Below, one piece after another: positions 1 through 64,000 of a stretch of 64,000 nt of DNA. The notes under the pieces were generated by a model. The model did no database searches. It was not told the origin of the DNA and saw only the letters and a program-made list of their open reading frames with translations. This stretch comes from an uncultured Gammaproteobacteria bacterium. GTDB taxonomy: Bacteria; Patescibacteriota; Patescibacteriia; Patescibacteriales; UBA12465. The number at the start of each line of letters is the position of its first letter. The first letter of the stretch is position 1. A program made the position numbers and the translations under genes. The stretch spans positions 65,454 through 129,453 of the forward strand of contig CAZMYU010000001.1 in NCBI GenBank assembly GCA_964570655.1. The letters are read 5' to 3'.

Positions 1-1
1 C

Positions 2-97
2 AAAAAAACAAGGCCGTTTACTATTGAAAACAACGCTCACATTCAACAGAGCGTCCAACTTGGAGCTGCCGCCTACACGGCTGTTGGCATCCATTAA
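2..97 (+). CDS. 3' end of a gene starting left of the window (31 codons, product unknown)
   Basis: Only open frame entering from the edge (..TRPFTIENNAHIQQSVQLGAAAYTAVGIH*). TAA at 95-97, followed by the hairpin at 115-146. Confidence 0.3.
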   Translation, partial: KKTRPFTIENNAHIQQSVQLGAAAYTAVGIH

Positions 98-114
98 ACT
101 AAAAATCAAAAAAC

Positions 115-146
115 AAAAAACCAGCTCATTTAAAGCTGGTTTTTAA
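115..146. terminator. Bidirectional intrinsic terminator hairpin between convergent genes
   Basis: aaaaaaCCAGC-tcatttaaa-GCTGGttttt. Stem 121-125/135-139, extended by the A-run/T-run. Confidence 0.6.
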
Positions 147-157
147 AATTTTAAAAA

Positions 158-727
158 TTATTTCCTCAGACTAATCTCGTAAGCCATTTGTTCAATTTTG
201 CGCAAATTGGTGCGCGCCTGATCATATTTGGTGCGCATATAACCGGTGAGATCAAACTCTACTAAATATCCCAAAATTTCATTAATAAGTTCTTGGACAG
301 TAAAAACAGTTTTAAAATTTTTCTTAGCGGCTTCATTGGTAGCATAACGCAAGAGCTCGCCAGTAAAATCACAAAGTCCTCCTAGGTAGGCTCCATGCGG
401 TAAATCTAGGCCTTTGAAAAAATCTATTTTTTCTTTTTGCAAATAAGCCGACAAAAGTCGAGCCTCCGCATATTCTTCTAGAGCGGCAATATAGGAACCC
501 TCTTTTTCCAAGCGCTTCACCCCAAAACGTTTATTTAAATCTTTGAGTTTGGCCTCTAATTCTTTGAACTTGGCTGAGATAGATGACAAGTCGCCCCGAT
601 GCAAAGAAAAAATTATTCGCTTCGAATCGTACAAAATATTATTAGCAGCTGCACCAATTTGCCGTCGCTCCCCCTCACCCTGACTATAATCCTTCTTGAG
701 TTTCGCAAAAAATTTCTTGTTAATCAT
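158..727 (-). CDS. Translin-family (COG2178-like) protein
   Basis: Track ORF 158-772. ATG at 727 (MINKKFF..) avoids overlap with the upstream stop at 747. Helical protein with the YLGGLCDFTGELLRYA motif, which resembles the translin GEL.R signature. Confidence 0.55.
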   Translation of the reverse strand: MINKKFFAKLKKDYSQGEGERRQIGAAANNILYDSKRIIFSLHRGDLSSISAKFKELEAKLKDLNKRFGVKRLEKEGSYIAALEEYAEARLLSAYLQKEKIDFFKGLDLPHGAYLGGLCDFTGELLRYATNEAAKKNFKTVFTVQELINEILGYLVEFDLTGYMRTKYDQARTNLRKIEQMAYEISLRK

Positions 728-746
728 AAAAATTAATAATTTTATT

Positions 747-3700
747 TTAATCGCAGACTCTAAACACCTCACTAATAGTCGTTTCGCCCTTCAGAGCTTT
801 GAGGACTCCATCTTGGATCATCGTAACCATCCCGTTTTTGACCGCAATATCTTCAATCTCGGCATCAGTTAATTGGGCGTTTTGAATAGCCTTGCGGACT
901 TCAATCACTGGATTAATAACCTCGTAGAGGCCCATCCGATCTTTGAAACCCAGATTATTACATTCACTGCAACCAGTTCCTCGATAAAATTTGAGCTCTT
1001 TAGGAATCTTAACTTGCTCGTTTTTGATACTCGCCAAAATTTCTTGAACTCGCTTCAAGTCAGCCTCAGAGATCTTTTCTTCGGCTCGACAATTTGGACA
1101 AATCCGCCGGGCTAATCTTTGGCCCACTGATGATTCGATTGAATTAGCTAGTAGCGCCCGATCAACTCCTAGTCCAAAAAATCTAGAAATCGCGCTCGAA
1201 GCACTATTAGCATGAATAGTCGACAAAACTAGGTGGCCAGTGAGGGCGGCTTCAATCGCAATCTTAGCTGTTTCTTCATCTCGAATTTCACCAATCATCA
1301 TGACGTTTGGATTTTGGCGCAGAAGCGACCTGAGGGCCAAAGCAAAGGTATATCCCTGGGAAGCATTAATCTGGGTCTGCATCACTCCTTTGACCTGATA
1401 CTCAATTGGATCTTCAACAGTAATAATCTTAACCTCTGGTTTGTTCAAAACTTTTAGCAAACTATACAAAGTAGTGGTTTTGCCCGATCCCGTTGGACCG
1501 GTGACCAAAATAAGTCCTTTGGTTTTTTTAATCGCTTCTTGCAGAGCCAGCAATGAATAATCTTCGATCCCCAAATCAGACATTTTCAAGGCATTGGCTT
1601 CATCGGCTAGCAAACGGATCACGATAGTTTCACCATAACCGCCAGAGATAATAGAAACACGACAATCAATTTTGTTCTTGTCCATAAAGACCGAAAATCT
1701 CCCGTCCATGGCCGCTTGTTTGACGTTGGTTTCAAAACCAGAAAGTATTTTGACTTCGCCCAAAACCGGCAAATAATGATCAGGGCTCACCGAAAACATA
1801 TCATACAAAATACCATCAATCCTAAAACGCACCTTGACCTCCAGCTCCGAAGGATCAATATGAATATCGCCAGCTCGACTAGAAATAGCCAGAGCAAAAA
1901 TAGTTTTTAGTAGTTCCGGAGCACTAGCCGCTTTAATAATTTTGGCAATCTCCTCAGGCTTGCCCATTAGCGCCTTAGAGGCGCTCAAATCAGCTTTGCT
2001 CAGTTTTACTCCTCGACCCATTACCTTCGAAACCACCAGATCATACAAAGCATCCACATAATCAAAATCGCCGGCCACTCGATAAACTTCTTCCAAGGAA
2101 GTAATGCCTTCCACCGCCTTCAAAACTCCATCTTGCAACATAGTGATCATGCCATTTTCAATGGCTTGACGCAAAATTTCAAAGGCCGGAGCACTATCAA
2201 TGGTTAATTTCTTTATTTTATCATCCATGGTAAAAACTTCATAAATTCCCAAACGCCCTTTGTAACCAGTGCCATTGCAATCATCACAACCACTACCAGC
2301 ACTATAGAAAGCTGGCAAAGTCGCGGGCACCTCTACTCCAGATTTGGGTGAGATAACCGCCAGGATACGATTAACTCGATCGCGGTCTTCTTCGCTCAAT
2401 TCTTTTTCAACCTTACAATGCGGACATAATTTGCGCACCAGTCTTTGACCAAGCACCGCATTGATAGCTGGCACCAAAAAATAAGGCTTGACTCCCATAT
2501 CAATCAAGCGTGGAATTACTCCAGCGGCATCATTGGTATGTAAAGTAGACAGAACTAAATGACCGGTAAGCGAAGATTGGATGGCAATCTCAGCTGTTTC
2601 TAAATCACGAATTTCACCGACCATAATCACATTAGGATCTTGACGCAAAATCGAGCGCAGGCCCTCAGCAAAGGTATAGCCTTTATCAGTTTGAATTTGA
2701 CTCTGACTAATTCCCTTCAATTGATATTCGATTGGATCTTCTAAAGTAATAATCTTGGTGCCTGGTTTATTCAAACGTTTGAGTACGGCATACAAAGTAG
2801 TAGTTTTACCCGAACCAGTCGGACCAGTAGTGAGAATCAGACCATTGGGTCTATCAAGCTCTCTAATTAAAATAGCCAGTGGCCCAGGGCGCAGGCCCAA
2901 ATCATCAAAAGGTAGCCCCGCCGTTTTCGAGCGAAGTAAGCGCATTACCACACTCTCACCAAAAGCGGTTGGTAAAAACGAAGTTCTAACATCAATCTTT
3001 TCGCTTTTGAGAAAAATAGAAAAACGGCCATCCTGAGGCTGGTCATTAACATTAATTTTAACGCCGGCCAAAATTTTTAAACGAGAAACAATTTTGCGCC
3101 ATTGATTTTTGTTGATGGTAGCCGCCTCTTGCAAGACACCGTCGATTCTCAGCCGCACCACTACCGCCGCCGCTTCAGCCTCGATATGAATATCGGAAGC
3201 ATCAGTTTTTAGAGCGGTGGCCAAAATCAGAGTAATGATATCAGAAATATTGACGTTATTGATTTGATCACGCAATTTACGATAATCAGCAATAGACTGA
3301 GAAAATTTCTCCAAGTCTTCTTCCTTGATCTCAACTCCACCTTCATATTTGATAATTTTTGGTAAAATTTTGTATTCTTCTAAAGCGGAATTAAAACTAT
3401 TTTCCGATATCAAATACCAACGACTCTTGGTAAAATGCTTGGCATCTAAATCAACCACCAATTTTTTAAGAGCCGTGCTTGGTTCCTTGGTGGTACCAAT
3501 TCGAATATTCTCACCATCATAATAAAAACAAACGGCGTGCATCTCTCTGGCGTCATTTTCAGAAATCAAAGACAGAGCCTCTGGGCTAATCGGAAAAGAA
3601 AAAAGATTGATGTAATCAAAACCCAAAACGCCGGCCTGCACTTCGGTTTCCTCCTCTATTTGTTTGAGACGCAATTCATCTTCTTTGGCCAACAAAAGAC

Positions 3701-3770
3701 CCTGAGGGCTATCATCATCGCCGCCAGGTTTCTTTTTGAGTAAACTAGAAATGGAATCAAAACCAGCCAT
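747..3770 (-). CDS. pilB: Tandem (duplicated) type IV pilus / type II secretion ATPase PilB/GspE
   Basis: 1007-aa ORF with a GspE_N-like N-terminus and two full ATPase modules in one frame. Walker A GPTGSGKTTT occurs twice (nt ~2797-2826 and ~1471-1503). Also paired: VIMVGEIRD/VMMIGEIRD, TGHLVLSTLHTN/TGHLVLSTIHAN, and Zn motifs CPHC..CDDC / CPNC..CSEC. Confidence 0.9.
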   Translation of the reverse strand: MAGFDSISSLLKKKPGGDDDSPQGLLLAKEDELRLKQIEEETEVQAGVLGFDYINLFSFPISPEALSLISENDAREMHAVCFYYDGENIRIGTTKEPSTALKKLVVDLDAKHFTKSRWYLISENSFNSALEEYKILPKIIKYEGGVEIKEEDLEKFSQSIADYRKLRDQINNVNISDIITLILATALKTDASDIHIEAEAAAVVVRLRIDGVLQEAATINKNQWRKIVSRLKILAGVKINVNDQPQDGRFSIFLKSEKIDVRTSFLPTAFGESVVMRLLRSKTAGLPFDDLGLRPGPLAILIRELDRPNGLILTTGPTGSGKTTTLYAVLKRLNKPGTKIITLEDPIEYQLKGISQSQIQTDKGYTFAEGLRSILRQDPNVIMVGEIRDLETAEIAIQSSLTGHLVLSTLHTNDAAGVIPRLIDMGVKPYFLVPAINAVLGQRLVRKLCPHCKVEKELSEEDRDRVNRILAVISPKSGVEVPATLPAFYSAGSGCDDCNGTGYKGRLGIYEVFTMDDKIKKLTIDSAPAFEILRQAIENGMITMLQDGVLKAVEGITSLEEVYRVAGDFDYVDALYDLVVSKVMGRGVKLSKADLSASKALMGKPEEIAKIIKAASAPELLKTIFALAISSRAGDIHIDPSELEVKVRFRIDGILYDMFSVSPDHYLPVLGEVKILSGFETNVKQAAMDGRFSVFMDKNKIDCRVSIISGGYGETIVIRLLADEANALKMSDLGIEDYSLLALQEAIKKTKGLILVTGPTGSGKTTTLYSLLKVLNKPEVKIITVEDPIEYQVKGVMQTQINASQGYTFALALRSLLRQNPNVMMIGEIRDEETAKIAIEAALTGHLVLSTIHANSASSAISRFFGLGVDRALLANSIESSVGQRLARRICPNCRAEEKISEADLKRVQEILASIKNEQVKIPKELKFYRGTGCSECNNLGFKDRMGLYEVINPVIEVRKAIQNAQLTDAEIEDIAVKNGMVTMIQDGVLKALKGETTISEVFRVCD

Positions 3771-3773
3771 AAA

Positions 3774-4847
3774 TTATTTCTTGGCAGTCGACCACCGCAC
3801 GTCTTTGTTTCTCAGACGAGGAAGAAGGCGCTCCAATTTGCTCATACCTCCTGGGCCAATCAAACGTAAAAATAATCCTGTCCAAGCACTAATTTGAAAA
3901 ACGGTAATCAGTGATCCGGCCAAAACCACAAAGAGAGCCAAAACTATTATGCCAATTATGAAGACTCCCCAAAAAGCCGCAAACGAAAATAATTGGAAAA
4001 AAGAAGTCGCTAAAATAATAAAAGGAATGGCCAAAACAGCACAAGCAATAAAAACAGCAATGGTGGCCAAGAAACTAATCACAAACAAAATAATCGCCAT
4101 CTCCAAACTAATCAACCAATTCTTTTTAAACAATGAAAAACCAGACCGCAAGGCCGAACCAAAATCTTCTTTTTTGAGGGTCACATAAGCCAAGGCATAT
4201 TTAATAAGCAAGGAAAAAGAAATAGCCGTTGGAATGAGAATTATAAACAAAATCAAATAAATCCCCAAACTCAGAGCCTGACTACCAAAAATGAAAATGA
4301 TCGGCAAGCCAACAATTAGCACTAGCAAACTAACCACAGCCTTGCTAATAATATTGAGACCCAAGGAAGTCCAAAAATAAGGCTGAGAACTTTTCAAGCT
4401 AGAGCGCCAATTGAGATTGTCTTCCTGGCCCTTGATCACCTTGTCAGTATCAGCAATTAGAGTAATCTGAGAAGAAACCGCTAGCCACAACAAGAAGAAA
4501 CCAATAATCATAGTGCCCAAAAAGATGAGCAGTACCGCCAGACCAGTTAGGGCATTATATTTGAACAATTGATAAAAACCAGTAAAAAATCCTCCGCCCA
4601 AAACACCTTGGACCCAGATTTGATCAAAGCTTAGCAACCACTTTAATAATTTTTCCCGACTAGTGGCGGAACTCAGAATTTGGTATTCAGCCCCCAAACT
4701 GAGAATTGAAGCAAAAATACCAAAAAACCATAGGTACTTTTTTTGCCAGGTAATTTTCCAAGCCTGACCCAAAATTTGTCGATAAAAAAACATAAATTTT
4801 ATAGTTTCTTCGCTGGCTCCAAGTCTCAAAAAAGCGTCTTTTGACAA
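3774..4847 (-). CDS. Polytopic membrane protein, function unknown
   Basis: 357-aa ORF with about 8 hydrophobic helices. The track start is TTG at 4847; the first ATG is at 4793. The stop lies 3 nt upstream of the pilB start. Confidence 0.6.
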   Translation of the reverse strand: MSKDAFLRLGASEETIKFMFFYRQILGQAWKITWQKKYLWFFGIFASILSLGAEYQILSSATSREKLLKWLLSFDQIWVQGVLGGGFFTGFYQLFKYNALTGLAVLLIFLGTMIIGFFLLWLAVSSQITLIADTDKVIKGQEDNLNWRSSLKSSQPYFWTSLGLNIISKAVVSLLVLIVGLPIIFIFGSQALSLGIYLILFIILIPTAISFSLLIKYALAYVTLKKEDFGSALRSGFSLFKKNWLISLEMAIILFVISFLATIAVFIACAVLAIPFIILATSFFQLFSFAAFWGVFIIGIIVLALFVVLAGSLITVFQISAWTGLFLRLIGPGGMSKLERLLPRLRNKDVRWSTAKK

Positions 4848-4942
4848 GCTCCTAGGACTTGGGGTCTAACGATGATTTAAGGTTGAAAAAAAGGTATTCA
4901 TTTGCTACTATTATATCATAATTAAAACCTTAGAACAAATAT

Positions 4943-6163
4943 ATGGCCAAGATTATCAAAGATAAACAGGCAATTTCCGAACTTTTAGAGCGGGGGGTAG
5001 AAAAAATCTTTCCCAATGCCGGTCTTTTAGAAAAAAAACTAATGAGTGGTGAACGTCTCAAAATTTATTGTGGCTACGACCCCACGGCTTCCGCCCTGCA
5101 TATTGGCAATGCTATTACTCTCAACAAATTAGCGCAATTCCAAAAACTAGGCCATCAAATTATTTTTTTGATTGGTGATTTTACTTGCATGATTGGCGAC
5201 CCGACCGACAAAAAAGCGACGCGAAAACAAATGACCCGCTCAGAGGTTTTGCATAATGCCAAAGATTACCAAAGACAAGCCAGTGCTTATCTGCAATTTT
5301 CCGGCAGCAACCCGGCCAAGATAATGTACAATAGCAAATGGAATGACAAATTAAAATTTAAAGATTTGATATCCCTAGCTTCCAATTTTACTGTCCAACA
5401 AATGATCCAGCGCGATATGTTTCAAGAACGCCTCAAAGAAGAACGGCCGATTTATCTGCATGAATTTATGTATCCGCTCACCCAAGCTCATGACAGCGTC
5501 GCCATGGATGTTGATGTTGAAATCGGTGGGAACGACCAAATGTTTAATATGCTGTGTGGTCGAGATCTACTCAAGGCTCTCAAAAACAAAGAGAAATGTG
5601 TTTTGACTCTTAAATTGCTCACCGACAACGAAGGCAAAAAAATGGGCAAATCTGAGGGCAATATTGTTTTCTTAAATGAATCACCCGAGGAAATGTATGG
5701 CAAAATAATGTCCTGGCCAGACGGTACTTTGACTAATGGCTTTGAACTATGCACTTTTTTGCCTTTAGACGAGTGCCAAAGACTTCAAACCGAAGCCAAA
5801 AATAATCCTCGCAATATCAAAATGCGTTTGGCTTTTGAAATCACTAGTCTCAATCATGGTAGCCAAAAAGCTTTGTCCGCCCAAGAATATTTTATTAAAA
5901 CCGTCCAAAACAAAGAAATCCCCAGCGATATGACGACCTACAAAATGAAAGATAGCGATCGTAGTTTTTTTGATATCTTGCTAAATAGCCAATTAGTTAA
6001 AAGCAAAGGCGAGGCGCGCCGACTCATGGAGCAGCATGGCCTCAAAATAAAAATTGATGATAATGAAATAGCCTCTCTAAAGGATGGTGACCTCACCCCC
6101 AATTTTTCGACAGAAATTATCATCCAAAGAGGCAAACATCAATTCTTGAGAATTATTAAATAA
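4943..6163 (+). CDS. tyrS: Tyrosyl-tRNA synthetase
   Basis: Class I motifs: HIGN (..PTASALHIGN) and KMGKS. C-terminal S4-like domain (KSKGEARRLMEQHGLKI). Confidence 0.93.
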   Translation: MAKIIKDKQAISELLERGVEKIFPNAGLLEKKLMSGERLKIYCGYDPTASALHIGNAITLNKLAQFQKLGHQIIFLIGDFTCMIGDPTDKKATRKQMTRSEVLHNAKDYQRQASAYLQFSGSNPAKIMYNSKWNDKLKFKDLISLASNFTVQQMIQRDMFQERLKEERPIYLHEFMYPLTQAHDSVAMDVDVEIGGNDQMFNMLCGRDLLKALKNKEKCVLTLKLLTDNEGKKMGKSEGNIVFLNESPEEMYGKIMSWPDGTLTNGFELCTFLPLDECQRLQTEAKNNPRNIKMRLAFEITSLNHGSQKALSAQEYFIKTVQNKEIPSDMTTYKMKDSDRSFFDILLNSQLVKSKGEARRLMEQHGLKIKIDDNEIASLKDGDLTPNFSTEIIIQRGKHQFLRIIK

Positions 6164-6173
6164 TTTTGAGCAA

Positions 6174-7859
6174 ATGTTTTTAGAAAATCTCAAACAATTA
6201 ATCGGACAGGGGGTGTCAGAAGAATTTATTTCCTATCCTCCCAAACCAGAAATGGGCGATCTAGCCCTTAGTTTTTTTATGTCCGCCAAAAAACAAGGAC
6301 TAGAACCTCAAGCCCTAGCCCTGGGAACAGCTGAAAAACTAAGCCAGGATCCGGAAATAAACAAAATTTTTGCCAAAATCGTCGCCCTGGGTCCTTATGC
6401 TAATTTTTTTATAAACCCCGCCTATTTAGCCCAGGAAGTTTTGAGCGAAATCAAAAAAGACGGTGAGCTTTATGGTCGAAGTCGGCAAGAAAAGGACAAA
6501 AAAATAGTTATCGAATTTTCCAATGGTAATACCCACAAAGAATTCCATATTGGCCATCTCCGCAATATTTCTTTTGGCCAAGCTATTGTCAATATTTTGA
6601 ACTTCAATGGGTATCGAGCCATTCCCATCTCCTATATCAACGACTTTGGTATTCATGTCGCCAAAACTATCTGGCAATACCAAAAAGACATTAGGAAATA
6701 TAATGACTCTAGTGATCCAAAGGGATATTTACTGGGACAAATTTATGCTGAAGCTAGTAAAAACTCTAAGGATAACGAAATAGCCAAGGCGGAAATTTCT
6801 GAAACCATGAAACAAATCGAAGGTCGACGCGGGCCACTCTGGCGACTATTTAAAAAAACCAGAAGATGGAGTATCAAATATTTTGCCCAAATCTATAAAG
6901 AACTTAATTTGCATTTTCGCAAAACATTTTATGAGAGTCGAGTCATCAAACGTGGCTGGCAAATAGTCGACGAGCTGATAGCCAAAAATATTCTAATCAA
7001 AAGCCAAGGAGCTATTATTGCTGATCTCTCCAACTATAACCTAGGGGTCCTTCCGATCATTAGAAGCGATGGCACGGCTCTTTACCCGGTAGCTGATTTA
7101 GCCCTGGCAAAAGAAAAATACCAAAAATTCAAAATGGACGAATCAATCTATGTAGTCGATATTCGCCAAAGTTTATATTTTCAACAATTATTCAAAATCT
7201 TGGAATTGTCCGGACAAAAGAATGTGGCCATGCGTCAATTACCTTATGAATTTGTTTCGCTTCCCCAAGGACTCATGTCTTCTCGGGAAGGCAATGTAAT
7301 TTCCTATCATGAATTTTCTCAAACTCTCAAAGCCAAGATTTATGCCGAAACAAAATTTCGCCATCCTAATTGGCCAGAAGATCAGATTAATGATACGGCC
7401 GAAAAAATTGCTCTCGCCACTATTAAATTTGAAATGCTCAAAGTATCGCCCCAAAAAATTATCGTTTTTGATATGACCGAGGCCTTGAGATTTGATGGCT
7501 ACACGGTGGTCTATCTACTCTATACGGTCGCTCGAATTAATAGCATCTTTAGAAAAGCCAAACTCTCAGCTAAAATAAAGGGGGGATTCTTAGGCACCGA
7601 AATCGAAAAAAATCTACTCATTAAAATGGCCAAATTCCCCGAAGTCGTCAAAACCGCTGGAGCTACTTATGACCCGGCGATCATTACTCGTTATCTTTTT
7701 GAGCTCAGCCAAATTTTTAATGATTACTACAACCAGTCTCCAATCCTCAAATCAGAACCAGAGTTCCAGATGGCTCGCTTAGCCCTCCTGCAAGGAGTTT
7801 TACAAGTCCTCAAAAATGGTCTAGAGTTATTAAATATTTCAACTATTAATGAAATCTAA
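6174..7859 (+). CDS. argS: Arginyl-tRNA synthetase
   Basis: NGNTHKEFHIGHLRN HIGH region. C-terminal DALR-type anticodon-binding region (RFDGYTVVYLLYTVARINSI). Confidence 0.88.
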   Translation: MFLENLKQLIGQGVSEEFISYPPKPEMGDLALSFFMSAKKQGLEPQALALGTAEKLSQDPEINKIFAKIVALGPYANFFINPAYLAQEVLSEIKKDGELYGRSRQEKDKKIVIEFSNGNTHKEFHIGHLRNISFGQAIVNILNFNGYRAIPISYINDFGIHVAKTIWQYQKDIRKYNDSSDPKGYLLGQIYAEASKNSKDNEIAKAEISETMKQIEGRRGPLWRLFKKTRRWSIKYFAQIYKELNLHFRKTFYESRVIKRGWQIVDELIAKNILIKSQGAIIADLSNYNLGVLPIIRSDGTALYPVADLALAKEKYQKFKMDESIYVVDIRQSLYFQQLFKILELSGQKNVAMRQLPYEFVSLPQGLMSSREGNVISYHEFSQTLKAKIYAETKFRHPNWPEDQINDTAEKIALATIKFEMLKVSPQKIIVFDMTEALRFDGYTVVYLLYTVARINSIFRKAKLSAKIKGGFLGTEIEKNLLIKMAKFPEVVKTAGATYDPAIITRYLFELSQIFNDYYNQSPILKSEPEFQMARLALLQGVLQVLKNGLELLNISTINEI

Positions 7860-9249
7860 AAATATGGACAATAACACTTTTGATAAAATCGTCTCCTTAT
7901 GCAAACGACGAGGTTTTGTTTTTCCGTCTTCCGAAATCTATGGAGGCTTTCAAGCGGTTTATGATTTTGGTCCCTATGGAGTCGAGCTAGCCAATAATAT
8001 CAAAAAGCTCTGGTGGCAAGAAATGGTCCAAAAACGAGATGACATTGTCGGGTTAGACTCGGCTATTTTTATGAGTCCGATTGTCTGGGAAGCCTCTGGC
8101 CATGTCACTGGATTTTCTGATCCACTGATTGAATGCAAAAAATGTCACCTGCGTCTTAGAGTTGATCAAGCTCTAGAAGAAATTGGAGTTTTCGCTGATG
8201 AAAAAATGTCCGAAGATGAAATCCGCCAAATTTTTTCTGAAAAAGGTGGCAAAATCAAATGCCCGGTCTGCGGAGCCAAAGATTTTACTGAGCCTCGAAA
8301 ATTCAATTTACTAGTTCAATCCAATCTAGGAAATTTTACCGGCGCTTTAGACAAGGAACCGGTTTATCTGCGCGGTGAAACCTGCCAAGGTATTTATATT
8401 AATTACAAAAACGTTCTCGATTCATCCCGGGTCAAAATTCCTTTTGGTATCGCCCAAATCGGTAAAGCCTTTAGAAACGAGATTACCGCCCGCCAATTTA
8501 TTTTTCGCACCAGAGAATTTGAACAAATGGAAATGCAATATTTCGTAGCCCCCGAAGATGAACTAAATGAATTTGAAAAACTCAAAGAAGCTCGGCTGGA
8601 TTTCTATACCAAACTAGGAATTAACCAGAAAAATTTAAAGTTTAAAAAGCATGAAAATTTGGTTTTCTATGCCAAGGCGGCTTTTGATATTGAATACAAA
8701 TTTCCCTGGGGCTTTGCCGAACTTGAGGGCATTCACGCTCGCGGTGATTATGATCTGAGCCGACATATGCAATTTTCCAAAGCTGATCTAAGTTATAAAG
8801 ATCCCAGTAGCGACAAAAAATTTATTCCCCATATTGTCGAATCTTCTTCTGGAGTTGGCCGGGTTTTCTTGGCTCTACTAGCTGAAGCCTATACCGAAGA
8901 AAAGCTAGAGGGTGACGAAGAACGCTTAGTCTTAAAGCTTCCCAAAAAACTGGCCCCGATTAAAGCCGCCATCTTCCCCTTGCTAAAAAATAAGCCCGAG
9001 CTCGTCAGTAAAGCCCGGGAAGTCTATGATGATTTGAAAATTAATCTAATGTGCGAATTTGATGATAATGGCAATATTGGCAAACGTTATCGTCGACAAG
9101 ATGAAATCGGCACGCCCTTTTGCCTTACTATTGATTTTGAATCACTTAAAGATAATGATGTCACTGTCCGCCATCGCGATTCTATGAAACAGGAAAGAAT
9201 AAAAATTACCGATTTGAAAGATTATTTAGAAAAGCAATTAAATTCTTAA
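7849..9249 (+). CDS. glyQS: Glycyl-tRNA synthetase (dimeric class II, GlyQS type)
   Basis: KRRGFVFPSSEIYGG..YDFGPYGVELANNIKKLWW plus a C-terminal anticodon-binding domain. An alternative ATG at 7864 would remove the overlap with argS. Confidence 0.93.
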   Translation: MKSKNMDNNTFDKIVSLCKRRGFVFPSSEIYGGFQAVYDFGPYGVELANNIKKLWWQEMVQKRDDIVGLDSAIFMSPIVWEASGHVTGFSDPLIECKKCHLRLRVDQALEEIGVFADEKMSEDEIRQIFSEKGGKIKCPVCGAKDFTEPRKFNLLVQSNLGNFTGALDKEPVYLRGETCQGIYINYKNVLDSSRVKIPFGIAQIGKAFRNEITARQFIFRTREFEQMEMQYFVAPEDELNEFEKLKEARLDFYTKLGINQKNLKFKKHENLVFYAKAAFDIEYKFPWGFAELEGIHARGDYDLSRHMQFSKADLSYKDPSSDKKFIPHIVESSSGVGRVFLALLAEAYTEEKLEGDEERLVLKLPKKLAPIKAAIFPLLKNKPELVSKAREVYDDLKINLMCEFDDNGNIGKRYRRQDEIGTPFCLTIDFESLKDNDVTVRHRDSMKQERIKITDLKDYLEKQLNS

Positions 9250-9264
9250 AAATCGCTAAAATTG

Positions 9265-9307
9265 AAAAAGCCCCAGGAATATTTCCTTTTGGGGCTTTTT
9301 TGTTTTT
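9265..9307. terminator. Intrinsic terminator between convergent genes
   Basis: AAAAGCCCC (9266-9274) pairs with GGGGCTTTT (9291-9299), then tttgttttt. Confidence 0.75.
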
Positions 9308-9321
9308 GGCGACTGGCCTTT

Positions 9322-9909
9322 CTATATCTTGGTGAAATAGATATACCTGTCGGTGCCGGGAATAACGGTTGAAAAAATTGTCGCACCCTTGGGCTCATTG
9401 GCATTGAATTTCAAGCCAGCTTCCGGTTTCACGGCAGAGCTTCTGTACACATAATAATTCATTATGATGGACTTATTGCCCTGGTAATCAACCTTTTCAA
9501 CAATCTTCACGTCAGCCACTACCTGACCACGAAGAATATTCTTAAACGAATACAGGTTTTTTTCTTTGTCCTGCATTGGATAATAATTCCCCCCCACAAT
9601 AACCGGCGGCTTGCCTTCAACCACAACCTTCCAGGCCATGTTAAGGTGGTCATCAATCATTTTTGGTGTAATCCGTGGTTTTTTTCCAGATTTAAATTTG
9701 CTAACGATAACTTCAAATTCTGCATTGTCAGCAAATAATTCCAAATGAGCTGGAATTTCTTTTTGAATGAAATCCGGAAAATTAATCAGCACCTTTGGAG
9801 CAAAAAACAAGCGCCTGTAAGAAGCAGAGTTTACCGTAACATCGCCCATGGCGGTTTTGATCTTGCGACCTTCAATCCCCAGAATGGGGAGTCCATCTGT
9901 AAGTGTCAT
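9322..9909 (-). CDS. Hypothetical protein (195 aa)
   Basis: Clean ORF with ordinary amino-acid composition between a terminator and an AT-rich upstream region. I recognise no family. Confidence 0.55.
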   Translation of the reverse strand: MTLTDGLPILGIEGRKIKTAMGDVTVNSASYRRLFFAPKVLINFPDFIQKEIPAHLELFADNAEFEVIVSKFKSGKKPRITPKMIDDHLNMAWKVVVEGKPPVIVGGNYYPMQDKEKNLYSFKNILRGQVVADVKIVEKVDYQGNKSIIMNYYVYRSSAVKPEAGLKFNANEPKGATIFSTVIPGTDRYIYFTKI

Positions 9910-10058
9910 TTCTTATTCTGTTATAAAGTTACGAAAAATTGTTTCAACTTAATTCCTAATAATATCATATTATCAATAATAAGTCAATAGTGGGGATTTT
10001 AGGTTAATTTTAAGATAAATTTAGGCTAATTTTAAAGGTTAATTCTTATAATTGGGGC

Positions 10059-10958
10059 ATGATTCCTAGCAAAAGAAAACAAAGAAAAAGACGCCAAATA
10101 CTAATAATTGGCCTAATAGTGGTTTCCACTACCCTGTGCTATTTATCTCTACGAGAATTAAAACACCAAGAAATCAAGCCAAGCCCCCAATTAACAGTTG
10201 ATTTCTTTGACATTGGCCAAGGAGACGCTACCCTAATCATTACCCCCTATAATCAAAAGATCTTAATTGACGGCGGACCGGATGGCAAAATTCTAGAGAA
10301 ATTAAATAGTGTTAATAATTTTTTTGATCGGCATTTAAATCTCATCATATCCACTCATCCCCATGCCGACCACCTCAGCGGACTCATTCCAGTTTTGCAA
10401 AACTATCAAGTCGATCAAATACTTTATGGCCCACCCGGGGCCAAGCCTTCCGGATTATTTAGACAATTTCAAAGCATCGCCCAAGAAAAACAATTTAATT
10501 TTAGAGAAATAAATAGCCCGCAAAATATCAATTTAGGTCCCAATTGTTTATTGGCCATCATCTATCCGCTGGGACCAAAAACTAGCAAAAGCGCCAATGA
10601 TCTCGGACTAGTGAGTCGTCTAGATTGTCTGGGACATCAATTTTTGTTTACTGCTGATGTCGAAGCCAAGGCCGAAAAAGAAATTATTAATTCGGGAATA
10701 AGTATTCAAGCCGAGGTTTTAAAAGTCGGTCATCACGGCTCCAAAACTTCTTCGGACTTAAATTTTTTAAAAGAAATCCGACCCAGTCTAGCTTTTATTT
10801 CAGTGAGTGCGGACAATAAGTACCGCGAACCAGCCCCAGAAACCTTAGAAAAATTCAATCAACTGGGAATAAAAATCTGGCGAAGCGATCTAGACGGTGA
10901 TTTGCAAGTAATTGCCAGCGACCAGGGGCTTTATACTAAAAAACCCCAGTTTCATTGA
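10059..10958 (+). CDS. ComEC/Rec2-related metallo-beta-lactamase-fold protein (TM anchor + MBL domain only)
   Basis: N-terminal TM helix, then DIGQGDATLI, HPHADHLSG and KVGHHGSKTSS, the motifs of the ComEC C-terminal MBL domain. Confidence 0.8.
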   Translation: MIPSKRKQRKRRQILIIGLIVVSTTLCYLSLRELKHQEIKPSPQLTVDFFDIGQGDATLIITPYNQKILIDGGPDGKILEKLNSVNNFFDRHLNLIISTHPHADHLSGLIPVLQNYQVDQILYGPPGAKPSGLFRQFQSIAQEKQFNFREINSPQNINLGPNCLLAIIYPLGPKTSKSANDLGLVSRLDCLGHQFLFTADVEAKAEKEIINSGISIQAEVLKVGHHGSKTSSDLNFLKEIRPSLAFISVSADNKYREPAPETLEKFNQLGIKIWRSDLDGDLQVIASDQGLYTKKPQFH

Positions 10959-11006
10959 GGCAAATGGCTCAAATCGGCTGGGGATAATCTGGGTGTTACC
11001 CTAGTA

Positions 11007-11035
11007 TTGACAATGATTATTCTATATGGTACACT
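11007..11035 (+). promoter_or_regulatory. Sigma70-like promoter (TTGACA-17-TACACT with TGn)
   Basis: TTGACA 11007-11012, 17-nt spacer, tgGTACACT 11030-11035. No protein gene lies downstream on this strand. Confidence 0.5.
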
Positions 11036-11041
11036 TATCTA

Positions 11042-11188
11042 TCAATTTGAAAATAAATTAAAGACCAATTGAAACGGGGTCAGGCACGACAAGCATGGGG
11101 ATTTTTCTCCCACGGTTTTGGGGCGCGAGCTCTTTAAATACGTGGAAGAAAACTTTCTTGCCTATCCCGTTTGAGTTGGTCTTTTTTG
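11042..11188 (+). ncRNA. Candidate orphan structured small RNA (family unknown)
   Basis: Lies between convergent CDSs. AAGACCAATTGAAACGGG (11061-11078) pairs with CCCGTTTGAGTTGGTCTT (11166-11183; 16 of 18) followed by a T-run. The GC-rich interior has at least 3 local hairpins. Confidence 0.4.
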
Positions 11189-11192
11189 TTTA

Positions 11193-11246
11193 GGTGTCTG
11201 GCCTGCCTGCCGGCAGGCAGGCACCCCTCATTTGTGGCCTGACACC
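11193..11246. repeat. GC-rich nested palindrome (likely terminator / REP-like element)
   Basis: Perfect 22-nt palindrome GCCTGCCTGCCGGCAGGCAGGC (11201-11222) sits inside the imperfect arms GGTGTCTGGCC / GGCCTGACACC. Confidence 0.6.
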
Positions 11247-11251
11247 AGCAG

Positions 11252-13102
11252 TTAATTCTGAGTACTAGTAGAATTATTAATCAAACCGGAAGAGCTAGAG
11301 GTAGCCGAGACACCCAGAAGACAAACCTCTTGCCAAGGGACATAATGAGAAGAAAATCTCTGGCTAACTTTGTTTTCATCAGAAGCTCCCGGTTTATAGG
11401 TAACCACATAATCAAAATAAGCATCAGCTCCATTATGCGCCTTTTCGGTGCATTTTTTTTCGCCTGGCTTCAAATCGGTCGTTTCCACAATTCTAGTTGG
11501 CGCCGGTTTTACAATATTATAAATAGTCGGCTTAGATACTTCGATCTTCCGTCCATCACTCACTCCCCAAAAATCAAAATAAATATCATTGCCAGAAATT
11601 CGCGATTGAATAATCACATAATTTCCAGTATCGTTAACAAAACGAAAATCTGGCTTGGGAATATAAATCGTCGCATCCATACCAGCCGGCTCATAATAAG
11701 CCACCCGATAAGAATGATTGCGTCGTTCAGTAATCGGAAGACCCGAATAAAGAGCGGCTCGAAAAACAGTAGTGCCAATCTGACACAAACCACCACCAAA
11801 CTCTGGGATAGTTTTGTTATCTTTAATAACTAATTCTGGCAAATAGCCAGATTTTTCATCAACATCGCCCAATACCTTGACCAAGGAAAATTCTTCCCCG
11901 GGCTTTAGCAGCGTTCCATTAACTGCGGCGGCGCCTACTTTGATATTATGGCGACGATTGGCTGGCGAACCAGCAAAATTAGAATGGCCAGTCCCGATTA
12001 TTTCACGCACCTCAAACTCATTAGGATTAATGGAATCTTCGGCCTTCACAACATTAACCAGTAAAACTAGTTTGCTTTGTCGACTCTTAGCAAAATTATC
12101 AATAATTAGATCGACGGTTTTAGCGATGTCCAAAGACAAGCCATCATTTTTGGACTGAAAGCTAGTGACCCGACCATTTTTGATTTCAAATCTAGTAATT
12201 TGCGGCTGAGAATCTATTTTGCTAGCTATTTCTGTTTTCAAATAATTTTCCAATTTGCTTCTATCAACTTTTAGCTCCACCGATTTAAAACGATCCTTGG
12301 AAAAAGACAACCAAGAAACTATAATTTTTTTATCAATTTTAAAACTCTGATTAAGAGCGCTGGTTCCGGTGGCTTGATATTCTAAACTTAGAGGGGCCAA
12401 GTCCAAAAAACTCTTGGCCAGCCCATTGGGATCAGAAATCTGACTTTTGAAAATTTCTGGCTCCACAATAGTACTTTCCAAAATTATAGGTCGATTAACA
12501 AAATCAGCCAAATTATCTTGGAGATCAGAAATAGCTGTTGGATAATCCAAAGATTCACCGGCTTGCTCTGATTTTACGCCCAGCTCCAAAATATCTTTGT
12601 CTTCTTTGATAATTTCCAGGCTCGCATTTTGCATAGTCACTTTCAAGGGATCAAACTCGCTCAGCAAGGCCTGGCTAAAAATATCTTGATCAAAATTATA
12701 AACTGGAGTCAGACGGGTACCAAAAAAATAAGCTTTTAAAACCGGCCAAAAATTAGAACCAGAATTGCCTCGACCATAACCCAGGACTAGATTAGTACTT
12801 TTGGGCTCGTCAAAGCTCAACCAATTTTCCGCCAATTCACTACCCGGAGGCCAAATTAACAATAAGGGTTTTTTGGTATCTTTGTAAAAAACGGTGACCG
12901 CCGAAAAATTATCAGCAATACGCGAGTTGATGGCGCTGGCGACCTGTGCCTGATTTAAGCCCGACAAATCTAATTCACCCAAATAAACATGCGGGTAAAC
13001 CCGACCGGCATATTCTTTTTTTAAAAAATTATAAAAACCCATGGCTGTTAACAAAATAAGCACAACAACAATGGCGATAATTAATAATATTTTCTTTCGC
13101 AT
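11252..13102 (-). CDS. VanW-domain protein (membrane-anchored, cell-wall associated)
   Basis: N-terminal TM helix. C-terminal region GGGLCQIGTTVFRAALYSGLPITERRNHSYRVAYYEPAGMDATIY is typical of VanW. Confidence 0.85.
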   Translation of the reverse strand: MRKKILLIIAIVVVLILLTAMGFYNFLKKEYAGRVYPHVYLGELDLSGLNQAQVASAINSRIADNFSAVTVFYKDTKKPLLLIWPPGSELAENWLSFDEPKSTNLVLGYGRGNSGSNFWPVLKAYFFGTRLTPVYNFDQDIFSQALLSEFDPLKVTMQNASLEIIKEDKDILELGVKSEQAGESLDYPTAISDLQDNLADFVNRPIILESTIVEPEIFKSQISDPNGLAKSFLDLAPLSLEYQATGTSALNQSFKIDKKIIVSWLSFSKDRFKSVELKVDRSKLENYLKTEIASKIDSQPQITRFEIKNGRVTSFQSKNDGLSLDIAKTVDLIIDNFAKSRQSKLVLLVNVVKAEDSINPNEFEVREIIGTGHSNFAGSPANRRHNIKVGAAAVNGTLLKPGEEFSLVKVLGDVDEKSGYLPELVIKDNKTIPEFGGGLCQIGTTVFRAALYSGLPITERRNHSYRVAYYEPAGMDATIYIPKPDFRFVNDTGNYVIIQSRISGNDIYFDFWGVSDGRKIEVSKPTIYNIVKPAPTRIVETTDLKPGEKKCTEKAHNGADAYFDYVVTYKPGASDENKVSQRFSSHYVPWQEVCLLGVSATSSSSGLINNSTSTQN

Positions 13103-13105
13103 ATT

Positions 13106-13333
13106 TTAATTTTCAGGCTGGTCAGCCTTTAATACCTCTTTTAAAATATCTTGAGCTAATTCTTGGTTGTAACTAGACAAATCACGTTGCGGATGAATAG
13201 AAAAAAAATAAACAGCCCCAACCACTAAGTCGCTGGGGGCTTTATCGGCTGGCCAATAAAAAAAACGGCCGCTGTCATCACTGAAGACCGCTTGGCCATC
13301 TCGGAGTTCATTAAATTTTAGAGAAATAGTCAT
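13106..13333 (-). CDS. Small hypothetical protein (75 aa)
   Basis: ATG at 13333 lies directly after the hsp20 stop (13335). The longer track ORF would overlap hsp20. Confidence 0.45.
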   Translation of the reverse strand: MTISLKFNELRDGQAVFSDDSGRFFYWPADKAPSDLVVGAVYFFSIHPQRDLSSYNQELAQDILKEVLKADQPEN

Positions 13334-13334
13334 A

Positions 13335-13733
13335 TCAATCTTTAGATTGGATAAAAATCTTATTGCCAGTATCCTTTTTTTTGTGCAAAACAATACTCAA
13401 AACCCCATTCTCGATATAAGCCTCAACTTTTCGATCATCAACGGCTTGAGGCAAAACGATTGACCGAGAAAATGCACCCCAATAACATTCTTGGTACAAA
13501 TAATTAACATCTCGTTGAGTGAGATCAGATTCTCTCTTGCCTTTAATGGTGAGCAAATCATTATCAAGAGCAATACTTAAATCATCAGTCCGCACCCCGG
13601 CCACTCCAGCTCTTACTATTATCTTATCATCTTCACTGTAAACATCAACCAAAAGTTCAGCCTCGTTTAAATCGGGACTAAGCCAATTATCATTACTAGG
13701 ATGCTTAATAGCTTTTTCTTGAAATAAAGGCAT
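13335..13733 (-). CDS. Hsp20/alpha-crystallin small heat-shock protein
   Basis: ACD pattern ..DLSIALDNDLLTIKGKRE..FSRSIVLPQAVDDRKVEAYIENGVLSIVLHKK. Confidence 0.9.
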   Translation of the reverse strand: MPLFQEKAIKHPSNDNWLSPDLNEAELLVDVYSEDDKIIVRAGVAGVRTDDLSIALDNDLLTIKGKRESDLTQRDVNYLYQECYWGAFSRSIVLPQAVDDRKVEAYIENGVLSIVLHKKKDTGNKIFIQSKD

Positions 13734-13744
13734 AGAGTTTAAAT

Positions 13745-13887
13745 TTTATTTAGTGCTTGCACTGCTACCATACCCTTCTTCGCCAAAGGCTACGAAGGGC
13801 ACTACTTCGCTTCTCTAAGCGTAGTGATGTTATTCTAATTGAGTGCGTGCACTACGTAGCTCAACGCGTTAGCGTTGAGCGAAGTAG
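13745..13887 (-). repeat. GC-rich multi-hairpin 3' trailer of tRNA-Lys (copy 1 of trailer repeat)
   Basis: 13773-13825 is 53/53 identical to 14135-14187. 13842-13890 is 47/49 identical to 14203-14251. Hairpins include CTCAACGC/GCGTTGAG and GCCCTTC../..GAAGGGC. Confidence 0.85.
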
Positions 13888-13960
13888 TGCGTCCAGGAGG
13901 ATTCGAACCTCCGACCATCTCCTTAAGAGGGAGCAGCTCTACCAGCTGAGCTATGGACGC
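13888..13960 (-). tRNA. tRNA-Lys (anticodon CTT)
   Basis: Cloverleaf GCGTCCA..GCTCC-CTCTTAA-GGAGA..GGAGG-TTCGAAT-CCTCC-TGGACGC-A. No encoded CCA. Confidence 0.9.
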
Positions 13961-13982
13961 TTAATTATTTTGGAACACATAG

Positions 13983-14056
13983 TAGCTGGGGAGGGACTTG
14001 AACCCTCGACCTCGACGTTATGAGTGTCGCGCTCTAACCACCTGAGCTACCCAGCC
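13983..14056 (-). tRNA. tRNA with CAT anticodon (elongator Met or Ile2/lysidine; undecided)
   Basis: GGCTGGG..CGACA-CTCATAA-CGTCG..GAGGG-TTCAAGT-CCCTC-CCCAGCT-A. It lacks the initiator features (no C1xA72, no GGG/CCC anticodon stem). Confidence 0.85.
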
Positions 14057-14248
14057 TCAATTATAATATTTTTATATAGTGCTTGCACTTCGTAGCTCAA
14101 CGCGCTAGCGTTGAGCGAAAACAACTAACTTCTGCCCTTCTTCGCCAAAGGCTACGAAGGGCACTACTTCGCTTCTCTAAGCGTAGTTACACTATTTTAA
14201 TTAGTGCGTGCACTTCGTAGCTCAACGCGCTAGCGTTGAGCGAAGTAG
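14057..14248 (-). repeat. GC-rich multi-hairpin spacer / 3' trailer of tRNA-Arg (copy 2 of trailer repeat, with an extra hairpin)
   Basis: Same unit as 13745-13887, plus an additional CTCAACGCGCTAGCGTTGAG hairpin (14086-14118). Confidence 0.85.
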
Positions 14249-14322
14249 TGCACCCAGCAGGATTTGAACCCACAACCTCTTGGTCCGAAGCCAAGCGCTC
14301 TATCCAGTTGAGCTATGAGTGC
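14249..14322 (-). tRNA. tRNA-Arg (anticodon TCG)
   Basis: GCACTCA..CTTGG-CTTCGGA-CCAAG..GTGGG-TTCAAAT-CCTGC-TGGGTGC-A. No encoded CCA. Confidence 0.9.
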
Positions 14323-14323
14323 T

Positions 14324-14380
14324 CATCTTAAATCTGATTATTTAACACCTCATTTAAATTAAATAATCAGATTTAAGATG
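14324..14380. other. 21-bp perfect AT-rich hairpin between hup and tRNA-Arg
   Basis: CATCTTAAATCTGATTATTTA (14324-14344) pairs with TAAATAATCAGATTTAAGATG (14360-14380). There is no U-tract, so it is a terminator/processing candidate only. Confidence 0.5.
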
Positions 14381-14413
14381 AATTAAAAATTAATAATTAA
14401 TAATTAAAAATTT

Positions 14414-14701
14414 TTAATTGCTAGATTTTAATTCATCTTTTAATCTTTTGCCAGTTTTGAATTTGGCCACTTTAACCGCCGGAATCTTGATTCGTTCTTT
14501 GGGATTTCGAGGATTAACTCCGCCTCGCGCATAGCGAAGCATTGATGAAAAAGTACCAAAGCTAGCAATAGTTACCTCTTCACCTTTTTTCAATTTAGCA
14601 ATAATCGTCTCCACCAAAACTCCCAAAACTTTCTCGGCCTGACGACGACTTAAGCCTTCTACTTTTTTAGTTAATTCCTCAATTAACCCAAGCTTGTTCA
14701 T
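14414..14701 (-). CDS. hup: HU-family DNA-binding protein
   Basis: MNKLGLIEELTKK..FGTFSS..ARGGVNPRNPKERIKIPAVKVAKFKTGKRLKD. Confidence 0.9.
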   Translation of the reverse strand: MNKLGLIEELTKKVEGLSRRQAEKVLGVLVETIIAKLKKGEEVTIASFGTFSSMLRYARGGVNPRNPKERIKIPAVKVAKFKTGKRLKDELKSSN

Positions 14702-14712
14702 AAAATTAAATT

Positions 14713-16242
14713 TTAGCGAGCATATTCGGTCACTCGCATTTCCCGAATAATATTAACCTTGATTTCTCCCGGATATTTCAATTCGGCTTCTATTTTTCTA
14801 GCAATATCGCTAGCCAAGTTCTGGGCTTGCAAATCATCAATCTGATCAGGCATAACAAAGACCCTAACTTCTCGACCAGCCGAAATAGCATACACCTTTT
14901 CTACGCCCGTAAAAGTATTGGCAATATTTTCTAATTCCTCTAAACGTTGCAAATAATTTTCTCGCGTATCGCTTCGAGCTCCAGGTCGAGCCGAAGAAAT
15001 CGCATCAGCCACTTTGACAATAATCGAAATAAGATCGCCCGGATTGTCTTCATGATGCTTGGCAATCGGATTAATAATATCTTCGGACAAATTAAATTTT
15101 TTGGCAATATCCCGACCGATCTCATTATGATTACCCTGAATCTCATGATCAACCGCCTTACCAATATCATGCAGGAGTCCTCCTTTTTTGGCAATAGTCA
15201 CATCAGCTCCCAATTCCTCAGCGAGCATCGCTGATAAATGAGCCACTTCAATCGAATGACGCAAAGCATTTTGACCATAAGAGGTCCGATATTTTAAACG
15301 GCCCAAAATCTGCACAAGCTTGGGATCAAAACCAGCCACCCCGACCTCATACATAGCTTCTTCACCGGCTTTTTTAATATCCACCGCAATCTCCTGCTTG
15401 GCTCTGTCGACAGCGTCTTCAATTTTGGTCGGATGAATTCGTCCATCTTTGATTAAATAATCTAAGGCCTTTTTAGCAATATGCCGACGAATTAGAGAAA
15501 ATCCAGAAATAGTAATAGCATTAGGAGTATCGTCGACAATAATCTCGACCCCAGTCATTTGCTCAATCGATTTGATATTGCGACCTTCACGACCGATAAT
15601 TCGGCCCTTCATTTCATCGCTCGGCAAATCAACAGTGGTGGTAGTGAGCTCCGGAGTATAGCTAGACACCAGACGCTGCATAGCGTTGGCTAGTAAATTC
15701 TTGGATTTTTCCTCGATGGCGTCGTTGTTTTCGTTTTCCAATTTTTTGATTCTAACTAACAAATCCTCCTGATATCTTTCTTCCAAATTTTTGAGTAAAA
15801 CTTTTTTGGCTTCATCTTGAGTCAGGCCAGCAATCTTTTCGAGCTTGGCCATTTGTTCTTCTTTGATGCCCTTGATCTCCTCTTTGATCTCCTGCACCTC
15901 ATTAACCTTGTCGTACAATTTTTGTTGCTTGTCTTGCAGGTCTAATAATTTTTGGGAAAAAGAATTCTCTCGTTGCTCCAATCTTTTTTGCAATTCATTG
16001 ATCTCCTTACGTCGAGCACTCTCCTCTTGTTTGGCTTCAGCCAAAATTTTGAGAGATTTTTCTTGGGCATCCAATTCTATCTTTTTTTGTTTGGCTCGAG
16101 CCTCATCTAGAATCTTCTCGGCCTTGGCCTGTGCGCCATTGACCGACAAGGTCGCTTTTTTACGATACACCAAATAACCGATACCAAAGCCCAAAGCTAA
16201 AATCAGTGCATAAACGATATAAATCATAATTTTAAAGTCCAA
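14713..16242 (-). CDS. rny: Ribonuclease Y
   Basis: N-terminal TM helix, coiled coil, KH domain (GRIIGREGRNIK) and HD domain (LLHDIGKAVDHE). Confidence 0.95.
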   Translation of the reverse strand: MDFKIMIYIVYALILALGFGIGYLVYRKKATLSVNGAQAKAEKILDEARAKQKKIELDAQEKSLKILAEAKQEESARRKEINELQKRLEQRENSFSQKLLDLQDKQQKLYDKVNEVQEIKEEIKGIKEEQMAKLEKIAGLTQDEAKKVLLKNLEERYQEDLLVRIKKLENENNDAIEEKSKNLLANAMQRLVSSYTPELTTTTVDLPSDEMKGRIIGREGRNIKSIEQMTGVEIIVDDTPNAITISGFSLIRRHIAKKALDYLIKDGRIHPTKIEDAVDRAKQEIAVDIKKAGEEAMYEVGVAGFDPKLVQILGRLKYRTSYGQNALRHSIEVAHLSAMLAEELGADVTIAKKGGLLHDIGKAVDHEIQGNHNEIGRDIAKKFNLSEDIINPIAKHHEDNPGDLISIIVKVADAISSARPGARSDTRENYLQRLEELENIANTFTGVEKVYAISAGREVRVFVMPDQIDDLQAQNLASDIARKIEAELKYPGEIKVNIIREMRVTEYAR

Positions 16243-16487
16243 TTTTTAGGAAGACGGCCAATATTAAAAAGCCTGCGATTTGTGTCTATAAATTTTATGT
16301 AAGAGAAATTTATTTTAAACAAAGGGGTTTCTTCCAGATTCCTAAAAACGGTCGTAATTAATTAATAAAACTAATATAAATAAATTTAGCACACTTTTTT
16401 TAGCTTGTAAAGTTAGCCAAAAAATCAACTATTCTTTACTTTTTTCGAATATTTAGTTAATATGGGTTTATGGTAATTGCCTGTGCG

Positions 16488-16515
16488 CCCTTCGACTCCC
16501 GTCGGTCGCTCAGGG
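16488..16515 (+). repeat. GC-rich leader motif CCCTTCGACTC-N8-CGCTCAGGG
   Basis: 28-nt motif upstream of tRNA-Val. A second copy at 51002-51029 has identical outer 11+9 nt. Confidence 0.7.
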
Positions 16516-16539
16516 CAAAAAATCGCGGAGCGATTTTTT

Positions 16540-16613
16540 GGGTTTATAGCTCAGTTGGTTAGAGCGCTACGTTGACATCGTAGAGGTCCCCTGTTCGAGT
16601 CAGGGTAAACCCA
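16540..16613 (+). tRNA. tRNA-Val (anticodon GAC)
   Basis: GGGTTTA..CTACG-TTGACAT-CGTAG..CCCTG-TTCGAGT-CAGGG-TAAACCC-A. Flanked by small hairpins on both sides. Confidence 0.9.
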
Positions 16614-16642
16614 CAGCGAATTTTGCTCATCGCAAAATTCCC

Positions 16643-16731
16643 AGTAATTTGTAATTTGTAGTTAGTAATTAGGACATGGAGAATTAATAAAAAAATTCGC
16701 TGTCCCAAAATACTAAATACAAAATACTCAC
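16643..16731. repeat. AT-rich imperfect-palindrome element (copy X)
   Basis: ..GTAGTTAGTAATTAGgaCATGGAG..CCCAAAAtaCTAAaTACAAAaTACTCAC. Homologous copy at 41684-41759. Confidence 0.6.
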
Positions 16732-16746
16732 CCAAATAACCAAACT

Positions 16747-16779
16747 AAAACAACCGCTAATTAGCGGTTGTTTTGTTTT
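16747..16779. terminator. Bidirectional intrinsic terminator (tRNA-Val / mscL)
   Basis: AAAACAACCGC-taatta-GCGGTTGTTTTgtttt. Confidence 0.75.
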
Positions 16780-16796
16780 ATTGAATTATCTAAAAA

Positions 16797-17171
16797 TTAC
16801 TTCGGTCGAATCTTTTCTAGGGTCTGATCGTCTTTCATAATCTTTTTAACCACAAAATACAAAATAGCCATCACAATAATAAAGGTTAGAAAAGCACTGA
16901 TAATTGAACCGATATCAAAAATCGCTCCATTTACTTCATAAGTCATTTTGCTAAAATCTCGACCAGAAAAAATAGCTTTAATAAACGGCATAAATAATCC
17001 CTTGACCAGCGAATCCACCAAATCCTTAGACACTTGGGCCACGATGACACCGATGGCCAGCCCAATCACTGCGTATTCTTTTAAGAAATTTTTCAGGCCA
17101 CCAAAAAAACTAAAAGTTCGGCTGCCTTCTACACTTTTTTTGAATTGATCAAATTTTTCCTTACTAATCAT
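16797..17171 (-). CDS. mscL: Large-conductance mechanosensitive channel
   Basis: 124 aa. FKNFLKEYAVIGLAIGVIVAQ..LVDSLVKGLFMPFI plus a second TM helix. Confidence 0.85.
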   Translation of the reverse strand: MISKEKFDQFKKSVEGSRTFSFFGGLKNFLKEYAVIGLAIGVIVAQVSKDLVDSLVKGLFMPFIKAIFSGRDFSKMTYEVNGAIFDIGSIISAFLTFIIVMAILYFVVKKIMKDDQTLEKIRPK

Positions 17172-17175
17172 AAAA

Positions 17176-18219
17176 TTATTCAGCCTTTTCTTTTTCTTTT
17201 ACCAAGACAATGGTTTTGGCTCGAATATCAGCCATGAGTTTAGCATTGTCTCGCAAAAATTGTTTGGCATTTTCTCGACCAGTGCCTAATTTTATCTCAT
17301 TATAAGTATAGGTAGCACCAGATTTTTTGACGATACCATATTCGCTAGCCAAATCTAACAAATCCCCTGACACCGAGATACCTTCATTGTACATAATATC
17401 AAATTCAGCCGTTCTAAAGGGAGCGGCCACTTTGTTTTTGACAATCTTGGCCTTGACTCGATTGCCGATCATCCGCTCTCCTTGTTTGATCTGAGCAAGT
17501 CGTCGCACTTCAATTCTAACTGAACAATAAAATTTCAAAGCATTGCCACCAGTGGTGGTCTCCGGACTGCCAAAGAAAACTCCAATCTTGTTTCTAATCT
17601 GATTAATAAAAATAACAATGGTTTTAGTCTTAGAAACAATGCCAGTTAATTTTCTCAGCGCCTGGCTCATTAGCCTGGCTTGCAGACCCATGTGCTGATC
17701 ACCCATATCGCCCTCAATCTCCCGCTGAGGGACTAAAGCGGCCACACTGTCTACAACTACCACATCAACAGCATTAGAACGAACCAGGGTCTCTACAATC
17801 TCCAGGGCCTGTTCACCAGTATCAGGTTGAGAAATGAGCATGTCTTTGATATTAACTCCAATTTTTTTCGCATATTCAGGATCAAGAGCGTGCTCGGCAT
17901 CCACAAAGGCGGCAATTCCACCTTTTTTTTGTACTTCTGCCACGATATGTTGAGCCAAAGTAGTTTTGCCTGAAGCCTCTGGTCCAAAAATTTCAATAAT
18001 CCGACCTCGCGGAACACCAAAAATTCCCAAGGCAATATCTAGCGACAAACAACCAGTCGAGACTACATCGACATCGGTTTTGCGCACATCACCAAACTTC
18101 ATAATAGCCCCCTCACCAAACTTATCTTTAATCTGGGTCATAGCCGCTAGAGCGGCATCATTTCTTTGACCAGAGTCTTTAGAACTCATATCAATTTTGG
18201 GTCGACTAGCTGTTTTCAT
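17176..18219 (-). CDS. recA: Recombinase RecA
   Basis: [48 protein letters not shown]. Confidence 0.97.
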
Positions 18220-18286
18220 AAATTTGTTCTTTCCGCCGAGGGACGAAATATCTTAACGGAAATTATATTAATTAATAATTTATAAA

Positions 18287-20872
18287 CTAAGGACAATTAC
18301 CATCTGGAGTTAGCAAGGTCGAAGCTTGACCATTACAACAAGATGGATTCTCTTCACTGGCCACACAACCTGGCCCACTAGAAGGTTTAAAACAATTCTG
18401 ATAAATATCTTTGATACCCGATCCAGCCTGAGCCGAATAATTAATAGCTTCATCAAATAGAGAATGATTAATAGTGGCTCTAGTCATATCATAACGACCA
18501 TCAACTGGCGACAAATCAATATTTTGACTAGTAATCCAATAACCCACCGGCTGATTAGTTTTGTTGAACAAATTAATCATTTTATGATCAACAGTACTAG
18601 TACCACTAGGCGTTTTGATGCTCCCAGTTCTGAGAGTACTTTGCATCATCATTTTATTAAAATCAATAATAATTGGATTGCTGAGATCAACATTGCCCAA
18701 TCCGGGAGCCGGCACAATATTAGTAATCTGCGGAGCGCTAGCTTCTAATCTGTCGGTTACAAAAAATGAAAAACGATACGAATCTTTAAAATTAGGATTG
18801 CGAACATTTTCGTCATAAAAACTAAGTGGTCCATCACTACTTTCATCTCGATTACCATTCAAAGAGTTGAAAGCTGCATCGACTATTCCAGCCGTCAGGG
18901 GTTTAAGGGCCAAGGGATAATTTTTGTTAGCCGAATTTTGGCAGACCTTGCTAGCCCCGCAAGAATTATAAGGAGCAAAAGCCGAACAATCGCCACTGCT
19001 CGTACAAGGATTAAGAGCGGCCGCGACCAACTCAACTTGCAAATGAGCACTGGGCGGCAAACAATAAATTTTTTCACCACAACCATTCATGCCACATTCC
19101 GTAGTGCTTTGAAATTCTAAAGTTCGATAATTATTAGAAATTAGCCAACGCCCAGCTACTGGAGCATTATTGTCAGCTAAGTTTATAACTCGAATAGTGT
19201 TTTTCACCTCATCCGAACTACCGGACACGGTCATCGGATTAATAGGTTCGCTAAAATTGATTTGAATAATCGAATTCATGGGCTTGTCTTGTTTGTCGCC
19301 CACCGTAACACTAATTTTTTCGTCCTGTCCGCCAGCCATACCGGAGACCGCAATATTGTTAGAATTATTGGTTGCCAAAACCAAGTTGTTTCCAGCTTCT
19401 CCACTAGCCTTGAAACGGATAATAGCCTTACTAGACTTGCTAGAAGCTTCAATATCATCCCGACCACTTAGAACCGAGGCAATATTATCAGCCTGATCAT
19501 TCAAATTAGTGGCCCGCAAAATTTCATAAGCCCCAGCCGCACTAGCCACAAAAGTATAGACCGATTGACCAATACTAATATTGTCAGCTCTAATTTCTGG
19601 ATTGACTTCAATCGACCAAGAATTACCAGCGGTGGGCGTGAAACCATCAAACTTAACTAGAAAATAACCAGGAAAATTAACTTCACCATTATTAATATTG
19701 AAAATACCCAGTGAGCTATCTGAAAATAATTGAGCTCGATTACCACTCAAAATAGTCACCTTAAAAGATTCGGTCGATCCATGGTAATCTCTATCCATCG
19801 TTACTTTCAAAGAATTTGGCCAACCCTGACTGCTGGGGGGATTATTGGCGACTGATTTCAAAGTAGCTGCCTGAAAAGTTTGCGGTAAAGACAAAACCGT
19901 AAATGATCCCATGGCTGATTTAGCTGACTGTAAACTCTCGGTTTTATCAGCCTGATTATCAGGTTCTGGGAAAATTCCCGCGCTCAAAACCTGAGGTGGG
20001 GTCAAATCTATTTTGTTATCAATCGCAAATTCCCAAGCCAAATAATCAGAACTACAAGTGCTAAACATAGAACTATTATCAGCTTTTTTTATTTCGCTAG
20101 TTAAACGCACCGTAAACCACACCCCATCACTAGTGACCGGAAAATACCCAGGCAGAGATATAATCAAAGTCTTGTTGTCTTTTTGATTAACCAAAGCATC
20201 TTTAATATTAGTAGCCTCTTTATCGCCAATAGTTGACTCATAAATCTTGACACTAGCCGGATTAATTTTTTGACAATTACTGGTATTATCACAAGCACAG
20301 GCTGTGCCACTATCATTGACACAAATAGTATCCAATTTCAATTCTTCTTTGAAAGTAATCAGGATGGCGGTATTTTTGGCAATGCCTTTTTGACCAGGCT
20401 CAGGATAAACCGAATCAACCGAGCAAGATCCCAGGGCTCCTAGCCCTAAGCCCGGATTGATATTTTTGCCACCACTGCCATTATCAATATCGCCACCATT
20501 ACCAGAGGCCCTCATCAAACGATTCAAAATAAAAAAGGTAATCCCCCAGGCTGACAAAATAATTAATAGACCAATGATTCCATTGCGCAAAACTTTTTTG
20601 GCTTCAGTGATTTTTTCTTCATTGCCATTTGAGGTCATCCATTTAAACCCAGCAATCAAAATAAAAATTACCGCAATCGCCCCCAAAAACATCATGGCAA
20701 TATTTACAATTCTAGACACAATTCTCAGGGGATTATCACTACTAAGTTGGATAACGTTATTTATTTCATTAAGCCCCACATCTTGAGCCAAAGCAATTTT
20801 GCCAAACAAAAATAAGCCCACGGCTAACAAAGGGAAAAACATGGCTTTAATTAAGCGCTGATTTCTAAACAT
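18287..20872 (-). CDS. Large secreted/surface protein with pilin-like (VirB2/TrbC-type topology) N-terminal module
   Basis: 861 aa. Signal peptide (..GKIALAQD), two hydrophobic helices flanking WMTSNGNEEKITEAKK, a Gly-rich linker, a long S/T/N-rich beta-type region, and a Cys-rich C-terminus (..CCNGQASTLLTPDGNCP). Confidence 0.8.
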   Translation of the reverse strand: MFRNQRLIKAMFFPLLAVGLFLFGKIALAQDVGLNEINNVIQLSSDNPLRIVSRIVNIAMMFLGAIAVIFILIAGFKWMTSNGNEEKITEAKKVLRNGIIGLLIILSAWGITFFILNRLMRASGNGGDIDNGSGGKNINPGLGLGALGSCSVDSVYPEPGQKGIAKNTAILITFKEELKLDTICVNDSGTACACDNTSNCQKINPASVKIYESTIGDKEATNIKDALVNQKDNKTLIISLPGYFPVTSDGVWFTVRLTSEIKKADNSSMFSTCSSDYLAWEFAIDNKIDLTPPQVLSAGIFPEPDNQADKTESLQSAKSAMGSFTVLSLPQTFQAATLKSVANNPPSSQGWPNSLKVTMDRDYHGSTESFKVTILSGNRAQLFSDSSLGIFNINNGEVNFPGYFLVKFDGFTPTAGNSWSIEVNPEIRADNISIGQSVYTFVASAAGAYEILRATNLNDQADNIASVLSGRDDIEASSKSSKAIIRFKASGEAGNNLVLATNNSNNIAVSGMAGGQDEKISVTVGDKQDKPMNSIIQINFSEPINPMTVSGSSDEVKNTIRVINLADNNAPVAGRWLISNNYRTLEFQSTTECGMNGCGEKIYCLPPSAHLQVELVAAALNPCTSSGDCSAFAPYNSCGASKVCQNSANKNYPLALKPLTAGIVDAAFNSLNGNRDESSDGPLSFYDENVRNPNFKDSYRFSFFVTDRLEASAPQITNIVPAPGLGNVDLSNPIIIDFNKMMMQSTLRTGSIKTPSGTSTVDHKMINLFNKTNQPVGYWITSQNIDLSPVDGRYDMTRATINHSLFDEAINYSAQAGSGIKDIYQNCFKPSSGPGCVASEENPSCCNGQASTLLTPDGNCP

Positions 20873-20904
20873 TGACTCGAAATTTAGGCTCTTTTATCAA
20901 TTAA

Positions 20905-20931
20905 ATTATAGCATTAATTTTAATTTTTCAA
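20905..20931 (-). promoter_or_regulatory. Promoter of the 861-aa gene (TTGAAA-15-TGcTATAAT)
   Basis: Read on the minus strand: TTGAAA (20931-20926), 15-nt spacer, extended -10 TGCTATAAT (TATAAT at 20910-20905). The REP hairpin ends 5 nt upstream of the -35. Confidence 0.45.
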
Positions 20932-20959
20932 AAGTCCTGGGGTCTGACCCCATATTTGA

Positions 20960-21487
20960 TCAATCTAAAATAAATTTTTTAAATCCTTTTAAATCGCCAA
21001 ACATCTCTTTAATTTTTTCCTTTTTAACACAACCGGTATCTGATACATTTTGAATAATTTCCGAGTAACTACTCCAAGGCCATTTTTCCGGAGAATCAAC
21101 TAATCCACTTCTAACCGGATTAAGGGCGACATACTTTATAAGGGTAAGCAAATATGATTCCCTAGTAATAACCCTGGATTTATATCTCCCTTGAAAAAGA
21201 TGGCCAACCCTCTTATGTAAAAAATTAAATTTTTGAGCATAAAACGCATTTAAATCTTTCATGCCGACGGCCAAATTTGCCAAAGGAGTTTTAACCACCA
21301 AGTGATAATGATTGGGCATCAGACAATAGGCAAAGGAGACCCACTGACATTCCTTGATAGCCTCAGATAAAAATTTTAAAAACAGCTCATAATCAGCATT
21401 AGAGGTAAATATTTTTCTTTTATTATTTCCTCTAGATAAAACATGGTAAAGCGCGTCTTCATATTGAAGCCTTAAAAGTCTACTCAT
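20960..21487 (-). CDS. REP-associated tyrosine transposase (RAYT; IS200/IS605-type Y1 HUH transposase)
   Basis: 175 aa. HUH motif in CLMPNHYHLVV, catalytic-Tyr region YVALNPVRSGLV, and HLFQGRYKS. Confidence 0.85.
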   Translation of the reverse strand: MSRLLRLQYEDALYHVLSRGNNKRKIFTSNADYELFLKFLSEAIKECQWVSFAYCLMPNHYHLVVKTPLANLAVGMKDLNAFYAQKFNFLHKRVGHLFQGRYKSRVITRESYLLTLIKYVALNPVRSGLVDSPEKWPWSSYSEIIQNVSDTGCVKKEKIKEMFGDLKGFKKFILD

Positions 21488-21619
21488 AGTTTTAATTTTA
21501 GAATTTCAAAAAACACGCCCCTAAATAACTTAGAGAGGCGTGCTAAATTGAAAACTAATTATTTTATTATTTGATCAGATTTTAAATCCTATCTTTAAAA
21601 AAATCAAGTGGGGTCAAGT

Positions 21620-21695
21620 GGGGTCAGACCCCAGGGGAATTTTATTAAAAAATAAGGTGTTTTCATGTGGCCACCAAAAAATGGGGTCAGACCCC
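21620..21695. repeat. REP doublet (2 x GGGGTCAGACCCC separated by 50 nt), copy A
   Basis: 68/76 identical to 41868-41943. Preceded by the 10-nt tandem duplication agtggggtca x2 (21607-21626). Confidence 0.9.
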
Positions 21696-21699
21696 AGGG

Positions 21700-21900
21700 T
21701 TAAAAAAGACAAGTTAAGAAGGGGCGCTGATCAATTTGGCGGCAATCTTTAAAATTCCGGCTCCATTCTTGGATGTTCTCAAAAACCCTAAAAGTTTGCG
21801 GGTTCAAGCTGGTTTTGATATCCCGATTGTAAAACCAAAACAAAGACAAAAACATAAGCACTAAAAATAAAACGACTGTTAGAAATTGACGAAGATTCAT
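21700..21900 (-). CDS. Small membrane protein (66 aa), hypothetical
   Basis: ATGA start/stop overlap with the upstream PHP gene suggests translational coupling. One N-terminal TM helix. Confidence 0.45.
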   Translation of the reverse strand: MNLRQFLTVVLFLVLMFLSLFWFYNRDIKTSLNPQTFRVFENIQEWSRNFKDCRQIDQRPFLTCLF

Positions 21901-23150
21901 ATTAATTTTGATTGAATAATTTGATGATCATCAGCAAAAATATTGACCTGCCCATACTGGCCATCAAAACCAGGCTTAATAATCAAATTTCCGGATCGCA
22001 TTCTATTTAGGCCGTCAATGATCCGTTTATCTAGACGATCTCCGACCTGATCTAGGTCTAAATCTAATAAAATTTTTAATTCACTGCCAAATTTTAGAAT
22101 CAAATCATTGTATTCCTTATTAACCTTCAAAGTATTTAGACCGGTCACCCCCAAAGCTTCAGCAATAATTTTTTTGAGACCAACAATTTTTTTAAAAGGA
22201 GCCATATTATCTGGAATATAGCCGAGTGATCGATCAGCCAATTCATCGACTCGGTACAAAACACCAATCACTAATTCTTTTTTACAAATTGGACAGATTT
22301 TATGTAATTTTTTGGTAGTCTCTGGCTCAGACGAAAAACTACATAAACGATGCCCATCAAAATGATACATGCCTTCTTCGGGATAAAACTCAATGGTTCC
22401 TAAGAGTTTTTTCAGGTCTCGTTTTTTAATAATATTATAAATTTCACTATAAGTAATCTCTTCTAAGTCCATGATGGTCGCTTCACGCCCTAAATTTCCC
22501 AAGCTATGAGCATCGGAGCTAGACAGGCAAGTCAAATTATCCAATTGTGAAACTCGCCAATTCATCTCCGGGTCGCTCGACAAACCAGTTTCATAAGCAT
22601 AGATATTTTTGGTTTGTTCCTGAAAACAATCAAGCAAAGAATCAAAGCCCGATTTAGAACCAAACACTGCATACCAGGGGGTCCAAATATGCGCCGGATA
22701 AATCAAAAAATCTGGATGGATTTTCAAACATAGGTCCACTAATTTGGGGGCAGACATCCCCAAAATTGGCCGACCGTCAGATTTCAAATTAAAACCCTTA
22801 TCTAATTCCGTTCTTAATTCTTCGGCTGCTTCCAAATTAGGGGCATTAACCAGCAAATGAATTCGTCTAGCGCGAAGGCCATCCTTGTACACCAAAGACA
22901 ATTCAGTGGCGATAGTAAATTTCAGTTTGTCATCAACGGCTTCCCGATGACGATACAATCCAGATCCTGGAAAAGTTTCGACCAATTCTCTTTTTATATC
23001 CAAAAACCACTGGGGATGGGTAAAATCACCAGTGGCTACAATATCAAGTCCTTTAATTCGCGCCGCTCTATCAATATTCTTGAGAGTGAGCTCAGAAGAA
23101 CAGGCTCGGGCAAAGCGTGAATGGATGTGCAGATCCAGTATCTGTTTCAT
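21897..23150 (-). CDS. PHP-domain endonuclease Q-like protein
   Basis: N-terminal DLHIHSRFARACS PHP motif, CPICKKELVIGVLYRVDELADR zinc-finger-like segment, ~417 aa as in the EndoQ family. Confidence 0.7.
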   Translation of the reverse strand: MKQILDLHIHSRFARACSSELTLKNIDRAARIKGLDIVATGDFTHPQWFLDIKRELVETFPGSGLYRHREAVDDKLKFTIATELSLVYKDGLRARRIHLLVNAPNLEAAEELRTELDKGFNLKSDGRPILGMSAPKLVDLCLKIHPDFLIYPAHIWTPWYAVFGSKSGFDSLLDCFQEQTKNIYAYETGLSSDPEMNWRVSQLDNLTCLSSSDAHSLGNLGREATIMDLEEITYSEIYNIIKKRDLKKLLGTIEFYPEEGMYHFDGHRLCSFSSEPETTKKLHKICPICKKELVIGVLYRVDELADRSLGYIPDNMAPFKKIVGLKKIIAEALGVTGLNTLKVNKEYNDLILKFGSELKILLDLDLDQVGDRLDKRIIDGLNRMRSGNLIIKPGFDGQYGQVNIFADDHQIIQSKLI

Positions 23151-23154
23151 AAAA

Positions 23155-23252
23155 TTTATAGCGATTAATATTGTTTATTTCGAAGCCGAGGACTGTTTGA
23201 GCCGGAGGCGAGTTCCGCAGGCGCAGAAATAAATAATATTAATCGCTATAAA
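23155..23252. repeat. 98-nt inverted-repeat element: 27-bp AT-rich arms around a 44-nt GC-rich core
   Basis: TTTATAGCGATTAATATTGTTTATTTC (23155-23181) pairs with GAAATAAATAATATTAATCGCTATAAA (23226-23252); 26 of 27 complementary. It fills the pilT-endoQ spacer. Confidence 0.85.
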
Positions 23253-23256
23253 CACC

Positions 23257-24309
23257 TTACATCGTTTCAATGAGTTGAGCTTCGGCGACTTCCTTGCTAA
23301 TTAGCCCTTGATTATACAATTCTTTAATATGTCGTCCGAAGGAAAGCATCCCATCTTGGTAACTAGTGTCAATAACATTTTTGATTTGAGTGAGTTTCTG
23401 ATCCCGAATCAAGGTAGAAATAGCCGCGTTTCTGATCATCACCTCCCGCATCGCGATTCGCCCGCCACCAACCTTAGGAATTAATTTTTGCGAAATTACC
23501 GCGTTTAAAACATTAGCGAGTTGCGCTCGCACCTGACCCTGTTGATAAGGAGGAAAAACATCGATAATTCTATCAACAGTCTGGGCCGCATTAAAAGTAT
23601 GCAAAGTCGCTAGGACCAAATGACCGGTTTCGGCCAAAGTCAAGGCCGTCGAAATAGTTTCCAAGTCACGCATTTCCCCGACCATAATCACATTCGGATC
23701 TTGACGCAGGACATGCTTGAGCCCGCTGGCAAAAGTTTCCATATCCGAATCAAGTTGACGCTGAACAATTATTGATTTGCTGGAAGAAAAAATATACTCA
23801 ATCGGATCCTCTAGAGTAATAATATTATAACTAAAATTATCATTAAGATAATTAATCATCGCTGCCAGTGAAGTAGATTTACCACAACCAGTTGGTCCAG
23901 TCAGCAAAATCATGCCCTGACGAGCACCAAGTAATTTATAAATGACCTCAGGCATTCCAACATCTTCCAAACTGGGACGAAGCTCTCTGATAACCCGAGC
24001 TACAAAACTAATATTACCTCGCTCATAAAAAAGATTGATACGAAAACGATAATTATCAATTGAATAACCGAAATCCAAGTCTTTATTTTTATAAAATTTT
24101 TGCCGATGTTCAACATCTAGAAGAGTCTCAACGGCCTTGCTGAGTTCTTTGGAGCTAACAATTTCAAAATCATCATTAGTCCCTTTAAATAAGGTATCAA
24201 TTGGAAATAATTCCCCATCAATTCTAAAAAACGGCTTAAGCCCTTTCACCACATGCAAGTCCGAAGCATTATTTTGGGCGGCTAGAGTTAATAAGCGTTT
24301 AATGTCCAT
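23257..24309 (-). CDS. pilT: Type IV pilus retraction ATPase PilT
   Basis: 350 aa. GPTGCGKSTSLAAMI, VIMVGEMRDLETI, TGHLVLATLHT. It lacks a GspE_N domain. Confidence 0.9.
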   Translation of the reverse strand: MDIKRLLTLAAQNNASDLHVVKGLKPFFRIDGELFPIDTLFKGTNDDFEIVSSKELSKAVETLLDVEHRQKFYKNKDLDFGYSIDNYRFRINLFYERGNISFVARVIRELRPSLEDVGMPEVIYKLLGARQGMILLTGPTGCGKSTSLAAMINYLNDNFSYNIITLEDPIEYIFSSSKSIIVQRQLDSDMETFASGLKHVLRQDPNVIMVGEMRDLETISTALTLAETGHLVLATLHTFNAAQTVDRIIDVFPPYQQGQVRAQLANVLNAVISQKLIPKVGGGRIAMREVMIRNAAISTLIRDQKLTQIKNVIDTSYQDGMLSFGRHIKELYNQGLISKEVAEAQLIETM

Positions 24310-24327
24310 ATTTTTTAAAATTAAAAA

Positions 24328-25017
24328 TTACCACTTCTTTTTTTTGAGTCCATTTTCAGCGGCCATAATCTGGGCCTCTTGTTTGCTGGTCCCCTTACCA
24401 GTAGCAATGAGAACTTCGTTTAGATAAAGGCCAACAGTAAAAACTTTTTCGTGGTCTGGGCCTTCTTCGCTAATAGTTTTATAAACCGGAGTAAAACCCT
24501 CGTGCTCCTGAGCAATTTCTTGAAATTTTGATTTGGGATCCAAATACAAATGATTTTTTAAAATATACTCTAATTTAACCAAAATATGCTTATGGACAAA
24601 AGTTGAAGCTGGTTCTATTCCGCCGTCCAAATAAATAGCTCCAATAATCGCCTCTACAGCATTGGCCAAAATATAAATCCGGGCCTTGCTGTTTTTGTCC
24701 TTGGCCTCGCCTTTAGACAAAAGCAAATAATTTTCAATTTTTAAATCTTCGGCAATCGAATGAAGCATTTTGGAATTGACCAAGCTAGCTCGCCAATTAG
24801 TCAAATCACCCTCAGGGGTATTTGGAAATTGCTTATATAAATATTCGGTAATAATAATTTCCAAAACTGCGTCACCCAAAAACTCCAAACGCTCATTATG
24901 ACCAAAATGAAAATCAGGGTGCTCATTAATATAAGACCGATGAACCAGGGCCTGTTCCAAAAGATCCTGGTTCTTAAAATTGGTGCCTAAATTTTTTTGT
25001 AGCTTATTGAAATCCAT
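24328..25017 (-). CDS. rnc: Ribonuclease III
   Basis: NERLEFLGDAVLE signature plus a C-terminal dsRBD (..GKGTSKQEAQIMAAENGL). Confidence 0.95.
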   Translation of the reverse strand: MDFNKLQKNLGTNFKNQDLLEQALVHRSYINEHPDFHFGHNERLEFLGDAVLEIIITEYLYKQFPNTPEGDLTNWRASLVNSKMLHSIAEDLKIENYLLLSKGEAKDKNSKARIYILANAVEAIIGAIYLDGGIEPASTFVHKHILVKLEYILKNHLYLDPKSKFQEIAQEHEGFTPVYKTISEEGPDHEKVFTVGLYLNEVLIATGKGTSKQEAQIMAAENGLKKKKW

Positions 25018-25019
25018 AA

Positions 25020-25541
25020 CTATTCAGTGGTTTCTATCGCCGGCTCGTGCTCGGCTTTTTCTTTGGCAATCGCTTCTTTGGCGGCTTTGATTTTTTCGGT
25101 AATCGCTTCCCGCTCAGCTTTTTCGTTTTCCGGCAAATCGTTATAAATTGCCCCCAGGACTCCATTGATAAACTTACCAGAAGAATCTCCGCCAAAAGCT
25201 TTGGCTATTTCAATAGCTTCATTGATAGCCACCCGAGGTGGGATATTGTCGGCAAAGAGCATTTCGTAAATACCAATTCTAAGAACATTGCGATCAACAA
25301 TAGTAATTTGTTCTAACGGCCATTCAGTGGCATACTTTTTGATTAGATTATCAATGAGATCCAGGCGTCCTAAAACTCCTTTAATAATTTCCATGGTAAA
25401 ACCACCATCATGAAATTGAGGGGCAAAGTTTTTAAAATTCTCCATCATGAGCTGTTCGACATTTTCATTGTGTCGACCATTGAAATCCCAGGCAAACAAA
25501 GTTTGCATCGCGATAGTTCGAGCTAAATGACGATTGGACAT
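25020..25541 (-). CDS. nusB: Transcription antitermination factor NusB (with acidic/Lys-rich C-terminal tail)
   Basis: RHLARTIAMQTLFAWDF.., DRNVLRIGIYEM, INEAIEIAK. Confidence 0.88.
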   Translation of the reverse strand: MSNRHLARTIAMQTLFAWDFNGRHNENVEQLMMENFKNFAPQFHDGGFTMEIIKGVLGRLDLIDNLIKKYATEWPLEQITIVDRNVLRIGIYEMLFADNIPPRVAINEAIEIAKAFGGDSSGKFINGVLGAIYNDLPENEKAEREAITEKIKAAKEAIAKEKAEHEPAIETTE

Positions 25542-25557
25542 GTTATTAAAATTTTAA

Positions 25558-25761
25558 TTATTTCTTTTTAGCTTTAGCCTTTTTGATTTTAACTTTAATT
25601 ACTTCTTTGCCTTTGTAATTACCACAAAAAGCGCAAGCCTGATGAGGTCTAAGAGCTTGACCACATTTAGGGCATTTATTCAGAGTAACTTTTTTCAAAG
25701 CTAGGTGCGCCCGATTTTTACCAACGGCACTCTTAGTTCTTCTTTTTTTAGGATTAGCCAT
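25558..25761 (-). CDS. rpmF: 50S ribosomal protein L32
   Basis: MANPKKRRTKSAVGKNRAH..CPKCGQALRPHQACAFCGNYKGKEV. Confidence 0.9.
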   Translation of the reverse strand: MANPKKRRTKSAVGKNRAHLALKKVTLNKCPKCGQALRPHQACAFCGNYKGKEVIKVKIKKAKAKKK

Positions 25762-25799
25762 ATTTTTATATTTTTATTATATCATAATTAGGAATTAGA

Positions 25800-27641
25800 T
25801 TAAACTTGCTGAGCTGAGACGCCAGGTTTAGCACCCATCAGCTTGTCCCAAGCCTCTTTTTCAATGGTTTCTTCCACTAGTAACACCTGAACGATTTTTT
25901 CTAAATCATCTTGGTGGCTAGTAATGATTTCTTTAGCTCGGAGACCGGCTCGGCTAATAAAATTAGCGATCTCGTTGTCAATTTGTTCAGCAATTTTTTC
26001 GCTATAATCACGCTGCTCGTGAATCTCTCGACCCAAGAAAATCATTTCTTCTTTTTCGCCATAAGTCCTCAGCCCCAGGGATTCGCTCATGCCATAATCG
26101 GTCACCAGTCTTCGAGCCAGAGCCGTGGCTTGACGCAAATCTGACGTAGCGCCGGTAGTTACATCGCCAAAAATTTCTTTTTCAGCAATTTGACCAGCCA
26201 AAAGCACTGACAATTCTTCCAAAAATTCTTCGCGTCTATGTAAATGCCGATCAGTTTCTGGCAACTTCAAAGTATAGCCACCGGCCTGACCGCGAGCAAT
26301 AATCGAAATCTTATGAACTGGATCAACGTTAGGCAAATAATGAGCCACAAGAGCATGACCCGCTTCATGATAAGCAGTAATCTTTTTTTCTTGATCAGTA
26401 ATTACTCGACTACGACGCTCTGGACCCATCATGACTTTTTCGATAGATTCATACAGCTCGGACATACCAATCTCTTTTTTACCTAAGCGAGCGCTCAGAA
26501 TGGCCGCTTCATTTAAAACATTTTCCAAATCAGCCCCACTATAACCCGGAGTGCGAGAAGCAATTAAATTCAAGTCAACATCTTTGGCTAAGGGTTTTTT
26601 GCGAGCATGCACATCCAAAATCGCTTGACGATCTTTGATATCTGGCAAATCAATGACCACTTGCCGATCAAAGCGACCAGGACGAAGCAAGGCTGGATCT
26701 AAAACATCTGGTCGATTAGTGGCCGCAATGACAATCACATTAAGATGAGATTCAAAGCCATCCATTTCCACCAAGATTTGATTGAGAGTTTGTTCTCTTT
26801 CGTCATGAGAACCGCCCATTCCTGACCCGCGTTTGCGACCAACCGCATCAATTTCATCAATAAAGATTAAACAAGGCGCGCTCTTTTTGGCTTTTTGGAA
26901 TAATGATCTAACTCGCGAAGCTCCGACGCCCACAAACATCTCCACAAATTCCGAACCAGACATATGATAAAACGGCACATTGGCTTCACCGGCCACCCCC
27001 TTGGCCATTAAAGTTTTACCAGTACCCGGGGCACCTAAAAGCAAAACACCCTTAGGAATGCGAGCGCCTAAATCTCGAAATTTTTTGGGAAATTTCAAAA
27101 ACTCCACTACCTCTTGCAATTCCTCCTTGGCTTCTTTGGCTCCGGCGATATCATTAAAAGTGACCTTTTGTTTGGTATCTTTATTAGCATCATTAGGAGA
27201 TGATTGACCAAAACTCATAGCCCGATTATTAGACCCCGAAACTCCCCGCATGGTGAAATAAATAAAGGCGCCGATTAATAGCAAGGGCAAGAGTATCGGT
27301 AAAACACTGAGTAACCAAAAATTTAGTCGACTGTCGTCTTTGACATTAACGCTCACCCCGTTCAATTTACTGGGATCAACATTTAGATTTTTGAGCATGC
27401 CCGAAAACGATTCACCAGGATCTTTTTTGACAATTTTTTTCTGCCCATCTTTTAGAGTCAATTCGATATCATTACCAGAGACCAAAATGTTAGTGACTTG
27501 AGAAGTATTTATTTTGTCGGTCATAAATTCCCAGCCCACAATCTCGGTTTTTTTGCCTACTGAAGAAAACGAACTAAAAATTGCCGCCAAAATCAAGAAG
27601 ACGAAAAAATAAATCAAAAAGTTTTTCATCAAGTTTTTCAT
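25800..27641 (-). CDS. ftsH: ATP-dependent zinc metalloprotease FtsH
   Basis: [28 protein letters not shown]-type Walker B ([11 protein letters not shown]), HEAGHALV zinc site. Confidence 0.97.
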
Positions 27642-27668
27642 AACATTAGTATAGCAACCAGCAGTTGC

Positions 27669-28835
27669 CTATTCAAGACCTTCGGTTTTATTATTTTCCT
27701 CATCAGTCTCAACGTTTTTCTTGGCGCTAAGCGCCTTGCGAGAACCGCCGGCCACAAGTTTTAGAGCCAAGCGATGATCCTCGGGAGAAATAGAAAGAAT
27801 CTCAAATTCCCGTTCTTCACCGACTTTAAAGAGTTCAATTATTTTATCATTTTTACCTAAATCAAGTTGAGTAATATGCGCCAAACCATGAATATCATCG
27901 TCGAGCTTCACAAACAAACCAAAAGGATTAATCTTGAGGATGACTCCCTTGACTGGCTGACCAACACTATAACGTTTAGCCGCTTCCTGCCAAGGATCTT
28001 TCATGATTTTTTTGGCACTCAAGAAAATTTTGTTGCCATCCAAATTAATAATCTCGGCTTTGATAGTATCGCCAACTTTGTATAAAGCACTCGGAGAATC
28101 AATTCTCTGCCAAGCTAATTCAGAGATATGAATTAATCCCTCAATATTATCATCAAAAGCCACAAAGACACCAAAATTGGTAACCGCCATAATCTTGCCT
28201 TCCACCACTTGGCCAACTTTGTATTTATCTAATAAGGGTTTTTGTTTTTTGTTCCAAACATCTTTTTCACTGAAAATAATTTTATTATCATCGGGGTTCA
28301 AAGTAATCACATTCACTTCTAATTCTTGGCCGGCAAAAGATTTCAATTTTTCCAAAATCTTGCTCTTGTCACCACCGGAAATTCGCGGATAATTTTCTGG
28401 AGCTAATTGTGAGACTGGCAAAAAACCGCTGATCTGACGAAAATTACAAAGTAGTCCGCCTTTGTTGGCATCAATTACTTTGACCGTGACAGTTTCTTTG
28501 TCTTTGTAGGCCAAGCGCAAAATCTCCCAAGCTTTTTCTTGACCGACTTGTCTAAATGACAATTCCAACTCACCATTTTCGTTTTCAGCTTCTACCACCT
28601 TGGCTTCAATTTCATCGCCAGGTTTTAGATCGGCATATTCTTTGGCTTCATCATAAAGTTCTGGTCCTCTAATAATACCAGTGAGCACTCCATCCACATC
28701 TAAACGCACCTCGGCTTTGGAGGCGGACAAAACTAGACCCTTCACAATGTCGCCGACTTGCGGGACCTTGATATCTTCTTTGTCTAACAACTTTTGAAAA
28801 TCGTCATTAGGAGAAGCCGTAATTTTAGTAGACAT
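27669..28835 (-). CDS. rpsA: 30S ribosomal protein S1 (four S1 domains)
   Basis: Repeated S1 OB-fold pattern (GDIVKGLVL.., G.LPVSQL, GLIHISELAW, GLAHITQL). Confidence 0.85.
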   Translation of the reverse strand: MSTKITASPNDDFQKLLDKEDIKVPQVGDIVKGLVLSASKAEVRLDVDGVLTGIIRGPELYDEAKEYADLKPGDEIEAKVVEAENENGELELSFRQVGQEKAWEILRLAYKDKETVTVKVIDANKGGLLCNFRQISGFLPVSQLAPENYPRISGGDKSKILEKLKSFAGQELEVNVITLNPDDNKIIFSEKDVWNKKQKPLLDKYKVGQVVEGKIMAVTNFGVFVAFDDNIEGLIHISELAWQRIDSPSALYKVGDTIKAEIINLDGNKIFLSAKKIMKDPWQEAAKRYSVGQPVKGVILKINPFGLFVKLDDDIHGLAHITQLDLGKNDKIIELFKVGEEREFEILSISPEDHRLALKLVAGGSRKALSAKKNVETDEENNKTEGLE

Positions 28836-28973
28836 AATAAAAAAAGACTAAATTAACCTCTTGGCTTAAAAACCAAGCAAGTCCCAGGCCCGCCCCAGCC
28901 TAGATTGTAAATAATGGGCGTTAATTTAATTAATGACTAAATAATAGCGGAAAACTTTAAAAATGGCAAGATG

Positions 28974-29002
28974 TTGACAACTATACAAATAAATGATAAA
29001 TT
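28974..29002 (+). promoter_or_regulatory. Candidate promoter (TTGACA-17-TGaTAAATT)
   Basis: TTGACA 28974-28979, 17-nt spacer, TAAATT 28997-29002, about 58 nt upstream of the 29060 start. Confidence 0.4.
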
Positions 29003-29059
29003 CTTCTATTATTAATAGAACTTTAACAATATTAAATAACCTTTAAACATTATTGGATA

Positions 29060-29977
29060 ATGAAAGATTTGATGAAAAAATTATTAGGAGTCAGCGCCGG
29101 CATTGCCGTGACGCTACTCCTCACCCTCAACTTATGGGGAAACGCCTGGTGGCAAATGGCCATAGCTATTATCGCCGGAACACTGATCGGATTACTGATA
29201 GCCCACCCCATAACCAATGGAAGAGGATTCTTAACGGCGATTGCCAAATCACTCAGTTTTACAGCCAATTATTTTTGGCCAATAATTTTGAAACTCCAAA
29301 AAGTAGGAGCTAAAAAAATAGAGACTGAACAATACACAGCCGAAAGATTTAATAATAAAATCGCAAGCACACTACAATTTTTTTGTATTTTCTCTATGAT
29401 TTTGATGTTTGCAGTAATACTTTATCTAGCCCATATCCACTACAACGAAGACAAACCATGGGTAATCATAGTTTTTATGATCGGCTTCGTATTATTAATT
29501 ATTTTTCCTCTAGGAGTTTTAACGGACTGCACTGGATTGTCTAACTGGGCAAAAACAATAAGCGAAGAAAGACAAATTCAAATCTGGGGACAAAAGATCA
29601 TCTCTAATAGATTTGAATTTTATCCAAAAACCGAAGAAGAATTCAGACAGGCAATCTGGCAATCATTTTTGACATCAGCTAAAACAAAAATGAGGATATA
29701 TTTTATGCGCTTGTTTCAGACAAATATTAATTATTGTTATGGCCATACTATTTGCCATTGCCGAAATTCTGGCCTTCCCTTTTGTCTTCTTATTTTTCCT
29801 ACTCCACGGAATAAACAAAGGCCGGAACAACTGGTTAATTATACTTGGAATTATTATCGGCGGGCTCATCGGCACCTGGCAGGCTTCCTGGTTTTGGGGA
29901 TTTGGATCTGGCTTAAGCTTTGTCCTGGCCACCGCTCCACTACCGCAAAGGGAGGTAAAGTTCTTTCCCGTCTTTAG
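29060..29977 (+). CDS. Membrane protein; last ~95 codons of the ORF probably not genuine (possible frameshift into 29739-30023 frame)
   Basis: The first ~210 codons are TM-rich and AT-codon typical. After ~29700 the composition turns Cys/His/Arg/Trp-rich, while the overlapping frame looks like membrane protein. Confidence 0.5.
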   Translation: MKDLMKKLLGVSAGIAVTLLLTLNLWGNAWWQMAIAIIAGTLIGLLIAHPITNGRGFLTAIAKSLSFTANYFWPIILKLQKVGAKKIETEQYTAERFNNKIASTLQFFCIFSMILMFAVILYLAHIHYNEDKPWVIIVFMIGFVLLIIFPLGVLTDCTGLSNWAKTISEERQIQIWGQKIISNRFEFYPKTEEEFRQAIWQSFLTSAKTKMRIYFMRLFQTNINYCYGHTICHCRNSGLPFCLLIFPTPRNKQRPEQLVNYTWNYYRRAHRHLAGFLVLGIWIWLKLCPGHRSTTAKGGKVLSRL

Positions 29978-30023
29978 ATGGAAGGGCTTTAGCGATTCGG
30001 TCCAAAAAATCTGGGCTTGGTAA
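29739..30023 (+). CDS. Membrane protein segment (separate small gene or downstream part of a frameshifted 29060 gene)
   Basis: 94 aa with 2-3 TM helices (ILFAIAEILAFPFVFLFFLL.., LIILGIIIGGLIGTW). The frame opens at 29694, after a TGA at 29691. Confidence 0.5.
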   Translation: MAILFAIAEILAFPFVFLFFLLHGINKGRNNWLIILGIIIGGLIGTWQASWFWGFGSGLSFVLATAPLPQREVKFFPVFRWKGFSDSVQKIWAW

Positions 30024-30043
30024 ACAATTAAAAAGTTCATACC

Positions 30044-30075
30044 AAAAAAAGGCAGTCATCCGACTGCCTTTTTAA
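30044..30075. terminator. Bidirectional intrinsic terminator
   Basis: aaaaaaaGGCAGTC-atcc-GACTGCCttttt between convergent genes. Confidence 0.8.
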
Positions 30076-30092
30076 TTTGCTGTTAACTTTGA

Positions 30093-31973
30093 TTAAACTT
30101 TTATCACCACCGGTAGGACCATGGGGCGCCGTTTGGTTTGGGAAAAAAGAAATTGCCCAACTTCCATCCGAATTTTATTTTTTATAAAATCATCATCAAT
30201 CGGCAAATGACTAGCCTGATCTTTAACAATCTTTTTGGCAATCTGCCGAGTCTTTTCAATAAGGTCTTTGTTTTCTTTCATATATACAAAACCGCGAGAA
30301 ATGAGATCGGGATTACCAATAATATCACTAGTCTTGGTATCAATAGTGGCAATGACCACAATCATGCCGTCTTCGGCCATCATCTGTCTGTCGCGTAAAA
30401 CAATATTAGAAACATCACCCACGCCGAGTCCATCAACCATCACATGATCGGTCATGACTTTTTCTTTGGTAAGCACGCCAACAACTTTATTATTAATCTT
30501 TTTAAATTCCAAAACCTGACCATTGTCGGCTACAAAAATATTGCTTTTGGGAATTCCGACTTGTTCGGCTAATTCGGCATGAGCTCTGAGCATATAATGA
30601 TTAGCTTCAATAGGCATAAAAAATTCAGGTTTGATGAGTCGCATCATTAATTTCAAATCTTCTTGCTTGGCATGACCACCGGCATGAATATCCAACATTT
30701 TGTAGTTAATAACTTTGGCCCCTTGGCGAACAATTTTGTCCATTAGACTTTGAATAGTTCGTTCGTTGCCCGGAATGACCGAAGATGAAAATAACACGGT
30801 ATCGCCATGGCCAAAACTAATGAAGCGATGTTCACCATCGACCACGCGATTCAAAAAGGCGCCGTTGGTTTCTCCTTGAGCTCCGGTCCCAATAATAATC
30901 AATTTATCTTGAGGAAATTTGGCCAAATCGCGATCTTCGATTAATAATTTTGGATTAAACTTCAAATAACCGATTTGATGAGCCACTTCGACATTTTCAT
31001 TAATGCCGCGACCCTGCAATGATACCCGCCGACCGTACTTGGCGGCTAAATCAAATATTTTTTGAATACGACTGAGCTGAGAAGCAAAGGTTCCAATAAT
31101 AATTCGGCCAGTAATTTTTTCAAAAATTTCATCAATTTCTTCACCAATGGCTGATTCTGATAATTGATAGCCAGGATGAGTAGCATCGGTGGAGTCCGAC
31201 ATTAACAACAAGACATCTTGAGCACCAATTTGGGCTACTCGATTTAAATCCGCCGGACGATCATTAACCGGTGAAAAATCGATCTTGAAATCACCAGTAT
31301 GAATCACCTTGCCCACCGGGGTATCGACAATAATAGCAAAACAATCCGGCACTGAGTGATTGACCCGCATAAACCCGACAATAAAATTAGAACCTAATTT
31401 CAAAACAGTCGTCTCATCAATCTCTTGGATCTTGAGCGGTGGAGCACTTCTAAATTCGACTTGTCTTTTACGCACGAGCCCGGCCGTCATCTTGCCCATA
31501 TACATCGGTGGGTTACCAATCTTGCCCATGATGTGCGGAATACCGCCAATATGATCATAGTGACCATGAGTAATAACCACACCTTTGATCCAATCGGTTT
31601 TGTCTTCTAGATAACTGATATTGGGAATAATATAATCAATACCGAGCATGTCTTCTTCCGGAAATTGGAGGCCCATGTCGATAATAATGATTTCTTTATT
31701 GTACTCAATGAGAGTCATGTTGCGACCAATCTCTTCTAGACCGCCCAAAACGATAATTCGTAATTTGTCTTTTTTGTCGCTATAACTAAAAACTTCTTTG
31801 CCCTGACGACCAGCTAAATTTGCCGAACGTCTGGGGCCGTAATTTGGTCGAGCATCCCGAGCAGGACGTTGACGATGTTCAGTATTAGACTTAATAGGTT
31901 TCACGGAAAAACTGCGAGGGGCCGAACCCGAATCGCTAGAACTGGCCCCGCGAGGCCGATACTTAGTAATCAT
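30093..31973 (-). CDS. rnj: Ribonuclease J (with ~85-aa basic disordered N-terminal extension)
   Basis: MBL/beta-CASP motifs: VITHGHYDHIGG, HTGDFKID, and a C-terminal domain. ATG at 31973 avoids overlap with the upstream stop (31988). Confidence 0.9.
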   Translation of the reverse strand: MITKYRPRGASSSDSGSAPRSFSVKPIKSNTEHRQRPARDARPNYGPRRSANLAGRQGKEVFSYSDKKDKLRIIVLGGLEEIGRNMTLIEYNKEIIIIDMGLQFPEEDMLGIDYIIPNISYLEDKTDWIKGVVITHGHYDHIGGIPHIMGKIGNPPMYMGKMTAGLVRKRQVEFRSAPPLKIQEIDETTVLKLGSNFIVGFMRVNHSVPDCFAIIVDTPVGKVIHTGDFKIDFSPVNDRPADLNRVAQIGAQDVLLLMSDSTDATHPGYQLSESAIGEEIDEIFEKITGRIIIGTFASQLSRIQKIFDLAAKYGRRVSLQGRGINENVEVAHQIGYLKFNPKLLIEDRDLAKFPQDKLIIIGTGAQGETNGAFLNRVVDGEHRFISFGHGDTVLFSSSVIPGNERTIQSLMDKIVRQGAKVINYKMLDIHAGGHAKQEDLKLMMRLIKPEFFMPIEANHYMLRAHAELAEQVGIPKSNIFVADNGQVLEFKKINNKVVGVLTKEKVMTDHVMVDGLGVGDVSNIVLRDRQMMAEDGMIVVIATIDTKTSDIIGNPDLISRGFVYMKENKDLIEKTRQIAKKIVKDQASHLPIDDDFIKNKIRMEVGQFLFSQTKRRPMVLPVVIKV

Positions 31974-31987
31974 AATGTTAGAGATAA

Positions 31988-33850
31988 TTAAAACTTGAGT
32001 TTCTTTTTGGTTTTTATAAACCAATTATTAATTAGACTAAAGCGATCACTAGGATCGACAATAGTGGAAGAGTCAAAGCCGCGCAGGCTTTTACTTTGTA
32101 AATAAAGATAATTAGGAGAATACAAAAAGATAGCTGGCAAATCACTATTAATTTGATTTATAAAATTTTTATATTTTTCAATTCTTCTATTTTGGTCACT
32201 ACTTAGGCGTCCTTCCTCTAGCCAAGTATCGACACTACTATTTTTGTAATCAGAAATATTGAGTCCATTGGCCGTGGCCTGAGAGGAATGCCAAAAAGCA
32301 TAGACATCTGGATCGCCACCAGTCAAATAACTAAACAATAAAATTTCAAAATTACGAGATCTGATCACGTCTTCGACCACCGAATCAGCCGAGACAGTTT
32401 TGACCTCTATTTCAACTCCGATATCTTCCCAATATTTTTTGAGTTCAGAAGCCACCGCTAAATTATCAGCAGTATCTAAAACCGTCAAAGAAATTTTTAG
32501 TGGAGTATCGGCCTGATTTTTCTTTTTGGCCAGCTTCACTCGATACTTAGTCGAACTAGACAAAACGTAGCCATCTTCTTCTAATAATTTCATAGCCGCC
32601 GATGGATCAAAATAATACCGATTATCGATATTACCGACAAAAGTGTTCAAAGGAATGGGGGCATTACTAATTTGAGCATTTTCTCGTAAAGCATTTTTGA
32701 CCAAAGAATCTTTATTGACAGCTAGAGCCAGAGCTTTACGAATCGCTGGATCACCCAGTAAAACATTGTTTTTTTGGCCAAAAAACAAAGCATTGATTTG
32801 AGGCCAAGACAATTTGTGCCAAGCCAAAGAATTTTTGGCCAAAACTTTTTCACTCAAATCTAGGGGCAAATAATTCAGGCCGTCGACTTCCTTAGAATTC
32901 AGGGCTCCGAGAGCTTCGGTGGCACTAGGATAAAATTTGAAAACCAACTGAGCAATATAGGGACCATCGCCAAAATAATCTTCATTGGCATCCAAAATAT
33001 ATTCTTTAATATCGCCATTTTTGTTTTTGACCAAAGAATTAAACTTGTAGGGACCTGAACCAACTGGCTTCAGATTCAAATCAGCCAAACTAGCACTAGA
33101 AGGATTAATACTAGCCCACAAATTTTGCGGCAAAATACCAATCGTCAAAAGTTCTAAAAAGCCAGCATAAGCTTCGCCCAAAGTAAATTGCACAGTATAA
33201 TCATCTAGGGCTTGAATACCAATGCCCTGATAAATATTTCTCAAGGGAGAATTATAATCAGCGTTTTTAATAGCTTCAAAAGTAAAAACCACATCATCAG
33301 CTGTGAGGTCATCGCCACTAGTAAATTTGATGTCTTTTTTTAAATGAAAAGTGTAGGTTTTATAATCATCCGAAATCTCTGAACTAGCCACTAGGTCGGG
33401 CTCTAGCTTGCCATCCTGGCCTCGTTTATAAAGAGAAGAATAAACCAGGCGACTCAAATCGCTATCAGCGTCCCGATTGAAATTATACAAAGGATTTATA
33501 TATTTAGGCGCGCCGACTAGGGCCTCGCTATAACGACCACCAAAAAGTGGTGACAAGACTAAATGTTTTTTGTAAAAACGGCCAACTAAAAAAATAACAT
33601 TAATCAAAATAATCAAAAGTAGGATTTTGACCCAAATATTCTCCCGCGAGTTTAAAAATTTTGGTAAATACTTCAATTGCCGAGGGTTAGGAATTTTTTG
33701 GGGAGCCATAGAATAAACCAAGCGCTCATCTAAATTGCTCGGATCGCTATAATGACCTTTTTTTCTAAAAGCCAAAATAGCCCAAACACCACGAAGCCGG
33801 TGTCCAGCTTTTTTGAAAAAAATCTGAAAATAAGAGAAGTTAGGTTTCAC
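31988..33850 (-). CDS. ABC transporter substrate-binding protein, family 5 (peptide/nickel type), membrane-anchored
   Basis: N-terminal TM anchor, then a family-5 SBP-like sequence (..GPYKFNS.., ..DPDVYAFWHSSQ..). Confidence 0.75.
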   Translation of the reverse strand: MKPNFSYFQIFFKKAGHRLRGVWAILAFRKKGHYSDPSNLDERLVYSMAPQKIPNPRQLKYLPKFLNSRENIWVKILLLIILINVIFLVGRFYKKHLVLSPLFGGRYSEALVGAPKYINPLYNFNRDADSDLSRLVYSSLYKRGQDGKLEPDLVASSEISDDYKTYTFHLKKDIKFTSGDDLTADDVVFTFEAIKNADYNSPLRNIYQGIGIQALDDYTVQFTLGEAYAGFLELLTIGILPQNLWASINPSSASLADLNLKPVGSGPYKFNSLVKNKNGDIKEYILDANEDYFGDGPYIAQLVFKFYPSATEALGALNSKEVDGLNYLPLDLSEKVLAKNSLAWHKLSWPQINALFFGQKNNVLLGDPAIRKALALAVNKDSLVKNALRENAQISNAPIPLNTFVGNIDNRYYFDPSAAMKLLEEDGYVLSSSTKYRVKLAKKKNQADTPLKISLTVLDTADNLAVASELKKYWEDIGVEIEVKTVSADSVVEDVIRSRNFEILLFSYLTGGDPDVYAFWHSSQATANGLNISDYKNSSVDTWLEEGRLSSDQNRRIEKYKNFINQINSDLPAIFLYSPNYLYLQSKSLRGFDSSTIVDPSDRFSLINNWFIKTKKKLKF

Positions 33851-33864
33851 AAATATATAAACAC

Positions 33865-34080
33865 TTACTTAAAGAGTACCACAGCTAGAGAACTTAGTAA
33901 AAAAAGAGTTGCTATAATTATAGTAGCAATAAAAAGTTTTTTCTCCAATCCTCTTTTGGTCAAATAAACTCCACCCGAACCACCAAATACTTCGCCGAGT
34001 CCAGCTCCGCGATTTTGCATCAAAACAGACACAATGAGCATAATGGCCAAAATGATTTGAACAACCTGTAACCAAGCCAT
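33865..34080 (-). CDS. secG: Preprotein translocase subunit SecG
   Basis: 71 aa with two TM helices and LMQNRGAGLGEVFGGSGG. Confidence 0.8.
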   Translation of the reverse strand: MAWLQVVQIILAIMLIVSVLMQNRGAGLGEVFGGSGGVYLTKRGLEKKLFIATIIIATLFLLSSLAVVLFK

Positions 34081-34084
34081 AGAA

Positions 34085-34432
34085 TTATTTTTTTATCTTG
34101 TCGATTATTTTTTGTAAGACACTCGGATTGTTAACGGCTAAATCAGCCAAAACCTTTCGATCAATAATAATATTGTTGGTCTTGAGTAAACCAATAAACT
34201 TAGAGTAAGACAGACCCTGATCTTTCACAAAGGCACTAATCTTGATTTGCCATAAGGCCCGATTAGTTCTTTTCTTGAGACGTCGACCAACATAAGAGTG
34301 CGCACCGGCCTTGGTGCGAGCAGTTTTGGCCACTTTGACCAAATTTTTGCGACCCCATTTAAAGCCTTTGACAGCCTTATGTAAAGTTCGTCTTTTTTTG
34401 ACATGAGTTGTACCTCGTTTGACTCTAGGCAT
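34085..34432 (-). CDS. rplT: 50S ribosomal protein L20
   Basis: MPRVKRGTTHVKKRR..RRLKKRTNRALWQIKISA. Confidence 0.95.
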   Translation of the reverse strand: MPRVKRGTTHVKKRRTLHKAVKGFKWGRKNLVKVAKTARTKAGAHSYVGRRLKKRTNRALWQIKISAFVKDQGLSYSKFIGLLKTNNIIIDRKVLADLAVNNPSVLQKIIDKIKK

Positions 34433-34445
34433 AGTTGATTATTAC

Positions 34446-34643
34446 TTAATTATTCTGAGTTAAAACTTTGATAGTTTTATTCAAAGTCTTGGTAGTATTA
34501 ATATCGAGACGTTTAATTCGACCGGTTTTACCAGTTTCTTTAGAATTAAAATGGTCTTGACCACCTTTGCGTTGTTTGACCTTGCCTTTAGCACTAAAAG
34601 TAAAGCGCTTGACCGTGGCCTGATGTGTTTTAATTTTTGGCAT
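34446..34643 (-). CDS. rpmI: 50S ribosomal protein L35
   Basis: MPKIKTHQATVKRFTFSAKGKVKQRKGGQDH. Confidence 0.9.
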   Translation of the reverse strand: MPKIKTHQATVKRFTFSAKGKVKQRKGGQDHFNSKETGKTGRIKRLDINTTKTLNKTIKVLTQNN

Positions 34644-34687
34644 ATTTTTAATAAAAAAACAGGCTAAACCCTGAAAAAGAAGGATTA

Positions 34688-35245
34688 TTACTTTTTGTTA
34701 ACTAATATCATACTAAACCCCGAAGGCTGTCTTGTCAAGGGCTGCTCCTCCTCGATCTTCAAATCTGGCTTGTTTTTAAGATCAGTGGCAAATCCCTGGA
34801 TTAGCTCACGGGCCTTGTCAAAATGCTGTTTTTCTCGACCTCGCAGCATTAATTCTACCTTTAATTTATTATCCCCAGCCAAAAATTTGGCCGCCTGCTC
34901 TAAACGAACGCTTAAATCATGGGGAGAAATTCGGAAAGACAGTCTAATTCCCTTGATATCAATCTTTTTCTGCATAACCTTTTGCTTGTGCAATTTCTTT
35001 TCTCGTTCGTATTTGAGCTGACCCAAATTAACAATTTTGGCAACCGGTGGATTGGCCTTGGGATTCACCTCCACTAAATCCAAGCTAGCCTCACGAGCCA
35101 GACGAATAGCTTCGCGAGTTTCGGTAATACCCAAATGTTCGCCCTCCTCATTAATTAAAAAGACCTGAGGCGAAAGAATTTGCTCATTGGATTTAAAAAG
35201 TTTAATGATTGCTTTTGGTTTGGCTTTTTGATAATTTCTACGCAT
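34688..35245 (-). CDS. infC: Translation initiation factor IF-3
   Basis: ..VFLINEEGEHLGITETREAIRLAREASLDLVEV.. The track ORF (to 35320) runs through tRNA-Gly; ATG at 35245 gives MRRNYQK.. Confidence 0.9.
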   Translation of the reverse strand: MRRNYQKAKPKAIIKLFKSNEQILSPQVFLINEEGEHLGITETREAIRLAREASLDLVEVNPKANPPVAKIVNLGQLKYEREKKLHKQKVMQKKIDIKGIRLSFRISPHDLSVRLEQAAKFLAGDNKLKVELMLRGREKQHFDKARELIQGFATDLKNKPDLKIEEEQPLTRQPSGFSMILVNKK

Positions 35246-35261
35246 AAAATTTTTGGTTATG

Positions 35262-35334
35262 AGCGGGTAAGGGGAATCGAACCCCTCTCTCCAGCTTGGA
35301 AGGCTAGCATAATAAACCACTATACGATACCCGC
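35262..35334 (-). tRNA. tRNA-Gly (anticodon TCC)
   Basis: GCGGGTA..CTAGC-CTTCCAA-GCTGG..AGGGG-TTCGATT-CCCCT-TACCCGC-T. Weak D-stem. No CCA. Confidence 0.85.
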
Positions 35335-35415
35335 TTTCATCCCGTTACACGGGACGAATTAAAAATTAATAATTAATAATTAAAAATTTCTAATTTTTCA
35401 TTGTTAATTGTTAAT

Positions 35416-35452
35416 TTCCTAATCGGCTTTTTATCAAAAGCCGATTAGGAAA
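35416..35452. other. Hairpin immediately 3' of tRNA-Leu
   Basis: CCTAATCGGCTTTT-tatc-AAAAGCCGATTAGG. Confidence 0.6.
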
Positions 35453-35454
35453 AG

Positions 35455-35538
35455 TGCCGCGGGAGGGAATCGAACCCTCACGATATCGCTATCACAGGAT
35501 TTTAAGTCCAGCGCGTCTACCAGTTCCGCCACCGCGGC
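35455..35538 (-). tRNA. tRNA-Leu (anticodon TAA), long variable arm
   Basis: GCCGCGG..CTGGA-CTTAAAA-TCCTG-(variable arm TGATAGCGATATCG)-GAGGG-TTCGATT-CCCTC-CCGCGGC-A. Confidence 0.9.
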
Positions 35539-35539
35539 C

Positions 35540-35601
35540 CACTTCGCCTCCGGCTTCGCGGGCCGGGGCCTTTCTTCACTTCGCCTCCGGCTTCGCGGGC
35601 C
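35540..35601 (-). repeat. 25-nt GC-rich direct repeat x2 abutting the tRNA-Leu 5' end
   Basis: CACTTCGCCTCCGGCTTCGCGGGCC at 35540-35564 and 35577-35601. Confidence 0.9.
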
Positions 35602-35613
35602 AAAGCATATCCA

Positions 35614-35859
35614 TTAAATATTTAACAAATGTTTTTTAGTAAAAGCGTAGCCAGAACTTGATTTTAAATAAGATTCAAATTTGTAAGCCAGGCTTATATT
35701 ATAAAAAACACAATACCACTTTAATTTATAGGGTCTCCGACTATTACAATATTTCGACAAACCAGCATTATGCTCCTGAATCCTTCTGATCAAATGATTG
35801 GTGACACCTATATATCGACTGCCATCCCTCCGACTCTCCAATATGTAAACATAATACAT
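35614..35859 (-). CDS. GIY-YIG nuclease family protein (81 aa)
   Basis: MYYVYILESRRDGSRYIGVTNHLIRRIQEHN.. is the canonical GIY..YIG..R..H.N pattern. Confidence 0.8.
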   Translation of the reverse strand: MYYVYILESRRDGSRYIGVTNHLIRRIQEHNAGLSKYCNSRRPYKLKWYCVFYNISLAYKFESYLKSSSGYAFTKKHLLNI

Positions 35860-35902
35860 ATTATTAGAAGAGGGGCTAATAAAAAATAATTAAATTATCT
35901 TG

Positions 35903-36006
35903 TTATTTTAATAATGTGTCCACCACTTCGCCTTTGTGATTCAGACTCTCATTATTTTAATAATGTGCTCGCACCGCGAAGCTCCGAGCTACTGCGAGGA
36001 GCGAAG
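35903..36006 (-). repeat. tmRNA 3' trailer with direct and inverted repeats
   Basis: TTATTTTAATAATGTG occurs twice (35903-35918, 35952-35967). TCCACCACTTCGC (35919-35931) is the exact reverse complement of 36001-36013, which includes the tmRNA 3' end. Confidence 0.85.
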
Positions 36007-36392
36007 TGGTGGAGATGATGGGATTTGAACCCATGTCTAATAAGATCAAAAAAATAGTTCTACAAAAAATAGTTCGATTTGATATTTAACGATTTTCTAG
36101 AAACCGAACAAAAGCGAAAATCGCTAGCCGACTTTGTTTAGATTTCAAAGAGTCAGCGCCCTTGAAATCGATCTCCATAAAATGACACCACTTTAGCTCT
36201 ATGGAGCCTCAGGCCAAGTGATGGTAGCGGCTATTTAAGCGGCTACGGTCGCCATGGCTGGAACCTTCCATGAGAAGGCCAACTTAGACGCAAAGTTTTT
36301 GACATTTTTCAATGTGGATCAGTTTTACGCGGATAATCCAGCGCGTTTTGCGTATTTTTTTGATGAACTCATTATCGAAACCTGTCATCCCC
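36007..36392 (-). ncRNA. ssrA: tmRNA (SsrA)
   Basis: 5' GGGGATGACAGGTTTCGA.. and 3' ..GGGTTCAAATCCCATCATCTCCACCA. Acceptor has G3:U70. Lies 61 nt downstream of smpB on the same strand. Confidence 0.88.
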
Positions 36393-36453
36393 AAAAATTT
36401 TTGCTAAACAAAAATTTTTCCCTAAATACAAACTACAAACTACTAATTAAAAA

Positions 36454-36921
36454 CTAACGACCACTTTTAATTCTTCTTTGGATCTCTCTATTTACTTCTC
36501 GAGTCTTAATTGCTTCCCGTTTATCAGCCCTTTTCCGACCCTTGGCCAAACCAATTTCTAGCTTCAAAAAACTGTTTTTAGTATATATTTTCAACGGAAC
36601 CACTGTCAAGCCAGATTCCTGCGTTTTGCCTACTAAATAATTGATTTCTTTTTTGTTCAACAAGAGTCGCCGTGGATGATCTGGAATATAATCTACTAAA
36701 TGTCCCGCTGACTTATAAGGACTAATATAGGCTTTTATCAAATATGGAACCACTCCACCCTTTTCATTATAAAAACTAATATGCGCTTCTTTCAAACTAA
36801 TATGCCCACCTCGAATTGATTTGGCCTCATGCCCTTTTAAAACCAGGCCGGCTTCATAGGTTGCTAAGATTTCATAATTAAAAAAAGCTTTTCGATTGTC
36901 GGCTATGACTGAATGTTCCAT
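36454..36921 (-). CDS. smpB: SsrA-binding protein SmpB
   Basis: ..IADNRKAFFNYEILATYEAGLVLKGHEAKSIR.., basic C-terminal tail. Confidence 0.95.
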   Translation of the reverse strand: MEHSVIADNRKAFFNYEILATYEAGLVLKGHEAKSIRGGHISLKEAHISFYNEKGGVVPYLIKAYISPYKSAGHLVDYIPDHPRRLLLNKKEINYLVGKTQESGLTVVPLKIYTKNSFLKLEIGLAKGRKRADKREAIKTREVNREIQRRIKSGR

Positions 36922-38192
36922 TCTCTTAATTGTTTAATCACCTTTTGATTGGCCAACATATTACCTAGATAATTGAGATAATGCGGACTGCTAGTAGTTT
37001 TAATGACCTCTTCATTGTCTTTGTACTGAGCTCTTAGTTTTTGGACCTGCTCATCGATCTCTTCAGGAGTAATTTTAATATCATGAACCTTGGCCACTTC
37101 TCTAAGCAGCAAGGCACTCTTCACTCGCTTGACCGCTTGCGGTAAAAACTCTAAAGCCAATTCATTTTTGGTTTTTTTGATACTAGCCAAATAATCTTCA
37201 AAGCGACCACCCTGTTCAGAGATATTATGCTCGAGTTCATGCATCATGGTTTCTGATTCATTATGAATCAAGGTTTCCGGAATATCACCAAACTTAGTAT
37301 TCTCGATCAATTTATCCAGCATAATAATCTCACTTTTTTCTTCGGATTGTTGCTTGAGACGAGCCTCCATATTCTGCCGTAAAAATCCCTCCAAATCTTC
37401 AATTTTTTTAAAACCAAATTGATGACTAAGATTGTCATCCCAAGCCGGAATCTCTCGATTAAAAATATCTTTGATTTTCACCTTAAAAGCTACCAGCTTA
37501 CCAGCCAAATTAGCCTGATGATGATCGCTAGGATAGACCAATTCAAATTCCAGTTCCTGATCTTTTTTGGCATTTAAAAGCTTGGTATCAAAACCCGGGA
37601 CCAAATAATCCTTGCCCATAATAATAGTGACTTCTTGGGCCTGACCGTTTTCTAGGGGAACCTTGTCTTGAAACATTTCGATGCTCACAATTACCTTGTC
37701 GCCATCTTTGACTGGCTCACTAGACAAAGTCTCCTTGGCTCGACTAGTCGTCAATTCGGTTTTGGTTCTAGCAAAATCTTTTTCATCAATTTTGACTTCT
37801 TCTTGTTTGATGCCCAAATCTTTGTAAGTCCCCAAAGTGACCTCGGGCAGAAGAGCAATGATCGCTCGATACTCTAGAGGGTTGCCTGGAGCCATTTTCA
37901 ATACATCAATTTTTGGTCGACCCACTACATCTTTGTCTTTCAAATTTTCATTAACAGCTTTATCAATAGTTTTATAAATCGCAATATTGGCGGCTTCTTC
38001 CAAAATACTCATTTCTCCAATTTTCTGTTTGAGGATATCATAAGGAACTTTGCCAGGTCTAAAACCTTCAATCTTGATAGTCTCAGAAATTTTTTTGACA
38101 GCCTGGTCAACAAAAGGAAGCATCTCTTCTACCGAGAGCTCTACCTTTAATTCCACTTCTGATTTAGCTAATTCTTTTATTTCAACTTTCAT
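36903..38192 (-). CDS. tig: Trigger factor
   Basis: MKVEIKELAKSEVELKVELS..GFRPGKVPYDILKQKIG, 429 aa. Confidence 0.9.
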   Translation of the reverse strand: MKVEIKELAKSEVELKVELSVEEMLPFVDQAVKKISETIKIEGFRPGKVPYDILKQKIGEMSILEEAANIAIYKTIDKAVNENLKDKDVVGRPKIDVLKMAPGNPLEYRAIIALLPEVTLGTYKDLGIKQEEVKIDEKDFARTKTELTTSRAKETLSSEPVKDGDKVIVSIEMFQDKVPLENGQAQEVTIIMGKDYLVPGFDTKLLNAKKDQELEFELVYPSDHHQANLAGKLVAFKVKIKDIFNREIPAWDDNLSHQFGFKKIEDLEGFLRQNMEARLKQQSEEKSEIIMLDKLIENTKFGDIPETLIHNESETMMHELEHNISEQGGRFEDYLASIKKTKNELALEFLPQAVKRVKSALLLREVAKVHDIKITPEEIDEQVQKLRAQYKDNEEVIKTTSSPHYLNYLGNMLANQKVIKQLREWNIQS

Positions 38193-38216
38193 AAAAATAT
38201 TAAAATATTAATTATT

Positions 38217-38359
38217 GACGCCTTAGGAATGTTGGACCAAAAACCATAGCGGATGAGCCCGGCACGGTCCCCCAGAGGGGGCGGGCGAAGGAGCTTTGAG
38301 TGGCCCGAAGTCGCTGGACGAAGGGCCACGTGTTTTTGGGGCAATATTCCTAAGGCGTC
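38217..38359. other. 143-nt GC-rich long hairpin element (structured RNA or MITE-like repeat; unknown)
   Basis: GACGCCTTAGGAAT (38217-38230) pairs with ATTCCTAAGGCGTC (38346-38359). Also paired: CCAAAAAC/GTTTTTGG, and internal hairpins CCCCC-aga-GGGGG and GTGGCCC..GGGCCAC. Confidence 0.7.
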
Positions 38360-38373
38360 TAATTCTTAAATTC

Positions 38374-40368
38374 TTACATTAAAAACGCTACAATAAGCAA
38401 GGCTACGATGTTTAGAATTTTAATCATTGGATTAATGGCTGGGCCAGCAGTATCTTTATAAGGATCACCAACAGTATCACCAGTCACCGCCGCTTTATGA
38501 GCATCACTACCTTTACCACCAAAATGTCCTGATTCAATATATTTTTTAGCATTGTCCCAAGCTCCACCACCAGAAGTCATCGAAACAGCCACAAAAATTC
38601 CAGTAATGATTGAGCCGACCAGGAGTCCACCCAAAGCTGCCACTCCCAAAATCACCCCCACCAAAATTGGCGCTACTACCGGAATAAGAGCGGGCAAAAT
38701 CATTTCTTTGATAGCCGCCTTAGTCACGATATCAACAGTGCGGCCATAATCTGGTTTTTCAGTATTATTCATGATGCCTGGTTTCTCTTTAAATTGAGCG
38801 CGCACATCTTCTACCACCTTACCGGCGGTCTTACCCACCGCTTGCATAGCCAAAGCTCCAAAATAAAACGGCAAAAGACCACCCAAAAATAATCCTACCA
38901 AAACATATGGATCATTAATCAAAAAATAATAAGTTTGACCAGACAAAGCTCCCAGCTGATGAGTATAATCAGCAAACAAAACTAGAGCCGCCAAAGCCGC
39001 GCTACCAATAGCATAACCCTTGGTCACCGCCTTAGTCGTATTACCAACCGCATCCAAAGGATCAGTAATATTGCGCACATCTTCTCCGAGTTCCGCCATT
39101 TCCGCAATGCCTCCAGCATTATCAGTAATTGGACCATAGGCATCAATGGTGACAATAATCCCAGCCATCGATAACATGGCCATCGCTGCCACAGCCACAC
39201 CATAAAGTCCGGCTAGACCATAGGATCCTAAAATAGCTAGAGCAATCACAATCACCGGCCAAGCCGTTGACTTCATTGAGACCGCTAGTCCAGCAATAAT
39301 ATTAGTACCATGACCAGTAGTTGAAGCTTCGGCAATACTTTGAACTGGTTTGAATTTTGTCGAAGTAAAATATTCAGTAATAAACACCAAGAGTCCAGTA
39401 ACACCCAAACCAATTAAAGCGGCTAGGAAAATATTCAGAGTACCATATTGTCCATTGTCTTTCATCAGCCAATCAGTCACAAACCAAAAAGCAATCGCCG
39501 ACAAAACTCCAGCCGCGATAAGTCCTTTATAGAGAGCCTGCATGATGTTTTGTTTTTTTCCAAGTTTAATAAAGAAGATACCGATAATTGAAGCGATAAT
39601 AGAAACCGCTCCTAAGACCAAGGGGAAAATAATAGCCTTGTCCATAGAATCAAACAGCAGTGATCCCAAAACCATCGCCGCCACTAGAGTCACCGCATAA
39701 GTTTCAAACAAGTCAGCTGCCATTCCAGCGCAATCACCCACATTGTCACCAACATTATCAGCAATCACCGCGGGATTACGAGGATCATCTTCGGGGATAT
39801 CTGATTCCACCTTGCCGACGAGATCGGCTCCGACATCAGCCGCTTTAGTATAGATGCCACCACCGAGTCTAGCAAAAATAGAAATCAGCGAACCACCAAA
39901 AGCAAAACCAATCAAGGCTTGCAAATCATGAGTTAGCAAATAAAAAACTGCCGTGCCTAGTAAGGCCAAACCAACCACGAGCATTCCAGTAATACTGCCA
40001 CCTTTCACGGCTACATTTAAAGCCTTGGCCAAACTGGTTTTGGCCGCTTCAGTGGTGCGAACATTAGCGCGCACCGAAATATTCATACCAATATAGCCAG
40101 CTAGCGCCGACAAGACCGCGCCAATAATAAAAGCCACAGCCGTTAGCCAACCCAAAGTCAAAGAAATAATTACCGCTAGGGCCACGGCTACATAAGCCAC
40201 GGTTCGATATTGACGATTCAAAAAAGCTTTGGCACCAGCTTGAATTGCTTTGGCAATGTCTTGCATTTTTTCATTTCCGGCTGGCATTTTCAAAATAGCC
40301 CGAATCACAATAGCTCCATAGACCAGCGCCGCTACCGCGCTGAGAATGATAATGAGATTGATAGTCAT
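38374..40368 (-). CDS. hppA: Membrane-bound proton/sodium-translocating pyrophosphatase
   Basis: 664 aa, polytopic. [50 protein letters not shown]. Confidence 0.95.
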
Positions 40369-40393
40369 ACTTAATAAAAATTAGATTAATAAA

Positions 40394-41677
40394 TTATTTA
40401 GAACTCTTCTTGGTAGAAGATTTTTTAGTTTTGGTTTTTTTCTCTTTGCCTTTCGGAGCTTCAACTGGAGATTCTGCTGGAGCTTCTGATTCCCCAGCCT
40501 CTTCTTCAGCTATTTCTGGCATGGCCACATCATCACCGGAAATAATATCAATTTTCCAACCAGTTAATTTGGCGGCTAGCCGAACATTTTGTCCAGCCTT
40601 ACCAATAGCTAATGATAATTTATCAGCCGCGACCTTCACAATCGCCCGATGATCAACATCATTTAAAACCATATTAATCACCTTGGCGGGTGACAAAGCA
40701 TTGGAAATATATTTTTGCGGATCTTCATCATATTGAATAATATCCACTTTTTCACCGCCCAATTCACTAATAATAGTTTGAATTCGACTGCCTCTTTGGC
40801 CGACGCAGGAACCCACTGGATCAATATTTTCCGAATCAGTCGATATAGCCACCTTGGACCGAGAACCAGCTTCACGAGCTACACTCTCAATCTTGACTAG
40901 ACCATTAGCAATTTCTGGAATTTCTAAATAGAAAACTTTTTTCAAAATTTCTTCACTGCGGCGAGACAAAATAATCTCGGCTCCTTTTTGGCCAGAGCGC
41001 ACTTCTTTGACATACACTTTGACTCGACCAGATATGGGATAATTTTCTCCCGGAATCTGTTCTTCAAAAGGCAAAATTCCAATCGCTTTACCCAGGTCCA
41101 CAAAAACTAAACGACCTTCCTGACGCTGAACAATTCCGGAAATAACTTCATGCTCTTTATCTTTGAATTCATTAAAGACCATGTCTCGCTCTACTTCTCG
41201 TAATTTCTGAATAATTACCTGTTTGGCAGTTTGAGCGGCCATGCGACCGTAATCTCCAGGCTCATCTAATTCCATAATAATTTCGTCACCGATTTTAGCA
41301 TCAGGTTTTATCAGGACAGCATCTTTTATTTGTAGCTCTGTTTTGGGATTGAATCTCTTTCTCTCTTCGCCTCCTTCTTCTGTTTCTAAATTTTCCTGAT
41401 GATAATAATTTTCTCTAAAAGGCTGTTCTTTATGATTTATCTCCGGCTCTTCTTCTATTAACATATCTTCCGGCAAATCCTCGACCACGGTTTTGACATC
41501 AAAAATCTTAGAATGACCCGTTTCCGGATTAAACTTTACTTTGATATTTTGATTTTTTTGACCAAAATCCTTACGATAAGCCGCAGCTAGAGCCAATTCA
41601 ATAGTGGCTAGCACAGCGTCGTAATCGAGTTTCTTTTCCTCACAGATTTGTTTGATCGCACTTGATATTTCGGACAT
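40394..41677 (-). CDS. nusA: Transcription termination/antitermination factor NusA (Lys-rich C-terminal tail)
   Basis: S1 domain plus two KH domains (VGSCVGQRGSRIQ, AIGKAGQNVRLA). Confidence 0.95.
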   Translation of the reverse strand: MSEISSAIKQICEEKKLDYDAVLATIELALAAAYRKDFGQKNQNIKVKFNPETGHSKIFDVKTVVEDLPEDMLIEEEPEINHKEQPFRENYYHQENLETEEGGEERKRFNPKTELQIKDAVLIKPDAKIGDEIIMELDEPGDYGRMAAQTAKQVIIQKLREVERDMVFNEFKDKEHEVISGIVQRQEGRLVFVDLGKAIGILPFEEQIPGENYPISGRVKVYVKEVRSGQKGAEIILSRRSEEILKKVFYLEIPEIANGLVKIESVAREAGSRSKVAISTDSENIDPVGSCVGQRGSRIQTIISELGGEKVDIIQYDEDPQKYISNALSPAKVINMVLNDVDHRAIVKVAADKLSLAIGKAGQNVRLAAKLTGWKIDIISGDDVAMPEIAEEEAGESEAPAESPVEAPKGKEKKTKTKKSSTKKSSK

Positions 41678-41683
41678 AAATTT

Positions 41684-41759
41684 AGTAGTTAGTAGTTAGT
41701 AATTAGCGCATGGAGTCTATTTGGACTATAACCCAAAACCCTAAGTACAAATTACTCAC
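41684..41759. repeat. AT-rich imperfect-palindrome element (copy Y)
   Basis: AGTAGTTAGTAGTTAGTAATTAGcgCATGGAG..CCCAAAAccCTAAgTACAAAtTACTCAC. Homolog of 16643-16731. Confidence 0.6.
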
Positions 41760-41867
41760 ACACACCCTCACTCTAAATTAATTATTTAAAAGGGCTAATT
41801 GTTATTATCAACAATTAGCCTATCTCTAATATAATACAATTCTTGGAATAGTTCAAGGGTGCTTTTT

Positions 41868-41943
41868 GGGGTCAGACCCCAGACAATTTTTATTAAAAAA
41901 TAAGGCGTTTTTATATGACCACCAAAAAATGGGGTCAGACCCC
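41868..41943. repeat. REP doublet, copy B
   Basis: GGGGTCAGACCCC at 41868-41880 and 41931-41943. 68/76 identical to 21620-21695. Confidence 0.9.
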
Positions 41944-41951
41944 GATTTGTC

Positions 41952-41980
41952 TTGACATATTTCAAGATATATGCTATACT
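41952..41980 (+). promoter_or_regulatory. Near-consensus sigma70 promoter (TTGACA-17-TATACT)
   Basis: TTGACA 41952-41957, 17-nt spacer ending ..gatatatgc, TATACT 41975-41980. Confidence 0.6.
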
Positions 41981-42110
41981 TATGAGTATCAGAATTGATC
42001 TTTGACATAGTTAATTTAAGGGGAAAATTTAATTATCCGCTAGGAGTTTAAAGGAAATTTGAACTTCAGGCGGATAATTAATATTTTAGACAACCTTAAA
42101 TTTAGAACGA

Positions 42111-42518
42111 ATGAAGACATTAAATGCAATCCACACAGTGTTAAAAATGGCAGTTATTATAACTATCACAGTTATTTTACACCTTGCAATTACCCAATTT
42201 ATCGGTCTGGCCAATTTCTACGCCTACGCCGGAATGATCCTCGTTATACCGATCATAATCCACCTCATCAACCGGGATAAAAATGCTTGGCATGCGCTTG
42301 TTTTACTGCTAACATCCCTTATTAATAGTACTTGGCTTTGTATCTTCTCCTGGAACAACCTGTATTCCTGGATATACCGGGAAGACTCCTGGCTGGACAG
42401 AAAGCCGATAAACGGTATGACGACTATCGCGGTACTAATTGCTCTTATCACCCTGATTGACATCGTTAAAAGGCTAAAACACCGCAATAAACAAAAGACC
42501 GAAGAAGCCAAAAACTAA
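42111..42518 (+). CDS. Small polytopic membrane protein (135 aa), hypothetical
   Basis: 4 predicted TM helices and a basic C-terminal tail. Preceded by a promoter and followed by a terminator. Confidence 0.6.
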   Translation: MKTLNAIHTVLKMAVIITITVILHLAITQFIGLANFYAYAGMILVIPIIIHLINRDKNAWHALVLLLTSLINSTWLCIFSWNNLYSWIYREDSWLDRKPINGMTTIAVLIALITLIDIVKRLKHRNKQKTEEAKN

Positions 42519-42528
42519 CGTTCCTTAT

Positions 42529-42570
42529 AAAAAGCCGGCTGTTAATAAGACAGCCGGTTTTTCGTTTTAA
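42529..42570. terminator. Bidirectional intrinsic terminator
   Basis: aaaaGCCGGCTG-ttaataaga-CAGCCGGTttttcgtttt. Confidence 0.8.
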
Positions 42571-42582
42571 AATCAGGTTTTA

Positions 42583-43617
42583 TTAAAAATTCAAATCATT
42601 CTTGAGCCGAATCACCATGTCATCAATTCTAGATAATCGCTGAGCATCACGATGAACGGCCCCACTCATCAGTAGATAAGTAATAGTCCGAAGTTCAGTC
42701 CAATTAAAATAATTATTAATCCGCACTCTAAGGGCATCATCTAATATTTCACTAGAATTTTTAAAATAATTATCCAAAAAAGATTTCTTCATCTGCTCTA
42801 CAAAATCTTTGTCGAGCCTAGCCTTAGAAGACATGTATTCAAATTGTTTTAGAAAACACCCTAGGTCCCGAGCAAAGTCAGCCAATGATAAATCAGTAAA
42901 ATCTATGAGCGCTAGTTTTTGATGGCCGACATGAATAATATTTTCCGGATGAGCATCCCCGTGAATAAGCCATCTCTGATTAGTGCTTTTAAAAAATGCT
43001 TCTTCTTGCGAGACAAAAAAATCATAAGCCTGCTGATAAAAACCAGCGTAATGCGGATAATGAATTTTGATACTATCCAAAATTTCCTCTCGGCCAGGCA
43101 CTGCCGTAGCAATTCGACTATTTAAAATATTAAAATTGAAGCTGCCTATATTTTTTAAAGAATGGAGCTTATTAAACCACTGAGCCGACAGAGGCACAAT
43201 GCGACTAATTTCTTCGTGGTCTTTATTCATCATATAAAAACGCAGATTTTCGCCCTCTGCTCCCCGATAAAAAAACCCATTCAGATACTCATCAAAAAAT
43301 AGAGGTCGAGGAATGGTTAGATCGCCTTGATTGAAACTATGTTGCCACAGATAACTGAGCACTTGATAGGCCTGCTCTCTAGGTTCACTGCTATGAGCCG
43401 AACAAAAAATCGGCATCCGATAAACCCGATTTTTATCAGTCACAAAATAAGTTCGCAGCTCCACCACCACATGATAAGTGGTTTCCCAAATTAGTTTTTT
43501 ATGAGGAATAATTTCTACCCGCCGAACACTTTTAAAATTAGGATAAAGTGGCAGGACTCGCTTTTTTAGCAAGGCCAAGGCATATTTTTCATCAAACAAT
43601 TTATAAATCCGATTCAT
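42583..43617 (-). CDS. Aminoglycoside-phosphotransferase/choline-kinase-fold kinase (substrate unknown)
   Basis: LIHGDAHPENIIH (Brenner HGDxxxxN) and ALIDFTDL (DFxxx). Confidence 0.75.
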   Translation of the reverse strand: MNRIYKLFDEKYALALLKKRVLPLYPNFKSVRRVEIIPHKKLIWETTYHVVVELRTYFVTDKNRVYRMPIFCSAHSSEPREQAYQVLSYLWQHSFNQGDLTIPRPLFFDEYLNGFFYRGAEGENLRFYMMNKDHEEISRIVPLSAQWFNKLHSLKNIGSFNFNILNSRIATAVPGREEILDSIKIHYPHYAGFYQQAYDFFVSQEEAFFKSTNQRWLIHGDAHPENIIHVGHQKLALIDFTDLSLADFARDLGCFLKQFEYMSSKARLDKDFVEQMKKSFLDNYFKNSSEILDDALRVRINNYFNWTELRTITYLLMSGAVHRDAQRLSRIDDMVIRLKNDLNF

Positions 43618-43627
43618 ATTAAATATT

Positions 43628-44776
43628 TCAATTTTTAGACTCTATGCTCCAATGATGGCTCCAAATAGCTTCCTGGCAGCGAGCATAAATTTTCTCTCCT
43701 TTAATTTTATATTTCTTACTTTGAGGATTTTGCAGTGACCGCAAAGCTCTGATCAAATCACCCAAACCTCTTTCAATTGTATCCGGATTCCAAGAATAAG
43801 GACCAAAATTATAAGAAAAATCGTGCCCACTAGCCCACCAAAAAGTACAACTAGCTAGCCCCCGATTCAAATGCCATTTGGCCCAAGTAATATTTTCATC
43901 TTTAGCAAATTTTTCCAAAGTAGTGCTAGCCAAATACGACAATTCCCACAACAGCCGATGGACTCGATTATCAATATCTTGCCACAATTTATAAGGGTGC
44001 CCAGCCCGCAGATCTCTTTCGCTACTCTCCCAATTAGAACTAAGTGGACGAATGTCTAAAACTTTTTTACCCAGTAAATATTTAGAAATTGTCAGAGTCT
44101 TAATCTTTTTATCGCTAAGCATTTTTTCTAAGGCTCTAGTTTGATCTTCGTGTCGAAGCCCATAGAGTTCCGCATCAGTCGCACTGATTATCAATTCCTG
44201 ATTAAATTGGCGGTAAACATCCGGCAAATAACAATTAGAAAAATCGCGAGCTCGAAAAATTATTTTGAGCCCACTATCTTTATCTCTATAAACTTGTTCA
44301 AAATCAACCTGCCCCAAACGACCCTTATAACTAATCTCATCCAAAATCAACCATTTATAACCCAAAGATTTTATGAGTTCAGCCGTATCAGAGCTATAAG
44401 CCATCTCCGGCAAGAAAAAACCAGTCCGCGACCATTTGGCTCCAAAAAATTTTTTGAGTATTTTCTCCTGCTCCAAAATTTGAGCCTTAACAATCTGACG
44501 TGGGGTTAGTGGCAAGAGAGGATGATAATAAGCCGTCCCGACAATTTCAATTTGCCCCCGTTTATACAAAGCGACTAAGTCGGCCAAGATGTCAGAATAA
44601 CCCAAGTCGGCCAAACGTTCCAGCAAACATCCAGACAAATTAATAGTCCATTTAATATTTTTATATTTTTTCAAAACTAGCAGCAAGCGTCGATAACTTT
44701 TATCAACTGCTTCTTTAATCGTATAATCATCAGCATTAGCTGGCTGATAAAAATGAAGAAAATTTAACCACAACAT
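43628..44776 (-). CDS. Glycoside hydrolase family 57-like protein
   Basis: The N-terminal LNFLHFYQP.. pattern and the size/organisation are typical of GH57 catalytic domains. Adjacent to glgA. Confidence 0.7.
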   Translation of the reverse strand: MLWLNFLHFYQPANADDYTIKEAVDKSYRRLLLVLKKYKNIKWTINLSGCLLERLADLGYSDILADLVALYKRGQIEIVGTAYYHPLLPLTPRQIVKAQILEQEKILKKFFGAKWSRTGFFLPEMAYSSDTAELIKSLGYKWLILDEISYKGRLGQVDFEQVYRDKDSGLKIIFRARDFSNCYLPDVYRQFNQELIISATDAELYGLRHEDQTRALEKMLSDKKIKTLTISKYLLGKKVLDIRPLSSNWESSERDLRAGHPYKLWQDIDNRVHRLLWELSYLASTTLEKFAKDENITWAKWHLNRGLASCTFWWASGHDFSYNFGPYSWNPDTIERGLGDLIRALRSLQNPQSKKYKIKGEKIYARCQEAIWSHHWSIESKN

Positions 44777-44785
44777 GTTGTTTTT

Positions 44786-46252
44786 TTAATTATTAAGAGC
44801 TTTCCGATATAATTTAATATATTTTTTCGCCGGTATTTCCCAACTATGCGAAACCTGCATCGCCTTCATTACTAATTTTTTCCAAACATCCTGATGCTTA
44901 TAAGTTTCCAGAGCTCTAACCACTGCTCCATAAAAAGTAATCTCATCGCCAGACTTAAAAGTAAAACCAGTCCCATGATGAGTGGTCGGATTAAAATTGC
45001 TAACCGTATCATAAAGGCCTCCGATCTCCCGGACAATCGGAATACAACCATAACGCATAGCAATCAATTGGTTGATCCCGCAAGGTTCGTAATGCGAAGG
45101 CAGGACAAAAAAATCACTCCCAGCATACATCAAAGTTTCATATTTTTGATTCTTTTCATGCGACGGGATCACTATTAATTGTTTGGGATATTTTTTGGCC
45201 AATTTAAGTAGCGGGTTGATATAGGTTTTGTCACCAGTGCCAATAATAATAAACTGCAGTCCCAGCTCCATAATCTTGTCCATAAACTTAACGATGAGTT
45301 CAAAGCCTTTCTGATAGGTCACCCGAGAAGTTGAACAAATTAGCGGAACTTGCGGATCAACTACCAAGCCGAATTTCTTTTGCAAATATTTTTTGTTGCT
45401 AATTTTGGCACTAATCTTTTTATAATTATAATTTTTCAAAATAGTCTTATCTTTGAGGGGATTATAAGCATTATAATCAATACCATTAATAATGCCGAAT
45501 AATTTATCTTGACGATTTTTCAAAATCCGATGTAAATCCTGACCAAAATTAGGTGTCATAATTTCTTCTCGATACTGCTCGCTCACCGTATTAATAATAT
45601 CGGCTGAAAAAATCGCTCGCTTAGCAAAATTAATAGTTTCCAGTCGCGGATCATCTAAATGGGGTATTCGATTTTTACCAAAATCACGATCCTCCACTGG
45701 AATGCTCCACCAATTATGCCCGAGCTGAAAAGCCAAATTATGAATTGTAAAAATAGTCTTGGATTTTTTAAGAGTTTTGGAATAACGGAAATCTCTTTTC
45801 AAATAATAAGGAATAAGGCCGGTATGCCAATCATGACAATGAATAATATCGGCGTTAAATTTTAAGAGTGACAAAAGTTTGAGAGCAGCCACATCAAAAA
45901 TCAAAAACCGAGCATTCTCTTTACTTGAACCGTAAATCTTTTTGTGCTTAGAAAAATATTTGATGTTTTCAATAAAATAGACTGGCAAATCATCCATCAA
46001 ATAACCCTTGTAGTAATTCACCTCAATCTGATCCACGGAGTTTAAAAAAATCTTGACTTTGCTCAAAATCATTTTCAAATTATTTTTTTTCTTATCAATC
46101 ACTCGATCATAAAGAGGCGTAATCACAATAATGTCATGCCCCAAACGTTTTTGGGCCTTGGGCAAACTTCGCGCCACATCGCCCAGACCTCCAGTTTTAG
46201 AAAAAGGAGCCACCTCCGCGGAAATATGAGCAATTTTTAATTTCTTCGGCAT
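44786..46252 (-). CDS. glgA: Glycogen/starch synthase (GT5)
   Basis: KIAHISAEVAPFSKTGGLGDVARSLPKA, ..PSHYEPCGINQL.. Confidence 0.9.
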   Translation of the reverse strand: MPKKLKIAHISAEVAPFSKTGGLGDVARSLPKAQKRLGHDIIVITPLYDRVIDKKKNNLKMILSKVKIFLNSVDQIEVNYYKGYLMDDLPVYFIENIKYFSKHKKIYGSSKENARFLIFDVAALKLLSLLKFNADIIHCHDWHTGLIPYYLKRDFRYSKTLKKSKTIFTIHNLAFQLGHNWWSIPVEDRDFGKNRIPHLDDPRLETINFAKRAIFSADIINTVSEQYREEIMTPNFGQDLHRILKNRQDKLFGIINGIDYNAYNPLKDKTILKNYNYKKISAKISNKKYLQKKFGLVVDPQVPLICSTSRVTYQKGFELIVKFMDKIMELGLQFIIIGTGDKTYINPLLKLAKKYPKQLIVIPSHEKNQKYETLMYAGSDFFVLPSHYEPCGINQLIAMRYGCIPIVREIGGLYDTVSNFNPTTHHGTGFTFKSGDEITFYGAVVRALETYKHQDVWKKLVMKAMQVSHSWEIPAKKYIKLYRKALNN

Positions 46253-46722
46253 AACATTGAACCAGAACCGGAAATAGCCATAGCCAAAGCATCGGCCGCA
46301 TCATCGGGTCTGGGGATTTCTTTTAATTTAAGAGTTAATTTGACCATTTTTTGAATCTGCGCCTTATCAGCCGCACCATAACCGGCTACGGCTTTTTTGA
46401 TTTCGGCTGGTTTCATTTCGACAATCTTCCGACCAGCTTTTTTCAGAGTCAAGAGGACTACTCCGCGCGCCTGACCAACTATGAGAGCGGTTTTAACATT
46501 TTTGTTAAAAAATAATTCTTCAATCACCACCAGGTCAGGACAATATTTTTTGAGAATTTTAATTAATTGTTGTTCTAAAGACAGTAAACGGGCAGACAAA
46601 TTATCAGTCTTGGGGGTTTTGATTGATCCATAAGCTAGACATTCCAAATGACCACAAGTATCTTTTTGAACCAGCCCAAAACCAGTATCAGCAATTCCGG
46701 GATCAATGCCCATGATAATCAT
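46237..46722 (-). CDS. ruvC: Crossover junction endodeoxyribonuclease RuvC
   Basis: IMGIDPGIADTGFGLV.., ..VVIEELFFNKN.., ..DAADALAMAI. Confidence 0.9.
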   Translation of the reverse strand: MIIMGIDPGIADTGFGLVQKDTCGHLECLAYGSIKTPKTDNLSARLLSLEQQLIKILKKYCPDLVVIEELFFNKNVKTALIVGQARGVVLLTLKKAGRKIVEMKPAEIKKAVAGYGAADKAQIQKMVKLTLKLKEIPRPDDAADALAMAISGSGSMLCRRN

Positions 46723-46731
46723 AATGTTTAT

Positions 46732-47433
46732 TTAGGCAATATTAGTATAATAATCACTCACATCTTCATTGTCTTCCAGCTCTTCCATAATTTTTTCCAA
46801 AGTTCCAGAATCAGAATCTGGAAAATTCATCTTGTCTTTGGCTACATACTCAATTTCGGCGCTATCAATTTTGAGCCCTTGAGATTCTAAGTAATCTTTA
46901 ATTTTGTTTAAATCCTCTACCTTAGTTTGAATTTCTATTCCATCATCACTAACTATAAAATTATTAATGCCCAGGTCGATTAAAGCCAATTCTAAGTCAT
47001 CACTATTTTTGACTGCCGGCAAAATAATCACCCCCTGATATTCAAAATTCCAAAGCACACTGGCTAGAGCTCCGCCATATTTAGTAAAAGTATGGCGCAC
47101 CGTAGCCGCACTGCGATTTTTATTATCAGTAATACATTTAATGACAAACTGGGAATTAGCTGGACCAATGGCTTCATAAAACAATTCTTCCATTTGCGCT
47201 CCACCCAATTCTCCGGTGCCTTTTTTGATTGCTCGCTCAATATTGTCCTTGGGCATATTAGCGCCCCGGGCTTTATCAATAGCCGTCCGTAAATTAGCAT
47301 TAGTACTGGGATCACCACCCTTGCGAGCCGCAATCGTAATGACATTAGCTAGCTTAGTAAAAACTGCTCCGCGCTTAGCATCCACGATAGCTTTCTGCCG
47401 ATGAGTTGTCGCCCACTTAGAATGTCCAGACAT
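46732..47433 (-). CDS. yebC: YebC/PmpR-family DNA-binding regulator
   Basis: MSGHSKWATTHRQKAIVDAKRG starts at the ATG at 47433. The track ORF extends through the upstream hairpin. Confidence 0.9.
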   Translation of the reverse strand: MSGHSKWATTHRQKAIVDAKRGAVFTKLANVITIAARKGGDPSTNANLRTAIDKARGANMPKDNIERAIKKGTGELGGAQMEELFYEAIGPANSQFVIKCITDNKNRSAATVRHTFTKYGGALASVLWNFEYQGVIILPAVKNSDDLELALIDLGINNFIVSDDGIEIQTKVEDLNKIKDYLESQGLKIDSAEIEYVAKDKMNFPDSDSGTLEKIMEELEDNEDVSDYYTNIA

Positions 47434-47445
47434 AAAAAATGAATT

Positions 47446-47481
47446 GGTGTCAGGCACCAAGCAGTAAAGGTGCCTGACACC
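47446..47481. repeat. Perfect 13-bp GC-rich hairpin GGTGTCAGGCACC / GGTGCCTGACACC
   Basis: Arms at 47446-47458 and 47469-47481, with a 10-nt loop, 12 nt upstream of the yebC start. Confidence 0.85.
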
Positions 47482-47568
47482 TGGCTTTATTATATTCTTA
47501 ATTGCCAAAAAAATCAATCTAAATTATAATAAAATAGATAATAAATATCTAAAGAATCTTTAAATTAT

Positions 47569-48471
47569 ATGAATATTATTACGCTTGATCAGGCCGTTAT
47601 CCAGGCCCTGAATCTTTTTAGCCAAAATCCGGTTAAACCCAGCAAATTTTCTAAAACTGATATTATTCTGGCCGCTGGCAGTGGTAATGCTTATAATACC
47701 GCCCAAATAATTTTTGGCGAAAGCCCGGCTATTTATGCTGATGAAAGTAATTTAATAACAATTCTCAAAAAATTTCAACCACTTATCAAAACCGGACTTA
47801 TTAAGCGAGCTATTATCATTTCTGCCTCGGGTGAAAAAGATGCCGTCTGGATGACCACGGCTTGCCAAAAAAATCATCTCAGTACCGAGCTGTGGACCTG
47901 CACTCCTAATTCTTCGGCTACCAAAATTGCTAGCCACACCAAAATTTTCAAAAAAGCTTTGGAGCCTTATACCTATAACACCTCGACTTATCTGGGTATG
48001 ATTTTGGGAGCTACCCAAGAAAACCCCCAAGAAATTTTAAAGTTTATAAAAAAATTAAAAATCAAAAATCTCCGACCTTATACCTCTTATTCATTTTTGT
48101 TGCCAGACAAATTTTCGGCTATTGCCCCAATGCTCGATATCAAAAGACACGAACTCTTTGGACCCCATCTCTCTCTACGCGCTTTTAGTTTTGGAGGGGC
48201 TCGTCATGCCAAATTTGTGCACCGTGATCCTAAAGAACTAATTATCTCACTGGGTGAAACCAATAAATACTTTGGCTACAAAAATAGCACCTGGAACATT
48301 AAATTACCAAAAAATATTTCTTTTGCTGGAATATTTGCTATTAGCTATTATCTAGTTGGTCAGATTCAAAAAATAAAACCGCCTTATTTTCAAAAAGATA
48401 TCCAGGGCTTCTGCGAAGACTATGGGCCAAAGGCTTATGCCAAAAAACAAAAATTTAATTTATATGTATAA
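47569..48471 (+). CDS. Hypothetical protein (300 aa), possibly SIS-like sugar-phosphate-binding fold
   Basis: Clean ORF. IIISASGEKDAV weakly resembles the SIS S-x-S-G motif. Sits next to gpmA. The family call is weak. Confidence 0.5.
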   Translation: MNIITLDQAVIQALNLFSQNPVKPSKFSKTDIILAAGSGNAYNTAQIIFGESPAIYADESNLITILKKFQPLIKTGLIKRAIIISASGEKDAVWMTTACQKNHLSTELWTCTPNSSATKIASHTKIFKKALEPYTYNTSTYLGMILGATQENPQEILKFIKKLKIKNLRPYTSYSFLLPDKFSAIAPMLDIKRHELFGPHLSLRAFSFGGARHAKFVHRDPKELIISLGETNKYFGYKNSTWNIKLPKNISFAGIFAISYYLVGQIQKIKPPYFQKDIQGFCEDYGPKAYAKKQKFNLYV

Positions 48472-49210
48472 AATAGTCATGGTGCGTCATGGTCAAAGTA
48501 TTTTCAACAAACACAATTTGTTTTGTGGCTGGGTTGATACTGGCCTCACGCCCCAAGGCCGTCAGGAAGCCAAAGAGGCTGGCCAAATTCTCAAAGCCAA
48601 AAAATACCAGTTTGATTTGGTGATTACTTCGATATTAAATAGAAGCTGGCAAACCCTAAACTTAATACTCAAGGAATTAAAGATTAAAAAAATCCCCATC
48701 ATTCGCGATTGGCGTCTCAATGAACGACATTATGGTGATTTGCAAGGACGCCACAAAGATGAAATTCTAAAAAAATTTGGCGAAAAAAAGTTTTGGCTCT
48801 GGCGACGTTCTTATAATACTCGCCCGCCCAAGATAACTTCAACCAACCCTTATTACCAAAGTCAGTTTAACACCAAATTCAAAGATCTCCGGGTTCCCCA
48901 CAGTGAATGTTTGGCCGATGTTTACAAACGAGTAGTCCCAATGTGGCAAAAAGAAATCATTCCCGAAATCAAAGCCGGCAAAAATATTTTAATAGTCGGC
49001 CACGGCAATTCGATGCGCGCCCTGATCAAATATTTGGACAAAATTTCCGACAAAAAAATTGCGGACTTGAATTTGCCCACTGGTATCCCACTGGTTTATG
49101 AGCTAGACAAAAATTTTAAACCGACTCGCCATTATTTCCTCGGCGATCCCAAAAAAGTCGCCGCTAAAATTCAAAACATAATCGACCAAGGACATCATGA
49201 CCAAATCTAA
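48464..49210 (+). CDS. gpmA: 2,3-bisphosphoglycerate-dependent phosphoglycerate mutase
   Basis: MYKIVMVRHGQSIFN.. (RHG catalytic His), ..LNERHYGDLQG.., ..VGHGNSMRAL.. Start chosen at the ATG at 48464. Confidence 0.9.
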   Translation: MYKIVMVRHGQSIFNKHNLFCGWVDTGLTPQGRQEAKEAGQILKAKKYQFDLVITSILNRSWQTLNLILKELKIKKIPIIRDWRLNERHYGDLQGRHKDEILKKFGEKKFWLWRRSYNTRPPKITSTNPYYQSQFNTKFKDLRVPHSECLADVYKRVVPMWQKEIIPEIKAGKNILIVGHGNSMRALIKYLDKISDKKIADLNLPTGIPLVYELDKNFKPTRHYFLGDPKKVAAKIQNIIDQGHHDQI

Positions 49211-50579
49211 AACACCAAAATTACCGGCGCTCCTACCGGTATTAATCCCCCTTCTCAAATTCCTGTTGTTCCTAAGAAGATTCTTGGGTCGTTTTTTATT
49301 TTGGCTAATTATCAAGCCAGTCATTTTTGTTTTAAAGATCTTCTTTTACAGACCACTAGTTAAAATCTATGGCATCTATATTCTCAGCCACCGCAAAGTG
49401 CGAGAAATCAAAAAGTGGCAAAGCCCCCAAATATTTATTTGGAAAAAATTTGCCACTCCGATTATTTTGAGCTTGCTGGCGATTATAGTAATTGCTAACG
49501 ACGCGATTAGCCAAAGTCATCAAGACAATTTTGATAATCGCATGACCAAGGTTATTGCGGCCACACTTATCAAAAACGAGTTTGATCTGGCGGCCGCTGA
49601 AGAATTGATTACCGAAACAGCTAATCCTAATTGTCTAACAGCCCCAGAAAAATACTGGAACTCTTCGCTAGTCTTAGAAACACCTCTAAAAGCCTGGACA
49701 GTTAGTCCCCCAAATATCGAACCTGACACCCAGAGCTGTTTGGCTGGAAATGTTCCGGCTCTAATCAAAAATGTAATAATTAATAATGCTCCTTCCACCG
49801 CTGAAAGAACTAGCGTGGTTGAATATACGGTCAAAACCGGCGATACTGTTTCTTCGGTGGCCAAAAGTTTTGGAATTAATTCCAACACCGTTCTTCTGGC
49901 CAACAATCTAAGCGCTTATAGTATTTTACGAGCTGGACAAAAATTACGCATCTTACCGCAAAGTGGAGTCTTGTACAAAGTAAAATCCGGCGACACCCTG
50001 TCTTCCATTGCTAATAAACATGGCGTTACTAGCGACAAAATTTCTTTGGCCAATAATCTAGGCGAACGAACTCTCAAAATTGGCGAAGAATTATTCATTC
50101 CCGGTGCTACCAAAATCATTAGCCCGGTCACTGCTATTAGAAGCACTCAAAATTCTAGAGAAAGTGGAGCAGCGGCTATCAAAAATATTGTTAAGCCTGG
50201 AAATGTCACCCCAGTTACTGGTCGCTGGCAATGGCCAACTGGAGGTTATCGAATTTCTCAATATTTCTCTTGGAGACATACTGGCTTAGATATTGCTAAT
50301 AAAGTTGGTACGCCACTCTATGCGGCTGAAAGTGGAGTAGTAGAAAAATCTGGCTGGAACAGTAGTGGTTATGGTAATATGATTTTGATTAATGTCGGCT
50401 CAGGCAAAAAGATTCGTTATGGTCATGCTTCAAAATTGTATGTCGTGGCTGGCGAAGAAGTCGTCAAAGGCCAAGTGATTGGTCTCATGGGCTCTACTGG
50501 TCGCTCTACTGGACCGCATCTCCATTTTGAGGTAATCATTAATGGCCAACACGTTAATCCTTTAAATTACATAAGATAA
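49197..50579 (+). CDS. LysM-domain M23 family metallopeptidase (membrane-anchored)
   Basis: Two LysM repeats (YTVKTGDTVSSVAK.., YKVKSGDTLSSIAN..). M23 motifs HTGLDIA and GSTGRSTGPHLHFEV. Confidence 0.9.
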   Translation: MTKSKTPKLPALLPVLIPLLKFLLFLRRFLGRFLFWLIIKPVIFVLKIFFYRPLVKIYGIYILSHRKVREIKKWQSPQIFIWKKFATPIILSLLAIIVIANDAISQSHQDNFDNRMTKVIAATLIKNEFDLAAAEELITETANPNCLTAPEKYWNSSLVLETPLKAWTVSPPNIEPDTQSCLAGNVPALIKNVIINNAPSTAERTSVVEYTVKTGDTVSSVAKSFGINSNTVLLANNLSAYSILRAGQKLRILPQSGVLYKVKSGDTLSSIANKHGVTSDKISLANNLGERTLKIGEELFIPGATKIISPVTAIRSTQNSRESGAAAIKNIVKPGNVTPVTGRWQWPTGGYRISQYFSWRHTGLDIANKVGTPLYAAESGVVEKSGWNSSGYGNMILINVGSGKKIRYGHASKLYVVAGEEVVKGQVIGLMGSTGRSTGPHLHFEVIINGQHVNPLNYIR

Positions 50580-50599
50580 TAAAATTAATAAACAATGCT

Positions 50600-50851
50600 A
50601 TGCTAAAAATAATTGGCGGACTAGTTATGACCGGGATCGGGACCATCTTTGTTATCAAGACCGAATGGTTTTTGGAAAACTTTGGCCGCATGAATTGGTT
50701 TGAAAACAAATTTGGCACCGAAGGTGGATCACGTTTGGGTTACAAGTTGATCGGATTAGTTCTAATTTTTGTGGGGCTACTTATTGCTACCAATCTCATC
50801 GGTGGCTTTATGGCCTGGGCCCTCTCCCCTTTGACTAAATACCAGAGTTAA
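50600..50851 (+). CDS. Small membrane protein (83 aa), hypothetical
   Basis: Two TM helices flanking a WFENKFGTEGGSRLGYK loop. Confidence 0.5.
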   Translation: MLKIIGGLVMTGIGTIFVIKTEWFLENFGRMNWFENKFGTEGGSRLGYKLIGLVLIFVGLLIATNLIGGFMAWALSPLTKYQS

Positions 50852-50927
50852 AGTAAAGTAATCTCAATTATTTTTAATTTCTAATTATTAATTTTTAATT
50901 TCCCAAACCACCTTGGGTTTGGGAGAC

Positions 50928-51001
50928 GGGGATATAGCTCAGTTGGTTAGAGCGCCGGCTTTGCAAGCCGGAGGCCGTCGGTTCGAACCCGACTATCTCC
51001 A
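50928..51001 (+). tRNA. tRNA-Ala (anticodon TGC)
   Basis: GGGGATA (G3:U70)..CCGGC-TTTGCAA-GCCGG..GTCGG-TTCGAAC-CCGAC-TATCTCC-A. Leader hairpin CCCAAACC/GGTTTGGG at 50902-50923. Confidence 0.92.
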
Positions 51002-51103
51002 CCCTTCGACTCGCTTCGCTCGCTCAGGGTGTCCCACCCCCAAGATAGCGAGGCGAAGGCCCTGAGCGAAGTGAGGTCGTAAGACCGAACGGAGTCGAAT
51101 GGG
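51002..51103 (+). repeat. GC-rich structured trailer element between tRNA-Ala and GIY-YIG gene
   Basis: CCCTTCGACTC (51002-51012) pairs with GAGTCGAATGGG (51092-51103). CGCTCAGGG (51021-51029) pairs with CCCTGAGCG (51060-51068). Shares its 5' 28 nt with 16488-16515. Confidence 0.7.
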
Positions 51104-51125
51104 TTTAGATATTAAATATTCTTTA

Positions 51126-51371
51126 ATGAAATATTTTTTCTATTTAGCTCGTTGTGGTGACGGCTCCCTTTACACCGGATCATGTGAAAACATCAAAGCC
51201 AGAGAAAAAAGACATAACCAGGGCGATGGAGCAAAATTCACCAAATATAGATTACCAGTAAAAATTATTTATTTTGAGGTTTTTAATACCTTGGTTGAGG
51301 CTAGAAGAAGAGAAGCTCAAATTAAAAAGTGGCGACGGGATAAAAAGGAAAGACTTATAAAAATGAATTAA
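51126..51371 (+). CDS. GIY-YIG nuclease family protein (81 aa)
   Basis: MKYFFYLARCGDGSLYTGSCENIKAREKRHNQG.. Start moved to the ATG at 51126; the track start at 51099 lies inside the GC-rich element. Confidence 0.8.
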   Translation: MKYFFYLARCGDGSLYTGSCENIKAREKRHNQGDGAKFTKYRLPVKIIYFEVFNTLVEARRREAQIKKWRRDKKERLIKMN

Positions 51372-51391
51372 ATAAAATAAATATATTAATT

Positions 51392-51413
51392 GAGACCCGG
51401 GTCTCTTTTTTTG
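51392..51413 (+). terminator. Intrinsic terminator
   Basis: GAGACCC/GGGTCTC palindrome followed by ttttttt. Confidence 0.8.
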
Positions 51414-51440
51414 TTGCTTATTTAAATCTTCATGTCCAAT

Positions 51441-51470
51441 CAAAAACCCACCTGTTTAAAGTGGGTTTTG
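51441..51470 (-). terminator. Intrinsic terminator for the minus-strand membrane gene
   Basis: AAAACCCAC-ctgtttaaa-GTGGGTTTT, 19 nt beyond the stop at 51489. Confidence 0.7.
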
Positions 51471-51488
51471 TGTTAAGAACAAACAAAA

Positions 51489-51884
51489 TTATTTAAAGAG
51501 CCAATAAGTTATAGCGAAAGTGACTCCAAATAATAGTAGAGCTGGAATAATGGCCAGCAGAGACCAAGCCGCTATGGCGCACAAACCAAAATTAATTAAA
51601 GCAAACCCCAGGATTCGACCAAATGCCTTAGCGCCCCAAGGACCAAATTTAAACAAACGAATAAGCTTATTATGTTTATGCTTGTCAAAAATCTCAGAGG
51701 GTATCCAACTTAAAAAATAAATAAGAAAATATCCAAAGAACCCAAAAATCACCCCTAGCGCTATTTGACCCTCTCGATCAGATATAATGTTTTCAAAAAT
51801 CAAAAACCCTGAAAATGGCAAAACCGAAAGAACACAATTGAGATAAATAAAAAAGTGTAGCCCAACCCCATCCTCGTTAAACAT
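51489..51884 (-). CDS. Polytopic membrane protein (131 aa), possibly the 3' part of a frameshifted gene
   Basis: 4 TM helices. Overlaps the upstream ORF by 85 nt in another frame. A T6/A6 run at 51888-51893 lies just upstream of its ATG. Confidence 0.5.
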   Translation of the reverse strand: MFNEDGVGLHFFIYLNCVLSVLPFSGFLIFENIISDREGQIALGVIFGFFGYFLIYFLSWIPSEIFDKHKHNKLIRLFKFGPWGAKAFGRILGFALINFGLCAIAAWSLLAIIPALLLFGVTFAITYWLFK

Positions 51885-52348
51885 CTGTTTTTTAATAACT
51901 TAGCCAAGCACCACCCCAAAAAAATCATCAGTAGTAGATAAAAAATATAATAAAAATTAATTTTATCAACTAGTGGCGGAATTTTGGTAACAATTTTTAG
52001 CGTTTTAGCTTTAACATCGTAAACACCAAAATCCTGAGAATAATTCATGACCTTAGTTAACCACAAATTTTTTGAAGCGTGTCTTATGTTTTTATTCCGA
52101 TCTACGAAAATCTCCTGACCTGGTTTATTATAAATTTCCAACCACTGAATTCTGGGAATTCTTTCGTCAATTGTCAAAATAGTCTTAACATCATAAATTA
52201 AATGCCGGCCATCACTCGACAGGGCTTTGACACTATCATAGGTGACCACCCATTGATTTTCGTAAGGAACAAAAATGATTTTACTTTCAGCTTTAAAAAC
52301 CAAAACTGCAAATATCAATAACAGAAAAAAGAAATTTTTCATACGCAC
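51800..52348 (-). CDS. Secreted/membrane protein (182 aa), possibly the 5' part of a frameshifted gene
   Basis: Signal peptide (FFLLLIFAVLVFKAES), a ~130-aa soluble domain, one TM helix, then a low-quality tail overlapping 51489-51884. Confidence 0.5.
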   Translation of the reverse strand: MRMKNFFFLLLIFAVLVFKAESKIIFVPYENQWVVTYDSVKALSSDGRHLIYDVKTILTIDERIPRIQWLEIYNKPGQEIFVDRNKNIRHASKNLWLTKVMNYSQDFGVYDVKAKTLKIVTKIPPLVDKINFYYIFYLLLMIFLGWCLAKLLKNRCLTRMGLGYTFLFISIVFFRFCHFQGF

Positions 52349-52508
52349 CTCCTATTTATTAATTGAATTTAAAATTTTAATGAACAAAATTAACAATTTT
52401 TGTTAATAAAACATTAAATCATCCTTACTTCTAATTGTCAACGATTCCCAGTATTCAGCCTGCAAAAACCCCAATAAAACCGGATCTATTAAAGAGCTTT
52501 TATAGAGC

Positions 52509-52549
52509 CACTCTGGCACTCTGGTGCCTGGCACCAAAGTGCCAGAGTG
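52509..52549. repeat. Nested GC-rich hairpin
   Basis: CACTCTGGCAC (52509-52519) pairs with GTGCCAGAGTG (52539-52549), enclosing GGTGCCtGGCACC (52523-52535). Ends 3 nt before a -35 box. Confidence 0.85.
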
Positions 52550-52552
52550 ATA

Positions 52553-52581
52553 TTGACAAATTATTAAAGATATGCTATAAT
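52553..52581 (+). promoter_or_regulatory. Perfect-consensus sigma70 promoter (TTGACA-17-TATAAT)
   Basis: TTGACA 52553-52558, 17-nt spacer ..aagatatgc, TATAAT 52576-52581. Confidence 0.7.
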
Positions 52582-52711
52582 ACTCATTATGTAAATTAAC
52601 AATTTATAAACGTTTTGCTCGGATAAAAAGTAGCCTAAACCGCTACACCCGAAACAAAACAAAACTGAACTGAATAATTTTTTTTAACTGAACTGCAAAA
52701 AAAACTGAAAA

Positions 52712-54160
52712 ATGGAAAAAAATGATCAAAAACCGGTTGAAGAAATTAAAAAAGAAGGAACAACCGAAGAAACAGAAATTGAAATCGTCAATGCTGAAAT
52801 TATTGAACCAGATATTTACACCGGCGAAATAGTGTCCGACACGTCCAAGGATGGTTTTGTGTTTATTGGGCACGTAATGCTCAACTATGCCAGAATTGCA
52901 ACCAATGGCGATGTTTTTGCTCCAATACCGGAAGGGGCCACATATGAGATTGGACAAAAAGTTCAATTCTCAAAATTAGACCCAGACCCAAAAAGACCCA
53001 ATAAATTCAGGACGGAAAACATTATTATTCTTGATGAGAGCACTGAATTAAGTGCTTCCCAAACCAAGGCAATCTCCATCGTGAATTTATCCAAACAAAT
53101 ATCCCCTTATCACAAACTGAAAAAAATTATTGAAGAGGGAGATATTGAAAAAGCCGCCGACAACAAACCTCTGGCAGAATTTATTGTTGGAATCCAGGAA
53201 TTTCTTAACACCGAAAAAAAGGCAACCGTCGCCGATCTGCAAAAAAGAACCGAAGAATTTGTCCAGGAAAATTTTGCCTCCCTGATACCGTTGGAAGTTG
53301 ACTATTCAATCCAAGGTAATGTTGACACTGCTGGAGAATTAAAAAAAATTCAGGAGGCCATTAAACTGTACAGGGCAAATGGATTAGACGGCCAGGCCGA
53401 GTCGCTGGAAAAAGAATATTCCCAGTTCTTAAAGACACGCAATGCCTTTACAATCATGCTCAGCTTTGGGCTGTTAAGACCGGACACTATCATACCGCTC
53501 AAGCATCTCCCGGAATTAACCGTGGCTTTCCCAGTCCTTTTTGTCAAAACCAAAGATGAAATACAGGACACTGAGAGAGAAGAAGACCCCCGTCCAGATT
53601 CAGTTGTCAGGTTTTTCGCTGATGCAGTGGGCTCAAGAGAGTTTGCTTGGTTTTATGAAATATACAACCGCAGAACCAGGCCAATCAATAAATTTTCAGG
53701 CCGTGATATTATTCCGCCACAGATTGTTAAAATTATGGCCGAAGCCGAAAAAATATTCGATGTGATAGCAATCATGACGCCCTACCACGACCTGGCATCA
53801 AGAGAATGGTCCGACCCAAATTGGCTCAGAAACCTTGACCCCTTAATGGTTGGATTTTTAAAAGGATTGCCTTGCATATTCGTGTTAGGAAGATGGAGCG
53901 GAACTGGCGTGTTCCCACTTATGCTCGATTGCATAGCCGATACAATGAACCACCTGCGAATTAACCAGGAATCGTTAAGTAACTTCCCAGCGAATGCCTA
54001 TTGGTACCATGGTTCCAGGCCTGAATATCAACAAAAAAACTTGCTGGAACAGAGTGCCCTACCAAGATACGCCGAAAAATTGCTTCTTGCTTACGAAAAC
54101 GGCAAGCTATTTGAATTTTTAAGAGGAGAACTTTCCGAAAACGAAGAATACCTCTTTTAA
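52712..54160 (+). CDS. Hypothetical protein (482 aa) with possible N-terminal OB/cold-shock-like module
   Basis: Clean ORF with its own promoter and two terminators. The acidic N-terminus is followed by GEIVSDTSKDGFVFIGHV..GDVFAPIPEG..IGQKVQFS. I do not recognise the rest. Confidence 0.75.
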   Translation: MEKNDQKPVEEIKKEGTTEETEIEIVNAEIIEPDIYTGEIVSDTSKDGFVFIGHVMLNYARIATNGDVFAPIPEGATYEIGQKVQFSKLDPDPKRPNKFRTENIIILDESTELSASQTKAISIVNLSKQISPYHKLKKIIEEGDIEKAADNKPLAEFIVGIQEFLNTEKKATVADLQKRTEEFVQENFASLIPLEVDYSIQGNVDTAGELKKIQEAIKLYRANGLDGQAESLEKEYSQFLKTRNAFTIMLSFGLLRPDTIIPLKHLPELTVAFPVLFVKTKDEIQDTEREEDPRPDSVVRFFADAVGSREFAWFYEIYNRRTRPINKFSGRDIIPPQIVKIMAEAEKIFDVIAIMTPYHDLASREWSDPNWLRNLDPLMVGFLKGLPCIFVLGRWSGTGVFPLMLDCIADTMNHLRINQESLSNFPANAYWYHGSRPEYQQKNLLEQSALPRYAEKLLLAYENGKLFEFLRGELSENEEYLF

Positions 54161-54186
54161 TAAACTTCAAATCACCGCCTAACCTC

Positions 54187-54242
54187 AGGCTCGTTTCAAT
54201 TAATTTGATGAAAATCAAGTTAAAAGAAGCGAGCCTTTTTCT
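54187..54242 (+). terminator. Intrinsic terminator (long-loop hairpin + T-run)
   Basis: AGGCTCGTTTC (54187-54197) pairs with GAAGCGAGCCT (54226-54236), then ttttt. Confidence 0.6.
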
Positions 54243-54245
54243 TAA

Positions 54246-54272
54246 CAAAAAACCGGCCAAAGCCGGTTTTTT
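54246..54272. terminator. Bidirectional intrinsic terminator
   Basis: aaaaaaCCGGC-caaa-GCCGGtttttt. Confidence 0.8.
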
Positions 54273-54320
54273 AATAATCCTGGATCTCCAATCAAGTTGG
54301 GGATGACAGATAATATCGGT

Positions 54321-54845
54321 TTATTCCCAACAACAATTTACTGCTTTTTTGACGACTTCGCCGATTTTACCAAAAAATCCAGTGCGCGCTTTATCATGTT
54401 TGTTAATAGCTAGATCATCAATTTTTTTAAGTCCATCCTTATCAATTAGTTTCATATTCAAAGCCCAAAAGAGTGAATAGAGCTCATAAGCTTTTTTGAA
54501 CATATCCTCAGCGTCAGCCTTTTGCTCCCGGCCCAAAGCCTTGGTGCCCACTTCAAATAGACGCATCGAGGCCGCCAATAAATGCTTGGACAAACACCAC
54601 ACCTCACCTTCGGGATCTTTCACGAGTTTTTGCATTAGTTCTTTGCGCATTTCTCTAGCCTGATGCAAAAAATCGTAATACTCTGGTTTTTCGGTTTTCT
54701 CGGCCGTAAAGAAAAAATGTTCTTCAATACTCACCAGATTCATAACCGCAATGCTCAAATCTTCATCAGAAGACAAATCCAATTTATTATCTTTTTTCAA
54801 ATTATCCAAACGATCAATAAATTTTTGAATATTATTTAGGTCCAT
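54321..54845 (-). CDS. Hypothetical cytoplasmic helical protein (174 aa) ending ..NCCWE
   Basis: Clean ORF, last gene of a three-gene minus-strand cluster. No recognised family. Confidence 0.6.
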   Translation of the reverse strand: MDLNNIQKFIDRLDNLKKDNKLDLSSDEDLSIAVMNLVSIEEHFFFTAEKTEKPEYYDFLHQAREMRKELMQKLVKDPEGEVWCLSKHLLAASMRLFEVGTKALGREQKADAEDMFKKAYELYSLFWALNMKLIDKDGLKKIDDLAINKHDKARTGFFGKIGEVVKKAVNCCWE

Positions 54846-54849
54846 ATAA

Positions 54850-55353
54850 TTAATACTTAGTTATAAAATAAAAAACAACGCTAATAATAGCTAGGGCAAC
54901 CAGAGGCATGGCTACCTTTTCCATGGGAAAATGAGCCTGGCCATTATTTTTCTTTTTCAAATATCCATACAATTGACCAGCCAGATAAAAAACAATACTG
55001 CCCACCACAATACCCAAAAGCAATTTATCAATTCCCAGCAAGCGATTAAAAGGATGGCCCATTACTCCAGTAAAATACAAAGGAATAATAGTAATGCCAT
55101 AATAAAAAACAATATTGGCAACTAGGCTCCCGCGAAAATTCCAATTTTTCTTTTTGAACCAACTAACAGTCCAAAAGCTAAGCGACAAAAGTAAAGCTCC
55201 AACCCACACCCCCGAAACCGTATCGTCTACCCCAAAGTATCTAGACAGGCCCAATCCAGCGCCCACCGCAATAGTACAAACCGGGCAAAAAGCTAGAGCT
55301 GGTTTGGCTAGCAACAAAAAAGTTCCCAGAATTAATAAAAATATTTTTCGCAT
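54850..55353 (-). CDS. Polytopic membrane protein with N-terminal CPVC motif (167 aa)
   Basis: Signal/TM segment ..AKPALAFCPVCTIAVGAGLG, then about 4 more TM helices. Confidence 0.65.
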   Translation of the reverse strand: MRKIFLLILGTFLLLAKPALAFCPVCTIAVGAGLGLSRYFGVDDTVSGVWVGALLLSLSFWTVSWFKKKNWNFRGSLVANIVFYYGITIIPLYFTGVMGHPFNRLLGIDKLLLGIVVGSIVFYLAGQLYGYLKKKNNGQAHFPMEKVAMPLVALAIISVVFYFITKY

Positions 55354-55357
55354 AATA

Positions 55358-55711
55358 TTATTTGATCTGATTTTTTAAATATTCAATAATTGGCGCATCA
55401 CCAATTAAACATTCTTGCCCAGTCCAAAACAAAGGTACGCCCAAATTCTGCTGGTCTAGTCCACAAACCTTGGCAACTCTGGCCATCTCACTGGCATTAT
55501 CCTTATTATTATAAACTTCTTTTTGCTCAAATTGGAATTTTTCGGTGACCCTCTGCTCACTCATAAATTTTTCCACCTTTTGGCAATGCGGACAAGTTAT
55601 GCCATAATAGAAAATCTTCCGACCACTAAAATTGTCAGAGTTAGTACTAGCGCAACCACTAATTATTAAAATGGCTGAAAAAACGCCCAGGAGAGTTATA
55701 ATTTTTCGCAT
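55358..55711 (-). CDS. Thioredoxin/glutaredoxin-fold lipoprotein (CPHC active site)
   Basis: Lipobox LIISGCAS; YGITCPHCQKVEKF; cis-Pro region GVPLFW. Confidence 0.75.
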   Translation of the reverse strand: MRKIITLLGVFSAILIISGCASTNSDNFSGRKIFYYGITCPHCQKVEKFMSEQRVTEKFQFEQKEVYNNKDNASEMARVAKVCGLDQQNLGVPLFWTGQECLIGDAPIIEYLKNQIK

Positions 55712-55789
55712 ATTTTATAATATTTATTCTAAGTCTTCAGCCATTATAACATATTTAAAAAAATAAAGAAAAATGCTAAAATAAACGAT

Positions 55790-58531
55790 ATGAAACGATT
55801 AATTATCCTTGACGGACATGCGATTATTCACCGTAGTTTCCATGCTCTCCCTCCGACGATGAAAACTAGAGACGGCCAGCCGACCAATGCGGTTTATGGC
55901 TTTGTTTTGTTTTTGCTCAAAGCTATTTATGACCTGAAACCTGATTATATTGCTCTGACCATGGACAAAAAAGGACCGACTTTTCGTCATGAAGCCTTTA
56001 CTGACTACAAGGCCACGCGAGTCAAAGCCCCTGATGAACTCTATGAACAGATTCCCCTGGTCGAAGAAGTGGCCACCGCTTTTGATATTCCGATTTATTC
56101 GCAAAGCGGTTTTGAGGCTGATGATATTATTGGCACAATTTGTCAGCAAACCAAAAATGATTTAGAAAAAATTATTATTACCGGTGATCTAGATACTATT
56201 CAATTGATTAACAAAAACACCAAGGTCTATACGATGAGCCGAGGAATCTCCGATAGCGTGATTTACGATGAACAGGCCACTCGAAATCGTTTTGGTTTTG
56301 AACCAATTCAGATGATCGACTACAAAGCCCTGCGAGGTGATGTCAGCGACAATATTCCTGGAGTCAAAGGGATTGGTGAAAAAACAGCTGGCGAGCTTAT
56401 CAAAGATTTTAAGTCGCTAGACAATCTTTATAAACAAATCAAAAACAAAAAAACTGGCGACAAAATCCGACCCAAAACTTTAGAATTATTAATTGCCCAA
56501 GAAGACCAGGCCAGAATGAGTTATGAACTAGCCACTATCAAAAAAGACGCACCAATCAAGTTCAATCTAGAAGACAACAAATATGGACCGCTAAACCAAG
56601 ACAAAATTGCCGAACTTTTTAGTCGCTTAGAATTCAAATCACTAATTAGTCGCCTGCCCTCAGAGCTGGGTACCAAAAAATCGACTGCAGTTAAAAAAAT
56701 TAACGACAATAAAAAATATATTTGGGTTCAAAGCGAAATTGATTTCCAAAAATTAATCAAAAATTTAAAAGTCCAAAAGATTTTGGCCGTTGATACTGAA
56801 ACCACCGATCTCGATCCTCTCCACTCCGAACTTATCGGCCTAAGTTTTAGTTATAAATCCGGTGAAGCTTATTTTGTGAGAATCGAAACCGACCAAAAAC
56901 AAATAGGCCAAGGACTTTTTGCCAGCCCAGCAGCCACCAGCCATAATCCCTGGCTACTAGAACTAAAAACTATTTTAGAAAATCCCCAAATCAAAAAATG
57001 CGGACATAATCTCAAATTTGATTATCGGGTTCTCAAAAAACAAGGCATTATTATGGCCGGGATAGAATTTGATAGTCTCATCGCCTCTTATTTACTCCAT
57101 TCCGAAAACCGCCAACACTCTTTGGACTCCCTAGCTTTTAGCAAATTTAATCATACCAAAATTGCTTTCAAAGATTTGGTCGGCTCTGGCAAAAATCAAA
57201 TTAAGCTGAGCGAAGTAGAACCACAGAAACTAGCCCAATATGCCTGCGAGGATGCCGATTTTGCCTGGCGACTATATAGAAAATTAGAACCAGAAATTCA
57301 GGAAGCCAATTTAGAAAAATTATTTAACGAAATTGAGATGCCCCTCATTACTATTTTGGGCGATATGGAAGATAACGGCATTACTATTGATAGAAAAGTC
57401 CTCAAAGACATGGATAACGACCTAGGGAAACAACTCATTGAACTAGAAAAACAAATTCATAAATTAGCTGATGTTAAATTCAATATTAATTCACCCAAAC
57501 AACTCAAAGAGATTTTATTTGATAAACTAGCCATTAGCCCGCAAGGTATCAAAAAAACCAAAACCGGATTATCAACTGCCGCTGATGAACTAGAAAAAAT
57601 GAAGTCTCTTCACCCCATCATCCCACTCATTCAAGATTATCGAGAGCTAGCCAAATTATTATCAACTTATATTCGCGCCCTACCAAATTTGATAAATCCT
57701 CAAACCGGCCGAGTGCATACTTCTTATAACCAGGCTATTACTACGACCGGCCGCTTGTCATCGACCGAACCCAATCTCCAAAATATTCCCACCAAAACCG
57801 AGTTGGGCCAAAAAATCCGAAGAGCTTTTGTGGCTCAAACCGGCTGGCAACTGCTCAGTCTGGATTATTCCCAAATTGAATTGCGCATTCTAGCTCATTT
57901 GTCTCGCGATCCTAAAATGATTGAAGCTTTCCAAAATAATTTGGATATTCACAAAATGACCGCCGCTGAAATCAACCAAGTCAAACTAGCTGATGTCACC
58001 CCCACTATGCGCCGAGAGGCCAAGGCTATCAATTTTGGTATTATTTACGGACAAGGACCGCACGGCTTGTCACAATCAGCGGGCATTCCTTATTGGCAGG
58101 CCAAAGAATTTATTGACCGCTATTTTACGGTTTATAAAAATATCAAGAAACTGCTGAGTGAAATATTGACAGAAGCCAAACGGACGAGTTATGTAGAGAC
58201 CATGCTCGGGCGCAAACGTTATTTGCCAGACATAAATTCTCATCTTACTATGCTGCAAAAATCCGCCGAGCGCATGGCTATCAACTTGCCTTTTCAAGGT
58301 ACGGCCGCGGATATGATTAAAAAAGCCATGGTCGAAGTCTATGCCTTGATAAAAAACCAAAAGGACATTAAGATGCTACTACAAGTTCATGATGAACTCA
58401 TTTTTGAAGTCAAAAAAGAAAGCGCTACTAAATATGAAAAAGAAATTGCCCAAATAATGTCCGGCGTTTTAAAATTAAAAGTACCGATTATAGTTGACGG
58501 AGCTATCGGCCAAAACTGGGGAGAATTATAA
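55790..58531 (+). CDS. polA: DNA polymerase I (5'-nuclease, 3'-5' exo and polymerase domains)
   Basis: 913 aa. LILDGHAIIHRSFHA, AVDTETTDLDP, LLSLDYSQIELRILAHLS, QVHDELIFE. Confidence 0.97.
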   Translation: MKRLIILDGHAIIHRSFHALPPTMKTRDGQPTNAVYGFVLFLLKAIYDLKPDYIALTMDKKGPTFRHEAFTDYKATRVKAPDELYEQIPLVEEVATAFDIPIYSQSGFEADDIIGTICQQTKNDLEKIIITGDLDTIQLINKNTKVYTMSRGISDSVIYDEQATRNRFGFEPIQMIDYKALRGDVSDNIPGVKGIGEKTAGELIKDFKSLDNLYKQIKNKKTGDKIRPKTLELLIAQEDQARMSYELATIKKDAPIKFNLEDNKYGPLNQDKIAELFSRLEFKSLISRLPSELGTKKSTAVKKINDNKKYIWVQSEIDFQKLIKNLKVQKILAVDTETTDLDPLHSELIGLSFSYKSGEAYFVRIETDQKQIGQGLFASPAATSHNPWLLELKTILENPQIKKCGHNLKFDYRVLKKQGIIMAGIEFDSLIASYLLHSENRQHSLDSLAFSKFNHTKIAFKDLVGSGKNQIKLSEVEPQKLAQYACEDADFAWRLYRKLEPEIQEANLEKLFNEIEMPLITILGDMEDNGITIDRKVLKDMDNDLGKQLIELEKQIHKLADVKFNINSPKQLKEILFDKLAISPQGIKKTKTGLSTAADELEKMKSLHPIIPLIQDYRELAKLLSTYIRALPNLINPQTGRVHTSYNQAITTTGRLSSTEPNLQNIPTKTELGQKIRRAFVAQTGWQLLSLDYSQIELRILAHLSRDPKMIEAFQNNLDIHKMTAAEINQVKLADVTPTMRREAKAINFGIIYGQGPHGLSQSAGIPYWQAKEFIDRYFTVYKNIKKLLSEILTEAKRTSYVETMLGRKRYLPDINSHLTMLQKSAERMAINLPFQGTAADMIKKAMVEVYALIKNQKDIKMLLQVHDELIFEVKKESATKYEKEIAQIMSGVLKLKVPIIVDGAIGQNWGEL

Positions 58532-58560
58532 AAAAAAGACGACTAGAATAATAATTATTA

Positions 58561-59142
58561 TTATTCGCATCGTCTTAAAAGGCGTTCAATAATTCTCATT
58601 GAATAGAAAAAAATTCGGGCCATAAGAATGCAAACAATAGCCAAAACAGAAGTTAAGGTTAGCCCGTAAAACATTCCATTAAATTGTTCGCTGCTTAGCA
58701 AAAAGAAAAACACAAAAACCAAACCTCCCACGCCAGGCAAACGCCAGTCAGAGTGATCGTCCAAAGCTCTTTGAATCAAATTATAAAGATAAAAAAACCA
58801 AGTAACGGCTAAAAAAATAAAAATAATATCTAGCCAATGAGAAAATTTATAATTTAATTCAATAACCAACAAATCGACCAAGTTCGGACCACCAGTTAAA
58901 TCTGTCGGCATATAGCTAGGGACCTCTCCATTTTTCAGATAAACCCCCAGCCAATGAGCAAAAACCACCACTGAAAAAATTAAGGCCACAAAAAAATGAC
59001 GCCAACTACTAACGGTTTTAATTTTGCCGATCAACGCTTTAATCCAGTTCTCTCTTTTTAAACTAACCCGAATAATTTTTACTCTAATGAGAAATGAAAC
59101 CAGCGACAAAGCCGCTAGAGTCAAAAGCATTAGCATACTCAT
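58561..59142 (-). CDS. Polytopic membrane protein (193 aa), hypothetical
   Basis: 5-6 TM helices. No recognised family. Confidence 0.55.
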   Translation of the reverse strand: MSMLMLLTLAALSLVSFLIRVKIIRVSLKRENWIKALIGKIKTVSSWRHFFVALIFSVVVFAHWLGVYLKNGEVPSYMPTDLTGGPNLVDLLVIELNYKFSHWLDIIFIFLAVTWFFYLYNLIQRALDDHSDWRLPGVGGLVFVFFFLLSSEQFNGMFYGLTLTSVLAIVCILMARIFFYSMRIIERLLRRCE

Positions 59143-59190
59143 ATATAAAAGGACTTTGTTGATTCTATATTAAATCATTTCCCCTATTTT

Positions 59191-60504
59191 ATGTCAATTA
59201 ATTTAAACTTTTTACAGAACAAAAAAATAGCCCTTCTGGGACTAGGCCTCGAAAACCTGGCCTTATTGTCATATCTCACCAAAAACAAAATTTCCGCCGT
59301 AATTACTATCTGTGATGCTCGCTCAAGCGAAGAACTGGGGAGTCGAATTAGTGAACTGCAAAAAAATTCACAGATCAAGTGGCAGCTCGGCAAAAGTTTC
59401 AATAAAAATTTGGATAAATTTGATATTTTACTACGCTCCCCGGGCTGGCCAATTTTTTGCCCTGGAATTCAAGAGGCTCTCAGGGCCGGAACTATTCTTT
59501 CTAGCCCGATGAATTTGTTTTTTATGCTCGCCCCGACCAAAAATATTATTGGCGTCACCGGCACCAAGGGCAAAGGCACCACTAGTAGTTTGATCTACCA
59601 AATTTTACACGACGCTAAGCGGGCGGTCTTCTTGGGTGGCAATATTGGCACCGCTCCTTTTAGTTTTTTAGAAAAATTATCAGCCAAGTCCTGGGTAGTT
59701 TTGGAATTATCTAGTTTTCAATTAGAAGACCTACAATTTTCTCCTCATATTGCCGTGATCACCAATATTTATCCCGAACATTTGAAACCAGCTGATCCTT
59801 TAAACCCTAATTTTCATGCTAATTTGAAATTATACATTAAGGCCAAAAAAAATATTGCCAGCCACCAAACAGCCAACGATTATTTGGTGATTAATAAAAA
59901 ATTAAAATTGAAAGCTGGCCAAGGACGCCGACTAATTTTTACTAAATCCACTAGCCCCAGCAATTTGGCGGGCAATTACAACCAAGAAAATGTCGCCGCT
60001 GCCGAAATGGTCGCCAAAATTTTGAAAATCAATTCTAAACTCACCAAAAAAGCTATCAAAAATTTTAAAGGCTTAGAACATCGCCTCGAAAAAGTCATTA
60101 CTAAACAAGATCGAACTTTTTATGATAATAGTTTTGCCACTACTCCCGAAAGCACTATCTTAGATCTCGAATCTTTTAAAAGCCCAATTATTCTCCTAGC
60201 CGGTGGAGCCGATAAAGGTGCTGATTTTAAAAATCTAGCCAAGGCCATCAAAAATAAAGTAAAGTTTTTAATCTTATTAAAAGGTAGCGGGACCATCCGA
60301 CTCAAAAAAGACCTGCTCAAAATAAATTTTCCCAAAAACAAACTAGCAGAAGTTGCTAGTATGGAGCTGGCGGTCAAAACTGCCAAAAAAAATTCGGCTC
60401 CAGGTGATATAATCTTGCTATCCACGGGTTGTGCTAGTTTTGGAATGTTTAAAAACTATAAAGAACGAGGAAATTTGTTTAAAAAATATGCCCAAGCTCA
60501 ATAA
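59191..60504 (+). CDS. murD: UDP-N-acetylmuramoylalanine--D-glutamate ligase
   Basis: GVTGTKGKGTTSSL, NIYPEHL, GLEHRLE, ..STGCASFGMF. Confidence 0.9.
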   Translation: MSINLNFLQNKKIALLGLGLENLALLSYLTKNKISAVITICDARSSEELGSRISELQKNSQIKWQLGKSFNKNLDKFDILLRSPGWPIFCPGIQEALRAGTILSSPMNLFFMLAPTKNIIGVTGTKGKGTTSSLIYQILHDAKRAVFLGGNIGTAPFSFLEKLSAKSWVVLELSSFQLEDLQFSPHIAVITNIYPEHLKPADPLNPNFHANLKLYIKAKKNIASHQTANDYLVINKKLKLKAGQGRRLIFTKSTSPSNLAGNYNQENVAAAEMVAKILKINSKLTKKAIKNFKGLEHRLEKVITKQDRTFYDNSFATTPESTILDLESFKSPIILLAGGADKGADFKNLAKAIKNKVKFLILLKGSGTIRLKKDLLKINFPKNKLAEVASMELAVKTAKKNSAPGDIILLSTGCASFGMFKNYKERGNLFKKYAQAQ

Positions 60505-61315
60505 AAATTTTATCGGAGTTTTTGATTCCGGACTAGGGGGATTAACCGTTCTTAAAGATATCCTAAAAATCCTGCCAAAATATAATTATGTTTATTTGGG
60601 AGATACGGCCCGGGTTCCTTATGGTAATCGGTCCAAAGAAATAATCTACCAATATACCAAAGAGGCTATTGATTTTTTGTTTTCCAAGGGCGCTGGATTA
60701 ATTATTATTGCCTGTAATACTTCAAGTGCCGAAGCTCTGAGAAAAATCCAAAAAGAATATTTGCCCCAAAAATATCCCCAACAAAAAGTCTTAGGAGTCA
60801 TCCGCCCCTTAGCCGAATATTTTTCTAAAGATCAAAAAATAAAAAAAGTGGGCGTCATCGGAACGACCGCCACTATCAATTCCCAGGCTTATCCCAAAGA
60901 AATCAATAAGTTAAATAAAAATAAAAAAATATTTAGCCAAAATACCCCCCTCCTAGTACCCTTAGTTGAAGAAAACTGGTTACAGCAAACCGAAACCAAA
61001 AGTATTTTAAGTAAATACTTAAAAAACTTAAAAAAACAAAAAATTGAAGCCTTAATAATGGGCTGCACTCATTATCCTTTTTTACATCAAGATATTAAAA
61101 AGATCATGGGACCAAATTGCTCAGTCCCGAATACTGGATTAATTGTGGCCAAAAGCCTAAAAGATTACTTAAAGCGTCATCCGGAATTAAAATTAAATGA
61201 AGTCAAAAAACCAAACCTAGAATTTTATACTACCGATAATCCCCAAAAATTTAAAATAATCGGTGAAAAATTTCTAAAACGACCGATGAAATCTCTACAA
61301 AAAATTTCTTTATGA
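60488..61315 (+). CDS. murI: Glutamate racemase
   Basis: IGVFDSGLGGLTV, IIIACNTSS, MGCTHYPF. Start chosen at the ATG at 60488 (17-nt overlap with murD). Confidence 0.9.
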   Translation: MPKLNKNFIGVFDSGLGGLTVLKDILKILPKYNYVYLGDTARVPYGNRSKEIIYQYTKEAIDFLFSKGAGLIIIACNTSSAEALRKIQKEYLPQKYPQQKVLGVIRPLAEYFSKDQKIKKVGVIGTTATINSQAYPKEINKLNKNKKIFSQNTPLLVPLVEENWLQQTETKSILSKYLKNLKKQKIEALIMGCTHYPFLHQDIKKIMGPNCSVPNTGLIVAKSLKDYLKRHPELKLNEVKKPNLEFYTTDNPQKFKIIGEKFLKRPMKSLQKISL

Positions 61316-62313
61316 TTATCTTTTTTTACGGAGAAAATACTTTTCAAGCTCAACAAAAATTGGCTCAACTCAAAGCCAAGTTCTTTAAAGATGTCCCGGA
61401 CGGGGCTAGTAGTTTTGTGAGTCTCGATGGCCAAAGTGCTGATCTTGGAGACCTAGACAAACTGAGCTCCACCAGTTCGCTGTTTTCTCCTAAACGCTTG
61501 ATTATTATCAAAAATATTTTTAGTAATAAAACCCCTAGTCTGATCGAAAAACTTTTGACTCTAATCAAAGACAAAAACTTGGTTGATTCGCCGGATGTTT
61601 TGATTGTTTATGAACCCCAAATCAAAAGCCAAAAAAAATCGATAGTCAAAATAAAAAGCGCTGGACAAGAAGCGCCTCTAAATGCCTTGGAAAAAAAATT
61701 ATTTACCCTGCTAAATTCCCAAAAATATGCGCAAGAATTGCCTCTGCCTAAAGAATCGGAAATTGTTAATTTTATCAAACAAGAAGCTAGCGCTAAAAAA
61801 TTAAAGATTAGCCCCGGAGCTATTCAAACTCTCGCCAATTTCTGTGGCCAAGATTTATGGATGATTAGTGGTGAACTAGACAAGCTCAAACATTTCAAAG
61901 ATAAGGAAACAATTGAGGAAGCTGATATCAAAAAAATTTCCGATCAATTATTTAATGACAATATTTTTGCCCTCACCGATGCCTGGGGTCAAAAAAATCG
62001 CGCCCTAGCTATAAATCTTTTAGAACAACAATTAGCTGGTGGAGCGCCAGAGGAATATCTGCTCACCATGCTCATTAAACAAATCAAAAATTTGATTCAA
62101 ATAAAATCTTTAGGTAGCATTAGCGCTTCTGAGATAGCTACCAAGCTCAAACTTCATCCTTATGTAGTTCAAAAGGGTCTAAATAGTGCTCGTTATTTTG
62201 AAGCTAGCGATCTCAAAAAACTCTACAATCAATTGATGCTGGCTGACTATAATTTCAAAACTGGAGCCAAAGATCTGCGTCTCTCCCTAAACATCATTTT
62301 GGCTGAAATTTAA
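61312..62313 (+). CDS. holA: DNA polymerase III delta subunit
   Basis: MIIFFYGENTFQAQQKL.., 333 aa, helical C-terminal domains. ATGA overlap with murI. Confidence 0.75.
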   Translation: MIIFFYGENTFQAQQKLAQLKAKFFKDVPDGASSFVSLDGQSADLGDLDKLSSTSSLFSPKRLIIIKNIFSNKTPSLIEKLLTLIKDKNLVDSPDVLIVYEPQIKSQKKSIVKIKSAGQEAPLNALEKKLFTLLNSQKYAQELPLPKESEIVNFIKQEASAKKLKISPGAIQTLANFCGQDLWMISGELDKLKHFKDKETIEEADIKKISDQLFNDNIFALTDAWGQKNRALAINLLEQQLAGGAPEEYLLTMLIKQIKNLIQIKSLGSISASEIATKLKLHPYVVQKGLNSARYFEASDLKKLYNQLMLADYNFKTGAKDLRLSLNIILAEI

Positions 62314-62314
62314 A

Positions 62315-63502
62315 CTAAGGTTTTTTGGCAAATCTTTTTAAAATAACTTTTTTATATTTATCTCGGCCAAGTCCTAATTCAAAATAATCCCAAAAAACAG
62401 ACGTCAACCGCTTGGATAATATTTTCTGCCTTAAATTATAAGTTTTATATTGGCTCATTGCCCCCAAATAAGAATTAATACTGACTAAAATTTTTGCCAA
62501 TATTTTTTTATTAATGTTCCCGCTTTTAAAAATATTATTAATCTTAATTATGGCCCGATAAAAATTGTTTTTAGTGCGATTTCTAATATACGCCCGACGA
62601 GTTTTAATAATTGCTCCTAAAAAATCAACTCCTTTTTGGCTGGGTTGTAAATAAATTTTTTTAGGATGAAGCTTCAAACCTAAATTGTACAAATAGTCTC
62701 TAATTTCAAAAATAACCGTTTTTAAACATTCTTTATCTTTATGAATAATAATAAAATCATCAACGTAACGGCCATAATATCCAAACTTCAGAGTTCTGGT
62801 TATAAAATGGTCAAAATCATTAAGATAAATATTGCTAAATAATTGCGAAGTCAAATTGCCAATCGGCAAGACAAACCCGACAGGAGCCTGAAACAAACTC
62901 TTATTGGCCGGCAATTTTTGCCAATCATTTCGACTACCTCTAATAACACAATTGCTCGTATAATTATGAAAAATAATTTGTTGGAGCAATCCCAAAGCTA
63001 AATCTAAATTAAATGAACAATGGTTTTTCTCCTTCAATAAACGGCTTCTAATTTTGTCATAAAGTTTTTGGTGATTAATGCTCATAAAATAACCAGCCAA
63101 ATCTAATTTTAGAATAAAACAATTTTGTTGATAATTATTGGAACCAGAACGGATAAAATGAGAAATTCTTTTAATTCCGTAGGTTGTTCCTCTCCCCACC
63201 CGACAACTATAACTATCATTAATAAAATGAGCCTCAAATATAGGATTAATGTAGTTAAAAACCAAATGATGGACTATCCTATCCCTAAAAGGCGAAGCGA
63301 TAATTTCTCGTTGAACTGGATCAAACACGACAAAGGCTACGCTTCGGCCGATTTGATAAGTGCCGTTTTTTAAATCATAATAAAGCTCAAATAAGTTTTG
63401 CTCATAATTGATTTCAAACTCTAGAGCATTAACACTATTTCGCTTATTGGCTCGAGCATCGTAATAAGCCCGAAAAAGATCAATTAAAAGTTGGTCGCTC
63501 AT
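62315..63502 (-). CDS. Diversity-generating retroelement (DGR) reverse transcriptase
   Basis: YVDDFII catalytic motif plus DGR-clade hallmarks NDSYSCRVGRGT and LPIGNLTSQLFSNIYLNDFD. 395 aa. Confidence 0.9.
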   Translation of the reverse strand: MSDQLLIDLFRAYYDARANKRNSVNALEFEINYEQNLFELYYDLKNGTYQIGRSVAFVVFDPVQREIIASPFRDRIVHHLVFNYINPIFEAHFINDSYSCRVGRGTTYGIKRISHFIRSGSNNYQQNCFILKLDLAGYFMSINHQKLYDKIRSRLLKEKNHCSFNLDLALGLLQQIIFHNYTSNCVIRGSRNDWQKLPANKSLFQAPVGFVLPIGNLTSQLFSNIYLNDFDHFITRTLKFGYYGRYVDDFIIIHKDKECLKTVIFEIRDYLYNLGLKLHPKKIYLQPSQKGVDFLGAIIKTRRAYIRNRTKNNFYRAIIKINNIFKSGNINKKILAKILVSINSYLGAMSQYKTYNLRQKILSKRLTSVFWDYFELGLGRDKYKKVILKRFAKKP

Positions 63503-63548
63503 AAAAAATTATTAAAATAAAAGAAGCCAAATAAATGACTTCTTTTGA

Positions 63549-63731
63549 CTAGTCCTTTGGGCACCGCAGGGAAAAGCCGTTGGCCCGGTTATTGGGGTTG
63601 CGATTAACCGTAGCGTTAGACGTGTTCAGGTTACGATTCCAAGCAGTATTGGCCGAGCTAACCGAAGACGACCAAAAGTTGGCGTTCGTAGTCCGATTGT
63701 TGAACGACCCATTAATATTGCGGTTGCCGGC
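63549..63731 (-). repeat. DGR template repeat (TR), non-coding copy of a C-type-lectin-fold variable region
   Basis: The minus strand reads AGNRNINGSFNNRTTNANFWSSSVSSANTAWNRNLNTSNATVNRNPNNRANGFSLRCPKD*. No start codon, and an in-frame TAA lies two codons upstream. 17 of 60 codons are AAY. The stretch is GC-enriched. Confidence 0.75.
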
Positions 63732-63874
63732 AATTTTTTAATAATCGCTAAACTCTTTAATTAATTTGATATTTTAATAAAAAATTAACCAAATAGCGGT
63801 TTGGCCCGCTCATTACTAAATTTTTAAATTTAGTGGATTATTGGACTAGTGAGGCACGCTCGTTTTAACCTTGG

Positions 63875-64000
63875 CTAAAACGATTCTGGCCCATTATTAT
63901 TTGCAGGTCTTTGCCAAAAACTTAATTGTCGAGAAATTGATTCAATAATTTCATTGACTTTAATAAATTTTGGCAAAGTTATTTGTTTTAAATCTTTAAT
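63875..64000 (-). CDS. 3' end of an Avd-like (DGR accessory, four-helix-bundle) ORF, truncated by the window edge
   Basis: Only open frame at the edge: ..IKDLKQITLPKFIKVNEIIESISRQLSFWQRPANNNGPESF*. TAG at 63877-63875. Its position upstream of TR-RT matches avd. Confidence 0.45.
   Translation of the reverse strand: MKDLKQITLPKFIKVNEIIESISRQLSFWQRPANNNGPESF

Follow-up and report, generated by a model that had tools for sequence, protein, structure and literature searches.

The question raised by this locus is what is produced from a promoter-to-terminator unit lying between two convergent genes, and what the product would do in the cell. Within the window (the whole 64-kb stretch of DNA that was analysed), the unit occupies positions 11007-11188 on the + strand, with a predicted transcript of ~147 nt. 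Its left neighbour is the gene of an MBL-fold (ComEC-type) protein (10059-10958, +) and its right neighbour, convergent with it, a VanW gene (11252-13102, -), gene calls that agree with the placement between the two stops given in an earlier note on this DNA. That note read the unit as a free-standing structured sRNA of ~145 nt transcribed from a promoter of its own, a proposal that is backed by conservation at a fixed syntenic position, by compensatory changes and by a conserved promoter; sequence comparison makes it highly probable that the unit is a real sRNA gene, with a structured product and transcription independent of its neighbours. The best explanation of the locus as a whole, to which we give a probability of about 0.5, is a gene whose RNA acts as a protein-binding decoy or scaffold.

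The promoter described earlier as TTGACA-17-TGgTACACT (11007-11035) was found, and is conserved in all promoter-bearing relatives; their consensus, TTGACA-N17-TGaTAyAnT, has the hexamers and the spacing (16-18 bp) of a sigma-70-type promoter. The statement that no ORF lies behind it does not hold to the letter, as a 32-codon ORF is present at 11095-11193, though without signs of coding. At the other end of the unit, the closing helix had been said to double as an intrinsic terminator, and a stable helix followed by a U tract is indeed seen there: the 11-bp helix P1 ends at 11184, inside T6-G-T3 (11182-11191), into which it runs directly, and CTTTTTT is kept in 19/19 sequences. A simple terminator scan omits this terminator because all of the RNA between the two strands of the helix counts as its "loop". 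The positions of all elements are collected in Table 1.

Table 1. Elements of the RNA gene, in window coordinates.
Feature	Position	Strand	Remarks
Operator-like element upstream of -35	10978-10995	+	direct repeats CTGKGGA-N4-CTGKGKA, 11-bp register
-35 hexamer, TTGACA	11007-11012	+	invariant in every promoter-bearing relative
Extended -10, TG-g-TACACT	11027-11035	+	17 bp past -35; relatives TGaTAyAnT
Predicted transcript, ~147 nt	11042-11188	+	5' end inferred 6-9 nt past -10; 3' end inferred within U tract
5' leader, A-rich, variable	11042-11059	+	A run can pair with 3' U tail, lengthening the closing helix
Closing arm, 5' strand	11060-11086	+	P1 11060-11070; P2 11072-11080; P3 (AGGCA) 11082-11086
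Asymmetric internal loop, 5' side, CGACAAGCAUGGG(GA)	11087-11101	+	invariant; 7-10 nt unpaired in all predicted folds
Apical arm	11102-11146	+	U/C run 11103-11108; C.A or C-G position; ACG 11112-11114; 2x2 loop; UUU; GGGC 11121-11124; tetraloop GCGA 11125-11128; GCUC 11129-11132; AAA; CGU 11141-11143
Purine run, partner of U/C run 11103-11108 (helix P5)	11147-11152	+	4 pairs with compensatory U-A to C-G
Near-invariant 3' strand, AACUUUCUUG-CC-UAUCCCGUU	11151-11171	+	internal loop 3' side and 3' strands of P3 and P2
Intrinsic terminator	11174-11191	+	3' strand of P1 (11174-11184) into U tract (11182-11187, G, UUU)

The direct repeats upstream of the -35 hexamer are invariant amid otherwise variable upstream DNA and occur once in the 64-kb window. 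They sit 11 bp (one helical turn) farther from the -35 hexamer in the window than in the relatives. The first repeat holds a DnaA-box 9-mer, which is TGGGGATAA in the window (8/9) and, in most relatives, TGTGGATAA, that is TTATCCACA (9/9). As a sequence match only, TTATCCACA is perfect against the DnaA-box 9-mer TTATNCACA in 15 of the 17 distinct promoter regions, the exceptions being the window (TTATCCCCA) and one relative (L027, TTATCAACA). A DnaA box and the site of a tandem-repeat regulator appear to be equally good readings of this 9-mer. DnaA boxes show no general excess across the window; a replication origin, which such a box suggests, was rejected, the boxes not being enriched and the GC skew being monotonic across the window.

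A comparison with other CPR genomes, which the earlier note had named as a check, places the RNA at the same syntenic position in Falkowbacteria-type relatives. The order MBL/ComEC gene (+), RNA gene (+) and VanW gene (-) was found in every related Falkowbacteria-type contig that was fetched, giving 19 distinct sequences, and holds at every RNA-bearing locus whose flanking sequence is present. Identity to the window copy reaches 73-82% for the RNA and 34-50% for the flanking proteins; the leader, whose sequence differs between subgroups, and the DNA downstream of the RNA are unalignable among relatives. Most relatives have an extra terminator (A run, hairpin, T run) between the RNA and VanW, two contigs (L037 and L017) carry a pilin-like gene inserted there on the other strand, and in two genomes the RNA gene is duplicated in tandem. 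Pattern scans of genome and metagenome collections returned 6 and 13 true loci, with 3 and 2 chance matches, respectively; these scans demanded exact conserved blocks and would miss more divergent relatives. The MBL homologs of Yanofskybacteria and of two CPR contigs (L026 and L042) have neither a VanW neighbour nor the RNA, and an Uhrbacteria contig (L024) ends just past the MBL gene, so that it says nothing on the RNA there. As far as searched, the family appears confined to Candidatus Falkowbacteria-type Patescibacteria (CPR).

Several observations point to an RNA read from the + strand. The covariance model matches the window copy at 11054-11191 with 122.8 bits on the + strand, versus 52 bits on the - strand, and the table of paired positions holds ~121 G-U cells versus 3 A-C cells, an imbalance that indicates selection on the + strand RNA. 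The RNAalifold prediction for the family is one long interrupted hairpin (rod) of 42 base pairs, in which 98.5% of the pair-table cells of the 19 sequences are paired. The window copy has a minimum free energy of -62.9 kcal/mol (z = -7.75; 0/200 shuffles as stable), and the energies predicted for the rod range from -43 to -60 kcal/mol. Compensatory changes, whose search in relatives the earlier note had also proposed, affect 10 pairs, six of them in the closing arm and four in P5, where the pairing takes the forms UUUUUUU/AAAAAAA, UUUUCUCU/AGAGAAAA and UCCUU/AAGGA; no such result was reached in 500 shuffles, and slid controls gave 1-4 pairs. The 28 cells with double changes represent about a dozen independent events, since the sequences belong to one clade and many are nearly identical.

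This rod retains part of the fold drawn earlier from the single sequence. The closing helix, read as 11061-11078 against 11166-11183 with 16 of 18 positions paired, was recovered with 16 Watson-Crick pairs, one G-U and one G.G, and the AGGCA/TGCCT helix (11082-11086 / 11159-11163) is real, as it covaries from G-C to C-G in four sequences. Most relatives have a C.A mismatch next to the invariant ACG/CGU, which is what remains of CCACG/CGTGG. The proposed TGGGG..CTCCCA and AAGAAA-ac-TTTCTT hairpins both clash with the covariation-supported pairing of 11103-11108 with 11147-11152, and the second would moreover require a sterically impossible 2-nt loop; instead of a core made of several hairpins, the RNA is predicted to form a single continuous interrupted rod. 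The core is also less distinctly GC-rich than had been claimed (G+C of 0.43-0.45 versus ~0.39 for the window).

Around the internal loop, both strands contain stretches without any change (16, 10 and 9 nt), whereas P1 and P5 are free to vary. All 19 sequences share the 16-nt block CACGACAAGCATGGG, and in the 3' strand 11151-11171 variation is confined to two P3 positions, which covary. The loop is open over 7-14 nt on its 5' strand and over 0-8 nt on its 3' strand, where CUUUCUUG is predicted to be paired by invariant, mostly G-U pairs (P4) with ensemble probabilities of 0.01-0.58. The GGG / GA pairings that flank it are predicted ones, as they show no variation in any of the sequences. It is likely, from this pattern, that the asymmetric loop, with CGACAAGCAUGGG on the 5' side opposite CUUUCUUG on the 3' side, is the functional centre of the RNA; it could equally serve as a base-pairing seed or as a ligand pocket.

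No described family is matched by the RNA, and Rfam 15 contains no match to it. At gathering thresholds, the Rfam scan of the whole window returned a tmRNA and tRNAs only, and that of 20 related loci (140 kb) tRNAs only, with no SRP or 6S RNA there; when matches up to E<=10 were admitted, only noise (snoRNA and miRNA-hairpin matches) was returned for the window copy and the copies of contigs L010 and L001. In particular, the 6S and SRP covariance models match nothing at the gathering score in the window, nor at E<=10 in these three copies, in agreement with the earlier failure to recognise an SRP RNA, a 6S RNA or a riboswitch by eye. Literature searches on CPR 6S RNA, CPR SRP RNA, CPR sRNAs and the RNA sequence itself found nothing relevant, and sRNAs are not mentioned in a recent review of CPR biology. 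Lineage-restricted orphan structured sRNAs, such as the "motif" RNAs of the Breaker and Weinberg type, come from comparative genomics. The present RNA resembles these in being defined by conservation and covariation in one lineage, without a linked downstream gene, and differs from them in its CPR origin, in its absence from Rfam 15, and in its conserved promoter and operator-like repeat with a DnaA-box 9-mer.

We consider the chance that the RNA acts by binding a protein, and not by base pairing, to be slightly below even, the 6S-like version discussed below being included in this estimate. The RNA would act in trans, as a decoy or as the scaffold of a ribonucleoprotein. Its working part would be the invariant internal loop together with the invariant flanking helices P2 and P3, with P1 and P5, the covarying outer helices, and the apical loop, which varies freely, as scaffolding. 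The loop is assigned this role because both of its strands are conserved far beyond the needs of pairing, as are the protein-contact loops of SRP RNA, in which invariance of both strands is expected. Protein binding is further suggested by the lack of constraint on the apical loop, and by the fact that complementarity to possible targets in the 64-kb window does not exceed the null expectation. The presence of the RNA unit wherever its locus is present, with tandem duplicates in two genomes, also speaks for it; against it, no gene beside the RNA encodes a candidate partner protein. The most concrete candidate partner would be the RNA polymerase holoenzyme, and binding of DnaA, or of a regulator that recognises tandem repeats, to the upstream repeat probably modulates expression.

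A rather unlikely alternative is a trans-acting sRNA that would pair with mRNAs through the invariant unpaired CGACAAGCAU(GGG) as a seed, the rod and the U tail providing stability. The complement of this seed, AUGCUUGUCG, starts with a start codon, the single-stranded invariant stretch of 7-10 nt is of the kind that such a seed needs, and the gene comes with a promoter of its own, with a Rho-independent terminator and with an operator that looks regulated, as well as with the tandem duplicates seen in two genomes, which are common among base-pairing sRNAs. However, the target search, which covered 64 kb of the window genome and the immediate neighbourhood of the RNA in relatives, found in the window no site complementary to the loop 15-mer at <=3 mismatches, and across 94 translation-initiation regions the loop forms no duplex more stable than -18.6 kcal/mol, which is also the median value for shuffled seeds. 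The seed would also lie in an internal bulge of the rod, topologically poor for long duplexes, and would leave the invariance of both strands of the neighbouring helices unexplained. Finally, the RNA is conserved although the flanking proteins of relatives are only ~45% identical, which is unusual for base-pairing sRNAs.

The specific form of protein binding in which the RNA would be a miniature 6S-type RNA seems improbable, even if much of its architecture invites the comparison. 6S RNA (ssrS, RF00013, with lineage forms such as 6S-Flavo) is a rod whose closing and apical arms are broken by small loops, and truncated 6S RNAs keep their function (PMC8876501). The RNA described here is likewise a stand-alone rod, predicted to be strongly transcribed from its promoter, with covariation in both loop-broken arms, ~25 bp-equivalents flanking the loop in each direction and a conserved middle part that has little structure and is thermodynamically ill-defined (see P4 above). 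The rod would mimic an open promoter, with the internal loop as the "central bubble", and would sequester the RNA polymerase holoenzyme until its synthesis of a short product RNA, templated by the 5' strand (~11072-11096), sets it free. With the 5' strand of P2/P3 made unavailable for pairing, 19/19 homologs are predicted to fold into a common 7-bp helix CAUGGGA/UAUCCCG, much as B. subtilis 6S-1 forms its "central bubble collapse helix"; this alternative helix is not counted as evidence, because shuffled loop sequences give a helix at least as stable in 0.03-0.66 of trials. The silence of the Rfam 6S models speaks against a 6S RNA, yet 6S RNAs are notoriously divergent and no likeness in sequence is expected across phyla. 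Structure raises the other objections: the loop is one-sided, its 5' strand being open and its 3' strand largely predicted to be paired, whereas the large central bubble of 6S RNA is open on both strands, with a -10-like element in the 3' strand, which must be open for sigma region 2, and the core rod measures ~125 nt versus ~160-200 nt for 6S RNA.

It is very unlikely that the unit is a ligand- or signal-sensing terminator gating antisense transcription into VanW, as in the riboswitch-controlled antisense RNA AspocR of Listeria, which responds to B12. The promoter points at the VanW 3' end, an invariant loop between helices looks aptamer-like, and the terminator is formed by the closing helix. 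Against this stand the additional terminator that precedes VanW in most relatives, the pilin-like gene that separates it from the RNA in two contigs, and the great stability of the rod, with no evident anti-terminator pairing. A riboswitch or leader acting in cis was rejected, as the next gene is convergent and the relatives have extra terminators or an inserted gene on the opposite strand.

A highly divergent SRP (4.5S) RNA can be regarded as already effectively refuted. The single long hairpin is similar in size to 4.5S RNA and shows very high conservation, and GGUCAGG...AAGCA in the window resembles the domain IV motif of E. coli (GGUCAGGUCCGGAAGGAAGCAGCC), the 7-mer GGUCAGG and AAGCA being common to this motif, the window copy and most relatives (L010-type). 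The likeness is not conserved through the family, however, and some of its bases pair with another part of the RNA: AGGCA pairs with the 3' UGCCU with compensatory change, sequences of the L001, L004 and L007 types having (A/C)AGCCA with UGGUU. In addition, just 7 nt separate the two motifs (AGG and AAGCA), so that no tetraloop helix is possible between them, no symmetric and asymmetric loop pair lies beside the apex, the Rfam models for SRP RNA (RF00169) are without a match, and the apical tetraloop varies freely over eight loops (GCGA, UCAC, UCGC, UCUC, CACG, UCCG, UCUG and UACG) where SRP RNA has a conserved GNRA.

The notion that there is no RNA gene at all, prompted by the convergent setting, by the long inverted repeat with an A run on one side and a T run on the other and by the invariant ATG at which the 32-codon ORF begins, is likewise already refuted: the promoter is conserved and the excess of G-U cells and the covariance scores favour one strand; a mere pair of terminators for the flanking genes, the case that the earlier note had set against its own proposal, fails since MBL and VanW have separate terminator hairpins in relatives; a DNA palindrome or miniature transposable element (MITE) was rejected, as the element is single-copy in the 64-kb window (blastn, and covariance model with filters off), lies always at the same syntenic site and has no copy in phage and plasmid collections; and a small-protein gene at 11095-11193 was rejected, as the ORF has 12-34 codons in relatives, lacks a Shine-Dalgarno sequence (upstream sequence CACGACAAGC), and has non-synonymous changes that track RNA pairing and not codons.

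For the organisms concerned, the RNA looks important to the cell, given that its identity among relatives far exceeds that of its neighbours and that its promoter and operator are invariant. CPR riboregulation is almost unexplored, although CPR/Patescibacteria represent a large share of bacterial diversity, with tiny genomes and few regulators, and the RNA offers a concrete, clonable candidate, possibly for a riboregulator, which would be a first in CPR, or for a new kind of RNA-protein particle. With the covariance model (R1, built on alignment A3), a region that is now left blank in Falkowbacteria-type genomes can be annotated. The operator-like repeat suggests a link between RNA-based control and DnaA or another repeat-binding regulator. 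A bolder and decidedly tentative proposal is that the RNA is a hitherto undescribed, housekeeping-grade ribonucleoprotein RNA of Falkowbacteria-type CPR, either a miniature and one-sided functional analogue of 6S RNA or the RNA subunit of a new particle, with its transcription wired to DnaA through the perfect DnaA box at the promoter; if true, organisms that possess very few transcription factors would have a global RNA regulator linked by this box to the status of replication initiation.

A spacer of 293 bp separates the stops of the MBL-fold (ComEC-type) gene and the VanW gene in the window, and the unit that the earlier note had placed between these convergent genes (+ and -, respectively) is present, with a promoter, an inverted repeat and a T tract. 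Its long helix, 11061-11078 with 11166-11183, was likewise found; Watson-Crick pairing holds at 16 positions, and the other two are a G-U and a G.G. The + strand is predicted to fold as a single rod of -62.9 kcal/mol (z = -7.75; 0 of 200 dinucleotide shuffles equally stable), and the fold of the - strand is weaker (-46.7 kcal/mol).

Features of the predicted sRNA locus in window coordinates, with helices numbered from base to apex
Feature	Position	Strand	Remark
Conserved gene block	7849-13400		also in related contigs L001, L004, L010, L012
MBL-fold (ComEC-type) gene	10059-10958	+	
Upstream element, window version CTGGGGATAATCTGGGTG	10978-10995		
TTGACA (-35)	11007-11012	+	
Extended -10, TG-g-TACACT	11027-11035	+	17 bp after TTGACA
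A-rich leader		+	~25 nt, after -10, before inverted repeat
P1	11060-11070 with 11174-11184	+	
G.G mismatch		+	between P1 and P2
P2	11072-11080 with 11164-11172	+	
P3	11082-11086 with 11159-11163	+	
Asymmetric internal loop, 5' side CGACAAGCAU	11087-11096	+	unpaired in all predictions
P5	11103-11108 with 11147-11152	+	
C-G position, ACG/CGU, 2x2 loop, UUU/AAA			next toward apex from P5; C.A in most relatives at the C-G position
GGGC/GCUC helix, tetraloop cap	apex	+	
T6-G-T3 tract	11182-11191	+	ends 3' strand of long inverted repeat
VanW gene	11252-13102	-	

The GC-rich core described earlier stood only in part, as G+C is slightly raised (0.43-0.45 vs ~0.39) and the enrichment is modest. The real GC-rich piece is a 22-bp perfect palindrome (GCCTGCCTGCCGGCAGGCAGGC, 11201-11222), separate from and downstream of the RNA, in the region 11193-11235, with the sRNA terminator on one side and the VanW stop on the other. 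Only the window genome has it; in relatives its place is taken by AT-rich A-run/hairpin/T-run terminators. Since neither strand has a T run after it, it does not qualify as an intrinsic terminator of the canonical type.

The closest homologs of the MBL protein are 41-48% identical to that of the window, and on their contigs, too, the order is MBL (+) > 250-320 bp < VanW (-), within a larger conserved block of ArgRS, a class II aaRS (GlyRS-like), a hypothetical protein (177-195 aa, - strand, without Pfam match), MBL, sRNA, VanW, a small ORF (~71 aa), HSP20, a tRNA and RNase Y. The MBL-VanW gaps of relatives align well with the window, with promoter, RNA body and T tract conserved; five blocks of the RNA body (CACGACAAGCATGGG, ACGGTTTT, CGT, AACTTTCTTG and TATCCCGTT) were identical in all sequences of this gap alignment, and the leader and the DNA past the terminator were unalignable between window and relatives. 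Further loci were sought by two pattern scans demanding exact conserved blocks, which returned 6 true loci (three named Candidatus Falkowbacteria, two "Patescibacteria group" and one 93-kb contig binned as Gammaproteobacteria) and 3 chance matches from the genome collection, and 13 true loci and 2 chance matches from the metagenome collection. Flanking genes are retained at every RNA-bearing locus as far as the contig extends, with MBL and VanW proteins 34-50% identical to those of the window over their full length and RNAs 73-82% identical to the window copy. VanW neighbour and RNA are both absent beside the MBL homologs of other CPR lineages (Yanofskybacteria and the contigs L026 and L042); the Uhrbacteria contig L024 stops just past the MBL gene and is uninformative for RNA presence. 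No second copy was found within the 64-kb window and no relative in phage and plasmid collections. As far as can be seen within reach of exact-block scans and synteny, the family appears limited to a Falkowbacteria-type clade.

The 93-kb contig (L016, CAZXEE010000003.1) is probably misbinned or mislabelled: its record names an "uncultured Gammaproteobacteria bacterium", yet its MBL > sRNA < VanW block is of the CPR type, and the proteins share 40-49% identity with those of the window. The sRNA gene is duplicated in tandem in two genomes (L016 4097-4416, - strand; L021 1750-2085, + strand), the second copy beginning 45-60 nt past the first terminator and lacking a recognisable promoter; such copies suggest that read-through yields a dimeric precursor, which is then processed. 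On the related contigs L037 (1469-2731, - strand) and L017, two ORFs, one of them for a type IV pilin-like protein (prepilin N-terminus FTLIELLVVIAIIGILA), are inserted between sRNA and VanW, and the sRNA remains beside the MBL gene. In one lineage (L013 2-211, L014 145-573), the MBL gene is immediately preceded by a Y1 transposase gene (PF01797) of the IS200/IS605 type.

Structure was assessed on an alignment (A3) of 19 distinct sequences from one clade, many of them close relatives. Its RNAalifold consensus is one interrupted hairpin of 42 pairs, with 98.5% of 798 cells paired. Two-sided changes affect 10 pairs (28 cells), which 0 of 500 shuffles matched, and only 1-4 pairs when 3' partners were slid by 1-3 columns as a control; as many sequences are closely related, these changes amount to about a dozen independent compensatory events. 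They occur in the basal helix P1 (e.g. U-A to C-G, A-U to G-C), in P2 (A-U to G-C in the related locus L027) and in P3, where the AGGCA/TGCCT helix already noticed covaries (AGGCA/UGCCU to AGCCA/UGGUU in relatives). Their foremost site is P5, a 5' U/C run facing a 3' purine run (variants UUUUUUU/AAAAAAA, UUUUCUCU/AGAGAAAA, UUCUGCUU/AAGGAGAA and UCCUU/AAGGA), and these changes contradict the inner hairpins TGGGG..CTCCCA and AAGAAA/TTTCTT of the earlier note, which need the same bases. G-U cells are frequent (~121) and A-C cells rare (3), and with the covariance model from A3 the + strand reaches 122.8 bits vs 52 for the -; selection therefore acts on the + strand RNA and not on a DNA palindrome.

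A small-protein gene was rejected, since the ORF from the invariant ATG within the RNA has 12, 15, 25, 32 or 34 codons depending on the relative, no Shine-Dalgarno sequence precedes it, and non-synonymous changes track RNA pairing. A cis leader was rejected because the following gene is convergent. Nor is the region only a pair of terminators for the flanking genes: in relatives the MBL gene has its own terminator upstream of the sRNA promoter, and most carry a second A-run/hairpin/T-run terminator between RNA and VanW.

The outer helices covary, the apical tetraloop is free to differ (GCGA, UCAC, UCGC, UCUC, CACG, UCCG, UCUG or UACG in relatives) and in the middle both strands are frozen; the loop flank GGG(GA) never varies there, nor does CUUUCUUG opposite it, and their predicted pairing is G-U-rich and of low probability (0.01-0.58). 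A covarying scaffold with a variable tip and an invariant internal loop with flanking helices, as in the protein-contact loops of SRP RNA, favours an RNA that would act as a protein-binding decoy or scaffold (probability about 0.45). It is doubtful that the internal loop serves as the seed of a base-pairing sRNA, as complementarity in the 64-kb window is no greater than chance and the frozen helices would be left unexplained. Within the protein-binding reading, a 6S-like RNA is rather improbable. 6S RNAs are described as a rod with two arms around a poorly structured centre (PMC8876501), and the present rod has two arms of ~25 bp-equivalents each and a poorly structured invariant centre, but it is short, its internal loop is predicted to be one-sided and Rfam 6S models give no match. 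When the 5' strand of P2/P3 was blocked in prediction, the same 7-bp alternative helix formed in 19 of 19 homologs, but its stability did not exceed that obtained with shuffled loops, and it was hence not counted as evidence. The additional terminators and inserted gene beyond the RNA in relatives make it unlikely that a sensor-terminator controls antisense transcription into VanW. SRP RNA is effectively excluded, as there is no GNRA loop, the GGUCAGG...AAGCA likeness is unconserved and AGGCA pairs with the 3' strand.

Directly upstream of the -35, relatives share an invariant TCTGTGGATAAnCTGTGTA (e.g. about 3895-3915 on L010). It includes TGTGGATAA, the reverse complement (- strand) of the DnaA-box consensus TTATCCACA, a 9-mer that 15 of 17 distinct promoter regions match at every position. 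Alternatively, the element reads as two direct repeats, CTGKGGA-N4-CTGKGKA, in an 11-bp register, the second abutting the -35 in relatives; DnaA arrays and OmpR/PhoB-type regulators typically show such a layout. Compared with relatives, the window element has an identical T-to-G change in both repeats and is displaced upstream by exactly 11 bp, one turn of the helix. A replication origin was rejected: because the window shows neither an origin-like GC-skew turn nor an excess of DnaA boxes, the element is read as a putative operator.

The Rfam search proposed earlier was run (Rfam 15, gathering thresholds) and detected a tmRNA and seven tRNAs in the whole window and no family, SRP and 6S included, at the sRNA site. 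At E<=10, the 331-nt region of the window copy gave noise only and two homologs generic miRNA-hairpin noise only, with an SRP or 6S match in 0 of these 3 scans. The tmRNA gene (130.5 bits, 36007-36392, - strand) adjoins two tRNAs (35262-35538, - strand), and a three-tRNA cluster lies ~3 kb from the sRNA (13888-14322, - strand). Full-text literature searches returned no account of 6S RNA, SRP RNA or sRNAs in CPR bacteria and no paper with the conserved sequence blocks of the RNA. The RNA is rated a new family within a known general kind, the rod-shaped stand-alone bacterial RNAs, and is distinguished by its unusually strong conservation and its conserved putative operator.

Follow-up and report, generated by a model that had tools for sequence, protein, structure and literature searches.

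A short Y1 transposase gene and its hairpin repeats form a probable TIRtron-like unit in a Patescibacteria genome

Members of the CPR/Patescibacteria have small genomes, in which repeats and mobile DNA are considered scarce. The 64-kb stretch of DNA analyzed here (hereafter the window) carries a gene for a Y1 transposase set between inverted copies of a short hairpin, and it raises the question of whether gene and hairpins belong together as a transposase and its target and, if so, how such a pair came to stand in this genome. We consider it probable that the locus is a compact unit of the REPtron or TIRtron type in a Falkowbacteria-like member of the Patescibacteria, consisting of a RAYT-like Y1 transposase without a helix-turn-helix (HTH) domain, with one gene copy in the window, and its cognate hairpin, T-GGGGTCWGACCCC-A. 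The features on which this reading draws are listed in Table 1.

Table 1. Features of the transposase locus and its repeats in the window, and core-flanked homologous genes in other contigs
Sequence	Feature	Position	Strand	Cores and remarks
Window	RAYT/TIRYT-like Y1 HUH transposase gene, 175 aa	20960-21487	-	intact ORF
Window	3'-flanking repeat copy	20936-20953	-	reads ATGGGGTCAGACCCCAGG on the - strand; core 20939-20951
Window	terminator-like hairpin	21508-21542	-	9-bp stem CACGCCTCT/AGGGGCGTG including one G-T pair, 11-nt loop, then T6
Window	period-10 partial duplication, TCAAGTGGGG x2.3	21604-21626	+	makes an orphan left half-core beside the first full core
Window	77-nt doublet copy 1	21619-21695	+	cores 21620-21632, 21683-21695
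Window	77-nt doublet copy 2	41867-41943	+	cores 41868-41880, 41931-41943
L057, Steroidobacteraceae	homologous gene	4374-5009		cores 4370 and 5093
L112, Acidobacteriota	homologous gene (tblastn match)	5518-6009		cores 4956 and 6112
L077, Halomonas	homologous gene, flanked			core clusters on both sides
L033, Marinobacter	homologous gene, flanked upstream			cores 1779, 1819
L018, Actinomycetes	homologous gene, flanked upstream			core 799
L127, metagenome, GC 0.63	homologous gene	1161-1862		core 1121
L161, metagenome, GC 0.27	homologous gene	stop 1120		core 1131
L197, metagenome, GC 0.33	homologous gene	253-855		cores 135 and 935
L175, metagenome, GC 0.40	two copies of homologous gene			several cores

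The translated gene contains LMPNHYHLVV and IKYVALNPVRSGL, with the motifs NHYHLVV and YVALNPV, and the coordinates and the HUH and tyrosine motifs given in an earlier sequence-only reading of the window check out in this translation. The HUH motif corresponds to H60-Y-H62 and the catalytic tyrosine to Y119, while a WPWSS motif occupies residues 136–140, just after the catalytic-tyrosine helix. Y1_Tnp is the sole Pfam match (42.3 bits, against a cut-off of 23). The best NCBIfam match is REP_Tyr_transpos (NF047646, 6.5e-21), at a score of 74.7 bits that lies under the curated equivalog cut-off of 80, and the IS200 model NF033573 gave no match to the protein at E ≤ 1. E. coli TnpAREP (PDB: 4ER8) is the only PDB match by sequence. 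From an alignment of 42 sequences, AlphaFold gave a model (pLDDT 93.3, confident to the last helix) whose best fold match in Foldseek is 4ER8_A (E 3.8e-9, TM 0.70 over 154 columns), compared with a TM of 0.45–0.50 for the IS608, ISDra2, and IS200 transposases. By profile and predicted fold, the protein is closer to TnpAREP than to the TnpA enzymes of IS200 and IS608. The protein retains all 24 columns that do not vary among 42 family members, with H60, H62, and Y119 among them, and residues W136, W138, S139, and S140 fall in invariant or nearly invariant columns.

The HMM comparison of RAYT with IS200 TnpA suggested in the sequence-only reading therefore groups the protein with RAYT-like enzymes. 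The assignment to the RAYT class made there stands insofar as this is a RAYT-type Y1 protein by profile and fold; its exact class is TIRYT/TIRtron-like, with a score below the RAYT cut-off. The argument that its size fits that class proves coincidental. The nearest relatives, at most 54% identical, are mostly about 280 aa long and carry a C-terminal HTH domain (PF13384/PF13518), and the window protein is a short form. This domain is absent from the protein, no remnant of it was found anywhere in the 64-kb window, and the window holds neither a second copy nor fragments of the gene. Natural short forms occur elsewhere, namely P0019 (183 aa, with the same ...FGD..GF..F ending) and the L197 homologue (200 aa). 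Lying below the RAYT cut-off and lacking the HTH domain of its closest relatives, the window protein could be impaired. The JGI contig that bears the ORF is identical to the window.

The core of the hairpin, GGGGTCWGACCCC, is 13 nt long and is present in five exact copies in the 64 kb, against none expected (0 copies in any of 100 dinucleotide-preserving shuffles). All five full copies reported earlier are there, one starting at 20939 with a central T and four starting at 21620, 21683, 41868, and 41931 with a central A. No additional copies with one or two mismatches were found in the window; matches with three mismatches were rejected as family members because the sequence around them is unrelated, the tmRNA and coding regions being examples. 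All five copies lie outside the ORFs taken as genes and make up three extragenic sites, one of them away from the transposase gene. The dispersal described in the sequence-only reading amounts to this one further locus in the 64 kb. With a mean GC content of 39% in the window, the cores stand out. Read in codons, as ATG-GGG-TCA-GAC-CCC, the core also seeds spurious 'MGSDP...' gene calls. The predicted fold of the core, T-GGGGT/ACCCC-A, comprises six pairs and a 3-nt loop. The 6-bp GC hairpin proposed earlier, a 6-bp stem with a 1-nt loop, is not feasible; of the six predicted pairs, four are G-C.

At the transposase locus, the inverted hairpin repeats of the sequence-only reading, CCTGGGGTCTGACCCC at 20936–20951 and GGGGTCAGACCCCAGG at 21620–21635, do bracket the gene. 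The repeat extends further, to an 18-nt inverted repeat, ATGGGGTCAGACCCCAGG, whose copy at 20936–20953 (−) matches 21681–21698 (+) and which reads outward from both gene ends; the third core of the locus is the one at 21620. The 3' copy lies 8 nt past the stop codon of the transposase gene and closely precedes a TTGAAA-17-TATAAT promoter-like site of a pilin-like gene (start 20872). The tandem 10-nt duplication held responsible for a half copy of the core (AGTGGGGTCA x2, 21607–21626) is real and forms part of a fuller period-10 repeat.

The four cores on the + strand belong to a 77-nt doublet unit that is present twice, with 90% identity between the copies; in each copy, two cores flank a 49-nt AT-rich spacer. 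Within a doublet, one core can also pair with the other, so that a single long hairpin is predicted. Copy 1 begins 4 nt past the stop of a small ORF (21700–21900, −), and copy 2 lies between two divergent genes, nusA (start 41677, −) and an ORF at 42111 (+), in their intergenic region. Since the doublets show no similarity beyond the 77 nt, they are not parts of a longer shared element. At gathering thresholds, Rfam returned only tRNAs and the tmRNA in the window, so the unit corresponds to no known RNA family. Read directly, the sequence around the bracketed unit and the doublets shows no evident target-site duplications.

Is the hairpin tied to this kind of enzyme, or does it merely happen to stand beside it? 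A scan of genome contigs with the core pattern TGGGGTCAGACCCCAG gave at least 120 matches, mostly in GC-rich genomes among the matches listed. We then searched 240 loci (1.58 Mb), selected solely for containing the core, with the window protein by tblastn. Homologues were present in 10 of the 240 loci, at 27–44% identity, and in nine of these ten the core lies within about 120 nt of a gene end, often bracketing the gene. The nine core-flanked contigs come from Actinomycetes, Acidobacteriota, Halomonas, Marinobacter, Steroidobacteraceae, and metagenomes, including AT-rich bins. The arrangement, earlier described as mainly proteobacterial, also occurs outside the proteobacteria, and this core is widespread. 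All eight core-flanked homologues that were scanned score 60–99 bits with the RAYT model, versus at most 31 bits with the IS200 model. Y1 homologues are much sparser in ordinary genomic sequence than in these core-bearing loci, so the association of core and gene is not due to chance. Its recurrence beside these genes is best explained if the hairpin is the cognate site of the clade to which the window enzyme belongs.

The details of the pairing vary. Judged by its central base, the orientation of the core relative to the gene in the window is opposite to that in the GC-rich contigs L057, L112, L018, and L127 and the same as in the AT-rich contigs L197 and L161. Orphan half-cores stand in short tandem arrays beside a full core in L082, L162/L179, L176, L197, L224, L055, and L023; of 463 cores, about 35 have an orphan half of the same arm within 30 nt, a count that includes some degenerate full copies. 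Such arrays might reflect slippage induced by the hairpin or action of the enzyme. In a second Patescibacteria MAG, STA_78, the same core sits inside a different repeat of 95–140 nt. Two long-form relatives, from Aliiglaciecola (L122) and a Legionella plasmid (L267), have a non-palindromic repeat, GGGGTCAGG(T/C)CTTG..., whose 3' copy overlaps the end of the gene. A separate homologue, from Rheinheimera (L123), is flanked by IS110 copies and not by the core, and is uninformative on the hairpin link. A connection to phages was considered and rejected, as the 17 single 16-mer matches in viral contigs are close to a rough chance expectation.

These results bear on the simplest alternative, namely that the host uses the hairpins as plain intrinsic terminators or as an operator palindrome and that they lie near a transposase gene by coincidence. 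Some of the hairpins do have the look of terminators. On the − strand, the outer core of doublet copy 1 (21682–21696) follows the small ORF and is itself followed by ATTTTTT, which makes it terminator-like, and the core at 41931–41943 precedes ATTTTTT on the same strand. Furthermore, the common form of the core in GC-rich metagenome contigs is an extended palindrome, AAAAATGGGGTCWGACCCCATTTTT, that resembles a bidirectional terminator. Against this, an identical 13-mer occurs five times where none is expected, the same core adjoins homologous transposase genes in nine unrelated contigs, the nusA-upstream doublet lies in a divergent region and follows no gene whose end it could terminate, and relatives have no hairpins at the same sites. 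We therefore regard this alternative as largely refuted and very improbable. A secondary host role of the hairpins, in termination or in the stability of mRNA 3' ends, is plausible.

We next compared the preferred unit of transposase and cognate hairpin with described systems. RAYT-like genes with terminal inverted repeats have been named TIRYTs, and the units that contain them TIRtrons; many share the motif GGGGWSAS, and some TIRtron repeats are self-complementary, moderately abundant, and arranged in dimers or clusters (Di Nocera et al. 2013, PMC3733652). Most TIRYTs fall in Y1 subclass 2.1, whose members are long, have Bac_DnaA_C, HTH_23, or HTH_28 C-termini, contain a serine-containing motif after the catalytic-tyrosine helix, and are reported to have no REP-like structures adjacent to their genes (Quentin et al. 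2018, PMC6006769). The window unit resembles a TIRtron in that a RAYT-like Y1 gene lies between inverted repeats with GGGGWSAS as the outer motif, to which the start of the core, GGGGTCAG, is an exact fit. It also resembles TIRtrons in having a small repeat family that is partly in dimers, a patchy distribution like that expected from horizontal transfer, HTH-bearing members of about 280 aa as the nearest sequence relatives, and the serine motif, here WPWSS. It differs in that the protein lacks the C-terminal HTH domain (Bac_DnaA_C/HTH_23/HTH_28) that defines subclass 2.1, that its repeat is a self-complementary hairpin of 13–15 nt whereas the repeat of the L122/L267 type is non-palindromic and about 20 nt long, that a REP-like structure is present at the window gene and in nine other contigs, and that the host is a Patescibacteria genome. 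Among described classes, TIRYT/TIRtron comes closest, not the canonical GTAG-REP/RAYT system, and TIRYT/TIRtron probably equals TnpA-Y1 subclass 2.1. What is particular to the window unit is its fully palindromic repeat, the missing HTH domain, and the host.

The canonical systems are more distant. The E. coli REPtron, in which TnpAREP (RayT/YafM) accompanies REP/BIME sequences, provides the best structural match, and it shares with the window a single gene between cognate extragenic hairpins in inverted orientation, with hairpins in 3' untranslated or intergenic positions. However, TnpAREP is only about 16% identical to the window protein, the stem in the window is far shorter, the window has very few copies, and the system is not vertically conserved among relatives. 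The GT[AG]G guide tetranucleotide is absent from the 5' foot of the window hairpins, where the flanks are AAAT, AAGT, TTTT, and ATAT. Of 455 cores, 84% have T at position −1; the A-rich tract that comes before it was partly imposed by the AAAAAT pattern of the metagenome scan. As in the REPIN-RAYT systems of Pseudomonas and Enterobacteria (Bertels & Rainey 2011; Bertels et al. 2017, PMC5581495), the repeated unit is a doublet of two hairpins that can fold into one, served by one transposase copy in the 64-kb window. In contrast to REPINs, the cores of the doublet are direct, not inverted, by their central base, the copy number seen in the window is tiny compared with tens to hundreds, and there is no sign of long-term vertical persistence. 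With IS200/IS605 elements such as IS608 and ISDra2, the window locus shares the HUH/Y1 catalytic core, the lack of an obvious target-site duplication, and hairpins that are presumably recognition elements in single-stranded DNA. It differs from them in its unmatched IS200 profile and weaker fold match (TM about 0.48), in having the same palindrome inverted at both ends instead of distinct left-end and right-end hairpins, and in its one gene copy in the window without tnpB. In the literature searched, the exact 13-mer appeared in no paper, and no paper joined RAYT or REPIN with CPR terms.

Two other genes in the window indicate the host lineage. The best named matches of NusA (76–83% identity) and of the EndoQ-family protein encoded beside the ORF (61–66% identity) are to Candidatus Falkowbacteria/Patescibacteria, in agreement with the CPR-like genome surmised from the sequence. 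Examining related genomes for the presence or absence of the repeats, as the sequence-only reading had suggested, covered about 74 kb of syntenic regions. Neither core, half-core, nor homologue was found in the nusA regions of three relatives (16–21 kb each) or in the EndoQ region of GCA_022710685.1. In the latter genome, the small membrane ORF and the pilin-like gene downstream of it are separated by a spacer of 89 nt with a terminator and then a promoter; the equivalent spacer in the window measures 827 nt and comprises a doublet, the terminator-like hairpin, the transposase gene, and the 3' core. By synteny, both repeat-bearing loci are lineage-specific insertions, as Falkowbacteria-like relatives lack them at the corresponding positions. 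These relatives, at 76–83% NusA identity, gave no sign of the lasting vertical inheritance at one conserved locus that is a trait of RAYT Groups 2 and 3. The transposase gene has a GC content of 33.5% and a GC3 of 29.5%, compared with 39.2 ± 2.5% and 36.2 ± 3.3% for long host ORFs, and so lies about 2 sd under the host ORFs in both measures. Because the gene is more AT-rich than the host genes, we infer acquisition from another AT-rich genome, and not directly from proteobacteria.

The terminator-like hairpin of this spacer was read off the sequence, its loop being too long for the hairpin scan. It lies between the upstream doublet and the ORF and ends about 20 nt before the ATG. In a relative (L249), GGGGCGCTTTTTT occupies the corresponding position. 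The window hairpin probably belongs to the host, as terminator of the operon formed by the EndoQ gene and the small ORF. No promoter-like site was recognized between this hairpin and the transposase ATG, and with a terminator upstream and no such site in between, transposase expression may be very low, as far as can be read from these elements. Should the terminator belong to the host, the gene and the doublet upstream of it would have arrived separately and not as one bracketed unit, and the bracket around the gene may stem from more than one insertion.

This bears on whether the segment of about 0.76 kb between 20936 and 21698 could be an autonomous, IS-like element that moves whole, with the nusA-upstream doublet as a miniature of its ends. 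Such an element would account for the absence of the segment at the orthologous site in a relative, for its 18-nt inverted ends, and for a GC content below that of host genes. A similar compact core-gene-core unit of about 0.8 kb exists in the AT-rich contig L197, homologues are found on 33 plasmids, and classical terminal inverted repeats overlap the 3' end of the gene in the long-form relatives L122 and L267. Yet only one copy is present in the 64 kb, profile and fold side with TnpAREP and not with IS200 TnpA, a probable host terminator lies inside the bracket, and gene-plus-repeat units of this kind are described as not moving whole (PMC6006769). On balance we find an IS-like element unlikely.

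Still less likely, in our view, is that the gene is a decaying relic, an inactive and C-terminally truncated TIRYT of originally about 280 aa, with hairpins that are fossils and now serve the host only as structural elements or terminators. The HTH domain is missing without a remnant in the window, there are only five cores, a terminator without a recognizable promoter lies directly upstream of the gene, and TIRYTs appear less productive than RAYTs (Di Nocera et al., PMC3733652), all of which would suit a relic. Conversely, the ORF is intact and retains every invariant residue of the family, the model is confident up to the final helix, other natural short forms exist, and the five exact cores and the 90% identity of the doublets indicate only slight decay.

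TnpAREP of E. coli and TnpA of IS608 suggest, by analogy, a mechanism for the favored unit of enzyme and cognate hairpin. The enzyme of the window would bind the hairpin in single-stranded DNA, for example in the lagging-strand template, and would cleave and rejoin the DNA beside it through a 5'-phosphotyrosine intermediate. Such cleavage and rejoining could copy hairpin-bearing units into new extragenic sites, and the nusA-upstream doublet would then be a non-autonomous, REPIN-like passenger. Gene and repeats would have entered the lineage horizontally, from another AT-rich genome, and the inserted hairpins could double as weak terminators or mRNA 3' structures.

We also put forward, tentatively and as one joint proposal, a broader view in which a large RAYT/TIRYT clade, subclass 2.1 included, recognizes T-GGGGTCWGACCCC-A as its common site and the hairpin travels horizontally with the gene across phyla and into the CPR. 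The forms without an HTH domain, in the window and in L197, would then mean that the Y1 core suffices to read the hairpin, and the half-core arrays (window 21604–21626, L082, L162/L179, L176, L197, and L224) might be traces left where the center of the hairpin was cleaved or the template switched.

The presence of a transposase and its hairpin repeat in two lineage-specific insertions suggests that REP-type repeat spreaders can enter CPR genomes. The pairing of core and gene qualifies the published view of subclass 2.1 Y1 proteins as lacking REP-like partners (PMC6006769). Moreover, an identical 13-nt core beside enzymes of only 27–44% identity, in several phyla, offers a simple and testable pair for protein–DNA recognition. 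The main added value of the locus thus lies in its CPR host and in the one near-invariant hairpin that appears to partner an enzyme clade across phyla.

The extended palindrome of the core, AAAAATGGGGTCWGACCCCATTTTT, is widespread among GC-rich metagenome contigs (L126-L245; median GC 0.63), where it is often paired as doublets with a spacing of 20-70 nt. A 19-mer scan returned at least 120 loci for this palindrome, versus only a handful expected by chance. The same core was also identified in a second CPR genome, STA_78, where it is located at the end of a 95-140-nt repeat that differs from the one in the window. This core-bearing repeat is present in five copies within 6.6 kb, of which three are arranged in tandem, and the genome additionally carries a half-core array, CTGGG(G)T x4. 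No homologue of the transposase was found in the two fetched STA_78 loci. The coordinates of these and the other features are listed in the table.

Coordinates of the repeats and associated features
Feature	Location	Remarks
Core in STA_78 (JAQTOB01)	L030 2016-5845; L082 5272-5314	Patescibacteria MAG
ATCTACCTCAAACCAT repeat	L125 2846-2956 and 3859-3911	Actinobacteria MAG; flanks P0026
Perfect 13-nt inverted repeat GGTGTCAGGCACC / GGTGCCTGACACC	window 47446-47481	Arms 10 nt apart
AT-rich 35-57-nt element AATTAAAAATTAATAATTAATAATTAAAAATT...	window 14377-14433, 35353-35409, 50866-50900	
68-75-nt repeats, families D2 and D7	window 13773-14277	tRNA-Lys/Met/Arg cluster
Paralogous stretches, families D4 and D6	window 1198-1321, 2524-2647, 23585-23708	In three genes
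MGSDP-type ORF starts	window 21618-21752(+); L175 624; L127 500-1135(-); L112 6126(-)	

The transposase homologue P0026 (252 aa) is flanked by ATCTACCTCAAACCAT, which is not the same repeat as the core of the window. Four copies lie upstream of the gene at 31-33-nt spacing, while downstream the repeat adopts the inverted orientation. ATCTACCTCAAACCAT constitutes a repeat family of its own, associated with the same enzyme clade.

Within the window, the inverted repeat GGTGTCAGGCACC / GGTGCCTGACACC came to light because it matches the core with 3 mismatches. It has no relation to the core family and probably acts as a terminator or operator. The AT-rich element precedes three tRNA genes, namely those for tRNA-Arg(-), tRNA-Gly(-) and tRNA-Ala(+), by ~20-55 nt. 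It is oriented as the tRNA strand in all three cases and probably serves these tRNA genes in common as a promoter or upstream element. The D2 and D7 repeats are positioned directly 3' of tRNA ends, overlapping them, and contain nested GC-rich hairpins, such as GCTCAACGC-GTTA-GCGTTGAGC.

Among the genes carrying D4 and D6 stretches, that at 23257-24309 has a PilT/T2SSE-type ATPase as its orthologue in the EndoQ/pilin-like region of a relative (L249). Given this orthologue, the D4/D6 genes may form a small paralogous ATPase family adjoining the pilin-like 861-aa gene.

The core also affects gene calling. When preceded by AT, it reads as ATG-GGG-TCA-GAC-CCC and encodes M-G-S-D-P, and so it seeds spurious ORFs or N-terminal extensions that start with MGSDP. 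This happens in several genomes, and the core can thus serve as a marker for annotation artefacts.

Follow-up and report, generated by a model that had tools for sequence, protein, structure and literature searches.

The Seg family of phage T4 consists of free-standing GIY-YIG homing endonuclease genes, and SegB lies within the T4 tRNA gene cluster (PMC2330249). The mini-element described here resembles the Seg genes in placing a GIY-YIG gene between tRNA genes, without any intron, and in its selfish-type presence or absence among relatives. However, Seg proteins are phage-borne and reach ~200 aa with a DNA-binding domain, whereas the mini-element is chromosomal in CPR bacteria, starts at a tRNA 3′ end, carries a conserved structured leader and encodes a protein of 79–81 aa, i.e., a catalytic domain only, from which the long-target DNA-binding domain of homing endonucleases is absent. 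This minimal domain is held in common with the UPF0213/YhbQ and prokaryotic stand-alone Slx1-like proteins (PDB 1ZG2 and 1YWL; PMC1564403), for which neither a function has been assigned nor a genomic context described, whereas the CPR subfamily displays its own C-terminal motif (YLKSSSGYAF.KK) and a tRNA-3′-end/leader context. The mini-element shares with integrase islands the insertion at a tRNA-like 3′ end, the supply of a replacement 3′ end, a downstream 3′-end fragment (in several relatives) and tandem arrays, but it has no recombinase, measures ~0.36 kb instead of kilobases, and its repeats vary from 9 to 24 or more nt, as expected for homology-driven and not site-specific recombination. 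As with REP/BIME-RAYT or MITE repeats, GC-rich hairpins occur in multiple intergenic copies within an AT-rich genome, including ORF-less copies; unlike these repeats, attachment to the tRNA 3′ end and co-orientation are strict, the nuclease is of the GIY-YIG and not the Y1 transposase type, and there is no TIR/TSD pattern. Finally, T-box leaders recognise the tRNA 3′-NCCA end through UGGN, and the leader sequence AGUGGUG.CCCGCG resembles the T-box consensus GGGUGGUACCGCG and pairs with the ..ACCA end, but the leader pairs in cis, with the tRNA next to it, the pairing runs into the trailer, and there is no terminator/antiterminator design.

In the window (the whole 64-kb stretch that was analysed), the run smpB-tmRNA-tRNA-Leu-tRNA-Gly-infC is interrupted by 468 nt between tmRNA and tRNA-Leu (Table 1), whereas these two genes are only 3–17 nt apart in seven relatives (L002, L003, L004, L006, L007, L009 and L014), with the downstream tRNA-Gly-infC synteny confirmed in four of them (L003, L004, L006 and L007). 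The segment is thus an insertion, as the initial annotation had proposed, although its limits (given there as 35550–35933) have to be moved, since the inserted DNA is bounded by the tmRNA discriminator/CCA (36006/36009) on one side and by the 5′ end of tRNA-Leu (35539) on the other. Presence and absence at a conserved site, as for homing genes, were observed at the level of ~60% SmpB identity only, which is that of the genomes with the nearest empty sites; no strain-level polymorphism was found, the sole contig with an identical SmpB being 971 bp long and too short to inform. In addition, tmRNA-linked copies are patchy over CPR lineages (L011, L013, L028, L060 and L069). CCA is not encoded in the tmRNA genes of the relatives, and the CCA of the window tmRNA (36007–36009) probably stems from the element; the final UCCACCA of this tmRNA (7 nt) takes part in the leader closing stem.

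Table 1. Features of the inserted locus and of the further element copies in the 64-kb window
Feature	Position	Strand	Remarks
tmRNA gene	36007..36392	-	Rfam RF00023 130.5 bits, full length; ARAGORN
smpB	36454-36921		
tRNA-Leu(taa)	35454..35538	-	right-hand neighbour of the insertion
tRNA-Gly	35261-35334		infC is the next member of the run
Whole inserted segment	35539..36006	-	468 nt, tmRNA to tRNA-Leu; 3–17 nt in relatives
ORF1	35614..35859	-	predicted 81-aa minimal GIY-YIG (Slx1/UPF0213-type) nuclease
Leader module A	35918..36013	-	P1 5′ arm, P2 hairpin, conserved GCUUCGCGG-UGCGAGCAC core, AT-rich loop, P1 3′ arm
P1 5′ arm (a)	36001..36013	-	tmRNA UCCACCA + CUUCGC; perfect 13-nt inverted repeat
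P1 3′ arm (a′)	35919..35933	-	AGGCGAAGUGGUGGA; holds the 11-mer copy 35923-35933
P2 hairpin	35981..36002	-	GCUCCUCGCAGUAGCUCGGAGC
Single-stranded core	35965..35982	-	GCUUCGCGG-UGCGAGCAC (b + GUGCNNGCAC), nearly invariant; conserved columns of alignment A2
AT-rich spacer 5′ of ORF1	35860..35918	-	second 21-nt repeat copy lies here
First P3-like module (b′-a″)	35577..35601	-	GGCCCGCGAAGCCGGAGGCGAAGUG; holds the near-copy of the 11-mer; 25-nt direct repeat
Second P3-like module	35540..35564	-	adjoins the tRNA-Leu 5′ end; holds the 11-mer copy 35539-35549
Complete ORF-less leader copy (P1-P2-core-P3)	14134..14252	-	directly after tRNA-Arg(tcg); R1 95.2 bits, E 2.6e-22; z -5.81
Complete ORF-less leader copy	13772..13891	-	directly after tRNA-Lys(ctt); R1 90 bits
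Partial copy (P2-core-AT-rich)	14059..14116	-	just 5′ of tRNA-Met; R1 30.5 bits, model positions 12–69
Second, type-2 element	51002..51371	+	leader after tRNA-Ala(tgc), then GIY-YIG ORF2 (51126-51371)

ORF1 remains the sole ORF with a family match in the insert, and both this ORF and ORF2 exceed the PF01541 cut-off of 22.6 bits (56.8 bits, E 2.8e-15 and 56.0 bits, E 5e-15, respectively). The catalytic residues Tyr5, Tyr16, Arg26, His30/Asn31 and Glu62 are kept in ORF1 and align to UPF0213 and SLX1 in the PDB profile matches; none of Y5, Y16, R26, N31 and E62 varies over 32 family members including ORF1, and H30 reaches at least 90% conservation. The AlphaFold model (pLDDT 86.5) displays an E-E-H-E-H-H topology, 1ZG2 is the best sequence match among PDB profiles (E 1.7e-11), and the top Foldseek folds are 1ZG2, Slx1 (TM 0.6–0.7) and HIGLE, I-TevI being weaker (0.52). 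The ORF1 product is therefore predicted, from sequence and modelled structure, to be a minimal nuclease of the Slx1/UPF0213 type, closer to these proteins than to I-TevI. Note that such a catalytic-domain-only protein of 79 aa has no part that would explain specificity for ..CCACCA, which counts against a mobile-element reading.

Homologs of ORF1 (151, typically ~79 aa, with identities of 56–73% among the matches listed) are mostly tRNA-adjacent, as the initial annotation had asked of GIY-YIG paralogs: this holds for both ORFs of the window, ORF2 starting 122 nt past tRNA-Ala (50928–51003), and for most of the ~70 homologous loci examined. Indeed, a same-strand tRNA or tmRNA called by ARAGORN ends 93–250 nt 5′ of the ORF in 44 of 73 loci, a strict geometry of T-arm, acceptor and NCCA precedes 48 of 60 unique leaders, and the leader begins directly past the discriminator/CCA of tRNA-Ala or tmRNA in at least 48 of these 60. 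The great majority of targets are tRNA-Ala genes, with all three anticodons represented, or tmRNA genes; UCCACCA is their common 3′ end, and the 3′ ends preceding the leaders were mainly GTCCACCA (30 cases) and CTCCACCA (14 cases). CCA follows 29 of 33 element-linked tRNAs vs ~11 of 37 other tRNAs. Displaced copies of the tRNA/tmRNA 3′ end were detected past the ORF in L173, L176, L164, L153, L143 and L136, followed in the first two by a terminator-like hairpin and a T run; a tandem unit occurs in L136, its ORF being truncated, and leaders stand in tandem in L137 and L167. The stop codon may lie only 9–19 nt from the next tRNA (e.g., L160, L185 and L156). Phage cargo and a defence system were both rejected, as IMG/VR gave only five distant relatives (42–45% identity) and PADLOC no match; NCBIfam holds no model for the family.

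The canonical unit of ~360 nt, found in the closest homolog of ORF1 (L178), has the same orientation as the tRNA-like gene and starts directly past the discriminator base with CCA-CUUCGC. Its structured leader (~120 nt) precedes the homologous 79-aa GIY-YIG genes in more than 60 independent Patescibacteria loci and consists, in order, of the closing stem P1, a variable hairpin P2, a near-invariant core (GCUUCGCGG-UGCNNGCAC), an AT-rich stretch and the hairpin P3, in which a G.U pair is conserved and the internal loop is of the tandem G.A type. The P1 3′ arm GCGAAGUGGUG is complementary to the last 2–4 nt of the tRNA plus CCA and CUUCGC, and it fits the tRNA end of each host (UGGA for tmRNA, UGA for tRNA-Glu, UGC for tRNA-Arg and tRNA-Lys). 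P1 pairing was maintained in 97.5% of cells over 31 leaders, with CCA/UGG, CUA/UAG, CUC/GAG and CUU/AAG covariation, and P2 in 96.8% of cells with compensatory changes in four of five pairs (alignment A2), this covariation being drawn from related sequences and tracing in part to three lineages. Conformation I was 87% paired vs 34–49% in slid controls, with double changes in 14 pairs, and on four of five measures it was unmatched by any of 500 shuffles. The fold is strand-specific, since 27 of 31 leaders have the G127.U148 pair, and scores of 25–30 bits for the antisense strand fall far below the 90–118 bits for sense. As in structured RNAs, helices with compensatory changes thus go together with strand specificity. 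The 5′ strand of P3 is an alternative partner of core b, and the functional fold is ambiguous because the alternative pairings (a:a″ and b:b′) have about as much support as P1/P3. An H-type pseudoknot combining a:a′ and b:b′ appeared sterically implausible, with 0–1 nt crossing an 11-bp stem, and these pairings were therefore treated as alternative folds. Against Rfam 15, which includes T-boxes and self-cleaving ribozymes, only tRNA and tmRNA were matched, at the gathering score as well as at E up to 5–10, and a T-box or known ribozyme was consequently rejected despite the resemblance to the T-box consensus. Two further candidates were discarded, namely a −35 box at GUGCNNGCAC of the core together with a −10 in the AT-rich loop, as their spacing differs between loci, and an intrinsic terminator at P3, as this hairpin is not consistently followed by a U-tract.

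The copy in the window is atypical in that ORF1 and its AT-rich upstream region have the P1 3′ arm on one side and a duplicated pair of P3 modules on the other. Module A scores 70.9 bits (E 3.7e-16) with the covariance model R1, 26 model positions corresponding to P3 being deleted, and it folds with an MFE of −38.6 kcal/mol (z −4.27); the canonical P3 is absent from its usual position. The first P3-like module fits the P3 consensus cCCCGCGaAGC..GCGaAGUGGGgC, the second gave a P3-only match to R1 (35536–35567, 16.3 bits, E 0.021), and folding of the two together was not significant (z −1.57). None of 76 other loci places P3 after the ORF in this way, and P3 or a′ motifs did not emerge as a general right end 3′ of the ORF in these loci, bar scattered cases in L143, L164 and L060. 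The window copy contains no displaced tmRNA 3′ end. The spacer 5′ of ORF1 holds one sigma-70-like match (TGGACA-17-GATAAT), within chance expectation and thus rejected as a promoter.

Beyond this locus, the trailers of tRNA-Arg and tRNA-Lys are 87% identical overall (~93% by estimate for the element part) vs 65% for the tRNAs, and the two ORF-less copies are therefore far more alike than the tRNAs themselves. The type-2 leader has the closing stem CCC-UUCGACUC ... GAGUCGAAUGGG, folds with an MFE of −51.2 (z −5.33; 51000–51110), and also follows tRNA-Ile, tRNA-Tyr and tmRNA in L185, L186 and L013. ORF2 represents a second GIY-YIG subfamily with an analogous leader, likewise at tRNA 3′ ends.

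Altogether, we interpret 35539–36006, with a probability of roughly 0.7, as the rearranged copy of a selfish mobile mini-element that is widespread in the ultra-small Patescibacteria/CPR and apparently undescribed. Sequence comparison establishes the segment as a derived copy of a mini-element family common in these bacteria, and we infer that the mini-element is selfish and mobile, since ORF-less copies after tRNA-Arg and tRNA-Lys, displaced 3′-end copies, and tandem or decayed copies all indicate mobility. The nuclease, probably structure-specific like Slx1, would break DNA at or near the 3′ end of a tRNA gene, and repair or recombination would then draw on the tRNA-3′-end homology beside the donor copy, which would restore the tRNA gene, supply CCA and leave a displaced 3′-end fragment downstream. 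The leader may work as RNA on the tRNA co-transcript, where P1 would sequester the 3′ end and the trailer with the tRNA still releasable, and it may keep nuclease expression low, while ORF-less copies would be decayed or non-autonomous derivatives.

An unlikely competitor is a non-mobile, lineage-specific 3′-trailer structure (for processing or termination) together with a domesticated housekeeping GIY-YIG nuclease, e.g., for RNA processing or repair, co-expressed with tRNA-Ala/tmRNA. The element is always contiguous and co-oriented with the tRNA, P1 is formed with the 3′ end of the tRNA itself, and the protein is under strong constraint, all of which also fit a host-beneficial role; moreover, ORF-less copies are well conserved, and a 2006 survey reported a prokaryotic Slx1-like domain fused to a tRNA methyltransferase, hinting at RNA metabolism (PMC1564403). 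In contrast, the patchy distribution even between close lineages, the identical type of unit at different tRNAs, the tandem and truncated copies with displaced 3′-end fragments, and the several copies and two subfamilies in a single 64-kb window argue against it. In addition, the ORF need not share the tRNA transcript, because some copies have TATAAT 6–7 nt before the ATG.

It is considerably less probable that the leader, as RNA or single-stranded DNA, pairs through GCGAAGUGGUG(GA) with tRNA-Ala/tmRNA 3′ ends and directs the nuclease or the insertion, by analogy with IS200/IS605 guide pairing and IS110 bridge RNAs. Such guidance would suit an arm complementary to the host-specific tRNA end, a protein without any DNA-binding domain, and a bistable fold in which a′ is unpaired in one form, but only 5–7 nt would match an empty target, because the complementarity spans the tRNA end and the element's own CUUCGC, and we know of no precedent for a guided GIY-YIG enzyme.

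The initial annotation had read the locus as a ~375-bp nuclease cassette inserted with an 11-bp target-site duplication (CCACTTCGCCT), which we consider very improbable. Two exact copies (35539–35549 and 35923–35933) and one with a single mismatch (35576–35586) indeed flank ORF1 within a region that is inserted relative to relatives, the number is above chance (expectation 0.69, three being reached in 1 of 100 shuffles), and no further match occurs elsewhere in the 64 kb on either strand. However, on the minus strand the 11-mer corresponds to the conserved leader motif GCGAAGTGG, which forms the 3′ arms of P1 (a′) and P3 (a″) and lies inside the leader at more than 60 independent loci of Patescibacteria; both copies are found there 5′ of the ORF, ~20 nt apart, and not on its two sides, an arrangement seen at no other locus. 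The 11-mers also belong to longer repeats, namely a 25-nt perfect direct repeat CACTTCGCCTCCGGCTTCGCGGGCC (35540–35564 and 35577–35601), which contains both copies near tRNA-Leu, and a perfect 13-nt inverted repeat (35919–35931 and 36001–36013), with the copy at 35923 as one arm and, as the other, the terminal UCCACCA of the tmRNA (7 nt) followed by 6 nt of trailer. A further repeat, AT-rich and 21 nt long, occupies 35898–35918 and 35947–35967. Moreover, CCACTTCGCCT is absent from the empty sites of relatives, where a transposon-type duplication would have a single copy, and GIY-YIG homing, to our knowledge, generates no such duplications. The true flanking duplications in relatives are 9–24 or more nt copies of the tRNA/tmRNA 3′ end, found around the element as direct repeats in six related loci and lacking in the window copy. 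The 11-nt repeats are thus stem arms of a conserved leader and not insertion scars, and the location of the ORF between the P1 3′ arm and the duplicated P3 modules accounts for GCGAAGUGG on both of its sides. The initial reading was therefore half right: a small nuclease-bearing element was inserted, but the 11-mers do not mark its boundaries. A decayed remnant of a larger integrase-type island at the tmRNA 3′ end can hardly be the explanation, since, although tmRNA 3′ ends are classic integration sites, L010 has a duplicated tmRNA 3′ end without the element and some relatives show att-like repeats, neither an integrase nor any other gene is present within the 468 nt, and the compact leader-plus-ORF unit of ~360 nt recurs at dozens of loci, wedged between tRNA genes.

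The leader and its tRNA-3′-end association are apparently undescribed, as neither Rfam nor the literature searched contains them; a full-text search found no description of an association of GIY-YIG gene, leader and tRNA 3′ end. No function is known for the widespread stand-alone GIY-YIG proteins (UPF0213/YhbQ/Slx1-like), a large subfamily of which is now given a rigid context, i.e., the exact 3′ end of tRNA-Ala/tmRNA genes together with a leader that is conserved and covaries. This leader would constitute a new RNA class, should it prove to be a sensor or guide for tRNA 3′ ends or a signal for their processing. We hold it doubtful, as a more speculative proposal, that this RNA class reads the tRNA-Ala/tmRNA 3′ end via GCGAAGUGGUG(GA) and forms with the Slx1-like nuclease a structure- or RNA-guided system for insertion or processing at tRNA-gene 3′ ends, which, if true, would provide the first mechanistic context for the long-orphan UPF0213/YhbQ-type proteins. 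For annotation, GC-rich repeats near tRNAs in such genomes should be taken as parts of the element and not as insertion scars. If mobile, the ~360-nt unit would be among the smallest autonomous-looking elements known; it would have a major part in shaping the tRNA loci of Patescibacteria, whose genomes are reduced, and could confound tRNA/tmRNA annotation there.

Within the AT-rich window (38.8% GC), tig, smpB, the tmRNA, an 81-aa GIY-YIG gene (ORF1), tRNA-Leu(taa), tRNA-Gly, infC, rpmI and rplT follow each other in this order on the minus strand, and a second GIY-YIG gene (ORF2) lies elsewhere. Both GIY-YIG ORFs and the copies of an 11-mer reported by the initial annotation were found again by the PF01541 model and by repeat search. 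Its proposal to look for empty sites was borne out using SmpB-anchored loci from 80 species-representative genomes (best match 61% identical; several of the closest labeled Candidatus Falkowbacteria): the gap between tmRNA and tRNA-Leu(taa) is only 3-17 nt in seven relatives versus 468 nt in the window, which indicates an insertion in the window. In six of these seven relatives tRNA-Gly(tcc) comes next, followed by infC in L003, L004, L006 and L007 (L numbers denote loci fetched from other genomes or metagenomes). The window tmRNA encodes CCA, whereas the tmRNA genes of the short-gap relatives do not, and it still looks intact with the insertion adjoining its 3′ end. The tag peptide given by ARAGORN, ATITWPEAP*, is wrong; the tag is read in frame 2 as (V)KNFASKLAFSWKVPAMATVAA*, in agreement with relatives such as L007 (VKNTFAKAAFSWKVPAMATVAA*). 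The perfect hairpin immediately past tRNA-Leu probably serves the tmRNA-tRNA-Leu unit as a terminator or processing stem. In another relative, L010, the 339-nt tmRNA-tRNA-Leu spacer (2475-2813) holds a second tmRNA 3′-end copy, CCTTCAACTCCCCTCATCTCCAC, and neither a GIY-YIG gene nor the leader described below; this copy looks like an att-like scar of a different or lost insertion.

Features of the window and their coordinates
Feature	Position	Strand	Remark
smpB	36454-36921	-	
tmRNA	36392-36007	-	Rfam 130.5 bits
ORF1, 81 aa	35859-35614	-	PF01541 GIY-YIG, E 2.8e-15
tRNA-Leu(taa)	35538-35454	-	
ORF2	51126-51371	+	PF01541 GIY-YIG, E 5e-15; starts 122 nt past tRNA-Ala
11-mer CCACTTCGCCT, exact	35539-35549; 35923-35933		
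11-mer, one mismatch	35576-35586		
25-nt perfect direct repeat	35540-35564; 35577-35601		repeat finder
13-nt perfect inverted repeat	35919-35931; 36001-36013		repeat finder
Duplicated 21-mer	35898-35918; 35947-35967		
17-bp perfect AT-rich hairpin	35415-35452		TTTCCTAATCGGCTTTT / AAAAGCCGATTAGGAAA
Solo GUGCAAGCAC modules	13740-13775; 14059-14100	-	
Fragment just before tRNA-Val	16460-16539	+	
GC-rich intergenic element	38225-38350		between tig and its upstream gene; core ~69% GC

ORF1 has 151 homologs, typically of ~79 aa and 56-73% identical, whose named sources are Patescibacteria or unclassified bacteria; a metagenome scan provided 80 further loci. The gene forms an element of ~360 nt with a structured leader of ~120 nt that separates it from a tRNA or tmRNA 3′ end. 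Indeed, ARAGORN placed a same-strand tRNA or tmRNA end 93-250 nt before the ATG in 44 of the 73 loci with sufficient upstream sequence, and a strict T-arm, acceptor and NCCA geometry precedes 48 of 60 unique leaders (a looser form, 4 more). These 3′ ends are mostly GTCCACCA (tRNA-Ala, 30) and CTCCACCA (tmRNA, 14), with Tyr, Glu and Gly rare. In RNA sense, the consensus reads [..UCCA]CCA-CUUCGC (arm a), the P2 hairpin, GCUUCGCGG (b), UGCNNGCAC, an AT-rich stretch of 25-60 nt, GCGAAGUGGUG (a′), YCCCGCGNAGC (b′), a loop, GCGRAGUGGGRC (a″) and, after 3-20 nt, AUG. The same architecture follows the tmRNA of L011, where the GIY-YIG gene behind it shares 58% identity with ORF1, and occurs ORF-less past tRNA-Arg and tRNA-Lys in the window. 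Our literature search found no description of this association of leader, GIY-YIG gene and tRNA 3′ end.

The 11-mers had been read as a possible target-site duplication around the nuclease cassette; their re-reading as parts of a conserved element is secure. On the minus strand the 11-mer is AGGCGAAGUGG, i.e., leader arms a′ and a″, which both lie upstream of the ORF, ~20 nt apart, in every locus except the window; a P3 module 3′ of the ORF was found in 0 of 76 loci examined, and the closest ORF1 homolog (L178, 73% identity) has the canonical layout. No other copy of the 11-mer was found in the window, where chance expects 0.69 copies and three were reached in 1 of 100 shuffles. Both copies near tRNA-Leu belong to the 25-nt direct repeat, and the third is an arm of the 13-nt inverted repeat, whose partner arm is the tmRNA UCCACCA plus six trailer bases. 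The window copy is rearranged, since ORF1 lies between the a′ and P3 modules while other loci have both motif copies 5′ of the ORF. Removal of 35602-35918 would give back the canonical a′-b′-loop-a″, and the duplicated 21-mer and P3 suggest that element copies recombined with each other.

The leader structure was assessed on a MAFFT alignment of 31 sequences. Fold I (P1, a:a′; P2; P3, b′:a″) is 87% paired versus 34-49% for slid registers, with 14 pairs changed on both sides, and for four of the five measures all 500 shuffles stayed below the observed values. P2 is always paired but sequence-free. P1 covaries at the CCA triplet (CCA/UGG, CUA/UAG, CUC/GAG, CUU/AAG), and its 3′ arm tracks the host tRNA end: UGGA for tmRNA, UGA for tRNA-Glu, UGC for tRNA-Arg and tRNA-Lys. 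In P3, a G.U pair is kept in 27 of 31 sequences, and the internal loop (G.A / N.R / A.G) switches in step between G.A and A.C at position 129:146. An alternative fold II (a:a″ plus b:b′) reaches 94% pairing, and the RNAfold choice varies by sequence. The leader looks bistable, unless only one of the two is the true fold. The G.U pairs and the low antisense scores of the leader covariance model (25-30 bits versus 90-118 bits sense) favor a structure of the sense strand, as RNA or single-stranded DNA, over a symmetric duplex-DNA site. Folding z-scores were -4.27 for the tmRNA trailer, -5.81 for the tRNA-Arg trailer and -5.33 for the ORF2-type leader past tRNA-Ala; the two P3 modules adjoining tRNA-Leu, folded on their own, were not significant (z -1.57). 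No Rfam 15 family matched the leader even at E up to 5-10.

The core motif GUGCAAGCAC with its AT-rich stretch also stands alone at two places in the window, directly before hsp20 and tRNA-Met, and in L069 (4885-4935), directly before infC. Such a solo copy might serve as a portable promoter-like module, though the spacing to -10-like boxes is inconsistent. TATAAT stands 6-7 nt before the GIY-YIG start codon in L143, L152, L158, L166, L170, L171, L173, L174 and L176, mostly tmRNA-linked, and this short distance suggests leaderless mRNAs; other copies leave only 2-10 nt before the start codon and carry GGAG inside P3 instead; two expression modes may exist. The GC-rich intergenic element is strongly structured (MFE -62.5, z -5.75 on the plus strand; -52.2, z -4.41 on the minus strand), contains a P3-like hairpin, GGCCCGAAGUCGCUGGACGAAGGGCC, and matched no Rfam family at E up to 1.

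The mobility of the element is well supported, albeit indirectly. In the window, the covariance model detects no more than three full or near-full copies, each directly behind a tRNA-like gene, plus a partial one before tRNA-Met; identity is 87% over 129 nt between the tRNA-Arg and tRNA-Lys copies versus 65% between the two tRNAs. Presence is patchy, since in the SmpB loci, 589 kb in total, the sole matches of the model are in L011 and, truncated, in L069. Six loci have, 3′ of the ORF, a copy of the tRNA or tmRNA 3′ end (9-17+ identical bases, up to ~24-35 nt with mismatches). In L173 and L176 a hairpin resembling a terminator and a T run come next and probably represent the terminator that the gene had originally. 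L136 shows the order tRNA-Tyr, leader, ORF, 16-nt tRNA-Tyr 3′-end copy, second leader and truncated ORF (MYYVYIL...); leaders are in tandem in L137 and L167, and a new leader begins past the stop codon in L109 and L164. Of 33 element-linked tRNAs, 29 have CCA behind the discriminator, versus only about 11 of 37 other tRNAs of the same loci; a substitute 3′ end, CCA included, appears to come with the element. Because repeat length is variable and a recombinase is lacking, insertion would be homology-driven (Campbell-like or break-repair) rather than site-specific recombination or transposition. In the first 40 nt past the ORF stop of three loci only (L143, L168, L164), GCGAAG(C/T)G-UCCC precedes the displaced tmRNA 3′ fragment; its resemblance to the leader a′-b′ junction hints that it marks where the right-hand junction forms.

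ORF2, 31% identical to ORF1, represents a type-2 subfamily that follows the same logic with a leader of its own, CC(N)-UUCGA(C/U)UC ... closing on ..UCGAA-N-GG. Its hosts are tRNA-Ala (window), tRNA-Ile (L185, with ~10 nt between the GIY-YIG stop codon and the next tRNA), tRNA-Tyr (L186) and tmRNA (L013). The L186 tRNA-Thr/tRNA-Tyr/tRNA-Trp cluster (476-1665) has a different GIY-YIG gene in each spacer (103 and 87 aa) and a pseudo tRNA-Tyr 5′ half upstream of the first. Just before tRNA-Val in the window, a fragment like the tRNA-Val 5′ end (GGGTTTATGG...) is followed by a partial type-2 motif (CCCTTCGACTC..GCTCAGGGC) and a AAAAAATCGC/GCGATTTTTT hairpin; the arrangement resembles a type-2 element in decay or the scar of a rearrangement.

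In the ORF1 family, Y5, Y16, R26, N31, E62 and the family-specific C-terminal motif YLKSSSGYAF.KK are invariant, and H30 is at least 90% conserved. The AlphaFold model (pLDDT 86.5) best matches UPF0213 BH0048 (1ZG2), Slx1 (TM 0.63-0.71) and HIGLE, with I-TevI lower (TM 0.52), and sequence profiles rank these relatives in the same order. The family falls in the stand-alone Slx1-like group, which Dunin-Horkawicz et al. considered to be the minimal and ancestral form of GIY-YIG (PMC1564403). ORF1 matched no PADLOC or NCBIfam model, gave only a weak GIY-YIG match in PHROG and has only distant relatives in IMG/VR. As the family is devoid of a DNA-binding domain, one would not expect it to home sequence-specifically in the manner of I-TevI or Seg, and by analogy the more natural guess is that the nuclease would act structure-specifically, as Slx1 does.

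Altogether, the family identification is secure, while for the mechanism we infer both the nuclease target and the role of the leader. The insertion geometry is that of tRNA/tmRNA 3′-end islands, from which the element differs by lacking a recombinase, as it differs from free-standing GIY-YIG homing genes by lacking a DNA-binding domain and from both by its conserved structured leader. In its behavior it comes nearest to selfish GIY-YIG genes of the free-standing kind, the closest precedent being T4 SegB, located in a tRNA cluster (PMC2330249).
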